DNA of 59,880 nucleotides from Escherichia phage vB_Eco_SLUR75. This document shows, in pieces, positions 1 to 59,880 of the stretch. Positions within the stretch are counted from its first letter, which is position 1. Every line of letters starts with the position of its first letter. The notes beneath the pieces are model-generated. The model did not search any database. It was given only the letters and a program-made list of their open reading frames with translations, and was not told the origin of the DNA. The stretch is taken from sequence record LR025197.1; one strand, written 5' to 3'. Position numbers and translations under genes: made by a program.

Positions 1-127
1 CCCTTATCAGTCGCTACACGGGCGAGCCGTTAGCTGTGTTCCATGCAGCTTAAGCTATAACGCACACAGCGCCGCGCTAGCGAGCTAATGTACATAGGTA
101 ATGGTAATGCATTAGCTCGGGCGAAAC
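1..127. repeat. Terminal redundancy, identical to 59754..59880
   Basis: Exact 127-nt identity between window start and end. 127 is the maximal k-mer of common de Bruijn assemblers, so the simplest reading is a circular-contig overlap rather than a biological terminal repeat. Confidence 0.85.
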
Positions 128-489
128 AGGCGCACAGCGTTGCGCACAGCTCGCACAGCGCACACAGACCCACGCAGGCCCAGCCGCGCGACCCGACCCA
201 TCCTTTTCCAGGTACTTGGATCGCTGGGGCGTGCCTTATCCATCCTGATAGTAAGTCCTTGCCTAAATCTCACCTGTCACATTCCTATCCACCTACATCC
301 ATGACCCCCCACCTACCTTCTTTTTGAATATATTGCGCTCATCCTTTCTAAATATATGGATTTTGGTAGTAAATTCTGAGTCGTCAACGTATAATTCGTC
401 TTGTAGCTGCTCCATAGCTATCATCTTTAAGCGGATGCAACCAATTTCTATCAGTTCACACCTGTTTTTAGAGCATCGAGGAGGTATTT

Positions 490-741
490 ATGTGCGACTC
501 CAGTGCAAGCGCTGCACCCAGCACCTCCAGCAATGTGGTTACAGAGGTAAATGCAATGCGATTAGGCCCATATCGCGGGTATTATGGTCGGGCAGCATGG
601 AATGACGCTACTCAACGTTTTGAAGGCTGGATTATCTGTCCGGAACGTGTTAAATTTCATTCCGTAAAAGAGAAAAATATCGTTCTTAATTTTCAAAAAT
701 GTGTCACTAAATATGTAGAGGAGCAAGAAGAATGCGTGTAA
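490..741 (+). CDS. Hypothetical early protein (83 aa)
   Basis: ATG preceded by strong RBS GAGGAGG; first gene after the 5' noncoding region. Confidence 0.5.
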   Translation: MCDSSASAAPSTSSNVVTEVNAMRLGPYRGYYGRAAWNDATQRFEGWIICPERVKFHSVKEKNIVLNFQKCVTKYVEEQEECV

Positions 742-974
742 AAGACGAGCAAAAGACAGTTGACTACTTCGGAATGCAAATTGTTGTTCCGGAATGGGTT
801 AAATGGCTTGCTGTCGATGGTGACGGCAAATTATTCGGTTATGAATGTGAGCCCGACATTTTAGTTAATGAAGATTGGGATGAATGGTACAGTGAAGAAG
901 GTAAATGCCGCTGCATTACAGAAGTCATCCTTGAAGAAGAACATTGGTCACAAACCTTAGTGGAGCTTTTTTAA
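732..974 (+). CDS. Small protein, paralog family member A (80 aa)
   Basis: Shares WLAVDGDGKLFGYECEP and C-terminal HWSQTLVEL motifs with ORFs 1316..1618 and 40076..40330. Confidence 0.55.
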   Translation: MRVKDEQKTVDYFGMQIVVPEWVKWLAVDGDGKLFGYECEPDILVNEDWDEWYSEEGKCRCITEVILEEEHWSQTLVELF

Positions 975-1264
975 TGCACGTAGAAGATATTGTTGAAGGT
1001 AAAGAGTATCGTTTACTGACCGATATTGGTGGTGTCGGATATACTCCGGATGATGCAGCTTGTTTTAATGTCCTTCCGCAAGGTGCTATCGTGACAGTTA
1101 ACAAGGTTGTTACCGATTTATACAGCGTTCATGACGGCAGATGGCCACATGCAGTTATTGTTACCTTCGGTAAAGATGGTTATGTGGACCTTGATGGCGG
1201 AGACGACACTTACGAAGTCGCTTATACAGGTCTGGTGAGTCCCAATTTCCTGGAAGAAGTATAA
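974..1264 (+). CDS. Hypothetical early protein (96 aa)
   Basis: Internal ATG (M11 of track ORF 944..1264) overlapping the upstream stop as TAATG; start uncertain. Confidence 0.45.
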   Translation: MHVEDIVEGKEYRLLTDIGGVGYTPDDAACFNVLPQGAIVTVNKVVTDLYSVHDGRWPHAVIVTFGKDGYVDLDGGDDTYEVAYTGLVSPNFLEEV

Positions 1265-1315
1265 TTATCAATCTATAATGGGCTCTACGGAGCCCTTAAT
1301 TATCTGGAGGTTGTT

Positions 1316-1618
1316 ATGCTGTATTTAGGAATGGACGAAACTGGACACGCGATCCCTTCTGTTAACAAGGAGACGCGAGTATTTACAGACTATTACGGGT
1401 CTGCTGTCCCTGTTGAGCCCTGGGCTAACTTTATCGCTGTAGACGCAGACGGTAAAGTACATTGTTATGACGCCAAACCTTCTTGCTATGAATCTGGTAA
1501 GCAATGGATGCTTGGCGTATACGGTTTGCATGTTCGCTACTGCGGCGAAGTTGACATTGAAGGTGTGGACTGGCGCGATACGCTAAGGGAAATCAAAGAA
1601 TATAGGCTTAACCCATGA
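1316..1618 (+). CDS. Small protein, paralog family member B (100 aa)
   Basis: RBS GGAGG; motifs FIAVDADGKVHCYDAKP and GVDWRDTLREI shared with paralogs A and C. Confidence 0.55.
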   Translation: MLYLGMDETGHAIPSVNKETRVFTDYYGSAVPVEPWANFIAVDADGKVHCYDAKPSCYESGKQWMLGVYGLHVRYCGEVDIEGVDWRDTLREIKEYRLNP

Positions 1619-1839
1619 AAATATTCATGATACTAGGCGTTATAGTTGCCGCTTTCGTTGTATTTGCAATTGTAGACTCTAAAGAAATGGAGCGGCAAAA
1701 CTGCCAACGCACTGGTAACAGCCGTGAGGATATCATTTGGCAATATATTTACGATGCAAAAGGTAATGTTATGTCAATGTATCCTCAGGTTATTACTGAG
1801 TATGAATATAAATGCAATGACCGTAACAGGTGGAGATAA
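1615..1839 (+). CDS. Small membrane protein (74 aa)
   Basis: ATGA start/stop overlap with the upstream gene; N-terminal hydrophobic helix ILGVIVAAFVVFAIV. Confidence 0.5.
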   Translation: MKIFMILGVIVAAFVVFAIVDSKEMERQNCQRTGNSREDIIWQYIYDAKGNVMSMYPQVITEYEYKCNDRNRWR

Positions 1840-1841
1840 TA

Positions 1842-2321
1842 ATGGAAGTTACTGAAGCTGCTAAACGCATGGTAAAATTCTATGTCGGTTCTGATGCACC
1901 TTTAATTCGCGCTTTTGGTCAGGAACTTTATGTTTTCCAGGGCGATCGAGAGGAGGCTGAAGAAATTGCTCAGGCAATCCTCGATATGCAAGCAAAAGCG
2001 GATCGTGCGGAAGCCCTTGAAGCCGAATGGCGTGCTCAGGAAGAACGTGCCGAAAATGCTGAAACTAACCTTGTCGACATGCGTGCTGCTGAGCACGCTC
2101 TATCTGATTCTTATATTCGTTTGCGTCAAATTGTTGGTGCAATGAATCCGCCTGGTGTGAGCAGCGAAGAGGTGTGGGCGCATACCGAGAAGAAGGCTCA
2201 AGAGTTGCGTGATCGCTGCGAAGCTCTGGAAGCTATAGCAAAGGACTTCTTGCGTCGTAATAAATATGGTCCTTTGTTCTATCGTGATTTGTATAACCGT
2301 TTTAAGGAGATTGTGAAATGA
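1842..2321 (+). CDS. Hypothetical protein, acidic coiled-coil (159 aa)
   Basis: ATG at M5 of the track ORF (track start 1830 is GTG), preceded by GGTGGAG. Confidence 0.5.
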   Translation: MEVTEAAKRMVKFYVGSDAPLIRAFGQELYVFQGDREEAEEIAQAILDMQAKADRAEALEAEWRAQEERAENAETNLVDMRAAEHALSDSYIRLRQIVGAMNPPGVSSEEVWAHTEKKAQELRDRCEALEAIAKDFLRRNKYGPLFYRDLYNRFKEIVK

Positions 2322-2587
2322 TTACTGCTCAAGAAGCTCGTGAATTAAGCGATAAGCTGGATATTAGCGAAGATATTGAATTTATCAGTGACAGCATTCG
2401 CGTAGCTGCTACAAAGGGATACAATAAAGTATCACTGGTAACCAAATACGGCGCTGTTGGCAATCCTGACACTCAAGACCCGACCACTATGAAGATTGCT
2501 AAATGGTTAGCTGATTCTGGTTTTACGGTGTTATATTATCCTTCAATGGACCAACGTGATAACGAGCGTACTGAGGTAGCATGGTGA
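2318..2587 (+). CDS. Hypothetical protein (89 aa)
   Basis: ATGA overlap with the upstream stop (translational coupling). Confidence 0.5.
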   Translation: MITAQEARELSDKLDISEDIEFISDSIRVAATKGYNKVSLVTKYGAVGNPDTQDPTTMKIAKWLADSGFTVLYYPSMDQRDNERTEVAW

Positions 2588-2654
2588 TTGAAGAAAATAT
2601 CAAATATTGGAAAGGCTTTATTGACGAAATGTTGAAACCATTGGAGAAGAAATA

Positions 2655-3047
2655 ATGCTATTAGTCGTCACCGGAGGTCGAGATTTTAAGCATGTGGAGT
2701 ATATTTATGCTCAATTGGATAAGCTGCATATGCAAAGAAGGATAACCACACTTCGCCACGGTGACGCTGACGGTGTTGACCGCATTTGCGCACAGTGGGC
2801 AGAGCGCAACGGTATTAAGACAGAAGCGTTCCCTGCCCCGTGGGACAATCTTTCCTTACCAAATACCAAGATACGGTATAACGCCAAGGGTGCTTATAAT
2901 GCACAAGCTGGCGCATACCGTAACCAATTAATGCTGAATACTGATCCTAAACCAGATCACGCTATTGTGTTTCCTGGCGGAGCTGGTACTATGGATATGT
3001 ACAGACGGATTAAAGCATCCGGTATTCCTTATACTTTAGCGGAGTAA
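2655..3047 (+). CDS. SLOG/LOG-like Rossmann-fold protein (130 aa)
   Basis: VVTGGRD near N-terminus, HGDADGVD, and VFPGGAGTMD resembling the LOG-family PGGxGT motif. Confidence 0.4.
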   Translation: MLLVVTGGRDFKHVEYIYAQLDKLHMQRRITTLRHGDADGVDRICAQWAERNGIKTEAFPAPWDNLSLPNTKIRYNAKGAYNAQAGAYRNQLMLNTDPKPDHAIVFPGGAGTMDMYRRIKASGIPYTLAE

Positions 3048-3050
3048 ATA

Positions 3051-3521
3051 ATGGCTGACGTTAAAACTATTGTTGATGCAATGGACGAGTCCAAAGACTG
3101 CCAACTGAAGAAGTCGTTTGAAGTAAAACAGGTTACAGAGACTCAGTTGGTCTGTAATTTTGCGCGTTATTGTGGACTGGGGCGCGGGAAAGACTGGAAC
3201 GGGCTTATTGTTATGCCCACATCGCAGATTCTCGTTTACGTCCGCAATATTGTAGAAGATCTTTTGCGTCTTCAAATAGATATTGGTGACGTAGAAATTA
3301 ACATGACTGCGAGCTCTACCATTGTGGTTAAATGGCAGTCGGGCGAGACACTGCGTTTGGAAGCGTGCCATTGTGCTAAGAGCCTACACCACCTGCGCGG
3401 TTGTCATTACCAGTTCGTTGGGTTTGTACATCCGCAAGGGTTAAGCGAGCGTACGGCGCTTGTAGCGCGTTTGCTGCTGCGTCCTTATAATAACGAGCCG
3501 GAAGTTATATACGAGGCATAA
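3051..3521 (+). CDS. Hypothetical protein (156 aa)
   Basis: ORF packed directly after the upstream gene; no recognisable motif. Confidence 0.5.
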   Translation: MADVKTIVDAMDESKDCQLKKSFEVKQVTETQLVCNFARYCGLGRGKDWNGLIVMPTSQILVYVRNIVEDLLRLQIDIGDVEINMTASSTIVVKWQSGETLRLEACHCAKSLHHLRGCHYQFVGFVHPQGLSERTALVARLLLRPYNNEPEVIYEA

Positions 3522-3522
3522 A

Positions 3523-3948
3523 ATGTCAGTAAATTTTGTCAAACAGCCAACTTTAAATACATGCGTTTCTGCGTGTTTGGCAATGATCCTTAATAAACCT
3601 GTCGAAAAGGTCATTGAGGAATTTCATAGTCGTTATTATAACAACTGGGAAATCACTATCAGCGAATATTTGACTAAAAACGGCGTCCCGCATCATTGTT
3701 CAGAAGGTGGTGGGCGTGAAACTTTGCATATGGGAGGTTTGTTCCTGTGCACGGTGCCAAGTCTTAATATTCCTGGCGCATTGCACCAGATTGTGATTGA
3801 TATGACAGATCACAAGTTTATTGTGCATGATCCAATTAAAGGATGGGAAGGTAAAAAGTTCTATGTTGGTCCGGATCAAGATCCTGAAGAGCCTGGAGCT
3901 TTTATCATTCATACTTGGGTCAAAGACGTTGAAATCCTGCCTTATTAA
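3523..3948 (+). CDS. Putative papain-fold cysteine peptidase, C39-like (141 aa)
   Basis: N-terminal QPTLNTCVSACLAMIL resembles the C39 catalytic Cys signature; candidate His in HKFIVHDP. Confidence 0.4.
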   Translation: MSVNFVKQPTLNTCVSACLAMILNKPVEKVIEEFHSRYYNNWEITISEYLTKNGVPHHCSEGGGRETLHMGGLFLCTVPSLNIPGALHQIVIDMTDHKFIVHDPIKGWEGKKFYVGPDQDPEEPGAFIIHTWVKDVEILPY

Positions 3949-4010
3949 TTTTCTTGCTATCACATAACCCTTCATTGTATTGTGTACCCATCGAATAAGA
4001 GGGGTACACA

Positions 4011-4196
4011 ATGACCAAACTATACGCCGGATTGTTTTTATTTGCGACGTTAATGTTCGCTGGGCTTTATACCTATACAGTAGTCGAACAAACTTCCACG
4101 GTTATCCGAATCTTTGCAAGTACAGGGCTTTGCATCTGTCTTATTCTATTTGTTTTATGCATTGTTATTATCCAAGACCAAAGGAAAGTTAAATGA
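4011..4196 (+). CDS. Small membrane protein (61 aa)
   Basis: RBS AAGAGGGG; two predicted TM helices. Confidence 0.5.
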   Translation: MTKLYAGLFLFATLMFAGLYTYTVVEQTSTVIRIFASTGLCICLILFVLCIVIIQDQRKVK

Positions 4197-4657
4197 CCAC
4201 AATTGCGTTCGATGGAAAAGTATTAGCTGCGGACCGTGGAGTTATGCGCGGGGAAGCTGTGACTGCTTATAAGAAAGTTCATAGCGTGAATGGACATCGT
4301 GGACGGTTTTTACTTGGCTTGTGCGGTTTGACGGCATTTACCGATCAGGTGTTGCGTTATTTTAATAGCGCGGAACCTGTTAAGTTCCCTGATATTAAAC
4401 TTTACAGTAAAGATGATGATTACGGGCAAACTTGCGGTCTTGCTGTCACTCCGGAAGGTACTTGCCATTTTATTTATAATGATGGTACTTTGAGCGAGCC
4501 CATGCTGGATGGATGGGGATCTGAGGGTAGCGGTTGTGTGTTTGCCGCTGGTGCATTAGCCGCTGGTGCAAGCGCAAGCGAAGCTATTGAGCTGGCAATT
4601 AAACACACCACATGCGCATTCCTGGGAGTTGATACAATATCATTTGAGGGTTTTTAA
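4193..4657 (+). CDS. HslV/proteasome-beta-like Ntn-hydrolase (154 aa)
   Basis: Begins MTTIAFDGKVLAAD (Thr directly after Met, as in HslV TTIVSV...); Gly/Ala-rich GSEGSGCVFAAGALAAG...EAIELAI resembles the HslV C-terminal region. Confidence 0.45.
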   Translation: MTTIAFDGKVLAADRGVMRGEAVTAYKKVHSVNGHRGRFLLGLCGLTAFTDQVLRYFNSAEPVKFPDIKLYSKDDDYGQTCGLAVTPEGTCHFIYNDGTLSEPMLDGWGSEGSGCVFAAGALAAGASASEAIELAIKHTTCAFLGVDTISFEGF

Positions 4658-4918
4658 ATGACTACATTCAGTCACCTGATCCCACCTGCTTATCATAGTA
4701 AGGTAGTTGACCACGGGACGCATGTTGTAATTGGTGGCGAAATCTTTATCACAGATAACGAGGAAATCGCCATTGCAATTATTGACAGCACTCAGCATGA
4801 CTTTATGGTTATCCTGCAACACGAACCAGATAACTTCACTTTTTACTCCAGCTACGGGGTCGATAAAGGTGGAAAAAGCCTTGTTGCTTTCTACATTAAC
4901 GACTGGTTTGACGGGTAA
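4658..4918 (+). CDS. Hypothetical protein (86 aa)
   Basis: ATG immediately after the upstream stop. Confidence 0.45.
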   Translation: MTTFSHLIPPAYHSKVVDHGTHVVIGGEIFITDNEEIAIAIIDSTQHDFMVILQHEPDNFTFYSSYGVDKGGKSLVAFYINDWFDG

Positions 4919-5000
4919 TCTCCTTAGATCAATTCTTCTTGCGCCGTATCAAGTTTCTCTGTTACCCTTGAGTGGTTCATGTCAAGCGGAGGAACTCGAT

Positions 5001-5438
5001 ATGGCACTTCAACCTCGTGGTATTCGTAATAACAATCCAGGCAATATTCGCTGGGGTGACAATTGGCAGGGCTTAGTTCCTGCTGATAAGCGAACCGATA
5101 AATCTTTTGCGCAATTCACGCAACCGATTTACGGCATTCGTGCGCTAGCGAAAATCCTGACAAACTACACCAAACGTGAAGGCTTGCCCAATGTGGGTAA
5201 GAAAAACATCGACACTGTACGTGAAATTATCGCTCGCTGGGCACCGCCTAACGAAAACGATACGGAAGCGTATATTCGCTCTGTTGCCAAAGCAATTGGT
5301 GTTCAACCTAACGATCCAATTAATGTCTTCGACAAGGCAATTATGTCAGGATTGGTGAAAGCAATCATTCGTCATGAAAATGGCATGATGCCCTATACCG
5401 ATGACGTAATTAACCGCGCTATTGCAATGGTACTTTAA
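5001..5438 (+). CDS. Putative endolysin (145 aa)
   Basis: ATG at M91 of track ORF 4731..5438 with RBS GGAGGAA; sits directly upstream of holin/spanin genes; conserved GIRNNNPGNIRWG motif; followed by a terminator hairpin. Function is by context only. Confidence 0.35.
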   Translation: MALQPRGIRNNNPGNIRWGDNWQGLVPADKRTDKSFAQFTQPIYGIRALAKILTNYTKREGLPNVGKKNIDTVREIIARWAPPNENDTEAYIRSVAKAIGVQPNDPINVFDKAIMSGLVKAIIRHENGMMPYTDDVINRAIAMVL

Positions 5439-5442
5439 CTGA

Positions 5443-5465
5443 CGGGGCGTTAGCCCCTTTTATTT
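5443..5465 (+). terminator. Rho-independent terminator
   Basis: GGGGC-gtta-GCCCC hairpin followed by TTTTATTT. Confidence 0.6.
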
Positions 5466-5474
5466 GGAGGGAAC

Positions 5475-5819
5475 ATGTTCAATTCACCCAACGAACATTG
5501 GGCAGTTCTAGCGGGGTTTGCGTTTATCTCCCTCATTGGGGGAGCTCTCGGTTATGTCATGCGTACAATAGACGCTGGTAAGAAAGTACGGGCAAGCATT
5601 GCATTTCTTGAAGGCTTATCCGCCGCTTTCTTTGGCGTTATAATGTATGCGATCTACAGGGAGTTTAACATCAGCCTTTGGTTCGCTTTTGGCCTTGCTG
5701 GCCTATTTGCTTGGGCAGGTTCACGTGCTACGCTAAAAGCCCTAACGTCGCTTATAGCTTCACGGACAGGGATCAAACTCGATTCAGGGGACTGCAAACA
5801 TGAAAACGATTCTAAATAA
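5475..5819 (+). CDS. Putative holin (114 aa)
   Basis: Three predicted TM segments with a charged C-terminal tail; position in lysis cassette. Confidence 0.5.
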   Translation: MFNSPNEHWAVLAGFAFISLIGGALGYVMRTIDAGKKVRASIAFLEGLSAAFFGVIMYAIYREFNISLWFAFGLAGLFAWAGSRATLKALTSLIASRTGIKLDSGDCKHENDSK

Positions 5820-6276
5820 CTTCTTCAGTTTTATAAAAACTAAACCGCGTCTGTTTATCGAGTATTTGATGATCGGCGCGGTTGTGTTTTTATGCGGGGT
5901 GGCTGCATACTTGTGGTCACAGAACGAGCTCAGCAAAACTAATTTAAATCATGCTGAGCAAAGACTAACCGTTGTAGAACGGGACAATGCAAAGCTGGGC
6001 GAAGCTGTTGTATTTCTTGCATCCCAACGGGAGAAGGATACTGAATCCTATCGAAAATTGGCTTCAGCGATTGAAAGTGAGCAACATAACCACAGGTTGC
6101 TTCAGGACAAATTAAAAGCACTGGAGAAAAGCAATGCCGACGTCAAAGCTTATCTTAATGAGCGTGTTCCTGATGATTTGCGCAGGCTGCTCGACGGAGA
6201 TACAACCTCCACCACAGCCACAGATAGTCAAGATAAAACTTCCGGCTCATCTGTTGGTAGAATGTCGGGAAGTTGA
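5800..6276 (+). CDS. Putative i-spanin, Rz-like (158 aa)
   Basis: N-terminal TM helix LMIGAVVFLCGVAAYLW followed by a coiled-coil periplasmic domain; overlaps the o-spanin gene. Confidence 0.5.
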   Translation: MKTILNNFFSFIKTKPRLFIEYLMIGAVVFLCGVAAYLWSQNELSKTNLNHAEQRLTVVERDNAKLGEAVVFLASQREKDTESYRKLASAIESEQHNHRLLQDKLKALEKSNADVKAYLNERVPDDLRRLLDGDTTSTTATDSQDKTSGSSVGRMSGS

Positions 6277-6439
6277 TAAATATCCTTTGGTTTATACAAG
6301 GGACATTATCCAACGTTTGCAGGATACAGAAACAGCTCTGACTGAATGTAAACTGAGGGTTAAGGAAATCATACGCTATGAAGCTGAAAATGTTTCGCTT
6401 GATTTTGTAGGATCAAGCAATTATATTCAGCCTAAATAG
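6134..6439 (+). CDS. Putative o-spanin lipoprotein, Rz1-like (101 aa)
   Basis: Signal peptide with lipobox-like MICAGCS, proline-rich QPPPQPQ; starts inside the i-spanin gene in another frame. Confidence 0.5.
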   Translation: MPTSKLILMSVFLMICAGCSTEIQPPPQPQIVKIKLPAHLLVECREVDKYPLVYTRDIIQRLQDTETALTECKLRVKEIIRYEAENVSLDFVGSSNYIQPK

Positions 6440-6459
6440 CAATAAGAAAGGGGGCTTCC

Positions 6460-7017
6460 ATGAACGGGGCAAGTCAAGAGCAATATGATCGTGACTGGAC
6501 GAATTACATCCAGTATGCAAATAGCTTGTCCGCTGAAGAGATGGCAATACGTGACAAAGTTGTTGCTGAGTACATGTTCGACTACAATTGGACTAACGCT
6601 TGCATGAGATGCGGGTTCAATGCTATGTTTGCACAGGAGCTTGGCCAACGCTTTGCCACGGACTGTTATGTTCGATGGAAGCTCAAGGAGATTGAAAGAT
6701 CCCGTGTTCAACGTACTTCTGAGCAAGCTAACATTGAAGCAGACCTTGAGCGTCAGCATATCATTGAAGCATTAAAACGTGAAGCTCATTATACAGGACC
6801 GGGATCTTCTCAAGCTGCTAGAGTCGCCGCATTGGGCAAGCTTGCACAAATTTATGATTTGGATGCTCCCAAGAAGGCTAAGATTGATGTTACTAACAGA
6901 GGCGGCGTAATGATAGTCCCTGCTGTAGCAAATATTGACGAATGGGAAAAAACTGCATCCGAGTCTCAACAACGACTAGTTAAAGAGACTGAAGATGGAG
7001 CTAAACCGACAACCTGA
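6460..7017 (+). CDS. Putative terminase small subunit (185 aa)
   Basis: Size and position immediately upstream of, and overlapping, the large terminase gene. Confidence 0.45.
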   Translation: MNGASQEQYDRDWTNYIQYANSLSAEEMAIRDKVVAEYMFDYNWTNACMRCGFNAMFAQELGQRFATDCYVRWKLKEIERSRVQRTSEQANIEADLERQHIIEALKREAHYTGPGSSQAARVAALGKLAQIYDLDAPKKAKIDVTNRGGVMIVPAVANIDEWEKTASESQQRLVKETEDGAKPTT

Positions 7018-8554
7018 TAACATGCCGCGAGTCGTCTGGAAACCACATCCAGGTTCACAGACACTCGCTCTATCCTGCCCCGCTGATATTATCCTATACC
7101 ACGGAACTCGCGGTCCTGGAAAAACGGACTGCCAGCTTATGCGTTTCCGTAAGAATGTTGGTGTAGGGTACGGTAAATTTTGGAAGGGTATTATATTCGA
7201 CCGTGAATATAAAAATCTTGATGACCTTGTAACTAAATCCCAGCGTTGGTTTCCTGAATTTAAAGACGGGGCTAAATTCCTTAGCTCTAAGTCTGATTAT
7301 AAATGGGTTTGGCCTACAGGTGAAGAGCTACTGTTCCGCGTTGCTTGTAAAGAAAAGGATTACTGGTCTTATCACGGTCACGAATACCCATTTATCGGAT
7401 GGAACGAATTAACAAAATATCCGGACGGGCGTTTGTTTGAAGCTATGATGTCCTGTAACCGTTCATCTTTCTTACCAGAAGATAACCCAATTATTAATCC
7501 AGATGGTACGGTCACATATTTACCGGATATCCCTCTTGAAGTGTTTGCTACCAGTAACCCGTTTGGTGCGGGGCATAACTGGGTTAAGAAACGCTTCATT
7601 GACGCTGCACCGATGGGTAAAATACTCAGGAAGACTACGCGAGTGTTTAACCCGAGGACGCAGAAAGACGAAGATGTGGTTACGACGCAATGCCATATCT
7701 TTGGTTCGTACCGTGAAAACAAAAACCTAAGTCCAAAATATATTGCAGAACTTATGTCTATCACAGACCCGAACAAGCGTGCTGCATGGTTGGGCGGGAG
7801 CTGGGATATTACATCCGGTGGTATGTTCGATGATCTGTGGCGTAGCACTGTTCACAAAGTACGACCATTCCCGATTCCAGCGAGTTGGAAGATTACACGT
7901 TCTTTCGACTGGGGTTCTTCAAAACCGTTCTCTGTCGGTTGGTGGGCTATTAGTGATGGTTCGGATGTTGTGCGTGAAGATGGCACTACATTCTCCACGG
8001 TCCGCGGTGACCTGTTTAGGATTAACGAATGGTATGGGACCAACGGTAAAACAAACGAAGGTCTACATTTGCTGGACTCAGAAATTGCAAGCGGTATACT
8101 GGAGCGGGAATTGGCCTGGGGTATACACGATCGTGTAGTTCCTGGTCCTGCGGATAACTCCATTTGGGATCTGGAGAACAATAACTCCACCGCTGCAACA
8201 ATGGCGAAGAAAATTCGTCTTAACGGGAAGTTATACGACGGTATACATTGGAAGCGCAGTGATAAGTCTGCTGGGTCACGTAAACGGGGCTGGCAGAAAA
8301 TGCGTGAGTTCCTTAAAGCTGCACTGCGGGAAGATGCGAACGGTAAACCTTTGCCCGGTCCGCGCGAGAATCCAGCAATGTACATTTTTGATAACTGCAA
8401 CTATTTCTTTGAGCTGGTTCCAAGTCTACCTCGCGATGAAGTAGATCAGGACGACGTTGATACGGAATGTGAAGACCATATGGGTGATGAAGTTCGTTAT
8501 ATGGTTCTGGATCAAGCTGTTTATACAGGTGTTGGCAAAACTATCGGTATTTAA
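6995..8554 (+). CDS. Terminase large subunit (519 aa)
   Basis: N-terminal P-loop-like HGTRGPGKTD, size typical of TerL, directly upstream of portal. Alternative start at M10 (7022). Confidence 0.8.
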   Translation: MELNRQPDNMPRVVWKPHPGSQTLALSCPADIILYHGTRGPGKTDCQLMRFRKNVGVGYGKFWKGIIFDREYKNLDDLVTKSQRWFPEFKDGAKFLSSKSDYKWVWPTGEELLFRVACKEKDYWSYHGHEYPFIGWNELTKYPDGRLFEAMMSCNRSSFLPEDNPIINPDGTVTYLPDIPLEVFATSNPFGAGHNWVKKRFIDAAPMGKILRKTTRVFNPRTQKDEDVVTTQCHIFGSYRENKNLSPKYIAELMSITDPNKRAAWLGGSWDITSGGMFDDLWRSTVHKVRPFPIPASWKITRSFDWGSSKPFSVGWWAISDGSDVVREDGTTFSTVRGDLFRINEWYGTNGKTNEGLHLLDSEIASGILERELAWGIHDRVVPGPADNSIWDLENNNSTAATMAKKIRLNGKLYDGIHWKRSDKSAGSRKRGWQKMREFLKAALREDANGKPLPGPRENPAMYIFDNCNYFFELVPSLPRDEVDQDDVDTECEDHMGDEVRYMVLDQAVYTGVGKTIGI

Positions 8555-8565
8555 CTGGAGGGTAT

Positions 8566-10062
8566 ATGGGTATTGATGCAACTCACCCGCTATATGACAA
8601 GTGGAAGGACGCATGGGTTAAGTGCAACGACTGCTATGAGGGTGAAGATAAAATTAAGGAAGAAGGTGTTAAATATCTACCACCTTTAGCTTCCATGATT
8701 ATTGATGGGATGAATAATCCTAATGATTTGGGCTTTCAACGTTGGCTCGCTTATCGTCTGCGTGCTAACTTCCCTGACGATTATTCAAGTGCGGTTACAA
8801 ACAATTTAGGTCTGCTACACCAGAAGCCTCCTACAATCCAGCTCCCACCTGAAATGGAATACATGCGGGAGCTGTGTACTGCGGACGGTGAAGACATTAT
8901 TGCTCTGCTACGTCGCATCAATGAAATGCAGTTAAAAAATGGACGTTTGGGCCTGCTGCTGGACTTGCCGAAAGGTGAGGATGTAAATAACAGACCTTAT
9001 ATTAGCGTTTATGATGCTTTATCCATTATCAACTGGGATGATGGTAAAGATGAATTGGGCAATATCAACTTGAACATGGTTGTTCTGGATGAAAGCGGTC
9101 CTGTACGTGTCAATCAGTTTGACTGGAAAGAAGAGAAGCGTTATCGCGTTCTACAATTAGGTCCAATGGACACAGATGAAGTAGCAGGTGGAGCGGTCTA
9201 CTCCCAACATCTGTTTATTAACAATACCAATTATGATGAAGGGCAAATGATTGCTCCTTATTATAAAGGTAATACGCTGGATGAAATTCCTTTCCAGTTT
9301 GTCAATACAACAGATATTACCCCAGCACCGGAAGCGCCGCCATTGTTGGGTCTTGCTAACATTTGTCTAAGCATGTACCGAAGTGACGCGGATTACCGCC
9401 AATGCTTGCATATGCAGGGTCAGGATACTTTAGTTGTTGTTGGTGGTTCCATGGAAAATGGAGATAAAGCCCCTCAGCGTATTGGTCCTGGTGCAGTCAT
9501 TAACGTTTCTCAGGGAGGTGACGCTAAATATGTAGGTGTTAGCGGTGACGGTTTGTCCGAGCAACGTCTCGCACTGGTAGCGGATAAGCAGGAAGCCCAA
9601 ATTAAAGCCGGGCAAATGGTAAACAATACCAAGAGTACGCAGGAATCAGGCGAAGCTATGAAAACGCGTATTGCTGCGCGTACAGCTAGTTTGATTCGGA
9701 TTGCGTATACTGGTGCGGCTGGTCTGGAAAACTTGCTGAAGGTTTGCGCTAAGTGGATGGGCGCTGATCCCGAGAAAGTTGTGGTTAAGCCTAATCTTGA
9801 ATTTACCAAGAGCATGTTTAACGGTCAGGACTTTGTTCAAATTATTACTGCACGCAACCTTAAGGCTCCGATCAGCTTGCAGTCTATTCATGGCTGGCTT
9901 GTTGATCAGGGCTTAACCACACTAAGCTTTGAAGAAGAAATGGCAATTCTTGAAGAAGAGCTTAAGAAGTGGCCTCTGCCCGATGATGCTAAAGCTGATT
10001 TAAACGCAGAGCAGCAAGTAAGCAAAGATCCTAAGGAAGACGACGCTTCCGATAAAGAATAG
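8566..10062 (+). CDS. Portal protein (498 aa)
   Basis: About 500 aa, between terminase and scaffold/capsid genes; acidic C-terminus. Confidence 0.75.
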   Translation: MGIDATHPLYDKWKDAWVKCNDCYEGEDKIKEEGVKYLPPLASMIIDGMNNPNDLGFQRWLAYRLRANFPDDYSSAVTNNLGLLHQKPPTIQLPPEMEYMRELCTADGEDIIALLRRINEMQLKNGRLGLLLDLPKGEDVNNRPYISVYDALSIINWDDGKDELGNINLNMVVLDESGPVRVNQFDWKEEKRYRVLQLGPMDTDEVAGGAVYSQHLFINNTNYDEGQMIAPYYKGNTLDEIPFQFVNTTDITPAPEAPPLLGLANICLSMYRSDADYRQCLHMQGQDTLVVVGGSMENGDKAPQRIGPGAVINVSQGGDAKYVGVSGDGLSEQRLALVADKQEAQIKAGQMVNNTKSTQESGEAMKTRIAARTASLIRIAYTGAAGLENLLKVCAKWMGADPEKVVVKPNLEFTKSMFNGQDFVQIITARNLKAPISLQSIHGWLVDQGLTTLSFEEEMAILEEELKKWPLPDDAKADLNAEQQVSKDPKEDDASDKE

Positions 10063-10157
10063 TTGCAACTTCCAAGTTGATTGGTTTATATTAACGAACA
10101 CGGGGCTGGGACGGCTCAGCTCCAAAAACGTCACACGGGTGACAACGGAGATAAGAA

Positions 10158-11030
10158 ATGAAAAAGAGTTCTGTAGCTATTAGTGTTGGTATGGCTTTAA
10201 TTAATCCACGCGCTCGCGGTGAAGGTGATGTGGAACTGGAATACGAATATGCATCTGAGGAAGAGATCCCGGCAGAGTTTGCAACTCTTTACGCAGAGCA
10301 GGGCGGTAAATACGTTCTTGCAAAAGTTAAAGGTGTAGCCCCTGCTGATAGCGTTCGTCGTCTGGAAAGTGCGTTAGCTAAAGAACGTAACGACCATCGT
10401 CAGGTGAAGCAACAGATTAGCGCACTTGGGCGTCCGGTTGAAGAAGTCCTTGCGGACCTTGATCGTATCCCTCAACTGGAAGCTGCCGCTAACGGTAAAG
10501 GTACTCCGGAAGACATCGAAAAGATGGTTAAAGCCCGTCTTGCTCCGCTCGAGCGTCAATTGCAAACTGTGGCAGCTGAACGCGATTCCGTTAAGCAGGA
10601 AATTGAAGGCTACCGCACTCGCGAAACTAAAGCGAAAATTAAAGACGCAGTTATTGCCGCTGCATCCGGTGCTAAGCTGCGTCCGTCTGCTATCGAAGAT
10701 GCGGTGACTTATGCACAGTTGCAAATGACAGTCGACGAAAACGGCAATGTGGTTACGAAAGATGGGGCGGGTGTAACTCCATACCTAACCCCGGCGGATT
10801 GGCTTAACGAGATCCTCCCGAAACGTCCTCACTGGGTTGAGGGTTCTGCTGGTGGCGGTGCATCTGGTCCGGGTGCTGGCGGTCATCACGGTGAAGACCC
10901 ATACAGTCACGACGGTTGGAACATCTCTAAGCAGATGAATCTCTGGAAAACTAATCAATCTTTAGCTAAACGCTTAGCTGAAAAGAATGGCGTAGATCCG
11001 CTGAAGCCTGTACGTCCTGCTAAGAAATAA
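10158..11030 (+). CDS. Putative scaffolding protein (290 aa)
   Basis: Charged coiled-coil protein between portal and major capsid genes. Confidence 0.55.
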   Translation: MKKSSVAISVGMALINPRARGEGDVELEYEYASEEEIPAEFATLYAEQGGKYVLAKVKGVAPADSVRRLESALAKERNDHRQVKQQISALGRPVEEVLADLDRIPQLEAAANGKGTPEDIEKMVKARLAPLERQLQTVAAERDSVKQEIEGYRTRETKAKIKDAVIAAASGAKLRPSAIEDAVTYAQLQMTVDENGNVVTKDGAGVTPYLTPADWLNEILPKRPHWVEGSAGGGASGPGAGGHHGEDPYSHDGWNISKQMNLWKTNQSLAKRLAEKNGVDPLKPVRPAKK

Positions 11031-11152
11031 GTTGACATCCCGACGTCCCTGATGTTAAGTTTCAACACATCAGGGACACGGGTTCCTAAACAGCCTTCCA
11101 CGGGGAAAGGCTACCAACAGTAAACAAATCAATCCTTTTCCTGGAGACAAGT

Positions 11153-12214
11153 ATGTCTAAATCTAAAATTATTCTGCCATTTGGTCGTGGTGAAACTGAC
11201 CTAACTCGTTTGACGGATGTCATTGTCCCTGAGATCTTCACTGGTTATGTGCAGACGCAGACCGCTGAACTTTCTGCCCTGATTCAATCCGGTGCGGTTG
11301 TGATGGACGAGCGTTTATCAGCTAACCTTGCTGGTGCAGGTCTGACTTTTAACGAGCCGTTCTATAACGACCTGAAAGATGAAGACGAAGATATCGCGGT
11401 TGATAAAGGTAATCCGTCAAAACCGTCTAATATCACTACCGGATCTGAAGTTCAGGTTCGTATGAGTCGTTCAAAATCCTGGGGTTCTGCGGATCTGGTA
11501 TCAGCTTTGATCGGTAACGACCCAATGACCGCTATCGGTAATCGCGTGTCTGCGTGGTGGGTTCGCCGTCTGCAAGCTGCATACATCGCAACCTGGAAAG
11601 GTGTATTTGCTAATGCGAAGAAATCTCATAACGACGATTTGACTTTCGACATTTCTGGCGAGTCCTTTACGAATAACCAGACCAACTTTACCGCGTCTAA
11701 CTTCATCAACGCAACTGCAACGATGGGCGATGCTGCTCGCGGTCTGACCATGATTATGGTACACTCTACCGTTCGTAACCGTATGCGTCAGTTGAACCTG
11801 ATCGACTTCATTCCAGATGCTCGCGGTGAAACTCAGTTTGAGTATTATCAGGGTCTGCGTATTATTGAAGACGACTCCATGCCGCACGATCCGTCTACTG
11901 GTGTGTTTGAAAGCTGGCTGTTCGGCCCGGGCGCGACTGCAATGGGTGCTGGATCACCGAAAGTTCCGACCGCTGTGGTGCGTGACGAAGCCGCTAACCA
12001 AGGCGCTGGTGAAGAAGTTCTTCACAACCGTGTTGAATGGATTCTGCATCCAGTTGGTCATGCTTGGGCTGCTGCTCAAACTGCTAAAGGTGGTCCGTCT
12101 AACGCTGCTACCACTAACAACCTGGCCCATGAAGATTCCTGGCGTCGTGCGTTCCCTGAGCGCAAGCAGCTTAAAGTTGCACGCCTGATCACTCGTGAGT
12201 ATCAGGGTTCCTAA
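11153..12214 (+). CDS. Major capsid protein (353 aa)
   Basis: Position after scaffold; flanked by a TTGACA-plus-hairpin element upstream and a terminator downstream. Confidence 0.7.
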   Translation: MSKSKIILPFGRGETDLTRLTDVIVPEIFTGYVQTQTAELSALIQSGAVVMDERLSANLAGAGLTFNEPFYNDLKDEDEDIAVDKGNPSKPSNITTGSEVQVRMSRSKSWGSADLVSALIGNDPMTAIGNRVSAWWVRRLQAAYIATWKGVFANAKKSHNDDLTFDISGESFTNNQTNFTASNFINATATMGDAARGLTMIMVHSTVRNRMRQLNLIDFIPDARGETQFEYYQGLRIIEDDSMPHDPSTGVFESWLFGPGATAMGAGSPKVPTAVVRDEAANQGAGEEVLHNRVEWILHPVGHAWAAAQTAKGGPSNAATTNNLAHEDSWRRAFPERKQLKVARLITREYQGS

Positions 12215-12245
12215 GGCTTCACTCAACGCCGCGCTGTAGTATTTT

Positions 12246-12272
12246 GGGGACATCTTATGTCCCCTCTTTTTT
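12246..12272 (+). terminator. Rho-independent terminator after capsid gene
   Basis: GGGGACA-tctta-TGTCCCC hairpin followed by TCTTTTTT. Confidence 0.6.
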
Positions 12273-12284
12273 AGGAGAACAACC

Positions 12285-12608
12285 ATGCGTTATCAACGTT
12301 ATGAACGACATGACTTGATGGAAAAATCGTTGCAGGTGGAGCCAATTTCAATTACTCTCGATCCTGCTACGATTGACACCACAACTTCAGAAGTAAAAAC
12401 GGTTACTGTTAAAATAAACTTTGTCCCAGGCGGAACTACAAACAAAGCGTATAGCGCGTCAGTTGACGGTTCCTCTGCTACAATTAAAGACAACGGGGAC
12501 GGTACAATTACTGTGACCACAACCGAAAGCAGTGGTACTTCAAACTTGACAGTAACGTCCAAGGCAAAGGATAGTGTTACTGGTACATGTGTTATTAATG
12601 TGACCTAA
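12285..12608 (+). CDS. Ig-like (Big_2-type) domain protein, likely capsid decoration (107 aa)
   Basis: Thr/Ser-rich beta-strand pattern VTVKINF...GDGTITVTTTESSGTSNLTVTSKA typical of bacterial Ig-like domains. Confidence 0.55.
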   Translation: MRYQRYERHDLMEKSLQVEPISITLDPATIDTTTSEVKTVTVKINFVPGGTTNKAYSASVDGSSATIKDNGDGTITVTTTESSGTSNLTVTSKAKDSVTGTCVINVT

Positions 12609-12624
12609 AAATAAGGATTAAACA

Positions 12625-13278
12625 ATGAAGACATTAATTGAAGCATTGTTAGAACTTGATCCGGATAACCCGAATCATTGGACTAGCGACGGTCTACCTA
12701 AAGTTGACGCTCTGCGTTTCGCTACCGCTAACCCGTCTTTAACCCGCGACGATATTACAACTGCTGCTCCGCTGTTTACCCGCGATAACCGCGTGCTGGA
12801 AGAGCCCGAGGCAGTGGAACCTGTTAAATCTGCTGATCCAGTTTTACATGAAGCTGTCAAACAGGAGAAAGCTCATGAAGAACAAAAGAAAGTCGCGGTT
12901 GCAACGATGCAAATCGAAGTTAAGATTAGCGAAGCACTGCGTGCTCTTCTGGAGCCGGAAAAAATCGGTGACGCTTCCAGCTTAACCGATGAAGAACTCA
13001 AAGCGAAGCGCGAAAAGCTTAGCAATGTGGTTAAAGAGATTGCCCACACTAAGCACGCGTTGGAGCTCGCTATCGCAGACGTTCAAGCGGATCTGGATAA
13101 GATTATCGTTGAGCAGGAGCGTCGTCGTCCTAAGTCCGGTCTTACTGCAACTCAGATGTATCTTGAAGCGCAGAAAAAACGTAAACCGGAAGACATGCTT
13201 TCTGACCATCGCTTCCAGAACCCTATTGACGATCCGGTCGCCCGTATGGTTGCACGTAATATGATGCGTCGAGGTTAA
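12625..13278 (+). CDS. Hypothetical head-associated protein (217 aa)
   Basis: In structural module; charged coiled-coil. Confidence 0.45.
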   Translation: MKTLIEALLELDPDNPNHWTSDGLPKVDALRFATANPSLTRDDITTAAPLFTRDNRVLEEPEAVEPVKSADPVLHEAVKQEKAHEEQKKVAVATMQIEVKISEALRALLEPEKIGDASSLTDEELKAKREKLSNVVKEIAHTKHALELAIADVQADLDKIIVEQERRRPKSGLTATQMYLEAQKKRKPEDMLSDHRFQNPIDDPVARMVARNMMRRG

Positions 13279-13416
13279 CCATGGAAATGAGCCATAGACA
13301 ATATGTGTTGTGGCTCCTCCGACGTAATAGAAAACGGCGTCAAGAAGACGCCGTTTCTGTTCCTGAAGAAGAGCTCCCGCCACTTATCCCTACAACCATC
13401 GCAATGAGGAAGAAAG

Positions 13417-13923
13417 ATGGAGATTCCACTGATAGTTGAAGATGGTACTGGTGTACCGGACGCCAACAGTTATGTCACCATTGAACAAGTCCGCATGTAT
13501 GCAGCAATGCGAGGTATTGTACTTCCAAGTGAAGACGAAGATCTAAAGACAAAGATCTTTGATGCTATGGATTTTGTGGAAGGGTACAGCCAACGCTTTA
13601 AAGGTTATAAAATTAACCCACAGCAACCGCTAAATTGGCCACGCTACGGGGTGTTTGTGGACGGGTTCGAGCTACCCCAAAGCCCCTTACCAAAGGCGCT
13701 TATAAACGCTGTTTGCCAGCTTACAGCGGACTCAGCTACTGGCGGTCCTCTTAATGGGAAAACTACTGCATATGCAGTCAAAAGAACTAAAGTAGAAGGT
13801 CTTGAGATTGAATACGCAACTGGTAGCACAGCACAGTCAGGTCCAGCAAAAACATATGATAAAGCTATGACGTTTTTATCACCTTTGCTGGGTTATCAGA
13901 TGGGTAATAGATTGATACGGTGA
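13417..13923 (+). CDS. Putative head-tail adaptor/connector (168 aa)
   Basis: Position between capsid and tail genes; call by synteny only. Confidence 0.4.
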   Translation: MEIPLIVEDGTGVPDANSYVTIEQVRMYAAMRGIVLPSEDEDLKTKIFDAMDFVEGYSQRFKGYKINPQQPLNWPRYGVFVDGFELPQSPLPKALINAVCQLTADSATGGPLNGKTTAYAVKRTKVEGLEIEYATGSTAQSGPAKTYDKAMTFLSPLLGYQMGNRLIR

Positions 13924-13926
13924 TTT

Positions 13927-14307
13927 ATGAGCTTTCCTTACGAACAGCTAGTTGAAGCTGCAAAGCAAATGATCAACGATGCTGGTGTTAACTGTACCCT
14001 TGTTGTTATGGAGCAAGGGGAAGGTCAAGACGAATGGGACGATCCAAGCGTTGAAAAACGCTACCCATTCATTGGAGCTTTCCTTTCACCGAAGGAAAAG
14101 ATGATTGGTGGCAGTCTTGTTTCTGCTGGTGAACTGAAAGTGTTGACTTACCCAATGACACCTCCATTGACTCGCGATAAAGCAATGACTGCACGCATTG
14201 AGCGTGTGTCACCGGATGGGGAACTGGAAGTGTGGACAATAAATGAGTTTGTTGATACACGACCAGCTAACGTTTCTGTTCTTTACACTTTTAAGGTGAC
14301 GCGATAA
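13927..14307 (+). CDS. Putative head closure / neck protein (126 aa)
   Basis: Synteny; tightly packed. Confidence 0.4.
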   Translation: MSFPYEQLVEAAKQMINDAGVNCTLVVMEQGEGQDEWDDPSVEKRYPFIGAFLSPKEKMIGGSLVSAGELKVLTYPMTPPLTRDKAMTARIERVSPDGELEVWTINEFVDTRPANVSVLYTFKVTR

Positions 14308-14714
14308 TGGGATTCGGGGCGGATATTCGACGTGCAAGTCAGAAGGTACTTGTTCAGACAAGCGAGCAGGCCAAAAAAGTCGTTGTCAAGTTCACAGAGA
14401 ACGTGATACAGGATACTCCTGTTAAGACCGGACGCACAAAAGGTGGTTGGCGGTCATCCATTGGTGCGCCGTATGCAACGGAAACTATCCGCCTCGATCC
14501 TACTGGAGAGATGGCTAAAGCTGAAGCCCGAGTTGTTGCACGCCAACTACCTAATGATAAAGACTGGACTTTCTATTTTAGCAACCTGACACCATATGCT
14601 GGCAAACTGGAGTTCTTAGGTTGGTCACAGCAAGCCCCGAACGGTATGGTTCGTATTAACGTAGCGAAGCTTCCAATGTTGATACGTCAAGCTATAGCAG
14701 AAGGAAAACTATAA
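14307..14714 (+). CDS. Putative tail completion / neck protein (135 aa)
   Basis: Synteny; start overlaps upstream stop. Confidence 0.4.
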   Translation: MGFGADIRRASQKVLVQTSEQAKKVVVKFTENVIQDTPVKTGRTKGGWRSSIGAPYATETIRLDPTGEMAKAEARVVARQLPNDKDWTFYFSNLTPYAGKLEFLGWSQQAPNGMVRINVAKLPMLIRQAIAEGKL

Positions 14715-15163
14715 TGCTTGGATACGATTTCATTAATGATGCATTTAATAAGATGCTACGCGAAGCAGTTGGACTGGATATTGGTATAGCGTGGAAGAAT
14801 AAGAAGTTCACACCTAAAGCCAACCAGATGTGGTTAAAGGCAATCAATGCTCCCGCTTCCACTTACGCTGCAACGCTAGGTGATAACGGTCTGAATGAAA
14901 TTCCAGGCTTCTACCAAATCACAGTATATAGCCCTTTAAACACTGGAACGTCTAAGCAGAATCAAATCTTGGATTCTATTCGGAAAAAGTTTAAACTGGG
15001 CTTGCGTATCCCGTGCCCGGATGACCACACGTTACGGATTGTCAGTTTAGACTTTTCGCAAGGTGGACAAACTTCGCTGAACGATTTTACCAAAGGCGGG
15101 GTTGAAGATAACTGGGACGTTAACTTTATCACAATCTATTGGTCGGCTCGTGAGCCGAGGTAA
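14714..15163 (+). CDS. Putative tail terminator / neck protein (149 aa)
   Basis: Synteny, immediately upstream of the major tail protein gene. Confidence 0.4.
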   Translation: MLGYDFINDAFNKMLREAVGLDIGIAWKNKKFTPKANQMWLKAINAPASTYAATLGDNGLNEIPGFYQITVYSPLNTGTSKQNQILDSIRKKFKLGLRIPCPDDHTLRIVSLDFSQGGQTSLNDFTKGGVEDNWDVNFITIYWSAREPR

Positions 15164-15177
15164 GAGAGGATCTAAAT

Positions 15178-16101
15178 ATGGCTACAGGTTCACGTTATTC
15201 GTGTTACTACGTCAAAGAAGATGTAAGCAACACTACGCCAGCGAGTGCGAAGTTTACTCCGTTCCGTGTGACCAGCTCCGGTCTGGACATTAATATTGCA
15301 ACGCTGGAATCTGAAGAACTGCGCGATGACGCTGAAACTGCGGACTTCCGCCTCGGTGCTCGCAGTGTTGAAGGTACAGTAACGGGCGAAATGTCCTTCG
15401 GCACCTTCGATGATCTTATTGCTGCTGCACTTCGTGGGGAGTGGCAAGACAACGTCCTTAAAGGCGGTATTATCCGTCAGTCATTTACTTTCGTAGACTA
15501 TAACGCAGATCTACCGTCAGGTAAATATACAATTTATCGCGGTTGCGAAGTTAATAGCATGACTTTCTCATTGTCTGCGGAAAACATGACCACAGTGGAA
15601 TTCGGTATTGTTGGTCGCTCAATGGAAATTGCGGAATCGCTTCCATCTGGTGCAACTATTAAAGAGCGTACGACTACTTCACCGATGGATGGTTTCTCCG
15701 GCCGCTTGCTGGAAAACAACGAAGAAATCAGCGTTATTACGGAAATCGGTCTTACCGTTGAAAACGATATTGCGCCACGCTTTGTTGTTGGTTCTAAGTT
15801 CTCCATTGAACCGTCCGCTGGTCGTCGTGCGGTAACTGGTACAGCTAACGTGTACTTCCTGGATAACAAGCTGCGTATGAAGTATCTGGATGAAGTGGAA
15901 ACTTCAATCAAGTTTGATCTGATTGACCCAAGCAATCCGGAACAAAAATACACTGTGGAAATTCCTCGCGTGAAATTCACTGAAGCTCCGCGTCCTATTG
16001 ACGGTGAAGGGGATATCATGCTTAATATGGGCTACCGCGGATTGCTGGACCCAGCAACCGCAAGTTCCATCAAAATTACCCGCGTTGTAGCGGGAGCCTA
16101 A
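15178..16101 (+). CDS. Major tail (tube) protein (307 aa)
   Basis: Position upstream of the chaperone pair and tape measure gene. Confidence 0.6.
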   Translation: MATGSRYSCYYVKEDVSNTTPASAKFTPFRVTSSGLDINIATLESEELRDDAETADFRLGARSVEGTVTGEMSFGTFDDLIAAALRGEWQDNVLKGGIIRQSFTFVDYNADLPSGKYTIYRGCEVNSMTFSLSAENMTTVEFGIVGRSMEIAESLPSGATIKERTTTSPMDGFSGRLLENNEEISVITEIGLTVENDIAPRFVVGSKFSIEPSAGRRAVTGTANVYFLDNKLRMKYLDEVETSIKFDLIDPSNPEQKYTVEIPRVKFTEAPRPIDGEGDIMLNMGYRGLLDPATASSIKITRVVAGA

Positions 16102-16110
16102 GGATAAGAA

Positions 16111-16518
16111 ATGACCGACACCAAAAAAGCCAAAGTTGCAGTAGCTAAAAGCTTCCGTGATTTTAAAACTGTGAGCCGGGCCAACGACCCGGCAAACACT
16201 AAGCCTATGAATGTGGTTATTCCTGGTGTAGGCGACACTGGCGAAAAACTCTACATTCGTAGCCGCTACTGCACAGAGTATCGTGACGCAGAATTGAAAG
16301 CACAACGTCAACTGTTAGCACTTATGCAGGGTAAAGACGGTGAAGTAACGGATGCTATGAAGGAAGATATCCTTACCCGTTCACTGTGTAACCTTGTAGC
16401 AGGTTGGACTTTTGACGAGCCGCCGACTGTTGACAACGTGTTTGAGTTCTTAACGGAGAACCCAACTGTCCGAGAAGATCTTAACGTATTTGCCGCCAAA
16501 GATAGTAATTTTTTCTAA
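16111..16518 (+). CDS. Tail assembly chaperone, G-like (135 aa)
   Basis: Immediately upstream of the tape measure gene; 3' end carries slippery heptamer T_TTT_TTC. Confidence 0.7.
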   Translation: MTDTKKAKVAVAKSFRDFKTVSRANDPANTKPMNVVIPGVGDTGEKLYIRSRYCTEYRDAELKAQRQLLALMQGKDGEVTDAMKEDILTRSLCNLVAGWTFDEPPTVDNVFEFLTENPTVREDLNVFAAKDSNFF

Positions 16519-16916
16519 AAGCGCGCAGACAGTTAATTGATAAGAAGATCCTCCAATGGGAACTAAATAGCAAAGTCCCCGGCGGGGGATCTTCTTTATT
16601 ATCGCAACTGCAAAAGGTTGAGGAACAGTCTGGTAAGACGCCACCTAAGCTTAAAGAATATCGGGAAAAGGAAATACCGGTTTGCTTTGAATACCTGTCT
16701 ACTTTATTTGATGACATTTACACTGGAGGGGATTTTAGTTATACAGAATTGCACAGCTATCAGGTAACAATGGGCTTACATCTTCAACCGTACGAATGCG
16801 AAATACTGCGACAGCTATGGCTTGAAAAGCGCGTGTCTGAAGCTGAACAAAATGCTAAACTCATGGAAAGTCAAATGCAAAATCAGAATAAAGGTAGAAG
16901 GAAAAGGAGAAGGTAA
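16111..16916 (+). CDS. Tail assembly chaperone frameshift product, GT-like (about 268 aa)
   Basis: Fusion of the G-like ORF with the -1 frame extension (LKARRQLIDKK...NKGRRKRRR); requires ribosomal slippage at 16509..16515. Confidence 0.6.
16509..16515 (+). other. Programmed -1 ribosomal frameshift slippery site (T TTT TTC)
   Basis: X_XXY_YYZ heptamer in the zero frame two codons before the chaperone stop; the -1 frame is open for 133 codons, ending at the TAA that overlaps the tape measure ATG. Confidence 0.65.
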
Positions 16917-19900
16917 TGGCCGAAACTGCTTCGCTAGTAATCAGAGTTGACGCGAAAGGGATTAGCACAGCGGACTCCATGCTGCGCAACCTTGCGCGTA
17001 CAGGTGACACAGCGGAGCGTTCCGCTCAACGTGTCACATCAAGCTATAAAACATTGTCTAACACATCTAACGAACTTGCAACTGTCACAAGTCGTTTAGA
17101 TGCTGCAATCGTAGGAATGATCAGCGTTGACACCATTAGTCGTGTTATATCGCTGTCTGACTCCTGGACCATCCTTACCAACAAACTTGAACTAGCTCGT
17201 ATGGGTAATGAAACCGTTGCGGATTCCCAGCAACGTGTATTTGATATTGCTCAGCGGTCACGTACAAGCTTGGAAGCAACTGCAACTCTATATTCCCGTC
17301 TCCAGCGTGCAATGAAGAATACTGGTATGACGGGTATGGAGCTTGGACGTATCACTGAAACAATCAACAAAGCGATGATTGTTTCCGGTGCAACGTCACA
17401 TGAAGCAAGCGCTGCATTGATTCAGTTTTCGCAAGCAATGGCATCCGGTGTTCTGCGTGGGGATGAATTCCGCTCTGTTGCAGAACAAGCTCCGCGCTTA
17501 ACTCAAATCATGTCCGATGCATTAGGTGTTACCATTGGACAATTGCGCGAAATGGCCTACAGCGGCAAGTTAACCGCCGATGTGGTTATCAAATCGTTGT
17601 CTGGTGCTGCGGATACAATTGATAAAGAATTTAGCCGCACTATGCCAACGTTTAACCAGCAATGGACGGTTGCAACAAACAACTTGACTAAGTTCATGGG
17701 CGAATCCCAAAAGACTCAAGGTGCGGTTGCTGCATTGGGACAGACGTTTGTTGCATTATCCGAAAACTTAGGAACGGTTGTAACGGTTGGTTCAGCTTTA
17801 GCCACAGTAATTACCGCCCGTATCATTACGGCGATGCTTGCTAAGACTAAAGCGTCTATAGCTGCTGCAAAAGCATCTCAGATGGAAGCTGCACAGACTG
17901 CGGCAACTACTGCTGTGATGCAAAGCTCTATTGGCGTTACTGCACAGAAAGCGGCGGCCGATCGTGCTGCTTCGCTTGCAGCGTTACAGGTTGCTCGCGG
18001 GTCATTAGCGGTTGCTAAGGGTACGGCAGCGGAAGCAGGTGCACGTCTTGCGCTTATTAACGCTACCCGTGCGCATTCGGCAGCAATTATGGCGGACGTA
18101 CAAGCGCGGCAAGCGCTCAATGCTGCGCTTAATGCAACTGTACCAGCCGCAAGCCGTGCAGCTACAGCAATGAGCGTGCTGCGCGGTGCTATGGGGTTAA
18201 TTGGCGGTCCTGTTGGTGTAGCAATGCTGGCAGCGGGTGCAATTTACTCCTATAAAGCATCGCTGGAAGCTGGTCGTGCGGAAAACAATCAGTTTGCGGA
18301 TAGTGTTGATACTGTACGCGATAAACTGATGCAGATGACAGAAGCTCAGTTGGCAGCTAACGCAGTTAAAGCTCGCGCAATTCTCCCCGAACTTGAAGAG
18401 CAAATGAAGCGGGAGCAAACTGCTCTTAAATCTGCAACGGAAACGCAGAAGTTCTATGAAGCACAATTAAAACGTCGCGCTGCGTCCGGTCGTAATACAG
18501 CTAGTGCCGAGAAGAATTTACAGATTGCTACGGATAACGTCAAGCTTGCTGCTGAACGTGCTGAAGAAGCTCAACGCCGTTACAACAATGTCTTAGAAAT
18601 GACAAGCCCTGCTATCGAGAAGATAATTCCGTTAGCTCGTCAGCTTGCAGCGGATATGAAAGCAGTGCTTAATATCAAATCCGGTCCGCTTATTGACGAG
18701 AAAGTGCTTGATCGTTTTAAAGGCCAGTTAGGTGATGTCAACCGTGAGATTGATGTTAATACGGTTAAGGGTGCTGGCAATGCTCGCCAAGCTGCAATCC
18801 TTAGTGGACTGTATCAGACGCTGGGCAAGGATGCGGATACATACGGAAGTCTTATTCGCAAAGTAGCTATGGGCCAGGACGTTAGCTCAGAGGCAACAAG
18901 CGAATCCGCTAAAGAGCTTGTTAAATATGCTCAAGATTTAGCGCAAGCTCTTGGCAAAAACTACGATCTTGAAGAAGCAGAGAGAAACCGGACTAAAGCT
19001 ACAAAAGACGGTATTAAAGCAGAACAACAGAACGCCAAAGTTATTGACGATTTACGCAACAAGCTTAACGAAGTAACCACAGGAGTTAAGGAAAACGCCA
19101 AAGCAAAAGCTCAAGCTGTGGCTTTAAACAAGCTCAATACGTCTGCAACTGCCGCGGAAAAAGCAGAAGTTATGAGTCTTGCTGCTGCGATTTATGAAGC
19201 GGAAGAAGCTCAAAAGAAACTGGACGAGCGTAAAAAGAATCGTAAAGTTGCTCAAGGTCTGTTAGATGAAGGTATGACGGACTATGAAAAAATCGCGTAT
19301 GAGCAAAATACTAAGATTGCGGATCTTAATGCAAAACAACGGGCGGATGATCTAGCTCACTATCAGCTTTACGAAGACGCTAAGACGCAAGTCCTGAAGA
19401 AAGCGAGCATGGAAAGGGAAAATCTGGATAAAGTCCTTATGAACCGAATGATATCCTTTTCTCAGGAATCCTTAGGCATCATAATGGATGGCCTGTCGCA
19501 GGCTGTAAGCCAGCAGAACTTCTTTTATAAATCTATGTTTGCAGCACAGAAAGCAATGCAAATCCCATCAATCCTTGCTAACACGGAAACGGCAGCATCT
19601 GCGGCGCTTGCATGGGGTACACAGCAAGGAGGTGCTACGATGGGTGCAACAATGGCAGCTATAGTGAAAACTATGGGTTATGCGTCCGCTGCTACTGTGG
19701 GTGGCTTAGCGATTGCTGGTATGGCTCACGACGGTATTGATAACGTTCCGCGTGAAGGTACATGGTTGCTGGATAAGGGTGAACGTGTACTTAATGCTCC
19801 GTCTAATGACAAGTTAAATCGCTTCCTGGATAGCCAAGCTTCACAACAAGGTGGCGTGAATATGTCCGGTGGTGTTAGCATTGTTCAGTATATCACGGTG

Positions 19901-20032
19901 CAAGGAAATGGCGATGCAGCACTCACACAAGCCATGCAAAAAGCGGCCCGTGATGGCGCTGAGCAGGGATATAATAAAGTTCTTAATGACTTTGCATCCC
20001 GAGGAACAATTCGTAGAACTGCAATGGGGTAA
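16916..20032 (+). CDS. Tape measure protein (1038 aa)
   Basis: Very long Ala/Gln-rich alpha-helical protein downstream of the frameshifted chaperone pair. Confidence 0.85.
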   Translation: MAETASLVIRVDAKGISTADSMLRNLARTGDTAERSAQRVTSSYKTLSNTSNELATVTSRLDAAIVGMISVDTISRVISLSDSWTILTNKLELARMGNETVADSQQRVFDIAQRSRTSLEATATLYSRLQRAMKNTGMTGMELGRITETINKAMIVSGATSHEASAALIQFSQAMASGVLRGDEFRSVAEQAPRLTQIMSDALGVTIGQLREMAYSGKLTADVVIKSLSGAADTIDKEFSRTMPTFNQQWTVATNNLTKFMGESQKTQGAVAALGQTFVALSENLGTVVTVGSALATVITARIITAMLAKTKASIAAAKASQMEAAQTAATTAVMQSSIGVTAQKAAADRAASLAALQVARGSLAVAKGTAAEAGARLALINATRAHSAAIMADVQARQALNAALNATVPAASRAATAMSVLRGAMGLIGGPVGVAMLAAGAIYSYKASLEAGRAENNQFADSVDTVRDKLMQMTEAQLAANAVKARAILPELEEQMKREQTALKSATETQKFYEAQLKRRAASGRNTASAEKNLQIATDNVKLAAERAEEAQRRYNNVLEMTSPAIEKIIPLARQLAADMKAVLNIKSGPLIDEKVLDRFKGQLGDVNREIDVNTVKGAGNARQAAILSGLYQTLGKDADTYGSLIRKVAMGQDVSSEATSESAKELVKYAQDLAQALGKNYDLEEAERNRTKATKDGIKAEQQNAKVIDDLRNKLNEVTTGVKENAKAKAQAVALNKLNTSATAAEKAEVMSLAAAIYEAEEAQKKLDERKKNRKVAQGLLDEGMTDYEKIAYEQNTKIADLNAKQRADDLAHYQLYEDAKTQVLKKASMERENLDKVLMNRMISFSQESLGIIMDGLSQAVSQQNFFYKSMFAAQKAMQIPSILANTETAASAALAWGTQQGGATMGATMAAIVKTMGYASAATVGGLAIAGMAHDGIDNVPREGTWLLDKGERVLNAPSNDKLNRFLDSQASQQGGVNMSGGVSIVQYITVQGNGDAALTQAMQKAARDGAEQGYNKVLNDFASRGTIRRTAMG

Positions 20033-20035
20033 TAT

Positions 20036-20620
20036 ATGCTCACTTGGCCCGAAGAAATTAGACCGTCTGAGATGGAATGGTATCTAGTTTCAAACTCTGT
20101 AGAATTTACAAGCCCCTTCAATGGGGCTTCCCAAACTGTGTCCTATCCTGGATCACGATGGGAAGCAACGTTGACATTTAGTAATTTAAATGACTGGCAA
20201 TCCAGAAAGCTCGAATCAACATTAGCTAAGCTTGATGGTAAAGCTGGTCGAATCATGCTCCAGGATTTTGGTCGTTGGGGACGTGCACCGATTGGATCAC
20301 CTGTGGTTAACGGTGCAAACAATACAGGGACAACTTTATCAACTAAAGGTTGGACGCCTAATAGAAAGGTTTTATGGGAAGGGGATTACATCGCAGTAAA
20401 CGATGAATTAAAATTAATAACCGAGGATGCTTGGAGCGATTCTTCTGGTAACGTGATATTAAATATCGCCCCGATGCTAAGGACTATTCCACCGAATGGG
20501 GCTAAAATCGAAACTCAAAAGCCACAAGGGGCTTTCCGGTTAGCGGAAAATACTAACGGGGTTAAGCGTCAGCCAGCTTTTAATAATTCATTCACTCTAA
20601 AATTCTCGGAGGCGTTCTAA
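20036..20620 (+). CDS. Minor tail protein (194 aa)
   Basis: Synteny after tape measure. Confidence 0.5.
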   Translation: MLTWPEEIRPSEMEWYLVSNSVEFTSPFNGASQTVSYPGSRWEATLTFSNLNDWQSRKLESTLAKLDGKAGRIMLQDFGRWGRAPIGSPVVNGANNTGTTLSTKGWTPNRKVLWEGDYIAVNDELKLITEDAWSDSSGNVILNIAPMLRTIPPNGAKIETQKPQGAFRLAENTNGVKRQPAFNNSFTLKFSEAF

Positions 20621-21204
20621 TGCTATTCAGTCCTTTCAGCGATACGCTTCTCAACGCAATGGAGCAGCCGAACGTTAGTCTGGTGCTTGCTGCGGAAATT
20701 GACTTTCCTTCTGGTGTAACGCGTGTGCATACTGGGACAGGGGTTGTTGTTATTAATGGTCAAACTTTCCTTGGCGTTGGTACTCTTGGGGACGTTGGGT
20801 CAGTGACTGAGGAAAACAGCACTAGCTCCAGCACAATGTCCATGGCGCTTAGCGGTCTGGACATGAGTCTTGTTGGGGAGACATTAAACGAAGAAGTTAT
20901 CGGGCGTAATGTTGTTTGCTATATTGCAGTGATGAACGATCAAGGTAATGTCATTGCTGCTAATATTTTATTTGAAGGTTTTATTACAGACACCGCATTA
21001 CAAGCAGGTCAACAGAATGCCTTGAGTTATGTTATTTCCAACGTGTTTGAGCGTTGGTCACAAGGTTTACCGGATCGCTATACAGATGAAAGTCAACAGC
21101 GTTTATATCCAGGCGACCGTTTCTTTAGATACATTGCACAAATGGCTGAACGTTCAATCTTTTGGGGGAGTAAGAAAGATGCGCCAGGGTTCTCCTATGA
21201 GTAA
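20620..21204 (+). CDS. Minor tail protein (194 aa)
   Basis: Synteny; start overlaps upstream stop. Confidence 0.5.
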   Translation: MLFSPFSDTLLNAMEQPNVSLVLAAEIDFPSGVTRVHTGTGVVVINGQTFLGVGTLGDVGSVTEENSTSSSTMSMALSGLDMSLVGETLNEEVIGRNVVCYIAVMNDQGNVIAANILFEGFITDTALQAGQQNALSYVISNVFERWSQGLPDRYTDESQQRLYPGDRFFRYIAQMAERSIFWGSKKDAPGFSYE

Positions 21205-21613
21205 GTTGCCGGGCTGGCAGACACGTTTATTAACCACAGTAAAGGAGTTGTCATCGACTCCTTTTTCTTGGGGTGAAAATGATTGCTGCACCTTCGCGGC
21301 TAAATGTGTTGATGCGCAATACGGCACAAATATCTACGAACAAGTTGCTGGAAAATATAGTACCGAGCTTGGAAGTAAAAAGTTCACTATTGAAAGAGTT
21401 GGAACCGCTTACCTTCCATTGTTATTGGATACTTACCTCAGCGAACGAGTTGACAAGAACTATGCGCAAAGAGGCGATGTGGTTACATTTGAGGGAGCAT
21501 TGGGCTTAACTGCTGGCATATTATGGACTGGATATGTATGGGCTATGGGTCCGAACGGTGTGGAAACATTCCCGCTTAATAAGATCAAAATTACGGATAT
21601 TTGGAGGGTCTAA
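21179..21613 (+). CDS. Tail assembly protein with NlpC/P60-like domain, lambda gpK C-terminus-like (144 aa)
   Basis: ATG at M51 of track ORF with RBS GGGGGAG; ENDCCTFAAKC resembles the Cys motif of the lambda K NlpC/P60 domain. Confidence 0.5.
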   Translation: MRQGSPMSKLPGWQTRLLTTVKELSSTPFSWGENDCCTFAAKCVDAQYGTNIYEQVAGKYSTELGSKKFTIERVGTAYLPLLLDTYLSERVDKNYAQRGDVVTFEGALGLTAGILWTGYVWAMGPNGVETFPLNKIKITDIWRV

Positions 21614-24600
21614 TGCCACCAGCAATAATTGGAGCAGCGATAGCTTTAGGTGCGTCAGCTGCTGCTGCGGCTAGTATTATTTCGGCTACTACCGCTCTCG
21701 TTATCGGTATTGCTGCAACCGCGGCAGGTGCTCTTTTGACTAAGACACCAAATATGAACTTTGATGCTTACAAGGGTCAGCAAGAGCGTAAACAGGTTCT
21801 GCGTGCAGCTACAGCGTCACGTTCTGTTGTATATGGCACGACCGTAGCGTCCGGACTATTAGCATTTGCGGAGGAAGAAGCTGGAGATCAAGATGAAGGT
21901 GAATGGATGCATCTTGTTGTCGTTCTTGCCAGTCATAAATTGGAAGGTATTGAAACGATTTGGTTGGGCGATGACGGAATTGATTGGTTTGGTGAAAACG
22001 CTACTTGGGAGTTCCATAACGACCGTCAGACTGTTGACCCATTCATGTTAAAACATTGTCCTTCCTGGAAGGAGGATATGATTGGCAAGGGTATTGCATG
22101 GCTACGTTTAAGCTTAAAGTTTGATGCTGAAAAATTCCCATCCGGTTTGCCAAACGTCAAGGTGTTGAAAAAGGGACGTAGAATTTATGACCCACGTTCC
22201 GGTCAAACTGTCTTTAGCGATAACGCTGCTCTTGTTATTCTTGATTATTTCCGCACGTATTTAAAGCGCAAGGACGAGAATATTAACTGGGACCAATTCA
22301 AGGAAGCTGCTAACATCTGCGATGAGTTTGTTACTAACGCAGATAACACTACGGAAAGACGCTATCGCATTAACGGGGAGTTTGAAGTGGACGAAGCACC
22401 TGCCAAAATCCTTGATGCTATGCTTGAAGCTTGCGGTGGGGAACTAACCTATATTGGCGGTAAGCATGGTCTGTTAGTTGGTGCTTATTACGGCCCAGCC
22501 ACCATGACTTTGGATGAAAGCTGCATTGCTGGGGATATTAAAATAATCCCTGAGACATCTTATAAAGAGCGTACCAATACCATTACAGGTACATTCGTCG
22601 ACCCGAAGCAAACATACGCTGAAGCAGATTTTCCTCCAGTTGTGGTTAAGGAATGGGTGGAAAAAGATGGCGGTGAAATAACGCAAGACATGGATTTCCG
22701 CTTTGTTACAAGTGAATATCAAGCTCAACGTCTTGCTAATATTATTTTACGTCGTAAGCGTGTTGGTCGAACAATTGAAGTTCCGTGTAACATGAAGGGG
22801 TATAAATTCCGCCCAGGCATGTATGTCAACGTAACCATTTCAAACATCGGAATGAAAAACGTTGAGATGCGCGTTACTAAATGGTCATTCGATCCTAAAG
22901 GTGGGATTAATCTTGTCCTTCGTCAAGACTTCCTGGAAATGTGGGACGACGCTATTGGTAAACCAATGGAGCGCCCGGATCTGGTAGACCTTCCGTCTGG
23001 TGCTATTGCTCAACCGCAAAACCTTCAGTATCAGGTATTGCAGATTAGCGATGTTGTGCAGGGTGTTTTAACGTGGAGCAATATTGGGCAGGTAGCATAT
23101 AACCGCGTAGCCGTGCGACAGGGAGGTACAACGGTTTGGACCGCACAAGTCCCTGGCCAAAACGTTCGCGTTACTGGGTTGCTGCGGGGCGCGTATACAG
23201 CGCATGTTCAAGCGGTAGCTTATAGCGGGGCAGTATCGCCGGAAGCATATCTGGAATTCAATATTCAAGCACCACCTCCGCCAACTTCTGTTGAAGTGCA
23301 ACAGGGTTACTTTGCTATAAGTTTGATCCCAAAATCTGCGGATATTGCAAACGTTAGCACGCAGTATGATTTCTGGACTTCCGGTGAAACAAGATTGTCT
23401 TCCGTGTCTACAGACATTGTAGAACGCGAAGCAACTCGTAAAGGTATGGGTACAACTTGGACGTCGGAAGGGTTGAAGAATGACCACACTTATTACTGGT
23501 ATGTCCGCACCATTAACGCTTTCGGATCATCTGCATTTGTAGAAGTAGCTGCATTGTGCTTTACAACAGCTACAGATTTGATGCCACAAATTGATTCTGA
23601 ATTCAAGAAGACGGAGACTTATAAAGAGCTCACTACTGAAATCACAGGTGTTAAAGATGGAGTTACTCAGCTTAGCCAAACTGTAGTGCAAACTGAAAAG
23701 CGTTTAAGTCAAAGCGTTAGCAATGTTCAACAAAGCGTTATCACTTTGGATGGTGTTGTTCAGGATCATGGCGTTACCATTAATAAACAAGGACAGCTCA
23801 TCGATGCACAGGGTAAGTTGATTGACACTCAAGGTAAGACTATTGAAACGGTTAGCGCGACCGTGCAGGAGACAAGTAAAGCAGTTGTAGATCTGGAAGG
23901 TAATGTTAACGCTCAATGGGGTGCTAAAGTACAGGTAGATAGTAAAGGGCAAAAATACGTTGCTGGTATGCAGTTAGGTATGGAAGGGTCCGGTGGAGCT
24001 GTTCAGTCTTACTTCATGGTAAGTGCTAACAACTTTGCTATCTATAACCCGACAAATAGCGTAGCAGAACTAGCATTTGCTGTTAAGAACGGTCAAGTGT
24101 TCATGAAGGCTGCGTTTATTGAAAATGGTACTATTGACAGCGCTAAAATTTCAAATCAAATTCAGTCAACAAACTACGCAAACAATAGCGCGGGTTGGAT
24201 GATTAACAAGAATGGTAGCGCTCAGTTTAACAACGTAACGATAAGAGGTACTGTATACGCTAGCAACGGATCTTTCACAGGCACAGTGAACGCAACAAGC
24301 GGTAAATTCAAGGGTACTGTGGAAGCTACCAGTTTTGTGGGTGATGTTGCGAATATGTGTGTCATTGCTGAGTCTGCAATACCAAACACACAAACTACAA
24401 GTTCAAGAACCTGGACAAAAACTTTCAAAGACTCATCTGGTTCAACATTATCTAAAGACTTTGTGTTGCTATTAAGTTATAGTTTAACCGCATATACATC
24501 AAATCAGGCGAGTCGTATAATTGTGACTGCTAACATAGGGGGGACATCAATTACAAGGAGGATTGAGCGAGCTGCCAATGGACCTGCGATGGATGTAACC

Positions 24601-24735
24601 ATACCTTTAGCAGTGAAAGGAAAGACAGCGTCGAGCGTAACAATAAGCGTTAAGGAGGAGTATACGAACGTCTATGGGAGCTACTTGCGCCCATCTGTAA
24701 TATTAATGACTCGCGGAACTGGTAGTTGGTCGTAA
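21613..24735 (+). CDS. Tail tip / central fiber protein, lambda gpJ-like (1040 aa)
   Basis: C-terminal segments align by eye with lambda J ([22 protein letters not shown] vs [41 protein letters not shown] vs YYFYIRSVNTVGKSAFVEA). ATG at M5 of track ORF (track start is TTG). Confidence 0.8.
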   Translation: [1040 protein letters not shown]

Positions 24736-24742
24736 TAAATAA

Positions 24743-24770
24743 TTAACCCCTCAAACGAGGGGTTAATTTT
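24743..24770. terminator. Bidirectional terminator hairpin
   Basis: AACCCCTC-aaac-GAGGGGTT with A-run upstream and T-run downstream; between convergent J-like and lipoprotein genes. Confidence 0.6.
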
Positions 24771-25003
24771 CAATAATCAATCACACAGTTTGAAGGTGAG
24801 CCAATTCGTCGGTATTCGTGATCAATTTCATGACACCATTGCCCAGTCATTGGAAGCTTTTCGGTATCATAAATTAAAGAACCGTTACCATCGCGATCCA
24901 AAGGTTTTGGAACGACGCCGGAATTAGGTTTACCAGTATTTAAACCATTACCACATGCGGTAAGGGACAAACATAATGCCAGCATAATTAGAGCGTGTTT
25001 CAT
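24770..25003 (-). CDS. Small lipoprotein, candidate superinfection-exclusion protein (77 aa)
   Basis: Signal peptide with lipobox LSLTAC|G; sole opposite-strand gene in the tail module, between the J-like and tail fiber genes. Confidence 0.55.
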   Translation of the reverse strand: MKHALIMLALCLSLTACGNGLNTGKPNSGVVPKPLDRDGNGSLIYDTEKLPMTGQWCHEIDHEYRRIGSPSNCVIDY

Positions 25004-25085
25004 CGGGACTCCTTTGTGTTGTTGTCAAGGTTCAATTTTAATATACTTGTTGTGTTGAGTAAGTCAAATAAATGTGGGAGATATT

Positions 25086-28000
25086 ATGGCAACTCGTTTA
25101 CGTGGTACTTTAGTTGATGGTTTGAATAAGCCTATTATCAACGCTACAGTTGCGCTTTTAGCTAAAGGAAACAGTCTTACCGTATTATCCGGCAGCGAAG
25201 CTATCTTTAAAACAAGTGCAACCGGAACTTATGATATTACAGTCCAGACAGGTTATTACAAGGTTATTATCGGTCCACAGGGCGTAGAGCCATATAAAGC
25301 TGGTGAAATTGCTATTTACGCGGATAGTAAAGAAGGTACGCTGAATAACTATTTAACTACATGGGCACCGGAAGAGCTAACTCCGGAAGTTATTACTCAG
25401 GTAAAAGATTTGGTTGCACAAGCTGAGACAGCTAAGAACGCTTCATCCACGTCTGCTACTAAATCCGAACAGGAGCGAGTTAAAGCAGAAGCTGCTGCTA
25501 AAAAAGCGGAAGACACTGCTAATGGTATGAAAGCCTCTATTGGCTTAACTACTGCCCCAAGACATGTTGCAAATATTACAGTAGAACCTACAGCATTCTT
25601 AGGCTTCATACGAATTGTACGATCTACCACAGTCGGTTATCCAGATATAGCTTCATCAGAAAACGTATTGGCTGGTTTTATTTCTGCTATGGACGGAACC
25701 CCTGGATATGTCGGGGTATTTGTTGGTGACTTCACCGGAACTGTATACACTTATCGTTGGACTAAGAATGTTGGCGCGGTATGGTGGAAACAAGTTAACT
25801 ACTCTACTGTCAACAGATATACCCAGCTTAACGCAGAAACTAATTTTACAAACCAATTGGGTAACGCCAAACTTCTTATTGACAATAATAAAGTTTGGGG
25901 TGCTTATGATAACGACAATAAACGCTATATACCCCTTGCAATAGCTCAGGGTGGTACTGGCGCGGTAAATGTTAATGATGCTTTGGAAAACTTTGGGTTA
26001 GGTCGTAACTCCGCGCCACGTTTCAAACATCTTGATCTGGACAATGCATCAAATTCTACACAAGCAGCTTCTGGAATTCTAAACGGCTACCTCCGTGATT
26101 CTAGCGGTGTGCAAAGAACTAAGCATAGATTATATTCAGAAATTAAAAGCGATGGGAAAGCGTGGTTAACCATGCAGATCTATTCTGATGAATCTACGCA
26201 GAAGACTTTAGGTTATAACATTGACGGCGATTTCCAAATTGTACGTAATTTTATCGGGCAGTCCTTACAATTATCGGATTTAACCACAACTCATAAAAAT
26301 CTACAGATTGATAGATTTAAGCAGTTGTCCGCTGGAACAAGGGTCTACGGAGGTCCAGCCGATGAGCGATATTTTGAAGTTCATACCGGGGCCTGGGGTG
26401 TTTATAACGTAACAGAAAAGAAATGGATACCTTTAGCCATATCACAAGGTGGGACGGGAGCTGTTACAGTTGCGGACGCCAAGAAGAACCTTTTAATCCC
26501 GGACGGAGGTCTTGATTCGGCTACCCGTGTGGATAAACCCGCTGGAGCGGAAGATGCTAAGTATTATCCAATCATTATTAGCCAACCTAGCGGGTATGAT
26601 GGCACGTACCTAACAGAAATTGAAATGAGCACTCCCAGCAGAAGTGCTGCACAAAGTCCTAACTCTAACATCTTAAGAGCTTGGATTCGAAGCGCTGGAT
26701 GGAGCGATAAAGGTACTGTTGGCTTTGGGAATTTCTTTGCTTATGATAGTAAAGAGGTTGCAATTTTATGTATACGTGGCACATCTAGAGGTCAATATCC
26801 TCATAATGCTGTTTACGTAAAGGGCGATGCTTTCCCTGTTTATATTAGGAAGACTGTTGGATCCACAATTACAGTTCCCACTTCTGACTGGTCTGCAGAT
26901 CCAAATGCGTCAGATAAGTGTGTTTATAAATGGGGCATCACAGGCGATTTAGATGGTATTGGTGATGAATATGGGTGTCGAAATATACTAAACTTTGTCA
27001 AAGGTTTGAACGGATTTTATTGTAACGACTATTTCCGTGATGCTGGAGGGAATGCTTATCTTAAGGATGGGATGAATTATGGAGGTGATATAAAATTACA
27101 ACTCCGTAAATTGGAAATAAACGGTAATCTTACCGCAGGGAACGCTATAACTGCTTTCGGTCCTACTGTAGCAAATAATACATTTGTATCACAGTTAACA
27201 AATGCGGATTCTAGTCAAGCATTGCATCAAAGCGAGTTTAGAGCTGGGGAAAGCGGTGGGCAAATTGTTGTTCGGGATATGTCAGCAGTAGCCAATCATA
27301 AATTCTTTAACTTTAATCTAGACGGAAGCTTCAGTCCGCCAAACGGATTATTGTCTTCTACTGGTGTGGATTGGAACAGTCAAATTAATACCGTCAATAA
27401 GTTCTATGGAATTGCCGGACAAGTTAACTCAGCAGAAAACAATGTTGTTTACGGGGGCATTCACGTAGGTTTTAGCGGTAATTATGCATTTCAACTAGCT
27501 GGTAGAAATAACAAAGCAAGTTTTCGTACATTTGAAGCAGGCACACCTGGACCTTGGATGCGTCTTATTACTGATCAGTATGCAGACTTCAAAGTACCAA
27601 TTTTTGCTAACAAGAATGGTGAAGCTATAACCATTAAATCGACAGTAGATGACAACTCTGAATCTGGATATATCGCTGGGAGGAATAACGCTAATACCCG
27701 TTTGTGGTATATAGGGAAGTCCGGACCTCAAGAAACTGTGGTTATCCGTAATGATATGAATGGAAACCAAATACTCTTAAGGGACGGTGCAGGCGATATA
27801 AGCTTGGATACAAAAGACGGGAACAAAGTTGTATTTGCAAAAGCTTCCAACTTTAGACTTGTTAATAGTAATGGAAAATATACAAGGTTAGTAACATCAG
27901 GAAGTTCAACTCATGCAATTAGCATGGACAACTGGGGTACAAGCGCAAGACCTACTGTGTTCGAATGTAAGTATGAAGACTATAGCACTTCTGCTAACGT

Positions 28001-28472
28001 TGGTTGGATATACTACGGTCAGGTAAATACAGATGGAAGCCGAACATTTCAGGTAAACGGAACTGTCGGTTGTACTAGTGTTGTTCAAAGCTCAGACCGA
28101 GATCTTAAAGACAACATTAAGACTATTGCAGATGCAACTAAAGCATTGCGTAAAATGAATGGCTACACATATACTCTCAAGGAAGATGGTTTACCCTATG
28201 CTGGTGTAATCGCTCAAGAAGTTATGGAAGCTCTACCTGAAGCGGTTAGCAGTTTCACAAAGCATGAGTATATGGAAGGCCAAGATGGAGAAGGTAATGA
28301 TACAAGATATGATCTTGGAAAACGTTATCTTAATGTAGACTACTCCGCGGTAACTGGTCTTCTGGTTCAGGTTTGTCGTGAAGCAGATGACCGCATTACA
28401 AAACTTGAAACTGAAGTTGAGGAACTCAAAAAATTAGTTGCAACACTTGTTAATAAAGAACCACTACCATAA
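25086..28472 (+). CDS. Tail fiber with C-terminal intramolecular chaperone, peptidase S74-like (1128 aa)
   Basis: C-terminal SDRDLKDNIKTI...GYTYTLKEDG...YAGVIAQEV matches the self-cleaving chaperone motif; internal duplicated IPLAI(A/S)QGGTGAV motif. ATG at M5 of track ORF (track start 25074 is GTG). Confidence 0.8.
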   Translation: MATRLRGTLVDGLNKPIINATVALLAKGNSLTVLSGSEAIFKTSATGTYDITVQTGYYKVIIGPQGVEPYKAGEIAIYADSKEGTLNNYLTTWAPEELTPEVITQVKDLVAQAETAKNASSTSATKSEQERVKAEAAAKKAEDTANGMKASIGLTTAPRHVANITVEPTAFLGFIRIVRSTTVGYPDIASSENVLAGFISAMDGTPGYVGVFVGDFTGTVYTYRWTKNVGAVWWKQVNYSTVNRYTQLNAETNFTNQLGNAKLLIDNNKVWGAYDNDNKRYIPLAIAQGGTGAVNVNDALENFGLGRNSAPRFKHLDLDNASNSTQAASGILNGYLRDSSGVQRTKHRLYSEIKSDGKAWLTMQIYSDESTQKTLGYNIDGDFQIVRNFIGQSLQLSDLTTTHKNLQIDRFKQLSAGTRVYGGPADERYFEVHTGAWGVYNVTEKKWIPLAISQGGTGAVTVADAKKNLLIPDGGLDSATRVDKPAGAEDAKYYPIIISQPSGYDGTYLTEIEMSTPSRSAAQSPNSNILRAWIRSAGWSDKGTVGFGNFFAYDSKEVAILCIRGTSRGQYPHNAVYVKGDAFPVYIRKTVGSTITVPTSDWSADPNASDKCVYKWGITGDLDGIGDEYGCRNILNFVKGLNGFYCNDYFRDAGGNAYLKDGMNYGGDIKLQLRKLEINGNLTAGNAITAFGPTVANNTFVSQLTNADSSQALHQSEFRAGESGGQIVVRDMSAVANHKFFNFNLDGSFSPPNGLLSSTGVDWNSQINTVNKFYGIAGQVNSAENNVVYGGIHVGFSGNYAFQLAGRNNKASFRTFEAGTPGPWMRLITDQYADFKVPIFANKNGEAITIKSTVDDNSESGYIAGRNNANTRLWYIGKSGPQETVVIRNDMNGNQILLRDGAGDISLDTKDGNKVVFAKASNFRLVNSNGKYTRLVTSGSSTHAISMDNWGTSARPTVFECKYEDYSTSANVGWIYYGQVNTDGSRTFQVNGTVGCTSVVQSSDRDLKDNIKTIADATKALRKMNGYTYTLKEDGLPYAGVIAQEVMEALPEAVSSFTKHEYMEGQDGEGNDTRYDLGKRYLNVDYSAVTGLLVQVCREADDRITKLETEVEELKKLVATLVNKEPLP

Positions 28473-28488
28473 CCACATCTAACTTCCA

Positions 28489-28514
28489 CAGCGCGTCTTC
28501 GGGCGCGCTTTTTA
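28489..28514 (+). terminator. Rho-independent terminator after tail fiber gene
   Basis: AGCGCG-tcttcggg-CGCGCT hairpin followed by TTTTT. Confidence 0.6.
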
Positions 28515-28643
28515 TTGGCTGTCAATCCCAATTTACAAAATCTTTACATTTGGATCATTGTAAAAAGCATGTTAAGGGCTATGCTTTACTTCGTAACCAG
28601 TTGGTTACATCCGCTTAACAAATCCATATATGGAGATTTTCCT

Positions 28644-29351
28644 ATGTCTGACATGACTCTTTTACCTACTAATCTCGGTGGCGACGGTTTCGGTGGTGAA
28701 GCTGGTGCGGCTGGTATCGGTGGCGCGATCGGTGGCTTAATTGGTTCCTGGATCGGTAATGGTTGGGGCGGCAATGGTGGTTGGGGTGGTCGCGGTAACT
28801 TCGCTGGTCCGGTGGAAGTGCAAGCTTCTGTTGACACCAACGCAATTCTGCAAGCTATCAACAACGGTACTCTTCAGACCATTCAGGGGCAGAACGGTAC
28901 TAACCTGACTGTTGAGCGCTCCGCTGCTTCTACCTATAACGGTATTACTCAGCAGAACACTCAAAACCTGCTGGCTTCCGTTCAGGGCTTTGCTGGTCTG
29001 AACACGCAGATCCAGGGCGGCACCAGCCAAGTGCTCGCGGCTCTGTGTAACAACGAAGCAGCTAACATTACCCGCTCCTTCCAGGCTCAGTTAGAAGCTC
29101 AGAAGTGTTGCTGCGAAACCAACCTGAACATCGAGCGTCAAGCAGAAGCTACTCGTGCTCTCCTGCGCGATCAGCACGCACAAGCGCAAGCTGTTCTGAT
29201 CTGTGACCTGAAGTCCCAGTTGCAGGAAGCTCGCTTTGCAAACTCTCAGTTGGCGCAGACGGCTGGCCTTACCTGTAAAATCAATCAGGTTGAGCAGTTA
29301 GTTAACTTTAAACTGCCAACTCCTCCGACTCCTCCGACTGGCTGCTGCTAA
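28644..29351 (+). CDS. Glycine-rich protein with C-terminal Cys motifs (235 aa)
   Basis: ATG at M44 of track ORF with RBS TGGAG; N-terminal GGDGFGGEAGAAGIGGAIGGLIGSWIGNGWGGNGGWGG, Gln/Asn/Thr-rich middle, C-terminal CCCE...PTPPTPPTGCC. Confidence 0.5.
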   Translation: MSDMTLLPTNLGGDGFGGEAGAAGIGGAIGGLIGSWIGNGWGGNGGWGGRGNFAGPVEVQASVDTNAILQAINNGTLQTIQGQNGTNLTVERSAASTYNGITQQNTQNLLASVQGFAGLNTQIQGGTSQVLAALCNNEAANITRSFQAQLEAQKCCCETNLNIERQAEATRALLRDQHAQAQAVLICDLKSQLQEARFANSQLAQTAGLTCKINQVEQLVNFKLPTPPTPPTGCC

Positions 29352-29372
29352 TCGTTGAAGTGTGGTTAAACT

Positions 29373-29408
29373 AAAGCGCCTTTCGCTCCTCCGCTTGGGG
29401 CGCTTTTA
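29373..29408 (+). terminator. Putative terminator hairpin
   Basis: AAGCGCC ... GGCGCTT stem with a long loop, followed by TTTT. Confidence 0.4.
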
Positions 29409-29422
29409 ACAGAGGTAATATC

Positions 29423-29791
29423 ATGAGCCACATTAAAATCGCAACGATGGGAATACCACGGGTTAAATTGCCTAAGGTTGCTTTACCTCGCATTAGCGTA
29501 GGTGAGCACCACCATGAACACGAGAAAGAGGAATATAAACATGCTCACTCTTATGCTCGAGATCATGAACATATGGCAGCTATGTCAAATGTTCTTGACC
29601 GGATGGAAGAACCTCCGCATACGTGGGCGGCGTACCACGACAAGCCCGGCGGTATGATGTCCATTGTTGAAATGGAATACCGCGAATTAATGGAGTGTAA
29701 GAAAGAAGGCGACCGCGCAGGGATCATGAAAGAGTTGACTGATCTTGCCGCAGCTTGTACTTGCGCTCTTCAAAAAATGAAAGATATGTAA
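29423..29791 (+). CDS. His-rich protein, possible MazG-like NTP pyrophosphohydrolase (122 aa)
   Basis: GEHHHEHEKEEYKHAHSYARDHEH metal-binding-like stretch; EMEYRELME...MKELTDL resembles the ExxE...ExxD pattern of MazG/HisE proteins. Confidence 0.3.
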   Translation: MSHIKIATMGIPRVKLPKVALPRISVGEHHHEHEKEEYKHAHSYARDHEHMAAMSNVLDRMEEPPHTWAAYHDKPGGMMSIVEMEYRELMECKKEGDRAGIMKELTDLAAACTCALQKMKDM

Positions 29792-29806
29792 GAATAGGAA
29801 GCCGAC

Positions 29807-30337
29807 ATGCAAAACGTAAACGCAGGAATGGGCGTAACCCAGTTCAACGGGATGAAACCGAAAAACTCCATCAACATGGGCGGTGTTGATTGGACGTTAC
29901 GTCGGGACGCTACCGATTCAACTACCATGTTCCCACACCAGAAGGTGAGCTGGCTTAATGCTGGCTGTGAACCTATGGGTGATGGAAGGGTTCATTACTG
30001 TTGGATTATGGGAGTGATACCGCCTACGCCGGGCACTATCGAACGACCCGTGAATGTGATGTATGTCGGCTTCCACCAGTTCAAGATCACAATTGCTCCA
30101 AACTCCATTAGTCAGTCAGATCTTGATCGTATGCATGTTTACGTCAGCGATGGTACAGACTTCGCAGGGGATTTTATTAGTAAGTTTCTTGGTATGCAAC
30201 CAGAGCAGCCTGTAGAAGCACGCGAGCATATTAGCCCGTGGCCACCCATGATTGATCAGGAAGTGCTGCAACCAAAGACCGCTCAAACGGTCCCTCAGAA
30301 ACCGGAGCAGAAGGTGAAACCAAATGACGAAGAATGA
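29807..30337 (+). CDS. Hypothetical protein (176 aa)
   Basis: RBS-like GGAAG upstream; no recognisable motif. Confidence 0.5.
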   Translation: MQNVNAGMGVTQFNGMKPKNSINMGGVDWTLRRDATDSTTMFPHQKVSWLNAGCEPMGDGRVHYCWIMGVIPPTPGTIERPVNVMYVGFHQFKITIAPNSISQSDLDRMHVYVSDGTDFAGDFISKFLGMQPEQPVEAREHISPWPPMIDQEVLQPKTAQTVPQKPEQKVKPNDEE

Positions 30338-30608
30338 AGGTATTGATAAAGTCGTTGAAGGGCTTTCTATTCGTGCTCATGTTATAGCAGACGAAGGTCA
30401 TGATCAACTCACAATTATGAAATCTGCATTCAGCGATTTTAAGTCTCTTGGAAACTTAAGCGGGTTAATGACTGTGGTGTCGACCGGAAAATTAACCCAG
30501 CAGCAAATCAGTCTGGCTCAGCGTATTGCTGTTAAAGTTATTGCGGTACTTGGGATGATTGAAGCTGAAAAGCCCAGTTCCAAGCAGGATAACGAAAGCG
30601 ACCTTTAA
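30324..30608 (+). CDS. Hypothetical protein (94 aa)
   Basis: Overlaps upstream gene end. Confidence 0.45.
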   Translation: MTKNEGIDKVVEGLSIRAHVIADEGHDQLTIMKSAFSDFKSLGNLSGLMTVVSTGKLTQQQISLAQRIAVKVIAVLGMIEAEKPSSKQDNESDL

Positions 30609-30619
30609 GGAGGTCTACT

Positions 30620-30823
30620 ATGTGTGGTAATACTAACCGTTGCTGTCTAGGCAGTCCTGCAACACAAGCAGGTATACTTCAGGGGCAATTAGCTCAAGCA
30701 GCGTGTAATTGCAAAACTTTTCAACCAGTAGCGCCAACTCCTGTGTTTGTGAATGCTTTTGCACCGCCTGTTTTCAATACTTTTGGCGTATACCCATACG
30801 GTGCTTTCTTTCGTATATTCTAA
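30620..30823 (+). CDS. Small Cys-rich protein (67 aa)
   Basis: RBS AAGGAGG; CCLGS...CNCK cysteines; last gene of the forward arm. Confidence 0.45.
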   Translation: MCGNTNRCCLGSPATQAGILQGQLAQAACNCKTFQPVAPTPVFVNAFAPPVFNTFGVYPYGAFFRIF

Positions 30824-30825
30824 GA

Positions 30826-30855
30826 AGAGAAAGGGGGCAAACGCCCCCTTTCTTT
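30826..30855. terminator. Bidirectional terminator at convergence of the two arms
   Basis: AGGGGGC-aaac-GCCCCCT hairpin flanked by A-run and T-run; stops of converging genes at 30823 (+) and 30854 (-). Confidence 0.7.
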
Positions 30856-31135
30856 AACGCTTATGAAAAGCTGACAGGATTGCAAGTGTTACAGCACCCA
30901 ATCCGACGACGGTAGCATAAGTGAGTTGGTGTTGAACTTTAACAAAGCCATAATAGGTGCTAGGGATGTCTACAATCCCAAACGCCATAGCAAAACTGGT
31001 CCCAAGCAGTGCTACAGCAAGGGCGCGTAATAACGCCCTGCTCATTGCTGTAAAGCCCTTCTCATTACTATCTCCGGTCATTATAACAACAATGATTAGA
31101 AATAGCGAAACGACAACTAATAGATATTCCATCAT
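30854..31135 (-). CDS. Small membrane protein (93 aa)
   Basis: Three predicted TM helices. Confidence 0.5.
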   Translation of the reverse strand: MMEYLLVVVSLFLIIVVIMTGDSNEKGFTAMSRALLRALAVALLGTSFAMAFGIVDIPSTYYGFVKVQHQLTYATVVGLGAVTLAILSAFHKR

Positions 31136-31338
31136 TTGCGTCTCCTGTACATGTATTGATCATACGCAGTCGCAATAATAGTGACTGGCCAGCAAGCGAG
31201 TATACATAGAAGACTTACAATCTTCTCCCAACGTTTCTTATGGGCTAGCGCATAATCATAGTTATTCCAACAAAAGAAATAAGTCATTGTTGCAATAACT
31301 GCACCAATTACAAAATACATAACCACATATTCATGCAT
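31132..31338 (-). CDS. Small membrane protein (68 aa)
   Basis: Two predicted TM helices; ATGA coupling to neighbour. Confidence 0.5.
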   Translation of the reverse strand: MHEYVVMYFVIGAVIATMTYFFCWNNYDYALAHKKRWEKIVSLLCILACWPVTIIATAYDQYMYRRRK

Positions 31339-31525
31339 CGGTAAACTCCCAAATCAGAGTATAATTATTTCCCGCTTGTACATAGCGGCCTGGACGTGGA
31401 TCGAAGCTTTTCACTGAAAACTCCAGCGTTCCAGCGCTATATAGTTGCACCTTTTGTCCGTCCCACGGTCCGCCTATCAATTTAAAAGTCTGTCGATAAC
31501 CTTTTGCAGCTTTAGCCATGCTCAC
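31331..31525 (-). CDS. Hypothetical protein (64 aa)
   Basis: Overlaps neighbouring ORF ends. Confidence 0.4.
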   Translation of the reverse strand: MSMAKAAKGYRQTFKLIGGPWDGQKVQLYSAGTLEFSVKSFDPRPGRYVQAGNNYTLIWEFTDA

Positions 31526-31561
31526 TCCTTAAATACCCGCGCGAACGCGGGTATTATTTTA

Positions 31562-31759
31562 TTACGCTTCCGGTGATGGTTCATCAGGAACAACAATAAC
31601 GTCGGCTAAAACTTTTAACGCTTCTTGTTGCTCCGCGGTCATATTATTCCAGTAATAGACGTGAATGTAAACTACTGGTTTGTCACCATGTTGCCACGGT
31701 TCGCGACTTACTACATCCGCAGCTAAATCGCTTGCTACGCTCTTTTCTTTACCAGCCAT
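31562..31759 (-). CDS. Hypothetical acidic protein (65 aa)
   Basis: ORF with upstream RBS-like sequence. Confidence 0.4.
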   Translation of the reverse strand: MAGKEKSVASDLAADVVSREPWQHGDKPVVYIHVYYWNNMTAEQQEALKVLADVIVVPDEPSPEA

Positions 31760-31791
31760 GCTAATGTACCCCTTTAAGGTTTTACACGCGG

Positions 31792-32085
31792 CTAGCCCCC
31801 AAAAGTACCCATATGATCAAGGGTTCTAATGCGCTGCTCCAGCCAACGTGCGTTCTTTTCAAAATGTTTATTGGTACGCGCTGCTTTGCACGCATCAATA
31901 ATACCTAACTCACATCCAAGCTGCGTTTGTCCCATCACGTAAGAATGGGTTAACATGCTGGATACAAGCTCTTCACATTGTAACTTAATAGGATGGTCTT
32001 GGCATAGTTTCTTTGCTGCATCTTTTAAATCCACAGCTTGGACACCAGGCGCTATCAACAAAGTTACGAGTAATAAACGTTTCAT
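31792..32085 (-). CDS. Secreted Cys-containing protein (97 aa)
   Basis: N-terminal signal peptide MKRLLLVTLLIAPGVQA; four Cys in the mature part. Confidence 0.5.
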   Translation of the reverse strand: MKRLLLVTLLIAPGVQAVDLKDAAKKLCQDHPIKLQCEELVSSMLTHSYVMGQTQLGCELGIIDACKAARTNKHFEKNARWLEQRIRTLDHMGTFGG

Positions 32086-32369
32086 TATGCTTTCCCTTTA
32101 CGACATAAGGCTTGAAGTTCCAGAAGCGCATCAATGTCTTCCTGTGGAGTTACACCAACGTGAATTGGATATTTAGCGCGACATTCGTTGCCGACTTCAA
32201 CAGTGTGGTTAATGTAGCCGTAAACACATCCACCAATAAGAGTGAAGATAAGCGCAACAATCATTGTAAGGTACTTACCTTGTTTGCGTTCTTCATTTTG
32301 TTTATTAAGCTGACGGTTAAGTTCTACCGCGTCGATTTTACCTTTATTGTAATCGTCTACTAAGCTCAT
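32085..32369 (-). CDS. Membrane-anchored protein (94 aa)
   Basis: ATG at M20 of track ORF with RBS GAGGAG; single TM helix. Confidence 0.45.
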   Translation of the reverse strand: MSLVDDYNKGKIDAVELNRQLNKQNEERKQGKYLTMIVALIFTLIGGCVYGYINHTVEVGNECRAKYPIHVGVTPQEDIDALLELQALCRKGKA

Positions 32370-32433
32370 TTTGTATCTCCTCTTGTTGTATGCATATATT
32401 AAAACAGACCCGCGAAGGGTCTGCAAGTAGAAT

Positions 32434-34419
32434 TTAGGCGTATCCCATGTCTTCGAGATACTTCTCTGCTTTAGCTATATAAGCATCATAATCTATGTCG
32501 TCCGGCACTTTATCCGGTAGCGTCATGATCGGAACACCTCCCGCGCTACCAGCTACACGGTTGCCCGTGTTAGCATAGATTATTTCAGGTGTTTCTTCAT
32601 TAGTGCTTAAGTACCAGCGTACAACCTTACCCAAAAATTCGCCATTCCATACCGCGCCACCTTTTACCGCACGTAAGATAATGAATTTTCTAATATCGTT
32701 GCAATTGCGTATAGTACGAGAAACAGGCGTACCGTGGGCCAAACATTCACATACAGCTTCCATAATAATCTCACCAGTACAGTTCTTTTGAAGACCTGTC
32801 TTTGCGAACCACCCTTTACGCTTAATTTCAACATTTCCTTCCTCGTCAGGTTCTTTTACTGCAACATAGTTATTGACGTTAGCACTGTACAGCTTGTCAT
32901 AGTAGTTGGATTCCATTTCAAAACCTGTTACGGATTCCCACCACTTGATCATATTATCAACGAAGTCCTGCATGTGGTCCGGATACTTAACCACAATACC
33001 GTCCGTGTTGGCTGAAATTACTTTAACACCATTTAACTCAAATGCTTCAATAAGCATCAACAGTGAAAGCTGTCCGGTTAATGTAACTTGTATCAATAAT
33101 TGCGGCGCGTACAGTACGGACCACATAGACCCCAGCTTACCAAACGATCCGTTGATAACGATCTTCAGCGTGTTGGCTGTGTTTTTGTCCCCTGAGTGCT
33201 TAGCTGCAATACGACGATCTACAATACTCTTATAAACACGAAGGAACGCTGGTCCCAACTGTTCTGGATATAAGCCCTGATTAAGAATGATTGTAGGATA
33301 ATAAGACGTTACGTCAATGTCCCGCTTTTTGATACCAGGCTCTTTACCGTGGCCAGCACACTCTTCGGAGCTATGCAAACCACCAATACCCATACGGTAG
33401 ACACCGTCCGCAATCTTGATTTCAAGACCTGTCAATGCAGGAGGTAAGCTGACACCACCGTTATCGCTAACAATAAAGCGACAGTCCCGAACAATATCCA
33501 AAACACTATTCATCAAAGGTGTTTGAAAACGAATAAAGTCCGGTATGTTGTATACATACTTTGTTCCAGGATAAACTTGCGGACGCTGTGGGCGCACGCC
33601 CGTCAACGCTTGGATTTCGTGCTTAATTACGTCTTCTGCAATTTGTGCATCGGAGCGTGAACGCAGGTCCACACCGTACTCTTGCGACATAATTTCACGA
33701 AGGTGTAAAGGTTCTTGTAATGCAATAAAACATTCTTCCGTCTGTACAAGGTCGTTAATACAGTACCAGCGCACAATAAGCATCTGGTCTTGCGTCAACA
33801 TTGTATTAGGCTTGAACGGTAAATCCTGCATACGACGAGTATGTACACGTCCGCCGTATTGTTTCAAACCGCCGGACCCAGGCAGCACTTCCATGATATC
33901 GATGTGGTTAACGTTCTGCATACGCTTGAGACGGTAACTCTTCAATACATCCGAAGGACGCCAGTCTTCAACGATTATTTTATCAGTTGCGTCTTTAAGC
34001 TGAGCATTAGAGCAGCCGTTAAGCGCAAGCGTAGCAATGGGCATATCGTACCCGTTACCGTTAAAGCTCACGATAAGGAAGTTTGTCATTACCCAGTTAA
34101 GTAGCAAGCAATTCAAACTACAACCGTGATACATCTCGAAGTAGACAACTTTCTTAGTTCGCACTCCGCGAAATGCAATTAAGAAATAATTTGGATAACA
34201 TTCTATATCATATACAAGCGGTTCGCGGTTAATCCATGCTTGAATAAGTTCGTCCTGTGTGTACAGGTTGTATTGGAAGTTCCGCGCTTCCTCAAGGTTA
34301 GGCAAATAATCCGGGCGCTCCCAAGTGCGCTCCGGCGGTAAACGTTTAACTTTTTCTTTCTTTGCTTTTGGCTCAGGCGGTAAGTCCTGCCAAAAGAAAC
34401 CAATAGCATCTGTCCGCAT
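32434..34419 (-). CDS. DNA polymerase, family B, with 3'-5' exonuclease domain (661 aa)
   Basis: Exo I LVYDIECY, Exo II NGNGYDMPI, pol motif A-like DIDVTSYYPT, motif B KIVINGSFGKLG, motif C-like ISANTDGI. Start at M19 of track ORF, overlapping upstream stop as TAATG. Confidence 0.8.
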   Translation of the reverse strand: MRTDAIGFFWQDLPPEPKAKKEKVKRLPPERTWERPDYLPNLEEARNFQYNLYTQDELIQAWINREPLVYDIECYPNYFLIAFRGVRTKKVVYFEMYHGCSLNCLLLNWVMTNFLIVSFNGNGYDMPIATLALNGCSNAQLKDATDKIIVEDWRPSDVLKSYRLKRMQNVNHIDIMEVLPGSGGLKQYGGRVHTRRMQDLPFKPNTMLTQDQMLIVRWYCINDLVQTEECFIALQEPLHLREIMSQEYGVDLRSRSDAQIAEDVIKHEIQALTGVRPQRPQVYPGTKYVYNIPDFIRFQTPLMNSVLDIVRDCRFIVSDNGGVSLPPALTGLEIKIADGVYRMGIGGLHSSEECAGHGKEPGIKKRDIDVTSYYPTIILNQGLYPEQLGPAFLRVYKSIVDRRIAAKHSGDKNTANTLKIVINGSFGKLGSMWSVLYAPQLLIQVTLTGQLSLLMLIEAFELNGVKVISANTDGIVVKYPDHMQDFVDNMIKWWESVTGFEMESNYYDKLYSANVNNYVAVKEPDEEGNVEIKRKGWFAKTGLQKNCTGEIIMEAVCECLAHGTPVSRTIRNCNDIRKFIILRAVKGGAVWNGEFLGKVVRWYLSTNEETPEIIYANTGNRVAGSAGGVPIMTLPDKVPDDIDYDAYIAKAEKYLEDMGYA

Positions 34420-35372
34420 TAGACACGTTCTCCAATTAACACACCGCGAAGATTTTCCCCAAAGAATGCGCAAGGTTGCGGATATAAACTAAAGTCCGCA
34501 GTCTTAACCACATTTTCGAGTAATAACAGGATGTCAATATTGTAAACTCCCGTTATTGATCTGTCCTGCAATACGAAGCTTGCACCTTCCGCATCATCGT
34601 AATGAGTACGCGCTAGACCGTTTTCAATATATACGCGAGGACGATCTTCCGCAAAAGGTTTAATTTTATGCAAGCCCTCAAAAAGACCTGGATCAACAGG
34701 ATGTGCATTGCATTGAACATTTAAAATACGACGAATATCAGGCCACTCCGCATCAATAAGCTGTGTTCGCAACCAGCGACCTTCCGGATAATGAAATGTT
34801 ACATTGTTCTTGCTAACCTGAATATGTGTCGGGTTAGCTTTAATGCGCAGTATTTCTTTAATAGCAACAGACGGTATTATGCAGTCAATAGGGAATTGAT
34901 TACCAAACCAATATTCCGCAATGGTGACGTTATTTGTAGCAAACAGGCTACCGTTATTAATCAGGATACCGCAAGCCCACGGGCGGGACGCATCCGAGCC
35001 TACGAACGGAGCAACGGATTTCACACCGTGTACGAAGCGAGCACCGTCTATTTCGTATAAATCGCCTTCAGGGAATACGTGAGGCGTTTCTTTGTCAATG
35101 CAGCGTATAGCAACACGAAACGGTCCGGACTTGATATTAAGTTTACCGTTAGCCATCATTGTTAACTGTACGGTTTCGTCACAGTTTGAAATAGCTTTAA
35201 TCATAGGTCCAGCTTCGGGCTTGCAATCAATATCCAGCTCAATAGGGCTACCCAGTGCAATAACACCGTTAAAGCCCTGTACCTGTCCATCACGGATAAG
35301 AAAGCTGGTAAGCCCTTCTACCAGTTCCTTTTTAGCGACGGAGCCTTGAACAAATTTAAGAGCGTCTAACAT
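34419..35372 (-). CDS. Hypothetical protein coupled to DNA polymerase (317 aa)
   Basis: Stop overlaps the polymerase start by 1 nt; no recognisable catalytic motif. Confidence 0.5.
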   Translation of the reverse strand: MLDALKFVQGSVAKKELVEGLTSFLIRDGQVQGFNGVIALGSPIELDIDCKPEAGPMIKAISNCDETVQLTMMANGKLNIKSGPFRVAIRCIDKETPHVFPEGDLYEIDGARFVHGVKSVAPFVGSDASRPWACGILINNGSLFATNNVTIAEYWFGNQFPIDCIIPSVAIKEILRIKANPTHIQVSKNNVTFHYPEGRWLRTQLIDAEWPDIRRILNVQCNAHPVDPGLFEGLHKIKPFAEDRPRVYIENGLARTHYDDAEGASFVLQDRSITGVYNIDILLLLENVVKTADFSLYPQPCAFFGENLRGVLIGERV

Positions 35373-35599
35373 TAGCGATCCTCGATTGCTCTAATTGTGG
35401 TTAAATCTAATTCACAGGTTGGAGGGTATCCATAAAGTCCCATTTGTTTTCCTTGTGCATTAAACCATGTACCTGACGGATCCTGCCACTGCTTAGGTGT
35501 CTTGTGGAGAAATACTACTCTGTTTTCACCGTAATAATTAATTCTTACGCCTGTGTGAGTATATTTACGTTTACCTTTTGGTCTTCTTAAGTTAGCCAT
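35372..35599 (-). CDS. Hypothetical basic protein (75 aa)
   Basis: Start/stop overlaps with both neighbours. Confidence 0.45.
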   Translation of the reverse strand: MANLRRPKGKRKYTHTGVRINYYGENRVVFLHKTPKQWQDPSGTWFNAQGKQMGLYGYPPTCELDLTTIRAIEDR

Positions 35600-36519
35600 C
35601 AGAACAACTCCATTACACGATCACGGAATGTGCCGTCATGGGTAGCGTTAATGTTTGCAGCAATTACACCATAAGCCCATAAATTGAAGGCAGCACGTGA
35701 TTCATAGATTGTTGATAAACGTTCGTAAGTGAAACCGTTTTGCTCAAGGTATTTAAGGACAGCGTCTTGTTCAATCTCAGTTAATGTTGAAACATGCTTA
35801 CCAAAATGATGGCGGTCCGGTGACTTATCGGATACGCGCATTGGACCCCACGGAGGAGTAACCACACTTCCAAACGCTGCCGCTTGAATCCAGGAGGATG
35901 AGTCACAGCTATACCACGGGTAACGCTCCATAATGGTTGTGGACGTAATACCAAACGCATGAAGTTTAATCTTAGCACGTCCGCTACCGTCGCAAATATA
36001 TTTGTCCCACATGCGGTCAAGCCAAGTCTTAAGCGTGTCCGTGGAACGTCCTACCATACCCCCGATAGTGATATATTCGTAGTTCTTCATGTAGTATTCA
36101 AGATAGCGGAAGTCCTCCCCAAAGTGAAAGCAAGGTAACGGTTTAGCACCGCGTGCTTCCATTTCAAGTTGGTTACGGTAGGTTTGCAACGGATCACCGA
36201 TACCATCGAGCACCGACGCCATTACTGCGCCATCTTCTACGCGAAGGATGTCTTTGTTGCGCTTGATGTATTCGCAGTATTCAACAATATCAATGTGAGC
36301 ACCTAACGAGTGCGCGGAGAATGCACCGGAGTCGAGAAACACTTTAGCCCCGTCCGCACGCATTTGATCAACATACTTCTGACGCCCAACGTAGTGGTAG
36401 GATTCCAAAATATGAGGCAGATTGCGCGTGATATTTTTCTCATGCTCTGACAGCTTTTCATAACGCTGCTGGCCAGGCATATATCCGTTCGTGTAAACTG
36501 CTGCCATAAAAACGTTCAT
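35599..36519 (-). CDS. dpdA: DpdA-like 7-deazaguanine DNA transglycosylase, TGT superfamily (306 aa)
   Basis: KVFLDSGAFS motif as I recall for phage DpdA; co-located with the preQ0 synthesis genes. Confidence 0.65.
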   Translation of the reverse strand: MNVFMAAVYTNGYMPGQQRYEKLSEHEKNITRNLPHILESYHYVGRQKYVDQMRADGAKVFLDSGAFSAHSLGAHIDIVEYCEYIKRNKDILRVEDGAVMASVLDGIGDPLQTYRNQLEMEARGAKPLPCFHFGEDFRYLEYYMKNYEYITIGGMVGRSTDTLKTWLDRMWDKYICDGSGRAKIKLHAFGITSTTIMERYPWYSCDSSSWIQAAAFGSVVTPPWGPMRVSDKSPDRHHFGKHVSTLTEIEQDAVLKYLEQNGFTYERLSTIYESRAAFNLWAYGVIAANINATHDGTFRDRVMELF

Positions 36520-36749
36520 TTTTGGAACGGTCCTCCAAACTGATCAATTAGTTCTAAAGTACGCCACGCTTCATTAAATGCTTCGTCCGCTCGATGTTTA
36601 GCGTCAATAAGCTGCTGCTTTAAAACATCTGTAGGCGCGTCATTCTGTATTGCAGAGCAAGCATCCGCAGTACCTGCTTTAAGCTGGTAGAATGCTGTCT
36701 CTAAGATTAGTTGTCTTGACATATTTCCTCCAATGACTAAAAAGCCCAT
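36516..36749 (-). CDS. Hypothetical protein (77 aa)
   Basis: ATGA-type overlap with dpdA start. Confidence 0.45.
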   Translation of the reverse strand: MGFLVIGGNMSRQLILETAFYQLKAGTADACSAIQNDAPTDVLKQQLIDAKHRADEAFNEAWRTLELIDQFGGPFQK

Positions 36750-36793
36750 ATCAGTATTATGACCGATATGGGCTTGATCTGTAAAGCTATCTA

Positions 36794-37435
36794 TTATTTA
36801 CAAGCTTCGAGAAACTCCCGGCGCCATTCTTTGCCAATATCGCTACCATGCCACAGTTCTGTAGCGCCCCGGAACGCTTTGGTAATAGTAGAGCTGCCGC
36901 ATACCTGCTTAACACCGCGCGACTCCATGCACATATGCTTGGCGTCAATATAAACACATACAGCTTTCGGGTTTAAATGCTCCTGAATAGCGTCTGCAAT
37001 CTGGTTAGTAAGACGTTCCTGAACTTGCAGTCGACGACTAAAAGCATCCACAACGCGAGACAGCTTACTAAGCCCAACAATCTTCCCATTGGGGACATAA
37101 CCAACAACAGCATGACCGATGATAGGAGCCATGTGATGCTCACAATGACTGTATACAGGAATATCACGGACAATGACCATTTCATTGGTGTTTTCCGCCC
37201 CATCCTCAAAGGTTTTAAACAGACCAGCGATATCTACATCGTAACCGCTAAACCATGTAGCATAAGCTTTAGCGACACGGTCTGGAGTCTCTGCTAATCC
37301 TGGACGTAATTCAATGCAATCTTCAATCTGAGTTAGTAAAGTATGCACCGCGCGAGCAATACGGAATTGAGTACCTTCGTTATCAATAGTAAATTTTGGC
37401 ATGGTTTGCAGTTTCCTTGTTGTTAATGTGGTCAT
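36794..37435 (-). CDS. folE: GTP cyclohydrolase I (213 aa)
   Basis: [20 protein letters not shown] and RLQVQERLT motifs match E. coli FolE. Confidence 0.9.
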
Positions 37436-37436
37436 A

Positions 37437-37973
37437 TTACAGGCTATAGTTTACGTGACATTTCGAAGTTTCTTCGATGGTGCATTCTACAAGTTGAACA
37501 CCATGTTCGTCAAGCAGTTGCGGACCAATCACGTCAACCATATATGCAGCTAAGTTTTCCGCAGTTGGGTTGAATGGTAAAGCTACCAATGAGCTTAAGA
37601 AATGCTCATGGTCTTCATGTTCCAGAGGACAACTCGGGCGACTTGCTGCAATTTTCAAAGCGTCAATCAAATTATCACGATTCCAATGCAGGAACTTATG
37701 ATCCCAATTATCTTCCAGCCACTGGCAGAGCGTAGTTTTAACCACACTAAAGTCGATAACTCGGCCCACATGGTCCAGCTTAGCTCGCTCTTTTACTTCG
37801 ACGTTGACAAGACCTCCGCCCATTTCAATTGGTACTTCTTTAACTGTTTCTTTCGGCGCAACCTTAAAGTGAAACTTATAGTTGTGACCGTGAAGGTGAC
37901 GACACTTGCTTTCATGCCCTACAACACGATGTCCAGCGCAAATTTCATGTGAACGAATTACTGTATAACTCAT
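37437..37973 (-). CDS. queD: 6-carboxy-5,6,7,8-tetrahydropterin synthase (178 aa)
   Basis: [22 protein letters not shown] (CxxH...C..HGH zinc/catalytic motif). Confidence 0.85.
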
Positions 37974-38560
37974 TTTAATACCTCTTTAGACTGTTCAATT
38001 TCTAACGCACGCTGCGCCGACGCAATAATGTCTTTCAAATCTTCTACCACATGCTTATGACCGCGTTCGCCAGGCTGCAACGCCTTTTTAATCAAATGTT
38101 GTAAAGCTGGGTTAGTTGTCTTCCAAGCTTCCAAGACATCATACACGTCCACGATGCATTTTACAACATTCCCATTTTGATCTTTACCATAAATAACTTT
38201 CTGATATTTATTCATGGGAATTTTAGACGGTTCGTATTTCGTAAAAACCGCACCATTAAATGTATTACTTATGCTTATTCCAGAAGAAGGTTGATTGTAC
38301 AATCCGGAGCGAGTGTTTTCGCTAGCCTGTTTGACGTAATCATCCGCAACGATATAGCGCCAGGCTATAATATCTTGAACTTTATAAGGGCTATTTTCAT
38401 CCATAGCTGAACGCCCTTCCATAGCCCAATCCCATCCATGTAATAGATTCTTAACGTGTGTGCCGTTGCGCAAACGAACTTCAAACTTCTCATTACGAAG
38501 AAAAATAGGCATTCCTTTACCGTCGTGTTGGTGCCAAATTTTATTCAAATTATCTTTCAT
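37970..38560 (-). CDS. Hypothetical protein inside the 7-deazaguanine cluster (196 aa)
   Basis: First ATG (M16) of track ORF, which begins with TTG; 2 nt after upstream stop. No QueF motif or other signature. Confidence 0.5.
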   Translation of the reverse strand: MKDNLNKIWHQHDGKGMPIFLRNEKFEVRLRNGTHVKNLLHGWDWAMEGRSAMDENSPYKVQDIIAWRYIVADDYVKQASENTRSGLYNQPSSGISISNTFNGAVFTKYEPSKIPMNKYQKVIYGKDQNGNVVKCIVDVYDVLEAWKTTNPALQHLIKKALQPGERGHKHVVEDLKDIIASAQRALEIEQSKEVLK

Positions 38561-38562
38561 TT

Positions 38563-39042
38563 TTACGCTCTCGCTGTACGTGAATGAACTTCGTAAACAA
38601 CCCAAAGGATAGCAGACGCTGTGAACTTACTTAAGCTCATTGCTACCATCGATCCCGGATTAACAATACCTATAATACTTAAGAACACAATGGAGTCAAT
38701 TGGTACAGCTACCAAAGAGCTGATAAATACTCGTTGATGGAAAGGCTTCTTGGTGACCGTGTATACTACATAGTCCGCAAACTCACTAAGCGCAAAAGAC
38801 GCAACGGATGCAACTACAACCGCAGGATTACCGAACACCCAGCTAAGGATGCAACCAACAATCATTGCAGGGATGACGCCTTTGCCAGCGTTACGCTGTG
38901 CGTAATCACGCAGAACAAAGATAATGCCTACAAAGAAAGCCATCATGGGGACTACGCCAAGTGGCGTATTAAGCATCGGAAGGTAGGAAAAGCCCAGGTT
39001 TACGAATGTAATTGCAGCCAGATAAGCAACGATAAATTTCAT
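38563..39042 (-). CDS. Integral membrane protein, possible queuosine-precursor transporter (159 aa)
   Basis: Four to five predicted TM helices; located between queC and queD. Transporter assignment is inference from context only. Confidence 0.3.
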   Translation of the reverse strand: MKFIVAYLAAITFVNLGFSYLPMLNTPLGVVPMMAFFVGIIFVLRDYAQRNAGKGVIPAMIVGCILSWVFGNPAVVVASVASFALSEFADYVVYTVTKKPFHQRVFISSLVAVPIDSIVFLSIIGIVNPGSMVAMSLSKFTASAILWVVYEVHSRTARA

Positions 39043-39162
39043 ACTTTTGTTCTCCAGTTTTAACAGCGTTATTCGCTGGTTGTTGGGTTTAAAAGCTTTA
39101 GTAGTATAGTTGGGTTACCGCACCCTAAACAATGCGCTAGCGGTGCGGTTTTCGCGGTAAGA

Positions 39163-39870
39163 TCAAGCTTTGCTAATAAATTCGCTGTACCCTTTAGCAC
39201 GAAGTTTACACGCTGGACATTCCCCGCAACCGTATCCCCAGTCATGCAGAGTACGACGGACGCCATTATAGCACGTATGGGACTGCTCAATTACTGTGGT
39301 TAAGAAACCAACCTTATCCGCCAGCTCAAACGTTTCCGCTTTGTTTAAACGCATAAGCGGAGTAACAAAATGGATATCTGTTTCATATCCAACGTTTAAG
39401 GTAGCTTCAAGTAGATCTACAAACTGCTGACGGCAATCCGGATAACCGCTATAGTCCGTTTCACAAACGCCTGTAACCACATATCGAGCTCCAACCTTCT
39501 GCGCGTAGGCGTGCGCGGTAGTCAGGAAAAGAGCATTACGGTTTGGCACAAAGCTTGCCGGAAGGTTGTTGTGCTGTTCGTGATGTTCGTTAACATCACC
39601 TTCATTCCCGATTAAAGCACTATTGCCGATCTGTTTCAAAGCAGGTAATTCAAAGACAACAAACGGGACATTGTGCTCTTTACAAATTTGATTAGCACAA
39701 GCCAGCTCAATGTTATGACGTTGACCGTATGCAAAACCGATAGCGTAGACTTTGTCATAGTTATTAAGTGCAAGACCTAGACAAGTCACGCTGTCCTGGC
39801 CGCCAGACAGGACGACAACGGCGGAGTTATGATTTTTTACAGGGAATACCAGTTTATCTAATTTATTCAT
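39163..39870 (-). CDS. queC: 7-cyano-7-deazaguanine (preQ0) synthase (235 aa)
   Basis: PP-loop VVLSGGQDS, GVCETDYSGYPDCR, C-terminal Cys cluster CYNG...GCGECPACKLR; aligns with E. coli QueC. Confidence 0.9.
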   Translation of the reverse strand: MNKLDKLVFPVKNHNSAVVVLSGGQDSVTCLGLALNNYDKVYAIGFAYGQRHNIELACANQICKEHNVPFVVFELPALKQIGNSALIGNEGDVNEHHEQHNNLPASFVPNRNALFLTTAHAYAQKVGARYVVTGVCETDYSGYPDCRQQFVDLLEATLNVGYETDIHFVTPLMRLNKAETFELADKVGFLTTVIEQSHTCYNGVRRTLHDWGYGCGECPACKLRAKGYSEFISKA

Positions 39871-40075
39871 TTACTTCACCTTTAATATCACAAGGGTTAA
39901 TTGTTACGTTAGACATTACAATTGGGTGATTACGCGCTCCAATTGTGCTAACGTAATTAATATCTAATTCTACATGCACGCCCTGCATAGTAGCATGGGC
40001 AATTGAAGAATTAAGTTTTTCTACCAGCTCAGTGATCATTTCCTGATGCTGTTTCGCTTCTTCCAAAGTGATCAT
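39863..40075 (-). CDS. Hypothetical protein (70 aa)
   Basis: Overlaps queC start by 8 nt. Confidence 0.45.
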   Translation of the reverse strand: MITLEEAKQHQEMITELVEKLNSSIAHATMQGVHVELDINYVSTIGARNHPIVMSNVTINPCDIKGEVNE

Positions 40076-40330
40076 TTAAACCTCCGTTAATGTTTGAGTC
40101 CAGTCTAAGCCTTCAAGATCTACATCAGCTATTTCATCGTACTCGTAAGCTTCCGGATCTGCTGGCAACCATCTATCAAAGCGATGGCTAAGTTCTGGAG
40201 GAATTGCTTCATATCCCCAAACCTTCCCATCCTTGTCGGCTGCCAGATAATCAACTCGACTTGGAACGGTTAAAGTGACACCACAAAAATTAACATCTTT
40301 AGTATGCACAACCTGGCTTAACACACGCAT
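40076..40330 (-). CDS. Small protein, paralog family member C (84 aa)
   Basis: YLAADKDGKVWGYEAIP and GLDWTQTLTEV motifs shared with paralogs A and B. Confidence 0.55.
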   Translation of the reverse strand: MRVLSQVVHTKDVNFCGVTLTVPSRVDYLAADKDGKVWGYEAIPPELSHRFDRWLPADPEAYEYDEIADVDLEGLDWTQTLTEV

Positions 40331-41037
40331 TATTCCACTCCGATATATTTGTGAACCTGAAGCTGCAACGTGTAACCGTGTTTCATACAGCTTTGGACAA
40401 CGGCTTGGATATTACTGTGGTTAAGGTCTTCATCCTGCTCGTCCATTGGCTGTAAATATATCTTACCCTTGAAACCCTTCGGAGGTCTAGCGATAAATGG
40501 CGTAGCTTGATGATCTAATGCTTGAAGAGGTAAACCATCTTCCACGTTTACACAGCACGCTTTAAGTACATATTTAAATGCATTAGCGCGGCGCAGCACA
40601 GAAGGATGAATCTTTGAGGTCTTGGGACTACATACAATTACAGGTAACTGGGAAAAGTTCTTAGGTAAAGGCATAGACCCATTAGTTTCAATTTGCACCA
40701 AATAGCCGCGCGATAACAGTTGTTCAATAAACGGGTTAATTTGCTGACGGAACGGTTCACCCCCAGTGATAACCACAAGTGAGGTGCTATTACCTGATTC
40801 CAGCTTACGGCTTTCGATTAAACGCATAATATCGACAATATGATAAAGACTACGACCAACAGTATAATCGGTATCACAGCCAGGGCATTGCAGATTACAC
40901 CCAGCAAGACGCACAAATACAGCAGGTTGGCCGCAGAATGGACCTTCACCCTGAATGGTAGAGAATACCGAATGCACGTCTAAATACATATCGTTTTCTT
41001 TAGAACGGGACTCGGGAGCTTGTTGATTAATATTCAT
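40330..41037 (-). CDS. queE: 7-carboxy-7-deazaguanine synthase, radical SAM (235 aa)
   Basis: FSTIQGEGPFCGQPAVFVRLAGCNLQCPGCDTDY aligns with E. coli QueE; strong RBS GAGGA before the ATG. Confidence 0.85.
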   Translation of the reverse strand: MNINQQAPESRSKENDMYLDVHSVFSTIQGEGPFCGQPAVFVRLAGCNLQCPGCDTDYTVGRSLYHIVDIMRLIESRKLESGNSTSLVVITGGEPFRQQINPFIEQLLSRGYLVQIETNGSMPLPKNFSQLPVIVCSPKTSKIHPSVLRRANAFKYVLKACCVNVEDGLPLQALDHQATPFIARPPKGFKGKIYLQPMDEQDEDLNHSNIQAVVQSCMKHGYTLQLQVHKYIGVE

Positions 41038-41059
41038 CTTAAATCCTCTAGTGAAAAAG

Positions 41060-41081
41060 AAAGCGCCTCATTGGGCGCTTT
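41060..41081 (-). terminator. Terminator hairpin downstream of KA-rich gene
   Basis: AGCGCC-tcattg-GGCGCT stem; on the reverse strand it is followed by a T-rich run. Confidence 0.5.
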
Positions 41082-41106
41082 CATTATAACGTGATATGTT
41101 TTGATA

Positions 41107-41919
41107 TTACAAGCCGTTCAGGGCTTCCGGTACTGGCATAGGTACGCGACCAGTTACACCATTAAACTTCTTCCAACGTGCATACTGAGTTTTAACAGTA
41201 TCTTCGTTCAGACCGTGACGACCTGCCAGATTCAGAACATAAGAGATTGGAGCAGGCTGACCCAGCGTAGCGCTAATCTGATCCATCAGGGCCCAGGCAC
41301 GACCGCAGGAAGTTTCAGGTTGCGGACGACGAACACCATTCTGTTCAGGCATACGGTTCGCTTCTTTCGCTTTTTCACGTTCAGCTTTTTCGCGGGCTTT
41401 TTCAGCAGCCTTTTCAGCCTGTTTAGCAGCGCGGATCTTGTCTTTGAAGCCTTTGATAGACGAATCCAGTTCGTCAACCATGCTCTGAGCAGCAGTTACT
41501 GCACCGGACAGATCTTCACCTTTGGATTTTTTAACAACTGCTTTCAGATCTTTCAGAGCATTCTTTAAATGCTTCAGCTGTTCGGAACCCTTAGATTCTG
41601 CTTCCGTAATCTGTTCAACAGTGCTTTCATCGGTAATACCGGATAAAGCAAACTTCACGGTTTCAACTGCCTGGGAAAGAGCGGTAAATTTATTTTCCGC
41701 TTCAATACGAATTTCAGCTTGTTTCTTTTCAGCGGCAGCTTTTTTCTCTGCTTCTTTTTTCTCTTTTGCTACGCGTGCAGCTTCAGCAGCAGCGGCTTTT
41801 TTAGCCTCTGCGTCGTTAGCAGTAGCTTCTTTCTTTGCAGGCTTAGCAGATTTTGCAGCGGCAGCAGCGGCTGCGGCAGCAGCGGCTTTCTTATCTTCAA
41901 TATTACTCATTTTCTTCAC
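41107..41919 (-). CDS. Lys/Ala-rich histone H1-like protein with conserved C-terminal domain (270 aa)
   Basis: N-terminal KKAAAAAAAAAAAKSAKPAKKEA and KEKKEAEKKAAAEKK repeats; C-terminal domain shares a motif with ORF 57541..58122. Confidence 0.6.
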   Translation of the reverse strand: MKKMSNIEDKKAAAAAAAAAAAKSAKPAKKEATANDAEAKKAAAAEAARVAKEKKEAEKKAAAEKKQAEIRIEAENKFTALSQAVETVKFALSGITDESTVEQITEAESKGSEQLKHLKNALKDLKAVVKKSKGEDLSGAVTAAQSMVDELDSSIKGFKDKIRAAKQAEKAAEKAREKAEREKAKEANRMPEQNGVRRPQPETSCGRAWALMDQISATLGQPAPISYVLNLAGRHGLNEDTVKTQYARWKKFNGVTGRVPMPVPEALNGL

Positions 41920-42037
41920 TCCGAATTATTATGGGTTCGTTTGTTACCAACGGGGTTAAATGTACCAAAGGATTTTGTGACACGCAACCCCTTACATAAA
42001 CATTTTTAAAAATATTTTTGATCAGGGTTAGAACTTA

Positions 42038-42532
42038 TTAGCTCTTCGCACCTCTGCCCGGTGTCCATGCTGCTTGCAATGCGGGTTGCTCACAAATGAC
42101 CCTGGCACCGGAAATAATACCACCCTCCCGTTCAGCATCGTATTTGACACGGGCAGGTTTCCAAAGTCCTTCATCCATTGACGGTACGTATTGCCCAAGT
42201 TGAGGCGAGCAAAAGCCCTGGATATCATATTCCACACAGAATTCGGCTTGTGCGCTAATTTGGGCGTGATCCAGGATTGTTTCTGGAAGTTGCGTAAAGT
42301 AATCAGACAAAATGCGCTCAACGATTTCCCGTTCATATGGTGCAGCTCCTAAGTTTTCTGTCAGGTTAATATAAAGCATTTGAAGATCAACATCTTCAAG
42401 ATCTTTTAAATCGTTTACTGGTGTTACCAGTGTTGACTCCGGACAACAGATAATTCCAAGTTGGTGTAGTGTCAACCAATTGGGATGTTTTGCCAAGAGT
42501 TCAAATTTATCTGTATCAATTAGGACGTACAT
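42038..42532 (-). CDS. Hypothetical protein (164 aa)
   Basis: ORF with RBS-like GGGGATTG upstream; no recognisable motif. Confidence 0.5.
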   Translation of the reverse strand: MYVLIDTDKFELLAKHPNWLTLHQLGIICCPESTLVTPVNDLKDLEDVDLQMLYINLTENLGAAPYEREIVERILSDYFTQLPETILDHAQISAQAEFCVEYDIQGFCSPQLGQYVPSMDEGLWKPARVKYDAEREGGIISGARVICEQPALQAAWTPGRGAKS

Positions 42533-42591
42533 TGCAATCCCCTATAAATAAGTAATGCCCCAATAGTAGGGGCATTAGATGTTGAAGTCAA

Positions 42592-44568
42592 TTAGAACGG
42601 GACGTAATCCGGATCATCTACTTGTACAGGGTTAACCACATTGTTCACCGTTATGCCTTGCGTATTCTGCGAAACAATATCGTCCCAGCTTACATCATCG
42701 TTATAGCTCGGACCTTCTGTTGTTCCATCCTGCCCGTATACTTTAACCTGAATTGCTTCGTCGTCCTGTGGGGCTTCAAACTTACCGAAGCACGTACCGT
42801 CATAATCATAGTTCAATATCTCAGGCCACTTCTTATTGGTATGAACTTTGATGTATTTTGGTGTTTTAAGCATTGCAGCAACATCAAGAGCTTCTTCTAT
42901 AGTTTGTGGTAAAGGTAAATGTGTCCTTTTCTTCCACCATGCGACAGCTTTACGACCTGCCCAGTCCCCATGAAGCAGAGCTACCCATTCGCTGAATATT
43001 TTACTACCGCAATAATAAGTCACCTTCATTGTTGGAGGTTTAGAGCTGTCATTGCGTTTAGTATGCTTTGCATAAGTAACATGCGTAACTTTGAAGTCTT
43101 CAACTACTGGAATATCCTGCTTGATCAGGGCTTCCGTACTTGCAGCTTTCTTGAGTTTGGTCTGGAACTTAAACTCATGACCGCAAAAGCCTTCTTTAAC
43201 GTAATCCGTCCCGCGTAGCCTAAATCCTTTCAGATATAATTGTTGAACTTGTTCCTGTGTGACGCTGTCCATTGGGATTGGTGCGAAGCCACCGCAATAG
43301 CGAGCGGATGCATGATTATACGACCCACATACATCGCATTCTTTAACCGGAGCAGTACCAGCACCTTTTTCGCCAGGGCGCTTGGGTTTAACAGGGTCGT
43401 TAATAGGGCCCAAACGGCGCGTATTACCGCTGAAATCCAGTACAAGGCAGTTCTGCTTGGGGCTTGCCGCAATAGCTTGTAAGCGCCCCTCCTGCGTGGA
43501 AAGATCAAAGCCCTCCGCGTACACCGGACGCGTACCGCGACCCAGCATCTGGACCCATAGCACCGCCGACGCAGTGGGGCGGAGCATGATAATTAAGTCC
43601 AGCATTGGATGATCAAAACCTGTGGTTAAGACGTTATTGTTAGTTAATGCTCGAAATTCACCGCGCTTAAACTTTTCAATAATCTCGTCACGTTCTTTTG
43701 CATCAAGCTTAGAGTGAATACATCCACAGCTAATACCCATATCGTTCAGCATATCACACGCGTCTTTAGCGTGTTCAATACCAGAACAAAATATAAGCCA
43801 GCTTTGACGGTCTTCACCACATTCAATTGCTTCCTCAAGTGCGCGGAGTGTTGCGTCATCGCGGTTTACCGCACTTTGCAGCTCACTCTGGATAAACTCA
43901 CCGCCGCGTTTACCTACCCCGTTGAGGTCCAGCTCCATCTTAGTACGCTTTGGCACAACCGGAAGAAGATAACCTTGTTCCAGGAACCAGTTGAAGGCTT
44001 CCGGAGTAGTTGCATCAAACGTTACCTTATCAAATAACGCATCATCGTCTTCGTTTTCCTTAACAATTGAACCATACCCCAGTCGATAAGGTGTAGCAGT
44101 AAGACCGATAATTTTTAAGTAAGGGTTAACTTCACGCAACGCTGCAAAGAACTTCTTATACATTGTTGCATCACGCGGACTAATAAGATGCGCTTCGTCC
44201 ACAAAAATAAGATCAACTTTGCCGAACTTTTTCGGATGCTTAGCAACGGACGCAATCCCTGCAAAGGTAATAAGATTATAGACTTCTTTACGCTTCAAAC
44301 CCGCGCTGTAAATACCTGCTGGCGCTTCGGGCCAGACTTTCATTAATTTATCATAGTTTTGTGCAATTAACTCTTTGACGTGAGTTAACATCATTACGCG
44401 CTGGTTTGGATACCATTTGTAAAGCAGATCGAGGAACCCCGCGATAACGAGCGATTTTCCTGTCCCTGTTGGTAACAGGATCAAAGGGTTCCCCGCGTTA
44501 CCCTTTTCAGCATCAAAATAGCGGAATACGCTATAAACTGCTTCCTGTTGATAATCGCGGAGTTGCAT
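42592..44568 (-). CDS. SF2 DEAH-box DNA helicase (658 aa)
   Basis: Walker A LLPTGTGKS, motif II FVDEAHLIS, Q-motif-like DYQQEAV; C-terminal Cys pairs. Confidence 0.7.
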   Translation of the reverse strand: MQLRDYQQEAVYSVFRYFDAEKGNAGNPLILLPTGTGKSLVIAGFLDLLYKWYPNQRVMMLTHVKELIAQNYDKLMKVWPEAPAGIYSAGLKRKEVYNLITFAGIASVAKHPKKFGKVDLIFVDEAHLISPRDATMYKKFFAALREVNPYLKIIGLTATPYRLGYGSIVKENEDDDALFDKVTFDATTPEAFNWFLEQGYLLPVVPKRTKMELDLNGVGKRGGEFIQSELQSAVNRDDATLRALEEAIECGEDRQSWLIFCSGIEHAKDACDMLNDMGISCGCIHSKLDAKERDEIIEKFKRGEFRALTNNNVLTTGFDHPMLDLIIMLRPTASAVLWVQMLGRGTRPVYAEGFDLSTQEGRLQAIAASPKQNCLVLDFSGNTRRLGPINDPVKPKRPGEKGAGTAPVKECDVCGSYNHASARYCGGFAPIPMDSVTQEQVQQLYLKGFRLRGTDYVKEGFCGHEFKFQTKLKKAASTEALIKQDIPVVEDFKVTHVTYAKHTKRNDSSKPPTMKVTYYCGSKIFSEWVALLHGDWAGRKAVAWWKKRTHLPLPQTIEEALDVAAMLKTPKYIKVHTNKKWPEILNYDYDGTCFGKFEAPQDDEAIQVKVYGQDGTTEGPSYNDDVSWDDIVSQNTQGITVNNVVNPVQVDDPDYVPF

Positions 44569-44569
44569 A

Positions 44570-45478
44570 TCAATCTTTCCCGTAATAATTAGCTACTTGA
44601 TAGTTTCGACAACCAACTTTCTGCCCTTGCGTATCCACTGCGGCGGAATGGAAATTGCAATACCATGTTCCATCTTCTTTTGGTTCAAGGAATTGGCATG
44701 TGCGGCAGTTTACTTCCGGCATAGTTTTACGCCAGCATAGTGAGGAGTGATCGCACCATTTACATTCGAAGAAAGTGGAATCTTTAAATGCGCGGTCCGG
44801 AATATCTGTAGCAATAGCAATCTGCACACCACGATCAATATACATGTCCGCGGTAACAGGATCAAACGGAATAATTTCTGCGTAAACTTCATCGTCATTC
44901 TTGTTTACAGCAAGATATAACGCTGCGCCAAGACCTAGTTTTCGCATGTACACGTTCATCTGTACATAGTGCTCAGGTTTGGCTTCTTTAACACCTTTAG
45001 CTTTCAGCTTTTTAAAAGACTTATCGTTATGCGTCTTCATTTCGGTGAGCACAGGCATCCCAGGCTGCACGTCCGGACAACCTATAACCACACCATCGCA
45101 GGAACCGCCAAAGTGTCCGCCAGCTTCGCTGATACGGAACTGGTGTCCATTTTCGTCCTGCTGATAGACCTGCATACCTGCCGCAAGAAGCATAGCAATG
45201 AAACGCGCTTCTTCAAGATGTCCGCGGTTAAACAGTCGAAGCTGGCGTCCGTCAAACTCTTTGCGTGTAGCCCAGCGATATCCATAGAAAAGCTTGCGTG
45301 CGCATTGCTGCCCAATAAGGGAAGCGCCTAAGTGGCTGCGGTTACCGCTTTCAGGGCGATAAGCGTCTTCAATTGTGGGAATGACTACGCCAAGATACTT
45401 ACGGTAAGTCCCACCCTGATCTTTTTGCACACCGTCATTGATCGCTTGAAGTGTTTTTTCTGCAATATAAATAGCCAT
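44570..45478 (-). CDS. PD-(D/E)xK exonuclease, Cas4/RecB-like (302 aa)
   Basis: SCDGVV...LTEMKTH (D...ExK) and C-terminal CKWCDHSSLC (CxxCxxxxxC) with additional Cys. Confidence 0.5.
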   Translation of the reverse strand: MAIYIAEKTLQAINDGVQKDQGGTYRKYLGVVIPTIEDAYRPESGNRSHLGASLIGQQCARKLFYGYRWATRKEFDGRQLRLFNRGHLEEARFIAMLLAAGMQVYQQDENGHQFRISEAGGHFGGSCDGVVIGCPDVQPGMPVLTEMKTHNDKSFKKLKAKGVKEAKPEHYVQMNVYMRKLGLGAALYLAVNKNDDEVYAEIIPFDPVTADMYIDRGVQIAIATDIPDRAFKDSTFFECKWCDHSSLCWRKTMPEVNCRTCQFLEPKEDGTWYCNFHSAAVDTQGQKVGCRNYQVANYYGKD

Positions 45479-45543
45479 TGGAATACCTTAGAAAAATAAG
45501 CCGTCTTTCGACGGCTTATGGACACTACAGAGGGAGGGTTATC

Positions 45544-46431
45544 TTACTGCTGCCACGGCGGGACTGCTGCTTGTGCCGGATGCGGTTCAGCTTGCTGCTG
45601 CGGCTGAGCTTGCTGCTGAGGTGCTGCTGCCTGGCCCGGCTGTGCTACCTGCTGCGCCCACGGCTGCTGAGCTGCTTCCGGTGCTACTGGCTGTTGTACC
45701 GGAGCTTGCTGCACTGGCTGCTGAGGTGCTGCGTTTTGAGCAGGATTATCCCACGGCTGCGGTGCGGCATTCTGCCACGGTTGTGCTGCTGCGCCCTGCT
45801 GTGGTGCTTGTTGCTGCTGCACAGGCTGCTGAACTGGCTGCTGTTGCTGCACCGGAGCTTGCTGCTGTACAGGCGCTTGCTGTTGCTGAGCAAACGGGTT
45901 AGCTGCTGGTTGCTGTGGTGCTGCGCCCGGGAAAGCTGGCTGCTGAGCTGGCGCACCTGCACCGAACGGGTTAGCTACTGCCGCTTGAGCACCCATTGCT
46001 GGAGCACCTGCTTCTTTTTCCGCATACTTAACCGGATCGTTGATGTTAGCATAACCGTTAGGCTCGTTGCTGTCTTCATAACCTTCCTGAGAACGAACTT
46101 TCAGACGCAGGTTCAGCGGAATGTTATGCAGTTGAGCAGGAGTATCCCAGCGAATTACGCCAACCGCATGGGAAAGCGCGCCCAGTTGCTCGTAAGCGAT
46201 ACGCACGGTATCTTCGTTATCGTTGATAACGTTATAACGAGCGAAGATTTTACGACCTTTAGCAAAACCATCAATGATGCTAAACGTTACCTGGATCGCC
46301 ATACCGCCATTTTTGGTCGCTTTGAACTCAGACGCTTCAATTACCGCTTTATACCAACCTTTTGGCAATGCGCCATAAGAAGGTGCTTGATAGCTGCTCG
46401 CGTCAAAAGAGAATTTAGTTGGCATAGTCAT
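45544..46431 (-). CDS. Putative ssDNA-binding protein (DUF669-like) with Gln/Pro/Ala-rich tail (295 aa)
   Basis: Adjacent to and coupled with the Sak4-like ATPase gene; C-terminal low-complexity QQAPVQQQ tail. Confidence 0.4.
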   Translation of the reverse strand: MTMPTKFSFDASSYQAPSYGALPKGWYKAVIEASEFKATKNGGMAIQVTFSIIDGFAKGRKIFARYNVINDNEDTVRIAYEQLGALSHAVGVIRWDTPAQLHNIPLNLRLKVRSQEGYEDSNEPNGYANINDPVKYAEKEAGAPAMGAQAAVANPFGAGAPAQQPAFPGAAPQQPAANPFAQQQQAPVQQQAPVQQQQPVQQPVQQQQAPQQGAAAQPWQNAAPQPWDNPAQNAAPQQPVQQAPVQQPVAPEAAQQPWAQQVAQPGQAAAPQQQAQPQQQAEPHPAQAAVPPWQQ

Positions 46432-47159
46432 TAGTTAATACCTTTCATTTTGTTGATAACAGAACCTAAGTGTGGGACTTCAACCGCATCTAAACGTCCC
46501 GAACGATCCTTAGCGATTGTATTAAAGTCCGGTTGAGTTTGCAAGTAACGATACGAGTTACCTTGCTGATCCTTATTTACATTCAGACGAAACACTTCGT
46601 CGAAGAAGTAAGGGAGCATTTGCCCCAATTTGGATCCAGGCATAGATGGAGCATACGCGGTAACACCGGAGACTTCATCTTTGTCTTTGCCCATTTTAGC
46701 AGACATATAAACATGTTTGCCAGGAATATCGCGAAATTTACGGATCAGATCTTGCATCTTTTCAAGCAAAGTACCATAAGCTTGACGAGGATCTTTCGTT
46801 CCCTTTTTCGCGTTGTTTAAACATTGTTCAGCAATTTCGCTCAAGCTGTCAAGCGCAATAGAATCGAAATACTGCTGGTTAGCTGGAGTTACGCACCACT
46901 GATAAGCCGCTTCAACGTCTTCCAGACATTTCACTTCAATTACCGGAATATCGTAAACGATGGGCAAACCCATGTTACCATAAACACGGTTAAGGTTTTC
47001 CGCTGCAATAGACAACAGACCGGATTCTGCGCTGATTAAAATTGGTTTAGGTAATGTGGCTACAAGGCTGGTTTTACCCATACCTGCTTCACCGTAAACC
47101 AGAATTTTGACACCTGTGTCCTGCACAACTTGTGAAGACATTTTAATTTCAATGGCCAT
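46431..47159 (-). CDS. Sak4-like RecA-fold recombination ATPase (242 aa)
   Basis: Walker A ILVYGEAGMGKTSL near N-terminus; size typical of Sak4. Confidence 0.6.
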   Translation of the reverse strand: MAIEIKMSSQVVQDTGVKILVYGEAGMGKTSLVATLPKPILISAESGLLSIAAENLNRVYGNMGLPIVYDIPVIEVKCLEDVEAAYQWCVTPANQQYFDSIALDSLSEIAEQCLNNAKKGTKDPRQAYGTLLEKMQDLIRKFRDIPGKHVYMSAKMGKDKDEVSGVTAYAPSMPGSKLGQMLPYFFDEVFRLNVNKDQQGNSYRYLQTQPDFNTIAKDRSGRLDAVEVPHLGSVINKMKGIN

Positions 47160-47224
47160 TTAACGCCTCTCTTTTAAGTTCGCGCTCATTGTAACGTAAT
47201 ATACTTTGAACCCTCAATTACTTT

Positions 47225-48139
47225 TTAATCTAAAACCTGATCACTTTCATCGCGGAAATGCATAAAGTTTGCAAAACGCGGTTTATCTTTCACGCCATGA
47301 GGGAAGTGTTTATATGAAATAGTCCGACCTTTAATTTTGTCAGGGTTATTCCAATAATAAATCTTATCCTCTTGCGTTAGTTTACCAGGACTAACGTTGA
47401 TTGTATTGCCCGTCTTAACGTCTTTACAAACCAACGTCCCGATCATACCGTTAGGAACTTTATTTTCCTGATGTGAAGATCGTGTAGTCCTTCCCAGCTC
47501 GTTAACAGTAGCTTCATTAAGATTAGTTTCACCCTCAATAATATCAAGGACAATAGCATCTTCCTGAATAAAGCGTTTAATACGAAGATATCCACCTTCA
47601 CGAACTGTGCCGCGCCCATGTTTATAAGGCTTGTCAGGATCACGGATAATAATACCTTCATAACCCATATCAAGCCAGATGTTTTCCCAGTAGAGCAACT
47701 CTTCTAAAGACTTAACCACATACATTGGCACAACTTGCAGGTCGAGCAATTCACCTTTCGCGTGCTGTGTGGTTATAAAATCTTTCATCATGTTGTAGCG
47801 GGCTTCATAGCCCAGCTCTGCAACACTCTCAGCGCACAGATCAAAGATGTGCCATTTCAGGAACGGTTCACCTTCAATTGTGTTTACCGCACTGGTTGTT
47901 TTACGACACAGGTCTGGATCTGTTTCCACCCCTGCTGCAAGCTCACCGTCATAGCCCATGTATTGAGAACCGCTGAAAATTGCGCTGGTATGGCGGTTTT
48001 TAAACAGCTTTAAGCTTCGCCCTACTATCTGCCCGTCCGGATTTAAACCGCGCACACCGTCGATTTTAGGCAGTATACAGCACGGAAACTTAATCTTTTC
48101 TTCAACCGCGTCAGTCGCTAAATGTGGCTTGAATGCCAT
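47225..48139 (-). CDS. ATP-dependent DNA ligase (304 aa)
   Basis: Motif I KIDGVRG (KxDGxR adenylation lysine), motif IV-like EGIIIRDP. Confidence 0.8.
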   Translation of the reverse strand: MAFKPHLATDAVEEKIKFPCCILPKIDGVRGLNPDGQIVGRSLKLFKNRHTSAIFSGSQYMGYDGELAAGVETDPDLCRKTTSAVNTIEGEPFLKWHIFDLCAESVAELGYEARYNMMKDFITTQHAKGELLDLQVVPMYVVKSLEELLYWENIWLDMGYEGIIIRDPDKPYKHGRGTVREGGYLRIKRFIQEDAIVLDIIEGETNLNEATVNELGRTTRSSHQENKVPNGMIGTLVCKDVKTGNTINVSPGKLTQEDKIYYWNNPDKIKGRTISYKHFPHGVKDKPRFANFMHFRDESDQVLD

Positions 48140-48148
48140 ATGTCCTCC

Positions 48149-48802
48149 TTACATTTCATAGTCAAAGTCTGACCAGTCTGAGCGAGTTGTAATTGAATTT
48201 ACGCCCATACCTTTACCCATAGAACGCCGCCAAACGGTTGCAGCTTTTTGAGCTTTCTCTTTCATACGAGTATTGCGACGTAAATGTCCGCTGCCCTTTT
48301 TAGGTCTATTTTCCTTTTTCTTTGCTTCGGAAATAAGCTCTTTGCATTCCTGCAAACGGATCTTGCTTCTTTCCAATCGCATAGCAGAACGCGCACGTTC
48401 ATCGCAAAATCTTTGGGCTTTACTACGCTGGTCCTGATTACTTGTATGACCTTTAACGTGGCGAAACTCAATAGTAAGATTATATTTACGAAGTTGATCG
48501 TTCAACCATTTGAAAGCTACACCTTCCTGTTCACTCTTCCAGCTTGCCTCTTTATACACTTTAATAGCTGTTGAACAATCTGTTTGCACAATTAAATGAT
48601 CGCCCGGATGGATTAATTTAGCCTTCATTCCCTCCCAAATAACATTACAGATTGCCATTGTTTCAGCTGCATTATTATCAGGAGCTCCGCGTAACGGTCC
48701 ACCGTTAGCGTTATTTCCACGGTTGCACACTACCCAGCCACCGTATCCCGCGGCTTTTGTATTTGGACAAAAACTTGCATCAGATATAATTGTTACTCTC
48801 AT
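48149..48802 (-). CDS. RNase H-like nuclease with basic C-terminal extension (217 aa)
   Basis: Catalytic-residue pattern ISDASF...AETMA...VQTDCS...VKGHTSNQ...DERA. Confidence 0.6.
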   Translation of the reverse strand: MRVTIISDASFCPNTKAAGYGGWVVCNRGNNANGGPLRGAPDNNAAETMAICNVIWEGMKAKLIHPGDHLIVQTDCSTAIKVYKEASWKSEQEGVAFKWLNDQLRKYNLTIEFRHVKGHTSNQDQRSKAQRFCDERARSAMRLERSKIRLQECKELISEAKKKENRPKKGSGHLRRNTRMKEKAQKAATVWRRSMGKGMGVNSITTRSDWSDFDYEM

Positions 48803-48843
48803 TATTTATCCTTAATAAAAAGGGGTCTGTTGACCCCTTATAG

Positions 48844-49074
48844 TTATGCAGGAATGGATTCTTCCGGTGCTTCCGGAATAACAATCTCGATCTCTTCCTC
48901 ATTCTGGAAGGTTAGTTGAAACCCGTCTCCTGGACGCCCGAAAGCAAAGGTAAGGGCTATCGTATTATCCTGCTCGTAATGACAGATACTTTCTACTTTC
49001 ATTTCGTTACCGTAAAAGTCACGGTAAATCATTCCAGGTAGCGCATCGGTCGCTTTGATCTTTCTTACAGCCAT
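48844..49074 (-). CDS. Hypothetical protein (76 aa)
   Basis: ORF with RBS-like sequence upstream. Confidence 0.45.
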   Translation of the reverse strand: MAVRKIKATDALPGMIYRDFYGNEMKVESICHYEQDNTIALTFAFGRPGDGFQLTFQNEEEIEIVIPEAPEESIPA

Positions 49075-49085
49075 TATTCCCCCGT

Positions 49086-49877
49086 TTACAGTTTGTCTTT
49101 GAACTCTTCGATATATTGCTCGATCGGATACTGCTTACGCTTGAAACGATCAAACAAGATTTTAGCAGATTCTACGTCTTCGTCGCTCTCTTTACTTGCG
49201 CCCGGTGCCATAAAATCACGCCATGTAAAACCGTTCAGATTATGCATCTTAGCGATGTGCTTGTTGTAACGGCTTTCCCAGTCCACACGCGGACCTTCCA
49301 TCTTGCGTAAACCGCGCCCAAGCACCTGTACATACAAATCTTTCTGACGTTGTACAGCTTCACCATTATAAGGTCCGGTTTTAAACTCAACAACACTACC
49401 GTTAAGATCTGCACCATCCGCAAAGTTGTGTAGCATAGTTTCAATAACGTCATTCAATGTTGGAACCGTCACTTTGCCCTGGGCAATGCCTGCCAAATAA
49501 CCGACGTTTTCTTCACCGTACAACTCGATCAGTTCTTTCTTGGTTGCTTCTGCTTCTTTGTTTGCGGACAAAGCCAACATCTGTTGTTCGAACATGTGTT
49601 CCTGTTCCAGGAAGTGAGCATAGCGCTCTTCGTCTACTTTGCACACAATCCATTTATATTCAACATCCTTGCTGAAGTCCGGATACTGATCTACTTCTAC
49701 TACTTCCGTAGTAAAGAACTTGCCGTTATATTGAATAACAACTGTATCGCCCGGCTGCAATTCGTCACTTTCCAGAGCACGGTAGGTATAAAGGCGACCA
49801 CCTGCTTCAAACTTAACTTTGACAGTTACAACGCCTTTTAACAGAGCATGATAAGCTTTCTGAAATTCTTTACGCAT
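49086..49877 (-). CDS. Hypothetical protein (263 aa)
   Basis: ORF in replication arm; no recognisable motif. Confidence 0.5.
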   Translation of the reverse strand: MRKEFQKAYHALLKGVVTVKVKFEAGGRLYTYRALESDELQPGDTVVIQYNGKFFTTEVVEVDQYPDFSKDVEYKWIVCKVDEERYAHFLEQEHMFEQQMLALSANKEAEATKKELIELYGEENVGYLAGIAQGKVTVPTLNDVIETMLHNFADGADLNGSVVEFKTGPYNGEAVQRQKDLYVQVLGRGLRKMEGPRVDWESRYNKHIAKMHNLNGFTWRDFMAPGASKESDEDVESAKILFDRFKRKQYPIEQYIEEFKDKL

Positions 49878-49918
49878 TTTAGTTTCCTCTTGGGCGGATT
49901 GACCGCCCGTTAATGTGG

Positions 49919-50329
49919 TTAGGCTTTATTCGGCACAATTTCCAGAGACGCGGAACCAACTTTCGATTCAACGCACTGGTTAAAGACTGCGGCTTGCTCC
50001 GCTGTAAGTTTACGCCAAGCCGCAACTTTCAACACAGGTTTATTTTCCACAAGCTGATCAACGTTAACACCAACTTTAATCAGATCGCCCAGGATTCCGT
50101 TAAGGCTTGGAAGATCAATCTTGCGATCAATCTTGTGTGTCATTTTCATAACCCCGCCAGTAATTTCAACTTTATTAGTCCCTTCTGATGGAGCAGGGAA
50201 ATAGGACTTAATAATCTTTTCGCGTAGTGCTCGCTCGCGAGCTTGAAGCTTTTGTAATTCTGCTTTGGTTTTATACCACTCAATTACATCTGCTTCTGTT
50301 GCTTGTACTGCTTTATCTGCGTCGAACAT
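49919..50329 (-). CDS. Hypothetical protein (136 aa)
   Basis: ATG at M21 of track ORF, preceded by AGAGGA RBS. Confidence 0.5.
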   Translation of the reverse strand: MFDADKAVQATEADVIEWYKTKAELQKLQARERALREKIIKSYFPAPSEGTNKVEITGGVMKMTHKIDRKIDLPSLNGILGDLIKVGVNVDQLVENKPVLKVAAWRKLTAEQAAVFNQCVESKVGSASLEIVPNKA

Positions 50330-50570
50330 TTTTCTATCCTCTGTTGTGTTTCGATGTATGTATAATAGCACATCCATGTGACAGGGCAAGACTCAATTCG
50401 TATCAATTAATCTTTTTAAACGGATTTGTAATCTAGCAACCTTCCTCCATTCAGCATCCTCCATTAATGGTGCAGGCTTATAGGCTTCAGGTATCGGACA
50501 AGGTATATAGGGTTCCATGTCAGATATTACTTGCTTTGATAACTTTTTCTTCCGTTTACCCATAAATAGC

Positions 50571-51227
50571 CTATTTCAAATAGCGGGAAGTCATAATTGG
50601 ATGCAAAGACACTTCTTCCTCAGATGTAACCACATTGGTGGCAGGTACAAAGTTGTTGGACTTCTTGTCTCCAACTTTCCACCCTTTACCGTTACCCTTT
50701 TTAAGTTCACCCGTGCCAGTGGACCCGAAGCCGTTGGCACCGCGCTCAGTGCTCTTAAGCTCGTCCACTTCTACCAGTTGCACGCTGGGTAGCTTAATAA
50801 GCATAGCTTGCGCAATGCGATCACCATGATTGACAGTAAAACTACCATCGTTATCAATAGTAATCTTAACCTTAAGTTCCCCAGTGTAGTCGCTATCAAT
50901 GACGCCCACGCAGTTTGCCAGACGCACGTCGTTTTTGAATCCGTGTCCGCTACGGGAATAGAGCATAAGCGCGTAACCTTCAGGAATATCAAACGCTAAC
51001 CCTGTGCGGAATATGTGTTCATAAGAGAAAATGATTTGTTCACAACCTTCTTCACTCTTAAGGTCCGCGTGCAGGTCAAAGCAAGCTGCCCCAGCACTGG
51101 CAAACGATGGCAGGATTGCGGTGTCTGTTAAGCGTTTTACCCCGAGAAGAGTTGGCGCAAAGGATGTAGCAGTTATGCTAGAATTAGTCATAGAAATAGT
51201 GTGCATGTTATTTAATACGTCAGTCAT
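50571..51227 (-). CDS. dut: dUTP diphosphatase with N-terminal extension (218 aa)
   Basis: dUTPase motifs AGAACFDLHA and CVGVIDSDYTGELKV. Confidence 0.75.
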   Translation of the reverse strand: MTDVLNNMHTISMTNSSITATSFAPTLLGVKRLTDTAILPSFASAGAACFDLHADLKSEEGCEQIIFSYEHIFRTGLAFDIPEGYALMLYSRSGHGFKNDVRLANCVGVIDSDYTGELKVKITIDNDGSFTVNHGDRIAQAMLIKLPSVQLVEVDELKSTERGANGFGSTGTGELKKGNGKGWKVGDKKSNNFVPATNVVTSEEEVSLHPIMTSRYLK

Positions 51228-51236
51228 AATTTCACC

Positions 51237-51704
51237 TTATTGGATTGATCCGCGATCAATTAACCATTGTTTCGCGTGCGCTTTAAAGATAATGCGGTAG
51301 TCATCGAGACTAATTTCCGCGCGGATGGAATCTTTAACTTCATACCACTGCCATTCACCATTACTGAAGACAACCGGATTAAGCGGTAGAACGACCTTCC
51401 ATCCTTTACGTTCTATTTTATACATCAGAACTGGATATCTGCCAAGCTCTTTAGCAGATTGGACAGTCTGCTTCCACCATGTGTTTACTTGTGGCGTAGC
51501 ATGGTTTTTTACTTCAACCGCATGGTGGCATGTATTGCTGATATCACAACCACCGACAGCACTTTGATTCTGGTTTCGCTGAGCAATAGGTTTTTCCGGT
51601 AACTGCATCCCCAGCTCTGCGTAGATTTCGGCATAAATTGCATTAAAGAAATCACATACTTCCCGCTCACCGCGTTGACCTTTAGCGCGAATATTTACTG
51701 CCAT
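51237..51704 (-). CDS. Hjc-type Holliday junction resolvase (155 aa)
   Basis: N-terminal AKGQRGEREV matches the KGxxxERE motif of archaeal-type Hjc; ATG at M11 of track ORF with GGAG RBS. Confidence 0.55.
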   Translation of the reverse strand: MAVNIRAKGQRGEREVCDFFNAIYAEIYAELGMQLPEKPIAQRNQNQSAVGGCDISNTCHHAVEVKNHATPQVNTWWKQTVQSAKELGRYPVLMYKIERKGWKVVLPLNPVVFSNGEWQWYEVKDSIRAEISLDDYRIIFKAHAKQWLIDRGSIQ

Positions 51705-51776
51705 GTTTGTCTCCATAACTTTAATGTAAAACACTTCATAAAGAATTTTATATTGAAGTTATGTTGATCGCAAGGA

Positions 51777-51809
51777 ACAAAAAAGCCCAGGCATAAGGAT
51801 TCCTGGGCT
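51777..51809 (-). terminator. Rho-independent terminator (reverse strand)
   Basis: AGCCCAGG-cataaggatt-CCTGGGCT hairpin followed on the reverse strand by TTTTTTG. Confidence 0.65.
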
Positions 51810-51921
51810 CTCTTGATTGTCGGATAGCTTACTTTGACTGCCGTCTTCGTCTACCCTGGCCTACTTGTACAGCCTCGCCAAAGGCTGGTGACGGTTTGGT
51901 ACATCTGGCGCCGTCTCGTTA

Positions 51922-52085
51922 AACATCGTTTACATCGTTCAGTAAGTTGCGGGTTTACCCTGTCCGCTCCAGGAAGCCCAGCGAAAGTAGTTGCTGTAAG
52001 GAGGTACAGCTACCGCTTTCAAGGGCTTGAGTTAAGCATCGTTCACTAAGTTAATGTTGTTAAATTGTTAAACCTCGTTAACTGT
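51922..52085. repeat. Direct repeats CATCGTTCA(G/C)TAAGTT and clustered GTTAA motifs in noncoding region
   Basis: Two 16-bp near-identical copies about 104 bp apart plus a partial copy; five GTTAA within about 55 bp. Confidence 0.5.
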
Positions 52086-52121
52086 GGTTATCTTAAAGGA
52101 TGCAGTCTTGAATGGCAAGCT

Positions 52122-52436
52122 TCAATTTTGCGCGGTTCCCTTTGCCGCTTTTGGTGCTAAAGTACCATCATTTAACATCAACTCAAAACCTGTTACTTGA
52201 TCGGTTGGAACAATAGGGTAATTCATAATAGCCATGTGGATACGATGCCCTCCGTCACATTCATCGATGTATTCATTACCCCAATAGTATAAATGCCCAT
52301 CTCTTCGAATATCCATTGCTGTTGGGAAATCTACAAGAATTCTTTTGATTTCTTTTCGTCCTTCTTTATGCAGATTAGTTTCAATACGGATAAGCTCCGC
52401 ATAAATTGCTTCACAGATAGTGTTTACAATTCCCAT
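52122..52436 (-). CDS. Hypothetical protein (104 aa)
   Basis: ORF with HxxxH/Cys content (ECDGGHRIHMAI). Confidence 0.5.
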   Translation of the reverse strand: MGIVNTICEAIYAELIRIETNLHKEGRKEIKRILVDFPTAMDIRRDGHLYYWGNEYIDECDGGHRIHMAIMNYPIVPTDQVTGFELMLNDGTLAPKAAKGTAQN

Positions 52437-52439
52437 TTT

Positions 52440-52655
52440 TCATTCCTCACAGTCTTTGATATTTTTAGGGATGAGAATATAACGATTGTGTTTTGGAAAA
52501 TTATCACTGCAACAATTACAAAGACCTCCCATTACATTTTGATTACCTACAGCATGTAAAGAACCGTCTAATCCGATAATAATTACATCATTATTAATGT
52601 AACCAAATTGATCAACCGGAGCCTGGCCTTCAATAACTTCTAATTCAATTTTCAT
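52440..52655 (-). CDS. Hypothetical protein (71 aa)
   Basis: ATG at M59 of track ORF with RBS GAGGTG; the longer GTG-initiated version lacks an RBS. Confidence 0.45.
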   Translation of the reverse strand: MKIELEVIEGQAPVDQFGYINNDVIIIGLDGSLHAVGNQNVMGGLCNCCSDNFPKHNRYILIPKNIKDCEE

Positions 52656-52663
52656 CTTACACC

Positions 52664-52738
52664 TCACAGAATATACATAAACCAGAAATAACCAGCTACG
52701 AAAATAGCACCCGCAAATAATTTTAAAAGCTCGAACAT
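52664..52738 (-). CDS. Candidate 24-aa hydrophobic peptide (MFELLKLFAGAIFVAGYFWFMYIL)
   Basis: ATG with strong RBS GGAGGG; stop overlaps the RBS of the downstream gene; below the ORF-track size cutoff. Confidence 0.3.
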   Translation of the reverse strand: MFELLKLFAGAIFVAGYFWFMYIL

Positions 52739-52837
52739 TGTTCCCTCCGTTAACGTTATGCTGTAAGTATAGCAGGACTTGCGATGTGTGCAACAACTTT
52801 AGACTTGAAACGCATCTATAAAATAGCACGATTTGCC

Positions 52838-52866
52838 TTTACCTCTGATCCGTCTAGCTGTACTAT
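52838..52866 (+). promoter_or_regulatory. Sigma70-like promoter candidate for ORF 52897..53121
   Basis: TTTACC, 17-nt spacer, TACTAT. Confidence 0.3.
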
Positions 52867-52896
52867 TAACCCATAAACAGAGCGGAGGATTACAAA

Positions 52897-53121
52897 ATGG
52901 TCATGCTGAATAAAGTATATAGCACAATGGGCGCGGATTATAAAGTTGTACGTCACCCGCGTACTGGTAAATTTGAAGCATACATCCGTCCAATGGGTGA
53001 AGGTTGGATGTATTACGGTACTTATGATGACGCTGAGCAAGCTTATAAAGAAGCGGAAAGTGTAGCGGAAGCATCCGAAATTATGGCAAGGTACGACGTC
53101 GATGATTACTACCTTAACTAA
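52897..53121 (+). CDS. Isolated forward-strand gene within the reverse arm (74 aa)
   Basis: Strong RBS GGAGG 8 nt before ATG; followed by a bidirectional terminator shared with the primase gene. Confidence 0.55.
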   Translation: MVMLNKVYSTMGADYKVVRHPRTGKFEAYIRPMGEGWMYYGTYDDAEQAYKEAESVAEASEIMARYDVDDYYLN

Positions 53122-53125
53122 CAAT

Positions 53126-53149
53126 AAAGGGCCTTTCGGCCCTTTATTT
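53126..53149. terminator. Bidirectional terminator
   Basis: AAAGGGCC-tttc-GGCCCTTT hairpin with flanking A- and T-runs. Confidence 0.65.
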
Positions 53150-55490
53150 ATTCCTCTTCTCCTAAGTTTGCCATAATACCTTCAACATCTTGCGTAATGC
53201 GCCAAGCTGCGCCAGTGAATCCCAGTTTGATAGTCTCCTCCCGTGTTACCGGAACAAGAGCACCCATAGCAACCATCTCCTTGATCGTAGACTCAATTGC
53301 TGCGGACAATCCGTGGTGATAGTTTTTAAACGCGGACTTACTTGCAAGACGAGTAGTAATATCACCCCGCGTGATTATGCCTTCCTTACGCAGATCTACA
53401 CGTTTAACTTTCACCCAATCTTTAGTTAGATAATTCACACAAACCTGGCACATAGTACGGATACGAGCTTCGTCATTAGTACCGATACCCCCACTATGCC
53501 ATTCCTTCATAATGATATCCTGTCCATGACGCACAAAGTCCAAGGCCCATTGAACATGATAGGTCTGCACAACCGGATTGATCCAGTTTTCTCCCACAGC
53601 TAACAGGGCGGATAGACGTAACACCTTCAGGTGCGCACGGTTCCACGGCTGACGGATTGCTTCGTCTTTGGTTGCGTTAATATTACGGTCACATTCGTCG
53701 TTAAACTGATCACATAATGCTTCCGCATCCGGGCTAAACTGCACTTCAATACTTTGATGCTTTGCCATTGCGACTAAGGTGTGGTTAACAAGATGGCACA
53801 CCATATCCCGCAAATGCTGATCCATTGTAGTCTGCTGGTTCTTGTTTAAAGGTGGTCGATCCCCTTCATAGCGGACAACATGGAAACGGGATAAGAAACC
53901 ATCCTCCATCATTTCACGCGTCAACGCTTCAAAAAACGTGTCCGGTGTCGTTTCGCCCATGATGCTATAGGCCACACCTTGTTGAGCTTCCGTATTATTA
54001 GCCTTATCAGAATAAGACATACCACCGACAATAGACATCTGACCAGACTTTTGATAAACATCGGTGAGGTCGTTCTTGAAGCTTTGCATCGGTGAACCTG
54101 CTGGCGCTGTTGCCATTGCTTTAATAATCTTACCAAACTCACCGTTCAAGTTGATAAAAGATTGTTTGTCCGCAAAAGATTTACGCAACGCAGAGCCGGA
54201 AGCGCATCGGTCAAAAGATACAAAGCTATGAATCTGCGGAAACGGTTCCTGAAGCTGGCTAACTATATTAGATAGACCACTGTTCAACGTTTCTTTACCA
54301 ACACCAGAACGAGCAATAAGGACAAAATATCCATTAAGACCGGATTGAGGAATCTGCCAAACCTTCCCGCATACGCCAGCCATAAATCCTAGTGCTGTCA
54401 CAATAGAAATTTCTTTCACTGGTCGGACGGATGCTTTGTAGATGTACTTCGCAAGCTCCCCAGCAAGTCCCGGCGGCCAGTCAATAGCGGTTGCATCAAT
54501 AGATGTACTTTCTGCAACTACTGTCTGCCCCTGTGTTGTTTCAACAGTTACGGGCATTTCCGCTACCTGCTGCATTGCACTGTGTGCCGCTTGCATACGG
54601 GCAGCATAATCCCGCGCCAGCGCCGCTACGTTTTCCTGGGCAATGCGCTCACGCTCCATGCGACCGCGACACATACGCAAGCAACGGTCAATATGAACAT
54701 TGTTCTTATTAGCCTTCTCACGTTTGCCCAGTGCGCTATAACGGAACAGACGACGACATTGCTCATTACTTTCCGTGTAAAATGCATACATAGAAATAAG
54801 GGCAAGGTCTGCTTCAGACTGGGAAGGGAATCCCATTTCAACCCATTCACCATTAAATAACCGCGCATACTTATCACCGTTATCTGCTTCAAGTGCGCGC
54901 TGATGAATAGTTGCATCATCTTCTACCGGATCTTTTTCTACCAGTTCAATTTCATATGTCTTGCGCTGAAGATCAATTTCATTCACAAGCATCGTAAGGT
55001 AATGATCACGTTCTGCAACTGGTTTGTTGTAGACGGGATTGCCCGTGCAGATAATAAAACGCTCCTGACTATAAACCTCGACACCATCACGTCGACGACC
55101 TTTACCGATGTTACCTCTTAACCACAGGTGAACACCCAAGCCTGAGCGGCTCACTTCGGTGTAAGTATCGAACGCAGTCATGATCTGTTCGAAGCGGCGC
55201 AACTGCTCCGGCGTCGTGTGCTTCTTGGGATCAGGTTCATTGGTTGCATTCTTCACATCCAGGTCGATGCAGGTGAACGGGTCTTGTGCAGTAAGCACGA
55301 ATCCAATATAAGGTTTATTGAAATGAGCGGCGCAACCTTTGGCAGCTTCAAACGTCATAAGCATATCCGGATCGGTAACGTCCGCCGCCATCAAACGTCC
55401 AATATCGCTATCCCATACCAACGGCTTTTTATCCGCATCGGCGACCGCCCATTGTGGGAAAGCTTTAATTTCAGCGGGAAACAGTTCCAT
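53148..55490 (-). CDS. Primase-polymerase / helicase fusion (780 aa)
   Basis: N-terminal archaeo-eukaryotic-primase-like motifs CIDLDVKN and GLGVHLWLRGN; central P-loop LIARSGVGKETL. Confidence 0.6.
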   Translation of the reverse strand: MELFPAEIKAFPQWAVADADKKPLVWDSDIGRLMAADVTDPDMLMTFEAAKGCAAHFNKPYIGFVLTAQDPFTCIDLDVKNATNEPDPKKHTTPEQLRRFEQIMTAFDTYTEVSRSGLGVHLWLRGNIGKGRRRDGVEVYSQERFIICTGNPVYNKPVAERDHYLTMLVNEIDLQRKTYEIELVEKDPVEDDATIHQRALEADNGDKYARLFNGEWVEMGFPSQSEADLALISMYAFYTESNEQCRRLFRYSALGKREKANKNNVHIDRCLRMCRGRMERERIAQENVAALARDYAARMQAAHSAMQQVAEMPVTVETTQGQTVVAESTSIDATAIDWPPGLAGELAKYIYKASVRPVKEISIVTALGFMAGVCGKVWQIPQSGLNGYFVLIARSGVGKETLNSGLSNIVSQLQEPFPQIHSFVSFDRCASGSALRKSFADKQSFINLNGEFGKIIKAMATAPAGSPMQSFKNDLTDVYQKSGQMSIVGGMSYSDKANNTEAQQGVAYSIMGETTPDTFFEALTREMMEDGFLSRFHVVRYEGDRPPLNKNQQTTMDQHLRDMVCHLVNHTLVAMAKHQSIEVQFSPDAEALCDQFNDECDRNINATKDEAIRQPWNRAHLKVLRLSALLAVGENWINPVVQTYHVQWALDFVRHGQDIIMKEWHSGGIGTNDEARIRTMCQVCVNYLTKDWVKVKRVDLRKEGIITRGDITTRLASKSAFKNYHHGLSAAIESTIKEMVAMGALVPVTREETIKLGFTGAAWRITQDVEGIMANLGEEE

Positions 55491-55496
55491 ATTAAA

Positions 55497-55700
55497 TTAA
55501 GACCTCCGACGCTTATCGCCTTGCATCTTTTCCAGGGCGGGTACTGCTAAGGAACGTTTGTAGATGTACTGGTTAGCAATTCTGATGGCGCCCGGGATGC
55601 TGTCACGTATGCGCGACATCTTAAACTTAGATATGCCATAACGGTCTTCAATTTCCGCCGCCGTTATGTAGTTCAAATCAAATTCTGATTCGTGATCCAT
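55497..55700 (-). CDS. Small HTH DNA-binding protein (67 aa)
   Basis: ATG at M19 of track ORF with RBS GGAGGG; helix-turn-helix-like ITAAEIEDRYGISKFKMSRI. Confidence 0.5.
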   Translation of the reverse strand: MDHESEFDLNYITAAEIEDRYGISKFKMSRIRDSIPGAIRIANQYIYKRSLAVPALEKMQGDKRRRS

Positions 55701-55765
55701 AATACCCTCCGTTACAACCGTCCACACAATACACAGTAAAGTCTTATTTTGCAACTATTTTTGCA

Positions 55766-56494
55766 TTATTGCGGAGTTGTGATAATATGGTTACCAACTT
55801 CTAACATAACGTCTTGAGGCTCCCGTCCCTGTCTTAAGCTAATGAGCCAATTATCAATATTAGGAAGAATATTTTTAGCCTGCTCAGAATCCCTGTATAG
55901 TGCAAGATCTACCCATTGAGCCCCAAGCTTCACACGGATAGCGGTAGCGGTTTCGTAATGGTGGAGGGAACACGTAGGCCAGCGACCTCGATTGTCCCAG
56001 TCCTGGATATCGCCGCTCCGGCGCATTCTGTACCAGCGATGGGTTAGTTTATCCATTTCCTTATCCGTCAAAGCATCCCCTTTGAGCAAAGCTTGGCGCT
56101 GTATCCAGGCCTTGAGCTCGGCGTTTTCCTTGCGCCCGGTTTTACCCTTAACTACTTTTACCTTCAGTGCTTCCTCATAGGGATCGTTACCCTTGCCCAT
56201 GTGGTAATTGAATTTGCCCGTATAGCTGCGAAGCTCTTTGGCGTCCAGTTCATGTCCCAGCTTATCGCTAACCCATGCAAGGAAAGCCGTACGCTCTGCA
56301 TCCAGTTTACCCGCTTTTTGTCTTACCGCTTTTTTAACTGGTTGCTCCACATCTTCGTTGAAGTAATCCTCCACCATAGCAAGCGCCTGAGCCTTAGTGG
56401 GTACGCCCCGTAACCGCGAGCACGCTTGCACGACCCAGGCAGCAAAGCACAAATCCTTGACCACAGTTTTAGATGTAATAGTTTCTTCGCTCAT
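55766..56494 (-). CDS. Hypothetical protein, possibly replication-associated (242 aa)
   Basis: Strong RBS AGGAGG; directly downstream of the iteron/AT-rich region. Confidence 0.5.
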   Translation of the reverse strand: MSEETITSKTVVKDLCFAAWVVQACSRLRGVPTKAQALAMVEDYFNEDVEQPVKKAVRQKAGKLDAERTAFLAWVSDKLGHELDAKELRSYTGKFNYHMGKGNDPYEEALKVKVVKGKTGRKENAELKAWIQRQALLKGDALTDKEMDKLTHRWYRMRRSGDIQDWDNRGRWPTCSLHHYETATAIRVKLGAQWVDLALYRDSEQAKNILPNIDNWLISLRQGREPQDVMLEVGNHIITTPQ

Positions 56495-57163
56495 AAATCC
56501 TCCTAGTGAACTGGTAATGCCACTATAAAACAGCTATTAGCTATTTGCAAGAATTGTTTTAATATAGTGCTTAGTGGCGTACATAGTGGGCAAAAACGTG
56601 TATAGTACGCCGTTACTGGCTTTGTAAAAGTTTGCCACTATAAACCACTATCCCACTATTCACTAATTTTTTATTTTTACACAGAGCAAAGTTTATAAGT
56701 TTACGGTTTCCCCCTTATTACCCCGTTTTCAAACAAAGAATTAGTAGTAGTAGTGAAAACGTGTAAATGCCACTATCACTACTATACTATTAATTATCTG
56801 AAAAAAGTTGGGAGTATACCCCTATAAACTTATAAACTTTCAGTCAACTAACTAAAATAAAACTAATTAAACTAATATTAATAATAACTATAAATATATA
56901 TAAAATAAGGATTTATTATTATTGTATATAGTACCTATTGGTATTATGTGATGAGTTTATAGTCACTAAATAAACTCTATAAATTTTAATAAACCTGAAC
57001 GGATGCAGATCAAAAATGAGAAGTCAAGTGCTTTTGAGGGAAATTTATTGAACTATTGTGATCGGGAGGTATATCAAGCTATAATGCGCTTAATCGCGGG
57101 ATATTGGAGGAGGACTTTATTGCGCGGTTAACCGGACCAGTAGGAGGGCTGGCCCGGAGTAGT
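56495..57163. promoter_or_regulatory. Candidate replication origin / control region: CCACTAT iterons plus AT-rich tract
   Basis: At least five direct and two inverted copies of CCACTAT within about 56520..56776, two copies of AAACGTGTA, then about 200 bp of extreme AT-richness (about 56800..57000). Confidence 0.45.
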
Positions 57164-57490
57164 TTAGAGCTGTACAGGTATGAAGTGGGCTAATGTGTCG
57201 TCGGACATGATACCCGACAATTTTTCGCTTACCCATTCGGACCAAATGCTATCCGGTTCCTGGCGGTGTACAAACCAGATTTCGGATGTGCCTTCTTTGC
57301 GCATCGGCTGCACTTCTACAAGGAACTTGTCCTGCATGAGGCGGGTGAAGCATACGCTAGTCATTGGAACTGGCTTTTCGTGTTTATTGTAATAAGGAGT
57401 CAGTAATTTATTTCCGAAGTTGGCAACTTCATAAACTGTTCCTTTGCGAAGACCTCTGATGTCTGTGTAAGAGCGGATAAATGTTTTCAT
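57164..57490 (-). CDS. Hypothetical protein (108 aa)
   Basis: ORF with AGGAG-like RBS upstream. Confidence 0.5.
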   Translation of the reverse strand: MKTFIRSYTDIRGLRKGTVYEVANFGNKLLTPYYNKHEKPVPMTSVCFTRLMQDKFLVEVQPMRKEGTSEIWFVHRQEPDSIWSEWVSEKLSGIMSDDTLAHFIPVQL

Positions 57491-57540
57491 GTTTACTCCT
57501 AGGGCTCCCGCAGAAGCCCGTTGGTTGATGTGGTTATAGA

Positions 57541-58122
57541 TTATGCGTCCAGTCCGTTATATTTGCGCCAGGCGTAGAACTGAATGGCAACCGTTGTCCC
57601 GTTGTAAGAAGGCATTGCAGCTTTCATTTCTTTCAGCTCCGGCGTGCGGCCCAGTTCGGCTAAAAGTTTATCGCCCATTGCCCACACTTCGGCGGTTTTT
57701 CCTTTCAGGGGCTTGCGAGCGCCATTTTTGAAATCACAGCGAGCAGCTTTTGCATCCTGTTTTGGCGCGGCAGCTTTTGGCTCTTCAATTTTGATTTCAG
57801 AAACCTGCGTGGCAGCTTTTGCGTGTTTCATATCTTTCTCTTCCTCCTGCTCCAGAGCTTCGAGGCAGCTTTTGACGATTTCCGGATTTACCATCGGGCG
57901 CAGTACCGAGACGCTGGCAGCTGGCGCGGCGGTCGGTGCCGGGACTTTCTGCTCCGGCTGTTGCGCTTTTTTATGGTCGCGCAGCACCTGAAGCACTTCT
58001 TTCTCGACGATGTAAAAACCAATCTCGTCCTGATGGATAAGCTGTTCGTGTGCGTCGCGTGCAACCTGGCCCCAGCGGGTCTTAAGGGCGCGGCGTGCAT
58101 TCGTTTTCATGGTGTAGCGCAT
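57541..58122 (-). CDS. Hypothetical protein sharing C-terminal domain with the KA-rich protein (193 aa)
   Basis: ATG at M27 of track ORF (track start is GTG); C-terminal AEVWAMGDKLLAELG...YAWRKYNG parallels RAWALMDQISATLG...YARWKKFNG of ORF 41107..41919. Confidence 0.5.
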   Translation of the reverse strand: MRYTMKTNARRALKTRWGQVARDAHEQLIHQDEIGFYIVEKEVLQVLRDHKKAQQPEQKVPAPTAAPAASVSVLRPMVNPEIVKSCLEALEQEEEKDMKHAKAATQVSEIKIEEPKAAAPKQDAKAARCDFKNGARKPLKGKTAEVWAMGDKLLAELGRTPELKEMKAAMPSYNGTTVAIQFYAWRKYNGLDA

Positions 58123-58228
58123 TTTGTCCTGTTCGCGGTGGGTTACTTTAGACACGGTATAGCTCCTTTCGTTAATATTAGTTTGCTTATTACTGCCCAC
58201 CGTAATGATGAGCAGTGTATAAGAAAAC

Positions 58229-58477
58229 TTACTGCACGATTGCTACGAAATCGGCGGTTGCGATATCCATGCTTGCGAAAGCAACGATGCTATAGTCGGT
58301 GTCGTTGTCCGCGTTAAACGCTTTGAGGAACTGCTGTACTGCTGCTTTATGGTTAAGAGTTACGTCGACAGCGTAGTCCCAGCTATAGACTTTGCGCTTG
58401 CCAAAACCTTTAACAGCAATGCGTGCGCTTTTAGTGTTGGTTGGTGCCAAAAATTTGGTGACGATAGAAGTAGCCAT
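58229..58477 (-). CDS. Hypothetical protein (82 aa)
   Basis: ORF with GAGGA RBS upstream. Confidence 0.5.
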   Translation of the reverse strand: MATSIVTKFLAPTNTKSARIAVKGFGKRKVYSWDYAVDVTLNHKAAVQQFLKAFNADNDTDYSIVAFASMDIATADFVAIVQ

Positions 58478-58545
58478 GATGTAATCCTCGTTTTGTTTAA
58501 GTTGACTTATTATTGCCCAGTCAGATCAACTAGGCAAGATATAAA

Positions 58546-58758
58546 TCACTTAATTTGTACTAAATCGTATTCCTTGTAGATGTCGCTAATGTACATATCG
58601 AACTGGCCCATTAAGAAGATTTCGGCCTCCTCCCAGCTTGGGGCAGATACATAACCAGCTATTTTACCGGACGCGAGTTCCACTAATTTGAATTCCATGA
58701 TGTAACCCTTAATGTGGTTAAGCAGTATTGCTTTGTTGAAGTAATAATAGCCTTGCAT
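58546..58758 (-). CDS. Hypothetical protein (70 aa)
   Basis: First gene of the reverse arm. Confidence 0.45.
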   Translation of the reverse strand: MQGYYYFNKAILLNHIKGYIMEFKLVELASGKIAGYVSAPSWEEAEIFLMGQFDMYISDIYKEYDLVQIK

Positions 58759-59376
58759 CGTGATATTGAATAGGCCAAAAGTGCTATTTTAGAATTGTTT
58801 TGTATCTATAGTAGTACACATGCAGCTACGTAAAAAGTTGGCGCCAACAATACTGCAAACGATATAGATTTTGTGTGCGTCTTCCATAGTGCGGATAACG
58901 TCTATTATGTTAAATAGCTAAGTTGTTGATTTATGGTATGCCCTGCAATGCATTGGATAGTTAAGTGGTCTAAGCTATTGTTTTAAAAGGAGTTAAAATT
59001 TTGCTGTCTGCCAGCTGTAAAACGTTATGTCATTTACTGACATAAAATGTTGTCACCGAAATAGCACGTTTGGCCTAGACACAGATCAGGTCATGCGGTA
59101 CTATATAGTCAAAGGAAAGGGAAGCAGAAGTTGCAAAGTACCAATCCCGAGTAGTAAAGGTTAGGGAAAGCTGAATAGCTAAAGTACCTAACAGGTAGTC
59201 GGAAGGTGAATCGTCCGGATGAAAAAGGCCGGCAAGTGTTGAGACAAGGGCACGTTGAGTAACTCCCGAACAGGGGGCCTCCAAGACACCTTCTCCGGTC
59301 CCGCGGGATCCGGGACCTTCCGGGACTACCAACCAAAGAAGCAACAAAATAGTAGACAAAGCGAGAGGTAGGTATC
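58759..59376. promoter_or_regulatory. Divergent control region between the two arms
   Basis: About 620 bp without convincing ORFs: AT-rich proximal part, then purine-rich GC-rich segment with hairpin GGTCCCGCGGGATCCGGGACC. Confidence 0.45.
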
Positions 59377-59520
59377 ATGGTCCGCAAATACACGCTTACA
59401 CGCGCACAGCACGCGTTATTATTGCAGGTCATGCGCATGGAGTACGAAGAGACTACATGGGCGCAAGCTATGCAGACAGGGCGCGAGTTCTACGCGCAAC
59501 TAATAGCACAAAATGCCTAG
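59377..59520 (+). CDS. Candidate small ORF (47 aa)
   Basis: ATG preceded by GAGAGGTAGG; below the ORF-track size cutoff. Confidence 0.3.
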   Translation: MVRKYTLTRAQHALLLQVMRMEYEETTWAQAMQTGREFYAQLIAQNA

Positions 59521-59578
59521 ACAACATGATCGGTCTGGTGGATACTACACACATCAACCAAACAACGGGGTAAACAAA

Positions 59579-59806
59579 ATGCGTAGTTTCAAATGTGTAA
59601 GCGTAAATGCTACTGGTAACGGTCTGTTCACGGCAGGTAATGTATATGACTTCAACATGGAAAGTTATAAAGACACAACGCTTACAGGTGTAATGTTCGG
59701 TGGCGCTCGTGTCGTTCGCTGCCATTTAAACAAGAACACGGAAAATGAATATACCCTTATCAGTCGCTACACGGGCGAGCCGTTAGCTGTGTTCCATGCA
59801 GCTTAA
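59579..59806 (+). CDS. Hypothetical protein spanning the terminal-repeat junction (75 aa)
   Basis: ATG at M23 of track ORF 59513..59806; its last 53 nt lie inside the 127-nt repeat, so a partial copy occupies window positions 1..53. Confidence 0.4.
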   Translation: MRSFKCVSVNATGNGLFTAGNVYDFNMESYKDTTLTGVMFGGARVVRCHLNKNTENEYTLISRYTGEPLAVFHAA

Positions 59807-59880
59807 GCTATAACGCACACAGCGCCGCGCTAGCGAGCTAATGTACATAGGTAATGGTAATGCATTAGCTCGGGCGAAAC
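59754..59880. repeat. Terminal redundancy, identical to 1..127
   Basis: Same 127-nt sequence as the window start. Confidence 0.85.

Follow-up and report, generated by a model that had tools for sequence, protein, structure and literature searches.

The window analysed here, a stretch of 59,880 nucleotides, is the genome of a Seuratvirus (Queuovirinae). At positions 51810-52121 it contains a gap that begins at the stop codon of ORF 52122..52436 on the minus strand, for which a 104-aa protein is predicted, and that extends to a minus-strand hairpin followed by a U-run. The earlier note had described this gap as lacking a convincing ORF, which holds in the wider comparison, as no reading frame on either strand is conserved among the variants of the element, which differ by indels of 8, 1, 2, 1 and 3 nt. 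It had also placed a terminator hairpin at 51777..51809; a minus-strand terminator is indeed found there, with its position refined to 51814..51779. The features of the locus, in the 5' to 3' direction of the minus strand, are the following.

52090..52118, minus strand: promoter-like site P1 (TTGCCA-17 nt-TAAGAT) from a consensus scan, beginning 4 bp past the stop of ORF 52122..52436
52027..52083, minus strand: predicted 5' leader with a putative start, A/U-rich and unstructured, containing the GTTAA cluster
51975..52027, minus strand: hairpin H1, 19 base pairs with two internal mismatches (-26.4 kcal/mol, z = -5.6)
51997..52005, minus strand: H1 loop ACCUCCUUA, which reads TAAGGAGGT on the plus strand
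51949..51967, minus strand: hairpin H2, 4-bp stem GCGG/CCGC with the 11-nt loop ACAGG(G/A)UAAAC
51916..51948, minus strand: internal linker AACUUACUGAACGAUG-UAAACGAUG-UUUAACGA, a variation hot spot that holds the first 16-mer and its partial copy
51890..51915, minus strand: hairpin H3, 5-bp stem GACGG/CCGUC with the 16-nt loop CGCCAGAUGUACCAAA, predicted in every fold
51870..51887, minus strand: hairpin H4, CAGCCUU/GAGGCUG with the loop UUUGGCG
51822..51856, minus strand: hairpin H5, outer stem GG(G/A)UAG/CUAUCC, an internal loop in which a conserved GAA faces AGUA, and the inner stem H5b
51836-51845, minus strand: H5b, inner 3-bp stem with a tetraloop
51779..51814, minus strand: intrinsic terminator, 14-bp stem, 10-nt loop and U6 (-21.9 kcal/mol, z = -5.4)
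51745..51773, minus strand: promoter-like site P2 (TTGCGA-17-TAAAAT) from a consensus scan, preceding the PDDEXK_15 ('RusA-like') nuclease and dUTPase genes

The repeats that had first drawn attention to the gap are present as described, with 16-mers at 51933-51948 (CATCGTTCAGTAAGTT) and 52037-52052 (CATCGTTCACTAAGTT), a partial third copy at 51924-51933 (CATCGTTTAC) and five plus-strand GTTAA motifs at 52031, 52050, 52059, 52067 and 52077 (51 bp). This GTTAA group is the densest same-strand cluster anywhere in the window, and when the whole window was simulated 300 times with a first-order Markov model, no run reached five motifs in 55 bp (the maximum was 4, seen once). The repeats resolve into two runs with GTTnA every 8-10 bp (52031-52081 and 51918-51941), in which the GTTAA and CATCGTT motifs form ~9-nt units (UUAAC.../GAACGAUG) located partly in the unstructured leader at the 5' end and partly in one internal linker. 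The leader holds six of these units (GUUAACGAGG, UUUAACAA, UUUAACAAC, AUUAACUUAG, UGAACGAUG and CUUAACUCA), and both 16-mers are joined by a weak internal duplication of ~104 nt, made of three in-register blocks at spacings of 104, 105 and 104 (p ~0.01 in local alignment against shuffles). Unit number differs among variants, with 9 nt more in the linker of Dru_SM1 and exactly one 8-nt unit fewer in the leader of STP-SP5. The repeats are the least structured part of the element, the leader folding no better than shuffled sequence (z = -0.56), and the run in the internal linker is its most variable stretch, with substitutions in L005, L138, L141 and PLYYY01 and an insertion of ~100 nt in L140.

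Structure is concentrated between and downstream of the repeats, and it is specific to one strand. Folded as a whole, the element reaches z = -3.46 on the minus strand vs -1.03 on the plus strand. Six helices comprising 44 pairs are 99.4% paired across 19 distinct variants, while the same pairs read as the plus strand are 91.5% paired, and G·U combinations occupy 68 cells on the minus strand vs 2 on the plus strand, a pattern that points to the minus strand as the RNA strand. Twelve pairs carry compensatory double changes, vs 3.6±1.3 in column shuffles (0 of 500 reached 12) and at most 2 when the partners were slid by 1-3 columns, although these changes amount to few independent events because nearly all diversity stems from three lineages (the common form, the S-type and STP-SP5). 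The RNA strand thus folds into six helices that are maintained by compensatory changes. H1, the longest hairpin, is 98.9% paired with 6 pairs changed on both sides, and in H5 a comparison of the common form with the S-type (SA80RD, Dru_SM1, VogelGryff) reveals double changes in 3 outer and 2 inner pairs, while PLYYY01 has an independent A-U to U-A swap in H5b. H2 shows one compensatory change, C-G to U-A in STP-SP5. H3 and H4 show no double change in any variant. As H3 is invariant, its pairing is neither supported nor contradicted by covariation, and in H4 two one-sided changes stay paired only as minus-strand G·U, A-U to G·U in Greed and SLUR76 and G-C to G·U in STP-SP5. The H4 loop UUUGGCG is complementary to CGCC...AAA of the H3 loop, so that a loop-loop contact or an alternative fold may form.

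P1, P2 and the terminator bracket the element. A consensus promoter scan as such operates at chance level (3 sites vs 2.9 expected); P1 is kept in all variants and reads TTGACA-17-TAATAT, nearer consensus, in STP-SP5, the most divergent of them. From P1, the RNA would start near 52083, 7 nt past the -10 hexamer. P2 is kept in STP-SP5 and the S-type phages although the sequence has diverged, and is annotated as a promoter in one GenBank record (SA80RD); its position probably marks the end of the RNA unit. Every version of the unit ends in a terminator. The one in the window had been overlooked by a terminator scan on account of its 10-nt loop, and at the same position the S-type phages carry an unrelated sequence that again forms a GC-rich hairpin with a U-run.

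Where the earlier note had left room for the repeats being absent from related genomes, the segment is kept in all 34 related GenBank phages, among them four confirmed carriers of the BASEL collection (Bas22, which is KurtStettler, to Bas25). A search for distant homologues (blastn 'distant') against 50,697 phages returned only 34 Seuratvirus records. Two conserved patterns each matched the same 3 contigs in IMG/VR, and in metagenomes a loop-based pattern matched 8 contigs, all Seuratvirus. The latter pattern also had one match in GTDB genomes, inside a 415-codon ORF of a Fluviicola MAG, which showed no other similarity and was taken as unrelated, and the tandem 9-mer pattern AACGATGNNAACGATG gave only scattered, apparently chance matches in IMG/VR. 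The element of STP-SP5 is 78% identical. The metagenomic variant L140 carries its extra module of ~100 nt at the internal linker; the module includes a paralogue of H2 whose loop is almost unchanged but whose stem differs (CUGU/ACAG), and no relative of the module was found in phage genomes or IMG/VR. Likewise, no donor of the S-type 3' domain was found outside the five S-type phages.

Within the carriers, the RNA and its neighbours have distinct histories. Most genomes have an RNA that is 96-100% identical, even beside flanking genes at 54-64% protein identity. Where the downstream nuclease has dropped to 58% identity, the first two-thirds of the RNA, counted from its 5' end, still show ~99%. 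Exchange of the upstream gene for versions of 54-64% identity extends as far as its stop codon, beside an RNA that remains ~98% identical (98.5% where the protein is at 54-64%), which indicates that the RNA behaves as a unit of its own. The 104-aa protein encoded there was considered as a partner of the RNA, as it occurs in exactly the same 34 genomes, and was rejected since it diverges to 44-64% beside an almost unchanged RNA. In relatives beyond the carriers, the corresponding slot is occupied by an ORF in 9g, by a tRNA-Ser in Vid5 and by a different noncoding stretch of 640 bp in PSTCR4, and is empty in K4PH164; the element was not found at the loci of 9g, K4PH164, Vid5 and Ec1-ASingh. Based on this comparison, the RNA gene appears to be accessory within the wider phage group.

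Taken together, we consider the gap at 51810-52121 to be, probably, a previously unannotated gene for a folded non-coding RNA of ~305 nt, read from the minus strand (~52083 to ~51779) in the same direction as its neighbour genes. It would be self-contained, likely with its own sigma-70-type promoter (P1, predicted) in addition to the intrinsic terminator, and may well represent, in effect, an RNA 'moron' placed among the clustered replication genes of Seuratvirus phages, at a site whose content varies. The reading is based on covariation, on the strand-specific G·U pairs and on a terminator kept in two unrelated versions. It agrees with features looked for in a stand-alone sRNA gene, namely an intrinsic-terminator 3' end and a conserved structure without a conserved frame. 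The earlier note had offered a structured 3' UTR, a small RNA and a protein-binding site array as options; the structured RNA stands, most clearly as a small RNA, whereas the binding array at the DNA level gained no positive support. A discrete RNA would be transcribed from P1 and would act in trans through its invariant, exposed sequences. Our best guess is therefore a trans-acting regulatory or decoy RNA, with a role in cis as a 3' UTR or a role at the DNA level being less likely.

Other readings of the same locus have to be set against this one. The RNA might exist only as the tail of the upstream operon, acting in cis through termination, exonuclease protection or as an RNase III/RNase E site, in which case H1, a long imperfect duplex, could be a processing site and the RNA may be released later as a 3'-UTR-derived small RNA. 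On the minus strand, ORF 52122..52436 and the element are not separated by a terminator, so that any transcript reading through must include the element. With a strong terminator at its end and a P1 whose likeness to a promoter is not significant by itself, the promoter scan being at chance level, the RNA could be no more than the 3' end of that operon. We nevertheless regard this as unlikely, with or without later processing, because ~300 nt with five conserved helices and invariant loops far exceed the needs of termination or end protection, because P1 is conserved and nearer consensus in STP-SP5, and because the upstream gene was exchanged up to its stop beside a nearly constant RNA. What the earlier note called a structured 3' UTR is thus structured, but a separate RNA gene is favoured by the promoter-like site that is conserved immediately past the stop of the upstream ORF. 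The order of promoter, long structured leader, terminator and gene is also the classical layout of a riboswitch- or attenuator-type leader, in which the folded RNA, on sensing a ligand or factor, would keep the terminator from forming and so let transcripts from P1 continue into the nuclease and dUTPase genes, which they would not reach otherwise. As seen in inverted repeats I5 and I9, CUGGGCUUCCUGG on the 3' side of H1 is indeed able to pair with the terminator's 5' arm. This pairing is lost in STP-SP5, where both strands of H1 have changed together and the terminator lacks a matching change, the unrelated terminator of the S-type offers no such partner, and a second conserved promoter lies past the terminator; with no match to a riboswitch family either, we hold attenuation to be very improbable.

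The repeats open up two further possibilities. About nine units (UKAACNNNN, three of them exact AACGAUG) could be bound by a multimeric RNA- or single-strand-binding protein, making the RNA a sponge or scaffold to which the hairpins lend stability. The units are regularly spaced in unstructured stretches, all three AACGAUG copies are exact in the 78%-identical STP-SP5 while the intervening bases changed, and length changes by whole units (+9 nt in Dru_SM1, -8 nt in STP-SP5). An A/U-rich unstructured run of UUAAC-type units beside a stable structure is reminiscent of the translational operator of T4 gene 32, where a structured element is followed by unstructured UUAAA/UAAA repeats to which a single-strand-binding protein binds cooperatively, but here the repeats lie 5' of the structures and no regulated coding sequence follows. 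We know of no RNA-binding protein that binds the UKAACNNNN motif. The hairpin loops rather than the repeats are most conserved, the internal linker is most variable and single AACGAUG units are mutated in L141 and PLYYY01. A sponge of the CsrB/RsmZ type was rejected, with ~5 GGA in 300 nt vs ~4.7 expected (counted by hand on the RNA strand) and with the GGA of the H2 loop being GGG in the window. On balance, a protein sponge seems rather doubtful. The phased GTTAA/CATCGTT units could instead act as DNA, as origin iterons or as operators to which a phage DNA-binding protein would bind, with the promoter serving activation or priming and the hairpins forming in displaced single-stranded DNA. Short direct repeats in two clusters ~104 bp apart, an adjoining AT-rich stretch (leader and repeat region, 52020-52109, 32-35% G+C), a unit spacing of 8-10 bp close to one helical turn, a GTTAA cluster that is unique in the genome as a single origin would be, and a place in the replication module ~1 kb from the primase-helicase gene all speak for this. 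The repeat clusters, the AT-rich stretch and the nearby primase-helicase gene resemble iteron-type origins and P4 ori/crr, where a primase-helicase binds repeated blocks that contain short iterons. Unlike in such origins, the units are only ~9 nt long and degenerate, and selection, to judge from the compensatory changes and the distribution of G·U pairs, is on the base pairing of one particular strand. In addition, relatives in which homologues of the primase, nuclease, RNase H and ligase genes follow one another as they do here lack the element (there is no gap in K4PH164 and an ORF in 9g), no DnaA box with at most one mismatch is present in 51700-52200, and an origin leaves a terminator kept in two unrelated sequence versions unexplained. 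The DNA-level role is therefore improbable, and the binding-site array of the earlier note, whose motif occurs nowhere else in the genome, has no more in its favour. A small protein from the 71-codon plus-strand ORF 51834..52049 is scarcely credible: the frame is open in the window and is annotated as a hypothetical protein in KurtStettler, KS_A8, WildeMaa and others, but it lies opposite to all neighbour genes, has no Pfam hit, is frame-shifted in STP-SP5, is reduced to at most 41 codons in L005 and is interrupted by the insertion in L140, and substitutions track base pairing and not codon positions.

Comparison with known families places the RNA outside all those searched. The covariance-model search that the earlier note had proposed was run with Rfam 15 (riboswitches, known sRNAs, c4/CI antisense RNAs, ribozymes, 6S, Y RNA and others) on the whole window and five related loci, and gave no match at the gathering score; permissive settings (E up to 10) returned only four matches over 601 nt, at 10-16 bits vs thresholds of 36-91. 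ARAGORN found no tRNA or tmRNA in the window or the relatives' loci except for the tRNA-Ser of Vid5 at the syntenic place. The element had no blastn match (E ≤ 1) in 5,426 complete E. coli genomes, and so has no host RNA homologue at the sensitivity of blastn. Mimicry of a CRISPR repeat, as in RNA anti-CRISPRs, was rejected for type I-E, where the best ungapped match in the element is 17/29 while six same-strand places score equally and one scores 18, and for type I-F, which did no better and stayed at chance level. An antitoxin RNA of type III (ToxI-like) was likewise dismissed, as there are no tandem repeats of ~34-45 nt, only the ~9-nt units and the weak ~104-nt duplication, and as a PDDEXK_15 nuclease gene, served by a predicted promoter of its own, comes next. 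With regard to Hfq-dependent RNAs, the U-run is at least U6 in all variants except L141 (U5) and the leader has AAC/AAU-rich triplets (AACAAU, AACAACAUUAAC); motifs of this kind are common in A/U-rich RNA. A literature search found no report of the RNA, of a Seuratvirus transcriptome or of a Seuratvirus origin.

In its layout, the unit resembles what we take to be its nearest counterparts, the phage and prophage small RNAs DicF, IpeX, AgvB/AsxR and StxS and the 'moron' inserts of promoter, gene and terminator. Like DicF-type RNAs and morons, it is an accessory non-coding unit between phage genes with a predicted sigma-70-type promoter and a U-run terminator; unlike DicF, IpeX, AgvB/AsxR and StxS, to which it has no sequence or Rfam relation, it is three to six times longer (~305 nt), has six helices and belongs to a strictly lytic phage. 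T4 encodes two orphan RNAs of a lytic phage, the stable RNAs C and D ('species 1 and 2'), which lie in a tRNA cluster and are processed like tRNAs. The Seuratvirus RNA is likewise a conserved, structured non-coding RNA of a lytic coliphage without an assigned role, and its slot in Vid5 holds a tRNA, but no tRNA-like part was found in it.

A possible clue to function lies in the loop of H1. In a comparison with the 3' end of rrsB, this loop, ACCUCCUUA, has exactly the sequence of the final 9 nt of E. coli 16S rRNA (the anti-Shine-Dalgarno tail), and it is invariant in all 19 variants while its stem covaries. Its six central bases are predicted to be unpaired with a probability of ~0.99. The match is short, as identity to 16S rRNA ends at nine bases and the GCGGU upstream of it in the window is lost in STP-SP5. 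Exposed and invariant, the loop may be likened to the C/U-rich loops by which some regulatory RNAs mask ribosome-binding sites. As it would present the sequence that the 30S subunit uses to find ribosome-binding sites, the loop could base-pair with Shine-Dalgarno elements in mRNAs of the phage or its host, or alternatively be bound by a factor that recognises the 16S tail, and either route would modulate translation initiation. The A/C-rich, unstructured leader of 9-nt repeats and the U-tailed terminator might then be where an RNA chaperone, or some other protein that binds RNA, attaches. We attach low certainty to this mechanism, which is a guess because it is built on one invariant loop and no specific mRNA target was found. 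In the phage genome, the best complementarity beyond generic ribosome-binding sequence was 10 nt at the ribosome-binding site of the ligase gene (start at 48139), a strong site like that of ORF 30620, and exact-complement k-mers (10-12 nt) were only slightly above the shuffled control; an RNA duplex scan of the genome was uninformative because the method permits huge loops.

The resemblance to ribosomal RNA may extend beyond the loop. At the promoter-proximal end, the leader sequence UUUAACAAUUUAACA matches the rrnB leader at and just after BoxA in 14 of 15 positions, and it sits just downstream of the promoter-like site of an untranslated RNA, as such sites do. Seen against the whole operon, this match has p = 0.12, and the p of ~0.007 against the leader alone is post hoc. 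Unlike rrn and lambda BoxA, the leader lacks the core GCUC, having GAGG in the window and GAGU in STP-SP5 (GAGGUUUA vs GAGUCUUA), so that only the 3' part (UUUAACAA) agrees with GCUCUU(U)A. A second rrnB match (12/13) was discarded, not being conserved. It is conceivable, if quite unlikely, that the phage makes a modular, 'ribosomal-RNA-like' decoy in which the exact 16S 3' tail in a hairpin loop is combined with other rRNA-style modules. These could, speculatively, be the GAA/AGUA internal loop of H5 and the leader resembling the rrn BoxA region. Such a decoy might conceivably compete with the 30S subunit for strong ribosome-binding sites and re-program translation during infection, or soak up a host factor or a defence nuclease that attacks the 16S tail. 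Equally tentative is the idea that its modules are gained and lost like cassettes at the linkers of 9-nt repeats, as the extra module of L140 suggests.

To our knowledge, very few non-coding RNAs of strictly lytic coliphages have been described, and almost none with a function. Since Bas22 to Bas25 grow on E. coli K-12, the RNA is quickly accessible to experiment. In all 34 GenBank genomes that carry it, the element is either left blank or covered by a spurious opposite-strand protein, and the annotation of these genomes can be corrected at once. If the loop that matches the 16S tail is functional, it would be a simple and testable example of a viral regulator or decoy that employs the sequence by which the ribosome itself recognises its sites. 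Otherwise, the RNA would still be a well-defined new structured family for Rfam, with an unusually clear record of module gain and loss.

The gap between a 104-aa ORF and a nuclease gene in Escherichia phage vB_Eco_SLUR75 holds a conserved, folded non-coding RNA unit of the minus strand that ends at a terminator. Its parts and the surrounding genes, read 5' to 3' on that strand, are listed here.

Features of the RNA and its locus
53148..55490, minus: primase-helicase gene
Between the primase-helicase gene and the 104-aa ORF, minus: small ORFs
52122..52436, minus: 104-aa ORF, directly upstream of the gap
52118..52090, minus: P1, sigma-70-like site TTGCCA-17-TAAGAT, starting 4 bp past the upstream stop codon
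52083-52027, minus: leader, six ~9-nt units, unstructured (z = -0.56)
52027-51975, minus: helix H1
52005-51997, minus: H1 loop ACCUCCUUA, invariant
51967-51949, minus: helix H2, 4-bp stem and 11-nt loop ACAGGRUAAAC
51948-51916, minus: linker, units UGAACGAUG, UAAACGAUG and UUUAACGA
51915-51890, minus: helix H3
51887-51870, minus: helix H4
51856-51822, minus: helix H5, conserved GAA opposite AGUA around an inner 3-bp stem
51814..51779, minus: terminator, 3' end of the RNA
51773..51745, minus: P2, second promoter-like site, for the nuclease gene, immediately 3' of the terminator
51237..51734, minus: PDDEXK_15 'RusA-like' nuclease gene, downstream of the gap
After the nuclease gene, minus: dUTPase gene
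L140 (metagenome contig ERZ1026901 NODE-154) 1146-1244: extra ~100-nt module in the RNA gene, flanked by 9-nt units

Compared with shuffles, the minus strand folds well (z = -3.46), whereas the plus strand does no better than shuffles (z = -1.03). Pairs of H1, H2, H3, H4, H5 and a further helix, H5b, were counted in 19 distinct variants from GenBank, IMG/VR and metagenomes. Among 836 cells 99.4% were paired, and both-sided changes occurred in 12 of 44 pairs, against 3.6±1.3 in column shuffles, none of 500 of which reached 12; sliding the 3' partners by 1-3 columns left at most 2 pairs with double changes. The compensatory changes lie in H1 (6 pairs), H2 (1), H5 (3) and H5b (2), while H3 and H4 show no changes other than to G·U. 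These events come from few lineages, namely the common form, the S-type and that of Salmonella phage STP-SP5, with further single changes in PLYYY01, L005/L155, Greed/SLUR76 and ECP2304, and the covariation therefore amounts to several independent confirmations rather than twelve. In the opposite-strand reading pairing falls to 91.5% for these pairs, with 2 G·U cells versus 68 on the minus strand; seven one-sided substitutions pair on the minus strand only and two would favor the plus strand. UUUGGCG in the loop of H4 and CGCC...AAA in that of H3 complement each other, a match outside the reach of covariation because it is invariant. The GAA/AGUA internal loop of H5 presumably resembles the bulged-G/loop-E module.

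The earlier note had seen no convincing ORF in the gap, and indeed neither strand keeps a frame among the variants, which differ by indels of 8, 1, 2, 1, 3 and 9 nt. No conserved minus-strand frame was found among them, and a 71-codon plus-strand frame (51834-52049) is frame-shifted in STP-SP5, broken in L005 and interrupted in L140. In GenBank the segment is either without annotation or assigned a spurious opposite-strand protein; the 'hypothetical protein' at 51834-52049 (+) in the KurtStettler (bas22_0061), KS_A8 (CDS0066), WildeMaa, VogelGryff and SeppeHuegi records is most likely a mis-annotation, as its frame is not conserved among variants.

The hairpin that the same note had placed at the border of the gap proved, with its U-run, to be a strong minus-strand terminator (-21.9 kcal/mol, z = -5.4), ~305 nt from P1. 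A promoter scan by itself performs at chance level (3 sites vs 2.9 expected), so it is conservation that speaks for the promoters: P1 occurs in all variants, as TTGACA-17-TAATAT in STP-SP5, and P2 across all three sequence lineages. The octamer TAACCACA (reverse complement TGTGGTTA) occurs once in the interval from the -10 of P1 to the predicted RNA start, a copy not kept in STP-SP5. This octamer is by far the commonest 8-mer of the 59.75-kb genome, with 45 copies (19 on +, 26 on -; for example at 3330, 9787, 9914, 21231, 32988, 42633, 52090 and 58720) where about 1.8 are expected, mostly within genes in both orientations, preceded by T, A or G and without conserved flanks. Its density of 0.6-0.8 per kb is the same in the 9g, K4PH164, PSTCR4 and Vid5 loci, so that it appears common to these Queuovirinae and related phages; a literature search for it turned up nothing on phages. 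Window positions 1-127 and 59754-59880 are identical, while the first and last 128 bases no longer are; this is typical of an assembler k-mer overlap in a circular or circularly permuted contig, and the real genome length is therefore 59,753 bp.

The 501 bases around the element match Escherichia phage vB_Eco_SLUR25 at 100% identity and 33 other GenBank phage records at 95-100%, all Seuratvirus (Queuovirinae), with STP-SP5 as the outlier at 78%. The element was found only in Seuratvirus, in 34 of 50,697 phage records and in 3 contigs from IMG/VR, 8 from metagenomes and 3 from Logan. Where identity of the upstream 104-aa protein is as low as 54-64%, that of the RNA is 98.5%, and the switch falls at the protein's stop codon. 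In the five S-type phages (SA80RD, Dru_SM1, VogelGryff, OddieOddie and SA126VB) the 5' two-thirds are about 99% identical beside a downstream nuclease of 58% identity, and the last third gives way to a version with only about 60% similarity; this too ends with a GC-rich hairpin and U-run, after which come P2 and a gene for an HNH endonuclease. Within this mosaic region the RNA therefore behaves as a strongly conserved unit in its own right. At about 51866, within the RNA gene and just past the 3' side of H4, similarity drops from ~99% to ~60%, and an HNH homing-endonuclease gene directly follows the RNA terminator in five Seuratviruses (L003 890-1372, L015 2544-3056, L151). The S-type switch resembles a co-conversion tract left by endonuclease homing, for which the RNA 3' domain may be the target or immunity region.

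Relatives with the same gene order fill the slot differently, with a probable ORF (9g), nothing (K4PH164), a tRNA-Ser (Vid5) or a different 640-bp noncoding stretch (PSTCR4), and the element is thus accessory. The stretch in Providencia phage PSTCR4 (Craquatrovirus; 2382-3021) is unannotated, 97.5% conserved in PSTCR7 and without a match in Rfam. Within it lie two copies each of GTTAAC and AACCAAGTGA, 12 nt identical to part of the leader (AACTTAGTGAAC), a TTGACT-17-TATAAA site, a terminator and several hairpins, of which one has the loop GGUAGACU. The stretch may be an RNA gene that is analogous to the one described here or very distantly related to it.

The 16-bp direct repeats and GTTAA cluster described earlier are both real. 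One 16-mer stands at 51933, the other at 52037 and the partial copy at 51924; the five GTTAA, all on one strand (52031-52081), form the densest cluster of its kind in the window, matched by none of 300 Markov simulations. The repeats resolve into two runs of ~9-nt units spaced 8-10 bp, and three in-register blocks ~104 nt apart (p about 0.01) hint at an old internal duplication. Dru_SM1 has one 9-nt unit more, STP-SP5 one 8-nt unit fewer, and several variants show point changes at the linker. In the metagenomic Seuratvirus contig L140, ~100 extra nucleotides are inserted exactly between two units; over 48 ungapped nucleotides (p about 0.0025) the 3' half is paralogous to H2 and the linker, its loop being nearly that of H2 and its stem a different one (CUGU/ACAG). 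This module has its own hairpins, among them CCCGCAU-GUUCGUU-AUGCGGG, and no relatives of it were found in phage genomes or IMG/VR. The repeats behave like a linker prone to recombination. All three copies of AACGAUG are exact in STP-SP5, so selection appears to act on the units even though the linker overall varies.

The H1 loop is identical in sequence to the nine 3'-terminal bases of E. coli 16S rRNA (rrsB comparison), and its six central bases are predicted to be about 99% unpaired. We infer that the RNA would be transcribed from P1 and act in trans, its H1 loop most likely pairing with ribosome-binding sequences or capturing a factor that recognizes the 16S tail, because this invariant, exposed sequence on a covarying stem is the only strong hint; the repeat leader and U-tail could serve as protein landing sites. 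No specific target was found in the phage genome, where short complementary words are only slightly above a shuffled control. The longest complementarity there to the H1 loop (10 nt, UGUAAGGAGG) lies in the ribosome-binding site of the ATP-dependent DNA ligase gene (48139-48153, minus; AUGUAAGGAGGACAUAUG), a candidate target that is not statistically distinctive.

Of the functions suggested in the earlier note, a small RNA agrees with these results. That the segment instead acts in cis as a 3' UTR seems unlikely, and a protein sponge formed by the 9-nt units somewhat more so. We give still less credit to a repeat array working at the DNA level: as a replication origin it is disfavored because relatives with the same gene order, which would need one at the same place too, lack the element, and no DnaA boxes were found at it. 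An attenuator is very improbable, as the sole candidate antiterminator pairing is not conserved. Similarity to I-E or I-F CRISPR repeats is at chance level, neither ToxI-like tandem repeats nor a toxin gene are present, and our own count gave no GGA enrichment. The leader matches the rrnB BoxA region at 14 of 15 positions, a borderline match that misses the BoxA core.

The covariance-model search proposed earlier matched no Rfam family; tRNA and tmRNA searches gave no match, blastn found no E. coli homologue at its sensitivity, and the body of papers searched contained no mention of this RNA, a Seuratvirus transcriptome or a Seuratvirus origin. The element represents a new RNA family of a general kind already known, unusual in its length, the modular gain and loss of its parts and its 16S-tail loop.

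Follow-up and report, generated by a model that had tools for sequence, protein, structure and literature searches.

Layout of the locus

The window, i.e., the whole stretch of 59,880 nt that we analysed, is the genome of a Seuratvirus (CAjan/Seurat/KS_A3-like). Between its primase operon and its nuclease/dUTPase operon lie a 24-codon gene and an AP2-type gene, placed back-to-back, which we infer to be a compact two-way control module beside a hotspot of accessory-gene swaps. The position of this module, 3' of the primase gene, is ancient and common to Seuratvirus, Nonagvirus, and Vidquintavirus. An earlier note on this DNA had described a forward unit that opposes the surrounding genes, and the 74-aa gene is indeed the sole plus-strand gene within ~20 kb of minus-strand genes. 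A literature search returned no report of transcription, translation, or localisation for the locus in any Seuratvirus, and the locus is not dealt with in the papers on CSP1 lysis suppression, KpAvs2, daunorubicin, and BASEL. The features are the following.

51778..51809, minus strand: intrinsic terminator AGCCCAGG-aatccttatg-CCTGGGCT-TTTTTT, read from the sequence, closing the leftward unit
52122..52436, minus strand: conserved 104-aa gene (phrog_25787), last cistron of the leftward unit
52440..52655, minus strand: accessory-gene slot, here a 71-aa gene (ATG at 52655, 8 nt after the peptide stop)
52440..52829, minus strand: 129-aa GTG ORF, i.e., the 71-aa gene extended upstream, in another frame than the peptide
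52664..52738, minus strand: 24-codon gene of the hydrophobic peptide MFELLKLFAGAIFVAGYFWFMYIL, first cistron of the leftward operon
52748-52743, minus strand: SD GGAGGG of the 24-codon gene, 4 nt before its ATG
52766..52793, minus strand: predicted promoter P_L, -35 TTGCAC (52793-52788), 16-nt spacer, extended -10 TGcTATACT (52774-52766)
52823..52836, no strand assigned: copy 2 of the direct repeat ATAGCAnGAyTTGC, from a repeat search (copy 1 lies at 52769-52782, over the P_L -10)
52838..52866, plus strand: candidate promoter P_R, TTTACC (52838-43)-17-TACTAT (52861-66), predicted start ~52873
52897..53121, plus strand: 74-aa AP2-type gene (phrog_22269), SD GGAGG at 52884-52888
53123..53148, no strand assigned: bidirectional terminator AATAAAGGGCC-TTTC-GGCCCTTTATT, a match of the plus-strand terminator scan, palindromic with T-rich flanks on both strands

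The 24-codon gene and its peptide

The 24-codon ORF with its GGAGGG SD had been singled out in the earlier note; position and sequence are as it said, and the variation among relatives bears out coding selection. The window holds four other SD-preceded hydrophobic mini-ORFs, so that the ORF alone is not beyond chance; its pattern of conservation is well beyond chance. The ORF is intact at its exact length in every one of the 37 records of related phages, in 10 metagenome contigs, and in a recombinant-tail allele. We retrieved 31 loci (10 of them metagenome contigs) with 25 DNA alleles and 12 peptide variants, and the SD and the 24 codons are kept in every one, including STP-SP5, yong3, L033, and Vid5. 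Variable sites fall mostly at codon position 3 (18 of 25, p=9e-5; 17 of 24 with the metagenome alleles added, p=2e-4), and 14 of the 18 variable codons are synonymous in the peptide frame versus 0 of 19 and 1 of 19 in the other frames. The dN/dS ratio is 0.02-0.16 for most pairs, and even at a nucleotide divergence of 30-45% the open frame still measures exactly 24 codons, the divergent members keeping length, SD, and motif. These patterns indicate that the ORF is a real protein-coding gene under purifying selection at the protein level.

The same variation settles the status of the overlapping 129-aa ORF, whose N-terminus the earlier note had suspected to be junk: since in its frame 18 of the 19 variable codons differ in the amino acid that they encode, the N-terminal extension is non-coding, and several BASEL and KS phages have been deposited with the long GTG ORF by mis-annotation.

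Could the DNA itself be what is conserved, as a regulatory or recombination linker or as the target of a homing endonuclease, with the open frame being incidental? The module is a 93-98% identical island with mosaic flanks, HNH-AP2 homing endonucleases adjoin it in STP-SP5 and SWJM-02, and nuclease genes are established markers of exchange boundaries (PMC10448857). Yet a constraint on DNA does not produce variation with a 3-nt period, and the frame of 24 codons is open even at the divergence given above. Moreover, no other part of the module varies as much as the 24-codon ORF: 37% of its sites are variable, compared with 15% of the intergenic region and 11% of the 74-aa gene, and its variation falls at codon position 3. 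The variation pattern, the comparison of frames, and the dN/dS values largely refute this explanation, which we regard as extremely unlikely. Part of the conservation of the module's DNA could nonetheless come from recombination or gene-conversion sweeps and not from selection alone. The mosaic structure around the module is well established. An origin of the module in the host or in a plasmid was rejected, as it has no match in 5,426 E. coli genomes or in plasmids.

Three parts can be recognised in the peptide: its N-terminus is short and polar, positions 9-11 are taken by small residues, and a Y-F-W-x-M-Y aromatic belt lies near the C-terminus. It has a GRAVY of 1.66 and 8 aromatic residues out of 24; five family members range from 1.6 to 1.8, and the aromatic content of the family is 8-10 of 24. 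In all five, the best 19-mer has a Wimley-White octanol transfer energy of -10 to -14 kcal/mol, i.e., the hydrophobic stretch has the length (at least ~19 residues) and the favourable transfer energy of a segment that spans the bilayer. The peptide is thus probably a single-pass microprotein of the inner membrane.

No Pfam, NCBIfam, or PHROG family covers the peptide, and a profile of its family found no chain in the PDB at E<=10. A segment of cytochrome c oxidase subunit I of Acidobacteriota, SAFVLGSAQLIFVANYFWSMY, was matched by a degenerate DNA pattern and aligns without gaps to the yong3 peptide; we rejected this likeness as a by-product of selection by pattern, because oxidases are abundant in the PDB and the peptide profile finds none of its chains. 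Only one of the 37 deposited records annotates the gene (Cronobacter phage CSP1, CSP1_063), and an exact-sequence look-up of the peptide found only this copy and the over-long ORF59 of Vid5. Pantoea phage Vid5, which belongs to another genus, has a syntenic counterpart of 24 aa with 29% identity; the score is not significant, and the link is made by synteny, length, and composition. The gene has also been transferred into Felixounavirus, two members of which carry a copy that is 94% identical, with promoter and ORF intact. The novelty is modest: the family of small proteins is new, but layouts of this kind are known.

Small single-pass membrane proteins often modulate a larger membrane protein. 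The peptide resembles the E. coli proteins YohP (27 aa), YpdK, KdpF, AcrZ, and CydX in its size (20-50 aa), in consisting of about one hydrophobic helix, and in having its own SD. Like the small hydrophobic phage ORFs revealed by ribosome profiling, it is routinely missed by gene callers. It differs from the known small membrane proteins in lacking sequence similarity to curated families, in being encoded by a phage as a first cistron, and in being unusually aromatic. Since it matches no known family of small proteins, any target that one may name for it is a guess.

The type I toxins are of similar size (IbsC 19 aa, ShoB 26 aa, TisB 29 aa), and the peptide could by analogy depolarise membranes like Ibs, ShoB, or TisB, serving host shut-off, addiction, or exclusion. 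The likeness to these toxins lies in the very short length, the extreme hydrophobicity, and the absence of soluble domains; besides, a strong promoter precedes the peptide gene, which transfers as a self-contained cassette. But the hallmarks of type I loci are missing. There is no antisense promoter-like site on the plus strand across 52600-52760, over or downstream of the ORF, and the divergent promoters stand back-to-back, such that their transcripts do not overlap. The leader is short (~21 nt) and unstructured (fold z=+0.9), whereas type I leaders are long and folded. No curated toxin family of NCBIfam or Pfam was matched, and no chromosomal copies were found, the module being absent from the E. 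coli genomes and plasmids mentioned above. We deem a toxin very unlikely. Riboregulation of the peptide mRNA was rejected on the same lack of structure, together with the lack of an Rfam match.

The leftward unit and its accessory slot

The 24-codon gene is preceded by P_L, whose predicted start at ~52759 gives the leader its length. This promoter was read from the sequence and lies below the per-hexamer rule of the scan. Its -35 is TTGCAT in most relatives, TGCTATACT in the P_L region is invariant in 17 close relatives, and the position is kept further away: TTGCCA-16-TATAAT in yong3, TGGACT-17-TGcTATAAT in STP-SP5, TTGCAT-17-TACATT in Vid5, and an identical site in SWJM-02. This positional conservation points to a promoter of the sigma-70 type. 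The intergenic repeat is kept in STP-SP5 and SWJM-02, and partly in yong3; read on the minus strand, its copy 2 forms another TGCTATnnT box, located 54 nt upstream of P_L, and this box could serve as an upstream promoter or be bound by a protein. We considered the repeat as an operator of the AP2 protein and rejected it, because it is present in yong3 and SWJM-02, neither of which has the AP2 gene. As yong3 shows, the repeat is not specific to the AP2 protein, and a second TGCTAT box is the simpler explanation of it.

The overlap between the stop of the peptide gene and the RBS of the next gene, which the earlier note had also reported, is real: the TGA (52666-52664) overlaps with GAGGTG, the SD of the next cistron. 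A stop over the next SD is found in every relative, in the form of TGAGGTG.., TAGGGG.., TAAGGGG.., or TAATG (Vid5). What follows varies. The junction TGAGGTrTrArATG precedes different genes in the relatives (65, 71, 72, 85, 115, or 135 aa, or an HNH-AP2 endonuclease), and the slot is non-homologous between relatives in which both flanks are 93-98% identical. The overlap of the peptide stop with the next SD would make the peptide gene and its promoter a fixed head for expression, and a recombination anchor for the accessory slot.

This arrangement raises the question of whether the 24-codon ORF is but a leader, or upstream ORF, whose translation is coupled to the RBS of the slot gene or opens it, the peptide itself being functionless. 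The constant overlap of stop and SD speaks in favour of such a role, as does the fact that the ORF is always the first cistron, with interchangeable genes after it. However, a device for coupling needs no fixed amino-acid sequence, and here the substitutions are overwhelmingly synonymous or conservative, while the length of the peptide and its pattern of aromatic and small residues persist across genera. Furthermore, the downstream SD is strong on its own, and a structure that would sequester it is neither predicted nor conserved. A leader without a functional peptide seems rather unlikely to us, but a leader role and a peptide role are not mutually exclusive.

Downstream of the slot, the 104-aa gene resembles a sub-domain of the HK97 fold moderately, and this has no bearing on the peptide. 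Between this gene and the terminator lie ~320 nt of conserved untranslated sequence (51810-52121), and a search of the gap at 51735-52121 found no tRNA and no known RNA. The scan missed the terminator at 51778..51809 because its loop has 10 nt. Just beyond it, a promoter-like site for the next operon reads TTGCGA-17-TAAAAT (51773-51745).

The AP2-type gene, the cargo slots, and a proposed mechanism

The 74-aa gene that the earlier note had placed at 52897..53121 behind a GGAGG RBS is a real gene, already annotated as hypothetical in relatives (Seurat gp59, CAjan AJT60547). With 30 of its 49 variable sites at codon position 3, it is under protein-coding selection. Its promoter fared less well. 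The proposed site TTTACC-17-TACTAT exists, and its -10 is invariant in close relatives, six of which have TTTACA at the -35; but it matches the consensus at 8 of 12 positions, below the threshold of a scan in which promoter-like sites were no commoner than in shuffled sequence. The -35 is conserved among the Seuratviruses of E. coli only and not in STP-SP5, and the -10 is kept as far as Vid5, which has TGcTATAGT followed by the same TAACCCATA as here. P_R is hence best seen as a weak candidate promoter, for which conservation is the argument. The hairpin at 53123-53148 has the bidirectional character ascribed to it: its stem is invariant in 17 relatives, its loop varies or flips (GAAA/TTTC/ATTT), and the annotations of Seurat, SA80RD, and SA126VB list a terminator here on either strand. 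The rightward 74-aa gene and the leftward primase operon share it as their terminator.

The 74-aa protein matches PF00847 over residues 17-59 (model positions 6-50 of 54) with 15.4 bits, below the gathering threshold of 33.3 (E=0.024). An hmmsearch with the profile of its family (A1) against 1.84 billion proteins gave 39 matches, mostly multi-repeat and covering residues ~12-57, and 9 of the 10 that we sampled are PF00847 proteins (E 1e-64 to 1e-13). The protein has the three-stranded antiparallel sheet packed on a C-terminal helix that defines the AP2 fold; the arm-binding domains of the Tn916, lambda, and HPI integrases have the same fold. K16, R19, R22, K25, and R31, together with W37, lie on the sheet and fit the DNA-contacting sheet of AP2 domains, the C-terminal helix and tail are long and acidic, and the net charge read from the sequence is ~-5. 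A Foldseek search of the 74-aa model against the PDB gave nothing significant. Fold and family identify a stand-alone AP2-type domain. The family is tiny: 5.8 billion proteins contain 3 clusters of it at 90% identity. It includes a divergent full-length homologue of 65 aa in STP-SP5 (L005, phrog_22269 E 4e-12), and a profile search added homologues of 66-74 aa (P0004, P0006, P0017). Vid5 ORF60 and JenP2 gp58 were rejected as homologues, as they find no support from hhalign, Pfam, or PHROGs.

In phages, an AP2 domain typically forms the C-terminal part of an HNH endonuclease, and there is precedent for the DNA-binding domains of homing endonucleases being co-opted as repressors (PMC10448857). 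The 74-aa protein differs from HNH-AP2 endonucleases in standing alone without a nuclease domain, in scoring below the Pfam threshold, and in its acidic C-terminal helix and tail. It is probably a DNA-binding regulator. Alternatively, it could be the remnant of an HNH-AP2 homing endonuclease in decay, or an acidic anti-defence protein (an Acr-like DNA mimic). In favour of these alternatives are the usual place of phage AP2 domains, the identity of 31-33% to the AP2 parts of neighbouring endonucleases, weak matches to the AcrIIA4 family in two libraries (E 0.04-0.08), the negative charge and acidic C-terminus, and the exchangeable cargo of the slot. Yet no HNH remnant lies upstream, where there is a promoter region instead; Pfam matched no HNH domain in the protein, and the PHROG HNH families align to it through the AP2 part only. 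Purifying selection and divergent full-length homologues indicate that the gene is not decaying. The Acr matches are far weaker than the evidence for AP2, and the basic residues of the sheet and W37 fit DNA contact. We judge the remnant and anti-defence explanations, taken together, to be unlikely. A repeat search and the comparison with relatives found no operator specific to the AP2 protein in the intergenic region of the module.

The slot that holds this gene, between the primase terminator and the divergent promoters, is filled with small genes that differ from genus to genus and are unrelated: phrog_22269 in this genome, phrog_17131 in JenP2 (a Nonagvirus), phrog_4301 in the Felixounavirus copy, and other unrelated genes in Vid5, yong3, and SWJM-02. 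The comparison with morons that the earlier note had drawn holds for the layout and for the swapping of cargo between genera. The cargo itself, an AP2 DNA-binding domain, suggests a regulator rather than a classic moron that increases host fitness. Seuratviruses are regarded in the literature as virulent phages (PMC8594841), and a virulent phage would have no use for a fitness gene expressed in the lysogen. With lambdoid morons and with the promoter-early stem-loop cassettes of T4-type phages, which flank shuffled early genes, the module shares an own terminator, an orientation opposite to the neighbours, and a conserved regulatory segment beside slots of variable cargo; for their own promoter, P_R is a candidate counterpart. 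Unlike in these systems, the conserved boundary here includes a translated micro-gene and not just a promoter and a hairpin.

We thus propose, as a reasonably probable explanation of the whole, that the locus consists of two back-to-back units, a membrane-peptide operon running leftward and an AP2 regulator running rightward. An extended -10 sigma-70 promoter of the host type would drive a short leftward operon with the 24-codon gene first. The peptide would most likely insert, as one transmembrane helix, into the inner membrane of the host and would probably act early in infection, on a membrane component of the host or of its defences or on membrane energetics. The leftward unit would run on through the 104-aa gene and the untranslated RNA to its own terminator. 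On the other side, a weak promoter would drive the AP2 protein, and the hairpin at its end would also stop the incoming primase operon. The protein, most likely a co-opted relative of the HNH-AP2 homing-endonuclease domain, would bind phage DNA as a small regulator. We infer in this model the membrane insertion and target of the peptide, its coupling to the next cistron, the binding and regulation of DNA by the AP2 protein, and the timing of expression.

The value of these results lies in annotation and in hypotheses, and they do not overturn current understanding. A family of 24-aa proteins that is conserved in at least two phage genera, was exchanged with a third, is absent from Pfam, NCBIfam, and PHROGs, and lacks annotation in 36 of the 37 deposited records provides a clean and testable case of the blind spot for small proteins in phage annotation. 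The second position of the operon, being a hotspot of gene swaps, is a defined place in which to seek accessory or anti-defence genes in Queuovirinae, and those who engineer these phages could find in the module a natural site for insertions. With the stand-alone AP2 protein, phages provide a further example of a DNA-binding domain of the endonuclease type that exists by itself.

A bolder and rather improbable extension is that promoter and micro-gene form a portable cassette for early expression, whose peptide has an autonomous membrane function (e.g., a change in membrane energetics, or the neutralisation of a defence or exclusion system embedded in the membrane), while the AP2 protein is a switch domesticated from an endonuclease domain. 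A membrane function selected in unrelated phages would explain the strict conservation, the jump from a siphovirus to myoviruses, and the role of fixed anchor. Under this extension, the jump from Seuratvirus into the Felixounaviruses would be recent.

The 24-codon ORF and its reading frame

The window is a Seuratvirus (Queuovirinae) genome, complete or nearly so. Across the studied region it shares 94-98% identity with Escherichia phages such as KS_A3, CAjan and Seurat. Its only sizeable plus-strand ORF beyond about 39.8 kb is 52897..53121; all others there are on the minus strand. The locus is flanked on one side by the primase gene and on the other by a series of small genes that leads towards a PDDEXK-type nuclease and a dUTPase.

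Features of the locus
53148..55490, minus: primase gene, one flank of the locus
53123-53148, both strands: hairpin terminator (terminator scan), a palindrome with T-rich flanks on either strand
52897..53121, plus: 74-aa ORF, GGAGG 8 nt 5' of its ATG
52793-52766, minus: leftward promoter, TTGCAC-16-TGcTATACT
52738..52664, minus: peptide ORF, 24 codons, SD GGAGGG at 52748-52743
52440..52655, minus: next cistron, 71 aa, ATG at 52655
51809-51778, minus: canonical terminator closing the leftward unit

The earlier note's coordinates and sequence for the 24-codon ORF and its GGAGGG SD are correct, as is its description of the 74-aa ORF with a GGAGG ribosome-binding site. However, the window contains four further SD-preceded hydrophobic mini-ORFs, so the 24-codon ORF by itself proves nothing. 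These others, of 18-29 aa, lie at 2056-2145 (+), 22187-22264 (+), 53793-53849 (+) and 54626-54700 (-), the last two within the primase gene.

We regard the comparative evidence for a real gene as decisive, judging from sequence conservation. The full-length peptide is present in 37/37 related phage records (tblastn), and a DNA-pattern scan added 3 IMG/VR and 10 metagenome contigs, with the 24-codon ORF intact in all. Among 31 retrieved loci, 25 distinct DNA alleles encode only 12 peptide variants. Codon position 3 accounts for 18/25 variable sites in close relatives (p=9e-5) and for 17/24 when metagenome alleles are added (p=2e-4); in the peptide frame, 14/18 variable codons carry synonymous changes only, and pairwise dN/dS is 0.02-0.16 in most pairs. 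Substitutions are mainly conservative (L4I, A11V/I, G16A), the exceptions being M21T, M21F and one L4P. Divergent Seuratviruses, among them STP-SP5 (MFEFVKIFASVIFIALYFWLMYWV), yong3 (MSAFVNIFGGSIFVAVYFWVMYFL) and the metagenome contig L033 (MYEFVKIFAGVIFVAVYFWFMYFL), retain exactly 24 codons, the SD and the motif I-F-x-A-x-Y-F-W-x-M-Y. In the SA126VB allele the 3' end is recombined (..FFYWL) and both stop and spacer differ, yet the ORF still has 24 codons. Within the module, the proportion of variable sites is highest in the peptide ORF, at 37%, followed by the intergenic region (15%) and the 74-aa gene (11%); that the most variable segment varies synonymously argues against a purely DNA-level constraint.

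The same DNA is covered, in another frame, by a 129-aa GTG ORF, which is the 71-aa gene extended upstream over the peptide into the promoter region. Its N-terminus had been called junk-like, in agreement with our finding that 18/19 variable codons change the amino acid in the long-ORF frame. In several BASEL and KS records it is this long GTG ORF that is annotated; the peptide ORF is annotated only in Cronobacter phage CSP1 (CSP1_063). New here are the comparative demonstration that the peptide gene is genuine but commonly overlooked, and its spread to other genera. Pantoea phage Vid5, of another genus (primase 58% identical), has at the same position an annotated 44-aa TTG ORF, inside which an SD-preceded ATG opens a 24-aa product (MGYILSLISSGLFAFAYFYIVWWL) with a matching small-residue patch and C-terminal aromatic belt. 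This putative link is based on synteny and pattern, its score not being significant.

All peptide members are extremely hydrophobic (GRAVY 1.6-1.8; octanol-scale value of the best 19-mer, -10 to -14 kcal/mol), with 0-2 charged residues, near the N-terminus, and 8-10 aromatic ones. Small residues 9-11 and A15/A16 could make up a helix-packing face, and Y17-F18-W/Y19 with Y/W22 make an aromatic belt of the interfacial kind. On the simplest reading, the peptide would be a single transmembrane helix without a soluble part. The functions of the peptide and of the 74-aa protein are ones that we infer. The peptide had no match in Pfam, PHROG, NCBIfam or PDB sequences. An Acidobacteriota cytochrome c oxidase subunit I segment, SAFVLGSAQLIFVANYFWSMY (loci L036 and L038-L040; metagenome loci L024, L032 and L035), aligns ungapped with the yong3 peptide at 14/21 identical residues; we rejected this resemblance as a search-pattern artefact because the peptide-family profile lacks any PDB match.

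The leftward unit and its variable slot

A sigma-70-type promoter precedes the peptide ORF in every relative (yong3, TTGCCA-16-TATAAT; STP-SP5, TGGACT-17-TGcTATAAT; Vid5, TTGCAT-17-TACATT), with the -10 at 27-31 nt upstream of the ATG. The leader, of about 21 nt, is unstructured (z=+0.9). The second cistron starts 7-9 nt past the peptide stop, usually 8, and overlaps it in Vid5. Its SD sits on the peptide stop codon, the overlap noticed earlier: in the window, the TGA lies within GAGGTG, which serves as SD for the 71-aa cistron. The slot gene itself differs between phages, with 65 aa in Seurat and CAjan, 71 aa in the window and KS_A3, 84 aa in yong3, and 72, 85, 115 or 135 aa in other relatives. 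In Salmonella phage STP-SP5 (retrieved locus L005, 1929-2483), an HNH-AP2 homing endonuclease immediately follows the peptide ORF. Homing endonucleases may drive exchange around the module. Also new is the role of the peptide gene as the constant first cistron ahead of a variable slot. HNH genes occur 1-2 kb further down in several other Seuratviruses.

Downstream of the slot come a conserved 104-aa gene (phrog_25787), a stretch of about 320 nt that lacks a convincing ORF, and the terminator at 51809-51778; immediately beyond it, the next operon has a promoter-like site. The ORF-poor stretch, 51810-52121 (-), could be either a ncRNA or a 3' UTR that is long and structured. It is 98% conserved in most relatives, has an RNA fold z-score of -3.1 and contains a promoter-like TTGCCA-17-TAAGAT at 52118-52090; tRNA and Rfam searches of it gave no match. 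Vid5 has a tRNA-Ser at the analogous place, and some relatives have small plus-strand ORFs annotated over it. Further on, the 165-aa ORF at 51237-51734 (-) matches PF24608 (phage putative PDDEXK endonuclease, E=2e-13), whereas relatives name its counterpart a RusA-like Holliday junction resolvase, so its annotation may be inconsistent.

An AP2-type forward gene

The 74-aa gene, hypothetical in relatives (Seurat gp59, CAjan AJT60547; phrog_22269), passes the coding test (30/49 variable sites at position 3). Its family is tiny, with 3 clusters among 5.8 billion proteins, and the direct Pfam AP2 match is weak (E=0.024, below threshold). An exhaustive search of 1.84 billion proteins with the family profile found 39 proteins, mostly multi-repeat, matched over residues ~12-57; 9/10 sampled matches are unmistakable tandem-AP2 proteins (PF00847, E 1e-64 to 1e-13). 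The canonical motifs align (YKVVRHPRTGKFEAYIRP..W..GTYDDAEQAYKEAE in the family, YRGVRRRESGRYAAEIRD..W..GTFDTAEEAACAYD in plants), and the AF2 model is beta-beta-beta-helix (pLDDT 78). We file the protein as a stand-alone AP2-type domain, predicted to bind DNA, an identity not previously described. We rejected a recent or decaying endonuclease remnant because the AP2 parts of neighbouring homing endonucleases are only 31-33% identical to the 74-aa protein, which has no HNH part. A regulatory role is suggested by the gene's divergent orientation relative to the leftward promoter, by the basic sheet of its product, and by precedent, since DNA-binding domains of endonucleases have been co-opted as repressors elsewhere (PMC10448857). 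No operator was found; the sole intergenic repeat also occurs in phages without the gene.

The promoter proposed ahead of this gene, TTTACC-17-TACTAT, is present as sequence, but only 8/12 positions match. Alone it carries no weight, since a consensus scan of this AT-rich DNA yields promoter-like sites no more numerous than in shuffled sequence. For the bidirectional terminator after the gene, the scan detects the hairpin, T-rich flanks occur on both strands, and across 17 relatives the stem is invariant while the loop is variable or flipped.

Mosaicism and transfer of the module

Nucleotide identity of the window to Greed-type Seuratviruses, by segment
Primase gene, 3' part: ~65% (protein 61%)
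Terminator, 74-aa gene, intergenic region, peptide ORF: 85-98%, mostly 93-98%
Slot after the peptide: non-homologous
104-aa gene: 96-98%

By these identities the module is an island of conservation, bounded at both ends by exchange points; the value for the short peptide ORF falls to 85% in CSP1 and the recombinant-tail SA126VB. Seuratvirus alleles of the primase C-terminal half (53148-54350) are either at least 99% identical to the window or about 61% in protein (~65% in nucleotides). Identity returns to ~95% at the terminator, 53123-53148, which marks a recombination boundary because the primase allele divergence ends there.

Window segments 52602-52836 and 52860-52916 recur at 94% identity in two unrelated phages, the Felixounaviruses SWJM-02 (a Salmonella phage; L004, 2545-3284) and SPJ41, myoviruses of 85-90 kb. 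This copy contains an identical peptide ORF, part of the 71-aa gene and the leftward promoter, intact. An inserted 127-aa gene (phrog_4301) separates the -35 of the rightward promoter from its -10, and next to the copy lies an HNH-AP2 homing endonuclease by which the DNA polymerase gene is split. The cassette has thus moved recently and is still intact in a foreign genome. In SWJM-02, a remnant of the rightward unit spans about 56 nt (-10, SD and the first six AP2-gene codons). The cassette was not found in 5,426 complete E. coli genomes or plasmids.

A small opposite-strand gene right after the primase terminator is also found in Nonagvirus JenP2 (gp58, L041 4300-4524; 74 aa, phrog_17131), Vid5 (ORF60, 73 aa) and yong3 (102 aa). 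JenP2 gp58 has the size and position of the 74-aa AP2 gene, with no 24-aa ORF after it. No mutual relationship was detected among these proteins, including between gp58 and the 74-aa protein. Differing genes at a shared position mean that the layout is old and its cargo exchangeable. The peptide represents a new small-protein family in a familiar type of phage architecture. The observation of the earlier note is confirmed and its reading supported: "moron-like" fits such a layout, although these phages are virulent.

Follow-up and report, generated by a model that had tools for sequence, protein, structure and literature searches.

A noncoding gap upstream of the replication operon of a Seuratvirus as a candidate iteron-type replication origin with a swappable initiator cassette

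Where does DNA replication start in Seuratvirus genomes, and which protein would mark the site? In the open literature, our searches turned up no account of an origin in Seuratvirus or Queuovirinae. The window analyzed here, a stretch of 59,880 bp, is a complete or nearly complete Seuratvirus (Queuovirinae) genome of an Escherichia coli siphovirus. A first-pass annotation of this sequence had singled out a 670-bp noncoding gap (positions 56495 to 57163) as a candidate origin, on the grounds that CCACTAT iterons lie there next to an AT-rich tract. We followed up this proposal, and the evidence for an origin reported below is all computational. On balance, we lean toward the gap being a replication origin composed of iterons and an unwinding element, with a swappable initiator/iteron cassette.

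In the list of open reading frames, the gap lies between two minus-strand genes, one upstream at 57164 to 57490 (PHROG 25978, function unknown) and one at 55766 to 56494, which encodes a 242-aa orphan protein (PHROG 27223, function unknown) that we regard as the candidate iteron-binding initiator. Two further minus-strand genes encode a 67-aa winged helix-turn-helix (HTH) protein (55497 to 55700; PHROG 11967), predicted to be an accessory DNA-binding protein, and a 780-aa primase-polymerase/helicase (53148 to 55490; PHROG 3022) with an NrS-1-type helix-bundle domain (PF22763). The placement of a primase-helicase gene downstream of the gap on the same strand was therefore correct. In the annotation of KurtStettler (Bas22), the same strand continues with the remaining replication, recombination, and 7-deazaguanine genes, and the point from which leftward and rightward transcription part lies ~1.7 kb rightward of the gap. 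Around the gap, a stretch of 2.2 kb is 96.6 to 98% identical to SHIN8 and KurtStettler. The region is a mosaic junction, and relatives carry HNH endonuclease genes inserted nearby. Two small open reading frames annotated in relatives were rejected as genes. The 42-codon plus-strand frame at 57003 to 57131, annotated in KS_A8, shows no codon-position bias in its substitutions (3/2/4) and has lost its start codon in Skure-type phages; the 44-codon minus-strand frame among the repeats, annotated in SHIN8 and KurtStettler, has no counterpart of at least 40 codons in the window. No tRNA or tmRNA was found in the gap.

Exact CCACTAT occurs eight times in the 59,880-bp window, against 5.6 copies expected genome-wide, and six of the eight lie within 257 bp (56520 to 56776). 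When eight sites were placed at random, at least five fell within 260 bp in 0 of 200,000 trials; the expectation for the gap is ~0.09 copies (Poisson P ~7e-10). The pentamer CACTA is present 13 times in the gap (0.75 expected), and all four genomic copies of GCCACTA are inside it. Five direct and two inverted copies of CCACTAT had been claimed. The five direct (plus-strand) copies are exact, at 56520, 56635, 56645, 56653, and 56770; among inverted (minus-strand) copies, only that at 56583 is exact, and the claim of a second one did not hold. One-mismatch copies are found in inverted orientation at 56564 (GCACTAT) and 56571 (CCACTAA) and in direct orientation at 56779 and 56819. Exact and one-mismatch copies in both orientations make up an iteron field at 56520 to 56785, in which an inverted trio (56564 to 56589) faces a direct trio (56635 to 56659) whose copies are 10 and 8 bp apart. 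Short repeats clustered beyond chance, a property expected of an iteron origin, are thus present in the gap. The two copies outside it show no enrichment, and this lack of enrichment elsewhere in the genome argues against a global transcription factor as the binder. A second element, the 10-mer AAAACGTGTA, is present in two copies as reported (at 56593 and 56756); since KS_A8, a close relative, has lost one of the two, it is uninformative and was given little weight. Host-factor sites were rejected as the basis of the gap: a single relaxed and weak DnaA-box-like 9-mer, TTTTACACA, lies at 56675 to 56683 on the plus strand and is not conserved in the Seurat type, such 9-mers are not enriched genome-wide (5 against 7.7 expected), and no IHF consensus was found in the gap.

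The extremely AT-rich stretch noted earlier proved to be the most AT-rich of the genome. At 56844 to 56993 the GC content is 15.3%, the minimum among 150-bp windows, the next lowest being 29.3%. This tract adjoins the repeats, as is expected in an iteron origin, and is a candidate DNA-unwinding element, unwinding itself being predicted. It contains tandem 15-mers (56846 to 56875) and a nearly invariant core (~56890 to 56951) that is common to the classical types, the Skure type, and the divergent metagenomic phages L019 and L020. A GC-skew analysis, which had been proposed as a check, pointed to the same place and not elsewhere: after detrending, the cumulative GC skew is lowest at 56908, within the AT-rich tract, and highest at 30711. 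Furthermore, the coding-strand third-position (GC3) skew of the leftward genes of KurtStettler is −0.14 to the right of the gap (n = 5) and +0.07 to its left (n = 30), a difference significant by both Fisher (P = 0.002) and Mann-Whitney (P = 0.002) tests, in an argument that depends on five small genes and is to that extent a point against an origin. A misassigned strand was rejected as the source of the switch, as substitutions among relatives concentrate at third positions of the minus-strand frames (33/50 and 62/83 in the two larger of the five right-hand genes). Because co-oriented genes change their skew across the gap, the switch is at the gap and not at the transcription-divergence point ~1.7 kb rightward. 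This pattern is that expected of a bidirectional origin; the five small right-hand genes may also differ as early genes or by ancestry.

We then compared the locus among relatives. The gap is kept in every relative examined, at about 600 to 830 bp, except in the rearranged Dru_SM1, where the stretch measures 1,152 bp and holds extra annotated open reading frames. In the Seuratviruses examined other than Dru_SM1, it spans 630 to 830 bp with an overall GC content of ~33 to 36%, and in the metagenomic relatives L019, L020, and L022 it spans 606 to 812 bp at 37% GC. The repeats themselves fall into types: CCACTAT (the window, SHIN8, KurtStettler, KS_A8, SA126VB, Greed, Dru_SM1, and L019), ACCCTAT (Seurat, CAjan, slur01, and L020), ACCCCTA (L022), and TGGAATAA (Skure, GottfriedDienst, and OddieOddie). 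The window and Seurat have a common layout of an inverted group, a direct triplet, and a distal group. In the Skure type, the TGGAATAA repeats stand on both sides of the AT-rich core and reach ~700 bp upstream of the first gene, an arrangement more in line with an origin than with an operator. Between types, one segment is swapped, made up of the genes for the HTH and 242-aa proteins and of the half of the gap that bears the repeats. L019 and L020 illustrate this exchange at close range: their flanks are ~95% identical on both sides, and the part that cannot be aligned is the repeat half of the gap together with the 242-aa gene, minus the codons of its conserved N terminus. Nine more metagenomic and viral loci agree with the pairing of repeat and 242-aa protein. 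Scans of viral and metagenome contigs yielded no new cassette types, and the sample is small: the repeat types number about four, and the independent swaps perhaps three or four.

The first-pass annotation had put forward both the 242-aa and the HTH protein as binders. Both differ between repeat types, and natural recombinants separate them. The HTH protein of L020 belongs to the CCACTAT clade (70 to 75% identity; 52% to that of Seurat), yet the repeats of this phage are ACCCTAT; the HTH protein of L022 is 100% identical to that of Seurat, yet the L022 repeats are ACCCCTA and not ACCCTAT. The HTH protein was therefore rejected as the determinant of specificity. Repeat type follows the 242-aa protein instead: within residues ~55 to 110, which comprise two predicted helices, the sequences split into a CCACTA and an ACCC(C)TA class in 8/8 representatives. 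A nearby protein that covaries with the repeats, another property expected of an iteron origin, is thus found in the 242-aa protein, whose binding is predicted. Since the repeat class tracks this protein in the recombinants, we favor it over the 67-aa HTH protein as the candidate binder. Residues 8 to 46 are conserved in every repeat type that has a 242-aa protein, which suggests that they contact a constant partner. The primase-helicase is 95 to 99.9% identical where compared across repeat types (99.9% between the window and CAjan). The NrS-1 primase-polymerase prefers GTGG as its template site (PMC8718748), and ATAGTGG, the reverse complement of CCACTAT, contains this tetramer. Recognition of the repeats by the primase helix-bundle domain was nonetheless rejected, as the ACCCTAT and TGGAATAA types lack GTG while the primase is nearly identical. 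The Skure type has no 242-aa protein; it has an HTH homologue and two small proteins, one of which gives a subthreshold match to the AP2 domain.

What kind of proteins are these? The family of the 242-aa protein comprises only 11 clusters among 5.8 billion proteins, all of them Seuratvirus-like, and a profile search of 1.8 billion representatives returned nothing further that was convincing. The protein has no Pfam or NCBIfam match and no sequence or fold match to Rep_3/RepA-type or lambda-O-type initiators, and homology and fold searches yielded no function for it. Its structure model is moderately confident (pLDDT 75, pTM 0.43). At its C terminus, the model shows a beta-beta-beta-alpha unit whose topology resembles AP2/integrase-arm-binding domains. 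A profile comparison with the AP2-like protein of Skure found nothing in favor of this resemblance, and an AP2-like C terminus is a guess from the model. For the 67-aa protein, the AF2 model (pLDDT 86) is a beta-alpha-alpha-beta-beta-alpha winged helix, the modeled topology of which fits the MerR/Xis/HTH_17 type. Its top Foldseek matches were Rpp, Tn916 Xis, BldC, MerR-family proteins, and RdfS, all nonsignificant (E > 0.1). The protein of the window has no Pfam match; the PSTCR4 homologue scores 24.4 bits against an HTH_17/MerR cutoff of 27.

Could the gap be purely a control region instead? By this account, which we consider rather unlikely but the most serious alternative, the gap separates an early leftward transcript, ending at 57132 to 57157, from the replication (middle) operon; the repeats are operators of an autoregulator (the 242-aa or the HTH protein), the AT-rich tract is a promoter, UP element, or curved DNA, and the origin lies elsewhere or is undefined, as in recombination-driven replication. 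A sigma-70-like promoter candidate for the replication operon, TTGCAA-17-TATAGT, is present on the minus strand at 56522 to 56550 (9/12 consensus matches); it lies ~20 nt ahead of the AGGAGG ribosome-binding site (56499 to 56504) that serves the 242-aa gene and would drive the operon. Its −10 hexamer overlaps the proximal iteron (56520 to 56526), a coincidence that speaks for the control region and makes an additional operator role of the repeats likely. In Seurat and SA126VB, the equivalent promoter-like sites overlap their own iterons, and the depositors of SA126VB annotated a promoter among the repeats and a terminator at the hairpin, likewise as such a region would have it. This hairpin, CCGGGCCAG-N8-CTGGTCCGG (57132 to 57157, minus strand), lies directly past the stop codon of the gene at 57164 to 57490; the minus-strand RNA pairs perfectly, including one G-U pair, and the hairpin is probably the 3' end or terminator of the transcript of the upstream small gene. 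In Dru_SM1, the hairpin region and the upstream gene no longer align to the window.

Further points for transcriptional control come from the right-hand part of the gap and from the proteins. Along the gap, the palindrome described below is followed by the AT-rich tract and then by a block at ~56995 to 57165 that is nearly 100% conserved among relatives. Within this block, a 44-nt plus-strand core (57042 to 57085) ends in a promoter-like TTGTGA-18-TATAAT (57056 to 57085, plus strand; 10/12 consensus matches) that points away from the AT-rich tract, and every lineage compared retains this core with its spacer, L019, L020, L022, and Dru_SM1 among them. Such strong conservation of a promoter-like element favors a control region, as does the MerR/Xis-like topology of the 67-aa protein, a class that includes direct-repeat-binding regulators such as BldC (a nonsignificant fold match). 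Pairs of regulator and operator also covary as cassettes, so that a repressor with its operators would show the same covariation, which is a point against the origin model. On the other hand, promoter-like matches are no commoner in the gap than in shuffled sequence (3 against 3.4 expected), at least 9 to 13 sites over 270 bp exceed the needs of autoregulation, and the Skure-type sites 650 to 700 bp upstream lie beyond the AT-rich core. The skew switch at the gap and the unique 15%-GC tract are left unexplained. Moreover, transcriptional control is compatible with an origin, and both may coexist. The origin reading fits best, given the AT-rich tract, the repeat field, the covariation of the cassette, the constant helicase-primase, the flanking repeats of the Skure type, and the skew switch. 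Repeat clustering, AT-rich tract, covariation, and skew all point the way of the original proposal, which is thereby supported in part; the iterons are likely to be operators as well.

Between the direct trio and the AT-rich tract lies an imperfect palindrome of 153 bp (56688 to 56840). Its outer arms (56688 to 56703 and 56825 to 56840) are complementary at 16/16 positions, and its inner arms (56742 to 56755 and 56771 to 56784) are iteron-like units made up by the third repeat group (56742 to 56785). The (TAG)4 run reported earlier is indeed present, at 56742 to 56753 on the plus strand, where it forms a reverse-oriented, degenerate iteron arm of the inner palindrome. As single-stranded DNA, the palindrome folds with a z score of −4.5, and none of 200 shuffled sequences was equally stable. 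Greed has an equivalent palindrome with a different arm sequence, the same 121-nt spacing as in the window, and a z score of −4.6; the symmetry itself thus appears to be maintained. This finding bears on the idea that the gap acts as RNA, either a structured noncoding RNA or a leader/attenuator, with the palindrome as an RNA hairpin and with a transcript coming from the promoter-like site at 57056 to 57085 (plus strand) or from read-through of the upstream gene (minus strand). The stability of the palindrome and the joint change of its arms in Greed would agree with such an RNA, and so would the nearly complete conservation of the block at 56995 to 57165, the better-than-shuffled fold of its minus-strand RNA (z = −2.6), and a small hairpin past TATAAT that is formed by different stems in three lineages (judged by eye from the alignment). 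However, the plus-strand fold is unremarkable (z = −0.7), the gap and its flanks (56300 to 57400, both strands) gave no Rfam match even at E ≤ 1, and the 42-codon plus-strand frame shows no codon-position bias (3/2/4). In addition, the variable part is the repeat field, which changes with a protein gene and so points to protein-DNA recognition, and mirror-oriented protein-binding repeats give a palindrome in origins as well. We consider a function as RNA highly improbable.

The origin model that we propose instead runs as follows. A field of at least nine short repeats has the first gene of the replication operon on one side and, on the other, a 150-bp tract with a GC content of 15%. The 242-aa protein would bind these repeats through its type-specific part, for which residues ~55 to 110 are the best candidate; the repeat array, once bound, would distort the DNA, and the AT-rich tract would open. 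The N terminus of the 242-aa protein (residues 8 to 46), perhaps together with the winged-helix protein, would then bring in the primase-polymerase/helicase, which would start bidirectional synthesis. The 242-aa protein would probably also regulate its own operon, as the repeat nearest to its gene overlaps the −10 hexamer of the candidate promoter. The anatomy of the gap, its uniqueness in the genome, its conservation, the covariation of repeat type with the 242-aa gene, and the skew switch are observed; protein binding, melting, helicase loading, and autoregulation at the gap are what we infer from these features.

How does this arrangement compare with known systems? In the iteron plasmids P1 (oriR/RepA), F, pSC101, and R6K, an unwinding element is followed by iterons and the initiator gene, the promoter lies within the iterons, the initiator is autoregulated, and specificity is cognate; the gap has the same order, with a promoter-like site among the iterons. 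Plasmid iterons are 17 to 22 bp long and regularly phased, and the initiators are winged-helix proteins of the Rep_3 type. In contrast, the 242-aa protein lacks a Rep_3 match, and the gap has one weak DnaA-box-like site. The 7-bp core, much shorter than the classical 17- to 22-bp iterons, and the irregular spacing count against an origin, as does the fact that the 242-aa protein matches no known initiator. In the lambdoid ori/O system, the iterons and the DNA-binding part of O covary while the partner part is conserved, cassettes are exchanged, and an AT-rich region adjoins; similarly, the repeats here covary with part of the 242-aa protein, its N terminus is conserved, and the cassette is swapped. 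In lambda, however, ori is part of the O gene itself, with four 19-bp iterons, and host DnaB is recruited through P, whereas the site described here is intergenic, with short repeats, in a phage that has a primase-polymerase/helicase of its own. The 242-aa protein showed no Pfam match linking it to phage O.

Satellite phage P4 has octamer-sized repeats in both orientations and a multifunctional primase-helicase, alpha, which binds the repeats itself; it uses two separated sites, ori and crr. Short bidirectional repeats and a primase-helicase are common to P4 and the window, but here the repeat type follows the 242-aa protein and not the primase-helicase. Transcription-assisted origins include the T7 primary origin, T4 oriF and oriG, and oriC activated by gidA transcription; those of phages lack iteron arrays. 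The resemblance lies in the strongly conserved promoter-like element at 57056 to 57085, adjacent to the AT-rich tract and directed away from it; if this candidate promoter is active, its transcription could aid opening through negative supercoiling. The origins of SaPIs and phage-inducible chromosomal islands, which combine a Rep helicase with iterons, have repeats of 5 to 6 nt in 6 to 12 copies, in both orientations and flanking an AT-rich center (PMC9371898). The SaPI helicase recognizes the iterons itself via a C-terminal winged-helix domain, and the origin is located 3' of rep (PMC9371898). Likenesses to the gap are the short repeats (with a 7-nt core here), their two orientations, the AT-rich center, the adjoining primase/helicase module, the difference in specificity between otherwise related elements, and, for the Skure type, the presence of repeats to either side of the AT-rich core. 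The two systems differ in that the phage site lies 5' of the operon and in that the phage primase-helicase is constant across types (95 to 99.9% identical), so that iteron specificity is not carried by the helicase and follows a separate orphan protein. From these comparisons, we file the gap as a site that would work like an iteron origin without belonging to the known groups: its candidate initiator, the 242-aa protein, has no match among the Rep or O families, and specificity does not reside in the helicase.

More tentatively, the swappable Seuratvirus cassette may consist of an unrecognized initiator family in three parts, with no recognizable relative or fold, and of its own 7-bp repeats, working alongside an NrS-1-like primase-polymerase/helicase and an AT-rich core that both stay constant; in the TGGAATAA type, small AP2-like proteins would replace the 242-aa protein. 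We hold this possible rather than probable. If it is true, closely related virulent phages comprise several replicon types (CCACTAT, ACCCTAT, ACCCCTA, and TGGAATAA). A defined origin with its cognate initiator would give the orphan family PHROG 27223 a function and would reveal what guides an NrS-1-type primase-polymerase/helicase to its start site. Cassette exchange also raises questions about replication specificity in coinfection and about escape from defenses that sense replication proteins. The Queuovirinae, BASEL model phages among them, carry 7-deazaguanine modifications in their DNA, and such an origin would be a handle for phage engineering and for replication-coupled studies of this modification.

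The repeats might also load proteins for another purpose, such as a centromere-like partition site, packaging, recombination, or a decoy or sink. The mosaic junction with HNH endonuclease genes nearby in relatives would be in keeping with this, and partition sites of the parC/ParR kind are likewise arrays of short repeats, direct and inverted, ahead of an operon under autoregulation. Against such uses, the neighbors are replication genes, the unique AT-rich tract and the skew minimum are not accounted for, and the genome ends lie ~9 kb from the gap, as partly inferred from the layout of GenBank records; in related records, the packaging and structural genes come first and the lysis cassette last. 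Seuratvirus-type phages are virulent (PMC6884629), and partition is not expected in a virulent phage. We give these uses very little credence.

The elaborate architecture of the gap is not general across the subfamily, which counts against the origin reading. In the related Nipunavirus JG012, the equivalent place holds no more than three ATTAACAC repeats beside a small AT-rich patch. The Amoyvirus R7M has three repeats. In Nipunavirus, Amoyvirus, and Craquatrovirus, the gene immediately preceding that of the primase encodes a homologue of the 67-aa protein.

Comparison of lineages identified a conserved 44-nt core, TTGAACTATTGTGATCGGGAGGTATATCAAGCTATAAT (window 57042-57085, in a block continuing to 57163), to the right of the AT-rich tract in the non-coding gap proposed as a replication origin. 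This core and its spacer were kept in all lineages compared, including divergent metagenomic phages and Dru_SM1; in Dru_SM1 the core was retained although the sequence to its right has been replaced. On the + strand, TTGAACTATTGTGATCGGGAGGTATATCAAGCTATAAT reads as a candidate promoter, TTGTGA-18-TATAAT, directed away from the AT-rich tract. Directly after it lies a small hairpin, the stems of which differ (GCG/CGC, CTGC/GCAG, and GTGC/GCAC) yet remain paired. An ORF of 42 codons (window 57003-57131, + strand), which the annotation of phage KS_A8 lists as a CDS, probably does not represent a gene, since its substitutions showed no codon-position bias (3/2/4) and its start is absent from Skure-type phages.

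The gap also contains a second repeat family, TATAAACT(T), with four of its six genomic copies, and a conserved element, AAACTTTCAGTCAAC, at the border of the AT-rich tract, which is found again with inverted partners in Skure-type gaps. These copies and AAACTTTCAGTCAAC, located at window 56834-56848, 56688-56703, 56825-56840, and 56951-56986, may serve as sites for a conserved factor. Across the CCACTAT repeat field, a 44-codon CDS is annotated on the - strand in SHIN8 (L001 2821-2955) and KurtStettler (L004 1821-1955); this annotation is probably spurious, because at the equivalent position (about 56503-56637) the - strand of the window has no matching ORF of at least 40 codons.

The reverse complement of the CCACTAT repeat (window 56520-56776), ATAGTGG, includes GTGG, which is the reported preferred template recognition site of the helix-bundle domain of the NrS-1 primase-polymerase (PMC8718748). 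However, the other repeat types lack GTG while the primase of those phages is nearly identical, and thus the match is probably a coincidence. In the Skure type, the place of the 242-aa gene is occupied by two small genes encoding 93 and 89 aa (L011 591-1134). The 93-aa product matched the AP2-domain and HNH-endonuclease families, both below threshold; the 89-aa product had no family match, and an AP2-like pattern was seen in it by eye only. Both proteins are candidates for binding the TGGAATAA repeats.

Gene content differed around this locus. In SHIN8, KurtStettler, and KS_A8, the HTH gene is separated from the primase by an additional gene of about 70 codons, which is absent from the window and corresponds to a 227-bp indel (window 55491-55496 versus L001 1592-1818). 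Moreover, Dru_SM1 (L010 23-547), CAjan (L008 2653-3135), and a metagenomic relative (L022 1224-1688 and 3564-4097) have insertions of HNH homing-endonuclease genes at several positions near the gap and the start of the primase. The region is a hot spot of mosaicism. Aeromonas phage SD04 (MH230177.1), for which the record gives an Aeromonas host, shares about 82 to 94% identity with the E. coli Seuratviruses at this locus, and about 2.3 kb from its primase to the next annotated gene carries no annotation. Elsewhere in the window, a 1-kb stretch (45001-46000) has 55.5% GC against a background of 42 to 50%.

Follow-up and report, generated by a model that had tools for sequence, protein, structure and literature searches.

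What lies in the interval where the two arms of the Escherichia phage vB_Eco_SLUR75 genome diverge, and does it encode a structured leader that controls the genes beyond it? The window that we analysed, 59,880 nucleotides of sequence record LR025197.1, represents a Seuratvirus genome in full, and its final 127 nt repeat the first 127 nt as a circular-assembly overlap. Minus-strand open reading frames (ORFs) extend up to 58758 and plus-strand ORFs start at 59377, which bears out the divergence described in the first-pass annotation and leaves 58759-59376 as a genuine divergent intergenic region, AT-rich on the left and purine-rich on the right. The annotation of phage WildeMaa has a shorter minus-strand start, at 58698. 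Both compositional claims made for the region also hold, with 36% GC at 58759-59075 against 44.7% for the window, and 61% purine on the + strand and 52.6% GC across the element at 59107-59336. Purine content reaches 63% in 230-nt segments at 59041-59061, ~2.6 SD over the window mean of 50%, and is higher in the whole window only around 19.1-19.2 kb. The AT-rich left part (58759-59075, assigned to neither strand) contains leftward promoter-like pieces and shares two interleaved inverted repeats with the rightward promoter (58771-89 with 59059-77, and 58799-813 with 59099-113); it is variable among Seuratviruses and lies outside the RNA family described here.

Sequence comparison indicates that 59111-59330 on the + strand encodes a structured RNA of ~220 nt, composed of a 5′ domain and a closed 3′ domain, which is one copy of a conserved, covarying family. 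A covariance model of the 5′ domain has one match only in the window, within 59111-59330 (68.7 bits, E = 6e-14). A weak match at 27565-27639 (18 bits), inside a tail-fibre gene, was treated as chance and rejected as a second copy. A promoter scan places a rightward sigma70-type promoter at 59076-59104 (+), with a −35 box TAGACA (59076-81), a spacer of 17 nt and a −10 box TACTAT (59099-104), and this promoter is kept in WildeMaa, SA80RD and Seurat. The element begins within a few bases of the predicted transcription start (~59110-59112), with its first hairpin only 1–3 nt from it, and the segment from ~59120 to 59365 stands where Seurat has a protein gene. Beyond the RNA, an A-rich spacer (59331-59376, +) carries GAGAGG, the Shine-Dalgarno (SD) sequence of a 47-codon ORF at 59377-59520 (+) that is the first gene on the rightward arm. 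The coordinates first given for this ORF were exact and it is a real gene, matching phrog_37795 (E = 8e-32) and with homologues in Seurat gp68, SA80RD_76 and bas23_0078, but it does not directly precede the junction-spanning gene as had been supposed: a 97-codon ORF (59513-59806) comes between, and the junction gene starts at 59841. No terminator separates the structured RNA from the genes of the rightward arm, beginning with the 47-codon ORF.

In the 5′ domain two hairpins stand in tandem, both containing a GAA//AGUA internal loop and, above it, a short inner hairpin with a capping loop. Unit 1 (59112-59149, +; alignment A3 and pair counts) has an outer stem of 59114-20 with 59141-47, followed inwards by GAA (59121-23), the inner hairpin GCA[GAAGU]UGC (59124-34) and AAAGUA (59135-40). 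Its inner stem is 100% paired, with GCA/UGC replaced by GUG/CAC in some copies, while the outer stem is irregular and 72% paired, with both-side changes at 9/9 pairs. Unit 2 (59160-59192, +; pair counts) is closed by GUUAGG (59160-65) with CCUAAC (59187-92), which are 92.7% paired, and contains GAA (59166-68), AGCU[GAAU]AGCU (59169-80; inner stem 94.9% paired) and AAAGUA (59181-86); all 10 of its 10 pairs have changed on both sides. In 20 sequences the columns of GAA and AAGUA show little or no variation and conform to the loop E/sarcin-ricin consensus, and the stems that flank the loops covary on both sides, the three-dimensional motif itself being putative and seen as a sequence consensus. 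The pairs were counted in an alignment made without structure information, with slid partners and shuffles as controls. Across the 5′ domain they are 85.9% paired, compared with 26–41% when partners are slid, and 21 of the 22 pairs show both-side changes, a result matched by none of 500 shuffles.

The 3′ domain comprises a closing helix (P0), the hairpins Pa and Pb, a proposed pseudoknot, the boxB-like hairpin Pd and a terminal hairpin. The 5′ strand of P0 (59194-59207, +) is made up of GGUAGUC (59194-200) and the extension CGGAAGGU (59200-207), and the 3′ strand (59315-59330, +) of ACCUUCCG (59315-22) and GACUACC (59324-30); GGUAGUC pairs with 59324-330 and the extension with 59315-322. As an automated search for the closing helix was noisy with G-U allowed, it was replaced by an anchored comparison. 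In this constructed alignment, in which extracted strands were joined through artificial spacers, P0 is 91% paired with both-side changes in 6/7 pairs and covaries across all 3′ domain types; neither P0 nor the terminal hairpin is confidently assigned in the Rtp and A7_1 groups. P0 is also present in the single-sequence MFE fold. Pa (59213-59233, +) pairs G59213 and CCGG (59215-18) with CCGG (59229-32) and C59233 around a conserved loop, AUGAAAAAGG (59219-28), of the family form AUGAAAnAGG; it is 100% paired, and 3/5 pairs have changed on both sides (CCGG/CCGG, CCAG/CUGG, CUAG/CUAG). Pb (59236-59253, +), formed by GUG (59236-38) with CAC (59251-53), is likewise 100% paired, with 3/3 pairs changed on both sides (GUG/CAC, ACG/CGU, AGG/CCU, CGG/CCG, AGA/UCU). 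Its loop, UUGAGACAAGG, contributes GAG (59241-43) and AAGG (59246-49) to the proposed pseudoknot as its 5′ half, the 3′ half being CCUUCUC (59289-59295, +), which is invariant in types A and A′. Pairing of the Pb loop with CCUUCUC is probable, and its partners are invariant and so give no covariation signal. Finally, Pc (59254-59287, +; 59254-59 with 59279-81 and 59285-87) encloses Pd, a 5-bp stem (59263-67/59273-77, +) with the pentaloop GAACA (59268-72); this arm is an insert found only in A′ type copies. Pd is 87% paired and has both-side changes in 2 pairs; its GNRA-like GAAnA loop, boxB-like in shape, varies at position 4 only (GAAAA, GAACA, GAAUA).

It is this covariation in relatives, and not folding energy (z = −0.4 to −0.5), that supports a structured RNA: neither strand folds better than shuffled sequence, and on thermodynamics alone the region would have been dismissed. 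G-U pairs outnumber A-C pairs by 59 to 22 in the family, which points to RNA on the + strand. The same excess, together with wobble substitutions in WildeMaa that fit a + strand RNA, argues against the locus being a DNA-level element (a primase site, operator or recombination site) or a reverse-strand coding sequence, as does the strict coupling to an upstream promoter. For a G4-type single-strand initiation site, where primase would prime on a cluster of hairpins in ssDNA, these two arguments are indirect. Such an explanation would accommodate the presence of the element on the viral strand of an ssDNA microvirus and the overlapping reverse-strand ORFs of 94 and 109 codons. These ORFs (59075-59359 and 59109-59438) were rejected as coding: they match no PHROG family and are broken by frame-breaking indels, both between near-identical phages (the window and WildeMaa, 97–98% identical, differ by 1- and 2-nt indels) and within the most conserved core, which contains a 1-nt indel. 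We consider a DNA-level or coding role to have almost nothing left to recommend it.

The first-pass annotation had suggested a possible long structured 5′ leader or small RNA here, controlling the early-to-middle switch, and had pointed to a GC hairpin (GGTCCCGCGGGATCCGGGACC) at about 59288-59308. A long structured RNA that opens the rightward + strand transcript is upheld; the GC hairpin as its organising core is not, being a lineage-specific form of the terminal hairpin of the family. The hairpin does exist, 9 nt away at 59297-59317, and the terminal hairpin as a whole (59295-59317, +) has two possible registers, GGUCCCG/CGGGACC (59297-59317) or CCGG (59295-98) with CCGG (59310-13), the latter homologous to SA80RD. 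Nor is it as atypical of the genome as had been thought: the window contains four perfect 7-bp GC-rich hairpins against 0.5 expected from Markov simulations, so that this one is unusual and not unique. Lack of conservation in relatives had been put forward as refuting the reading, and for the sequence of the hairpin this is literally the case. Its position is conserved and its sequence is not, SA80RD having CCGA[CUUUACGAAGA]UCGG in its place. Among the copies with a readable terminal hairpin (SA80RD and types A and B), a covarying, paired hairpin is kept there; the A7_1 group showed no clear one. Two substitutions in WildeMaa convert G-C pairs of the GC hairpin to G-U pairs.

Could the GC hairpin nevertheless attenuate or terminate transcription, within a leader timing the early-to-middle switch? 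It is real, commoner in the window than the Markov expectation and placed between promoter and first gene. However, it lacks a U-run, being followed by UUCCGGGACUACC, which argues against an intrinsic terminator at 59297-59317, and none was found there in the terminator scan. Its sequence is replaced in SA80RD, and Seurat dispenses with the whole element yet has the same promoter and genes, a protein gene standing in its place. The rightward arm, moreover, leads from small early genes to structural genes, with the replication genes on the other arm. We find no link to such a switch, and attenuation at this hairpin seems to us highly improbable.

The RNA fits no family in Rfam 15, the covariance scan that had been suggested for it: the whole window gave no match at the gathering threshold, 58600-59880 at E ≤ 10 matched only an irrelevant scaRNA model, and eight related loci gave no match at E ≤ 1. 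ARAGORN found no tRNA or tmRNA genes in the window. The element has no match in E. coli chromosomes; a pattern scan of JGI metagenomes returned chance matches only, in unrelated sequence, and of the pattern scans of GTDB genomes one gave none and the other 25 chance matches that lack unit 2. Scans of IMG/VR recovered only copies of known isolates and three uncultivated phage contigs. As no description of the RNA was found in the searchable literature, by topic or by exact sequence strings, the family is apparently undescribed. Its compact pseudoknotted domain, invariant junction bases, several structural subtypes and sporadic, mobile, phage-associated distribution would be compatible with a self-cleaving ribozyme of a new kind, or a processing module, by which the leader is cut back to a defined 5′ end. 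This idea, drawn by analogy, which is its sole basis, we rate as very doubtful, given that known ribozyme models give no match and no conserved cleavage-site signature was identified.

The element is found in ~43 phages of seven lineages (Seuratvirus, Drexlerviridae, Vequintavirinae, Molineuxvirinae, Gordonclarkvirinae, Grimontviridae and the microvirus NC29), with one copy per genome. The window and WildeMaa are 96.9% identical over 58700-59600 and 97.6% over 59090-59376, and the core remains 85–91% identical between unrelated families, in Rtp-like (Drexlerviridae) and rV5-like (Vequintavirinae) phages; the copies in Molineuxvirinae, Gordonclarkvirinae, Grimontviridae and NC29 are more diverged. 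Close relatives, Seurat among them, are without it, and where Seurat has a protein gene in the slot other Seuratviruses have other cargo. Such sporadic spread combined with high identity across families implies recent transfer and, as judged from these sequences, the RNA family is horizontally mobile among enterobacterial phages of at least seven unrelated groups. Each copy stands immediately after a sigma70-type promoter and reads in the same direction as the next gene, whose start codon usually follows after 40–75 nt with no U-run terminator after the element, and these downstream genes are unrelated between families. Rtp-like and rV5-like phages have a second promoter after the element, whose initial transcribed sequence matches that of the first. 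SU7 and PAS59 have the 5′ domain alone, ahead of the gene that follows the full element in XT32 and Bas89; in SE131 and 7-11 the 5′ domain precedes >1 kb without an annotated CDS. In the 6.3-kb ssDNA microvirus NC29, the element forms the leader of gene D, on the viral strand.

That the downstream genes are unrelated suggests a function that is not gene-specific, which argues against the closed 3′ domain as the aptamer of a riboswitch-like or protein-responsive translational switch. In such a switch GGAAGGUG (59201-08) would pair either with CACCUUCU (59287-94) or with ACCUUCCG, and these alternatives, together with a 7-codon mini-ORF (59219-59242), would set expression of the downstream ORF. 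Mutually exclusive pairings of 8–9 bp are indeed present, among them an alternative 8-bp pairing of GGAAGGUG with the anti-SD-like CCUUCUC; the closing helix, proposed pseudoknot and highly conserved unpaired bases would suit an aptamer, and types A and A′ repeatedly have an SD-like AAGG with AUG...UGA after it. Yet the alternative pairing occurs only in Seuratvirus copies, the A7_1 group has no SD-like motif, the Era103 frame ends after only 2 codons and an AUG is missing from type B. Conserved pairing to the downstream SD was not found, nor any Rfam riboswitch match at the permissive threshold, and we think a switch improbable.

The function that we infer, and prefer if somewhat short of an even bet, is that of a portable leader acting in cis, through which a host factor would be engaged to favour elongation or stability. 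We tentatively propose the following mechanism. The RNA would fold during its own transcription and act in cis as a portable leader module, its near-invariant internal loops binding a factor shared by all Enterobacteriaceae hosts, the transcription elongation complex being the likeliest, as with the put or nut/rrn leaders. Transcription of the early operon would become more processive, and the 5′-terminal hairpin would at the same time guard the transcript against 5′-end-dependent decay. The module would thus be an optional booster and no essential control element; Seurat and others, with the same promoter and downstream genes but no RNA, show that the operon does not need it. The directly upstream promoter in every copy, the first hairpin so near the predicted transcription start, the co-directional gene with its nearby start codon, the missing U-run and downstream genes that differ from family to family are all consistent with this model, as are the boxB-shaped Pd, a good intrinsic terminator at 5444-5457, downstream on the same arm and ahead of the late genes, and the 5′ domain of SU7 and PAS59 ahead of the same gene. 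Furthermore, CGCUCUUUAACAA follows the element in SP6-like phages, and the same sequence occurs in the T7 leader (CGCTCTTTAACAATCTGG, 811-828); we take it to be the rrn-type boxA antitermination signal. T7 has boxA and lacks the element, and boxA follows the element in type A relatives, whereas no boxA (GCUCUUUAACAA-like, ≤2 mismatches) is found in or near 59100-59400 of the window. Against a cis-acting leader stand the relatives that manage without the RNA, the missing boxA of the window copy, the lack of similarity to HK022 putL and putR, the second promoter of Rtp-like and rV5-like phages, which serves the downstream genes, a folding energy no better than shuffled, and the sporadic, cross-family distribution, equally expected of an accessory trans-acting payload.

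Comparison with known leaders yields partial likenesses. Pd shares with the boxB of lambda nut a 5-bp stem and a GAAnA pentaloop varying at position 4, a likeness of shape only, which by itself does not imply binding of N or NusA; no N-like arginine-rich protein is evident, Pd is missing from types A, B and 0, and nothing in nut sites corresponds to the conserved bulk of the RNA. HK022 put is a phage-encoded RNA of two stem-loops in the early transcript that needs no phage protein (PMC9378689). Like put, the element is phage-encoded and promoter-proximal in the nascent early transcript, has a two-stem-loop module of ~70–80 nt and is present in only some relatives, and the layout of promoter (59076-59104) and two hairpins (59112-59192) is put-like by analogy. 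Homology to put was rejected, as no sequence or structure is shared: putL and putR (NC_002166) have no motif in common with the element, the 5′ domain model finds no match in the HK022 locus, and put lacks the GAA//AGUA loops and the 3′ domain and is confined to lambdoid phages. Put, a processive antiterminator made of RNA alone, contacts RNA polymerase at the β′ zinc-binding region and overrides terminators unaided by protein factors; for the element, both polymerase binding and antitermination are putative and suggested by analogy. With 5′ stabiliser hairpins, such as that of the ompA 5′ UTR, it shares a hairpin 1–3 nt from the predicted 5′ end and a place in the 5′ UTR of unrelated genes. 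Stabilisers, however, need no conserved sequence, whereas the internal and hairpin loops of the element are near-invariant across seven lineages, which implies a specific partner.

The main rival to the cis-acting leader is a trans-acting accessory RNA, an ‘RNA moron’ consisting of a promoter and an RNA payload, in which a stable RNA (the 5′ fragment or the full transcript) would bind or decoy a host factor, for example a defence or host-takeover factor, independently of the downstream genes. This would account for the accessory slot with its exchangeable cargo, for the near-identical copies sporadically distributed over unrelated families, and for an own promoter followed by a second one with the same initial transcribed sequence in the Rtp-like and rV5-like phages. 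The 3′ domain is closed by P0 without conserved pairing to downstream sequence, the >1 kb of SE131 and 7-11 has no annotated CDS, and GAA//AGUA loops are typical protein-binding modules. On the other hand, no terminator sets a 3′ end, the RNA always runs in the direction of a start codon that it usually precedes by 40–75 nt, it serves as the gene D leader in a 6.3-kb microvirus, and no target is known. We regard action in trans as possible, if rather less credible than action in cis. Morons and T4 PeSL-type cassettes are similar in being promoter-linked units between resident genes that unrelated phages exchange, and the flanking of the element by two copies of the promoter in Rtp-like and rV5-like phages recalls them; the cargo here is a structured RNA instead of a protein gene, with no closing terminator. 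GOLLD and ROOL are likewise conserved, covarying phage non-coding RNAs with no assigned function, but the element is far smaller, always promoter-proximal, restricted to virulent Enterobacteriaceae phages and represented by no Rfam model.

The RNA may still turn out to form a new family of a known kind, such as an antiterminator or stabiliser leader. There is some chance, though we would not count on it, that it represents a new class of mobile functional RNA, a promoter and RNA cassette that moves between dsDNA and ssDNA phages and acts on a conserved host machine as no described phage RNA does; candidates would be a trans-acting decoy or anti-defence RNA built on two sarcin-ricin-like loops, or a new ribozyme or aptamer. 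If real, this would be an undescribed, ornate RNA class in tractable model phages, carried by Bas23 (WildeMaa) and Bas89 of the BASEL collection, Rtp, Era103 and the microvirus NC29. Near-identical copies in unrelated families, placed at the first bases of an early transcript and dispensable in relatives, point to a portable and useful role in Enterobacteriaceae. Its partner may reveal a second, unrelated case after put of RNA-mediated control of RNA polymerase, a new RNA-based mechanism of host takeover or anti-defence, or a naturally occurring 5′ UTR expression module that can be transferred and put to use in engineering.

The first-pass annotation suspected that the rightward arm opens with a structured RNA. 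The anomaly is real and its general nature was correctly recognised, but it was pinned on the wrong feature and assigned a role, control of an early-to-middle switch, that is unsupported. Over 58700-59600 the sequence is 96.9% identical to that of Escherichia phage WildeMaa (Bas23; Queuovirinae, Seuratvirus), and other Seuratviruses match in part. The first 127 nt of the window (1-127) are identical to the last 127 (59754-59880), indicating a circular assembly with an overlap and a true genome of ~59,753 bp (~59.75 kb); the ORF beginning at 59841 is the same as that at 88-327. GC skew and the WildeMaa annotation define two divergent arms: in the leftward one small genes are followed by those for replication, and in the rightward one ~20 small genes lead into the terminase, head and tail genes. 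The arms diverge where they had been said to, minus-strand ORFs ending at 58758 and plus-strand ORFs beginning at 59377, and the reported composition also holds: the left part (58759-59075) has 36% GC against 44.7% overall, and the right part is 61-63% purine, ~2.6 SD over the window mean, with 52.6% GC. The 47-codon ORF is genuine (phrog_37795, E = 8e-32) and precedes the junction-spanning gene as described, though not directly, a 97-codon ORF coming between. Two interleaved inverted repeats (58771-58789 with 59059-59077, AAATAGCACnTTTGGCCTA; 58799-58813 with 59099-59113, TACTATAnAGnnCAAA) mirror pieces of the rightward promoter beside the leftward gene start. A AATAGCAC..TTT motif, also found upstream of both tandem promoters in Rtp-like phages, may represent a shared operator or UP-like element.

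Every copy of the element is immediately preceded by a sigma70-type promoter, here the rightward TAGACA-17-TACTAT (59076-59104, +), with which it is co-oriented. The RNA (all features +) begins with a 5' domain of two hairpins (59112-59149 and 59160-59192), each consisting of an outer stem, GAA, a short capped inner hairpin, (A)AAGUA and the returning outer stem; the internal loops, GAA opposite AGUA, match the loop-E (sarcin-ricin) consensus. The 3' domain is closed by helix P0 (GGUAGUC, 59194-200, with GACUACC, 59324-330), which in Seuratviruses is lengthened by pairing of CGGAAGGU (59200-07) to ACCUUCCG (59315-22). Within the domain lie Pa (59213-33, loop AUGAAAAAGG), Pb (59236-53), an inserted Pc/Pd arm (59254-87), in which Pd is a 5-bp stem with a GAAnA pentaloop, and a terminal hairpin (59295-59317). 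A pseudoknot is possible between the Pb loop, GAG(n)AAGG, and CCUUCUC (59289-95); since both partners are invariant it is only proposed, and a variable bulge (A, AC or C) fits it. Type A 3' domains, of SP6-like phages, have no Pc/Pd and are directly followed by CGCUCUUUAACAA, which we take to be boxA-like and which also occurs in the T7 early leader (811-828). Type A' unites the window group with those of Rtp and A7_1, copies of the Rtp group having a single 5' hairpin unit; type B (NC29, Bas89, XT32, FS2B) differs in its core but shares the GUAAGGACUC lead-in, P0 and the terminal hairpin; and type 0 (SU7, PAS59, SE131, 7-11) is the 5' domain alone.

Single-sequence folding is no better than for shuffled sequence (z = -0.4 to -0.5), although the MFE fold still finds the second 5' hairpin, P0, Pb, Pc and Pd, and it is the comparative evidence that establishes the structure. 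In a MAFFT alignment of 20 sequences, the 22 pairs of the 5' domain are 85.9% paired and 21 have changed on both sides; pairing is 26-41% when the strands are slid, and covariation is 0.66 versus at most 0.10 in controls (0/500 shuffles). Pa and Pb are 100% paired in the 16 sequences of alignment A4, with both-side changes in 3/5 and 3/3 pairs respectively, while Pd is 87% paired there with two such pairs. For P0, an alignment constructed from the anchored strands of 8 distinct variants gave 91% pairing (23-48% when slid) and both-side changes in 6/7 pairs. G-U pairs exceed A-C pairs (59 vs 22), and three WildeMaa substitutions, two in the GC hairpin and one in P0, each convert G-C to G-U, which identifies the folded molecule as plus-strand RNA. 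The reverse-strand ORFs were rejected as genes: they have no family match, and frame-breaking indels separate near-identical phages and also fall within the core. A DNA-level or coding explanation for the region we consider the most improbable of all.

The GC hairpin that had drawn attention is present at 59297-59317, 9 nt from its reported position. The window contains four perfect hairpins of this GC-rich, 7-bp kind (0.5 expected by simulation). The hairpin at 59297-59317 occupies the family's terminal-hairpin position, downstream of the CCUUCU element and ahead of the P0 3' strand; in SA80RD and in type A and B copies position and pairing are conserved there but sequence is not. The sister phage SA80RD has CCGA[CUUUACGAAGA]UCGG, its loop identical to that of NC29 and nearly so to that of Era103, and the stems of type A and B copies covary (CUCA/UGAG, CAUA/UAUG, CUAG/CUAG, ACGUAU/AUACGU); for the A7_1 group we could assign no clear hairpin there. 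As no U-run lies behind it, the hairpin is not a terminator, and we give a reading of it as an attenuator very little credence.

BLAST with 59090-59376 unexpectedly revealed a ~95-nt core, shared at 85-91% identity by phages from families unrelated to one another: Drexlerviridae (Rtp, ZL19, PH1062, BUCT-XGG-1) and Vequintavirinae (A7_1, A5-4, A73, UPEC06, LTH01), in which all copies are intergenic and unannotated. Pursuing weaker matches outward from these copies added Salmonella Moazamivirus phages (SE131, 7-11 and others), SP6-like Molineuxvirinae of Erwinia and Klebsiella (Era103, KL01, RCIP0053, F4M1D, K1-ULIP33, EamP-S2 and others), phiEco32-like Gordonclarkvirinae (Bas89, XT32, FS2B, SU7, PAS59 and others) and the 6.3-kb microvirus NC29, whose enlarged C-D intergenic region the element occupies, for a total of ~43 phages in seven lineages among 50,697 records. 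Scans found no copy in bacterial chromosomes and only chance matches in metagenomes. The window has a single copy (59107-59196, 68.7 bits, E = 6e-14, with R1, the covariance model of the 5' domain). The 5' domain model also gives a weak match within the gene for the lateral tail fibre (27565-27639, +; ~18 bits, E = 0.01-0.06); it recurs in WildeMaa (sequence L068, 21106-21180) and is probably chance. At the left end of Moazamivirus genomes, no CDS is annotated for more than 1 kb behind the 5' domain (SE131, 1150-2245), a stretch that may hold further non-coding RNAs.

Seurat lacks the element, as judged by model R1 and by comparison with the window. Homology between the two extends past the promoter as far as 59119 and picks up again at ~59366, and the 49-codon protein gene 67 of Seurat (gp67; sequence L002, 3441-3590) stands exactly in place of the RNA (59120-59365). 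Other Seuratviruses carry yet other cargo there, which defines a variable accessory slot directly behind the rightward promoter. In rV5-like (A7_1, 2360-2720) and Rtp-like (Rtp, 60-400) phages the element is flanked by two promoters in tandem whose initial transcribed sequences are nearly the same, an arrangement suggesting that recombination between promoter copies inserted it. HNH homing endonuclease genes adjoin the element or lie within 1 kb of it in several carriers (Era103, 822-1280; WildeMaa, sequence L001, 4444-4917; SA80RD, 3691-4173) and could contribute to its mobility; that of WildeMaa is seemingly absent from the window phage. Residence in an accessory slot, recent transfer between families, relatives that manage without it on the same promoter and genes, the second promoter behind it in Rtp-like and rV5-like phages and a self-contained 3' domain all count against a leader acting in cis and would suit an accessory RNA acting in trans, a possible but less probable reading. 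That the element is a new ribozyme seems highly unlikely.

The element's structure, its family, its coupling to a promoter, its co-orientation and its mobility are shown, and its function is inferred. We tentatively favour, at somewhat less than even confidence, a portable leader acting in cis. The internal loops are near-invariant across hosts from Escherichia to Erwinia, which argues for a specific, conserved partner; this would be the elongation complex, with protection of the 5' end as a by-product. The element lies at the extreme 5' end of the transcript with no terminator behind it, the next start codon is usually 40-75 nt away, and the genes downstream are unrelated from family to family. 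The boxA-like sequence directly after type A copies, the boxB-hairpin shape of Pd and a good intrinsic-terminator-like site farther along the rightward arm (GGGGCGTTAGCCCC then TTTTATTT; 5444-5457, +), where its small early genes give way to those for terminase, also count in favour of a cis role. A further such point is that in Gordonclarkvirinae the 5' domain alone heads the same gene that others express from the full element. A mini-ORF (59219-59242, AUG AAA AAG GCC GGC AAG UGU UGA) reaches from the loop of Pa to that of Pb with GGAAGGUG upstream; a start codon followed by UGA recurs at this position in type A and A' copies, not in type B, KL01 starting with GUG and Era103 stopping after two codons. 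A riboswitch-like switch combining alternative GGAAGGUG pairings with this seven-codon mini-ORF appears unlikely.

Among known systems, the layout is similar to that of HK022 put, which is promoter-proximal, has two stem-loops and needs no phage protein (PMC9378689), though the element shares no homology with put. With nut and rrn leaders it has in common a boxB-shaped hairpin and, for some relatives, an adjacent boxA, whereas the window copy is without boxA. The element has no match in Rfam 15, and searches of the accessible literature, exact sequence strings included, returned no description of it. The region appears to be one copy of a new, mobile and structurally elaborate phage RNA family, whose function is directly testable in BASEL phages.
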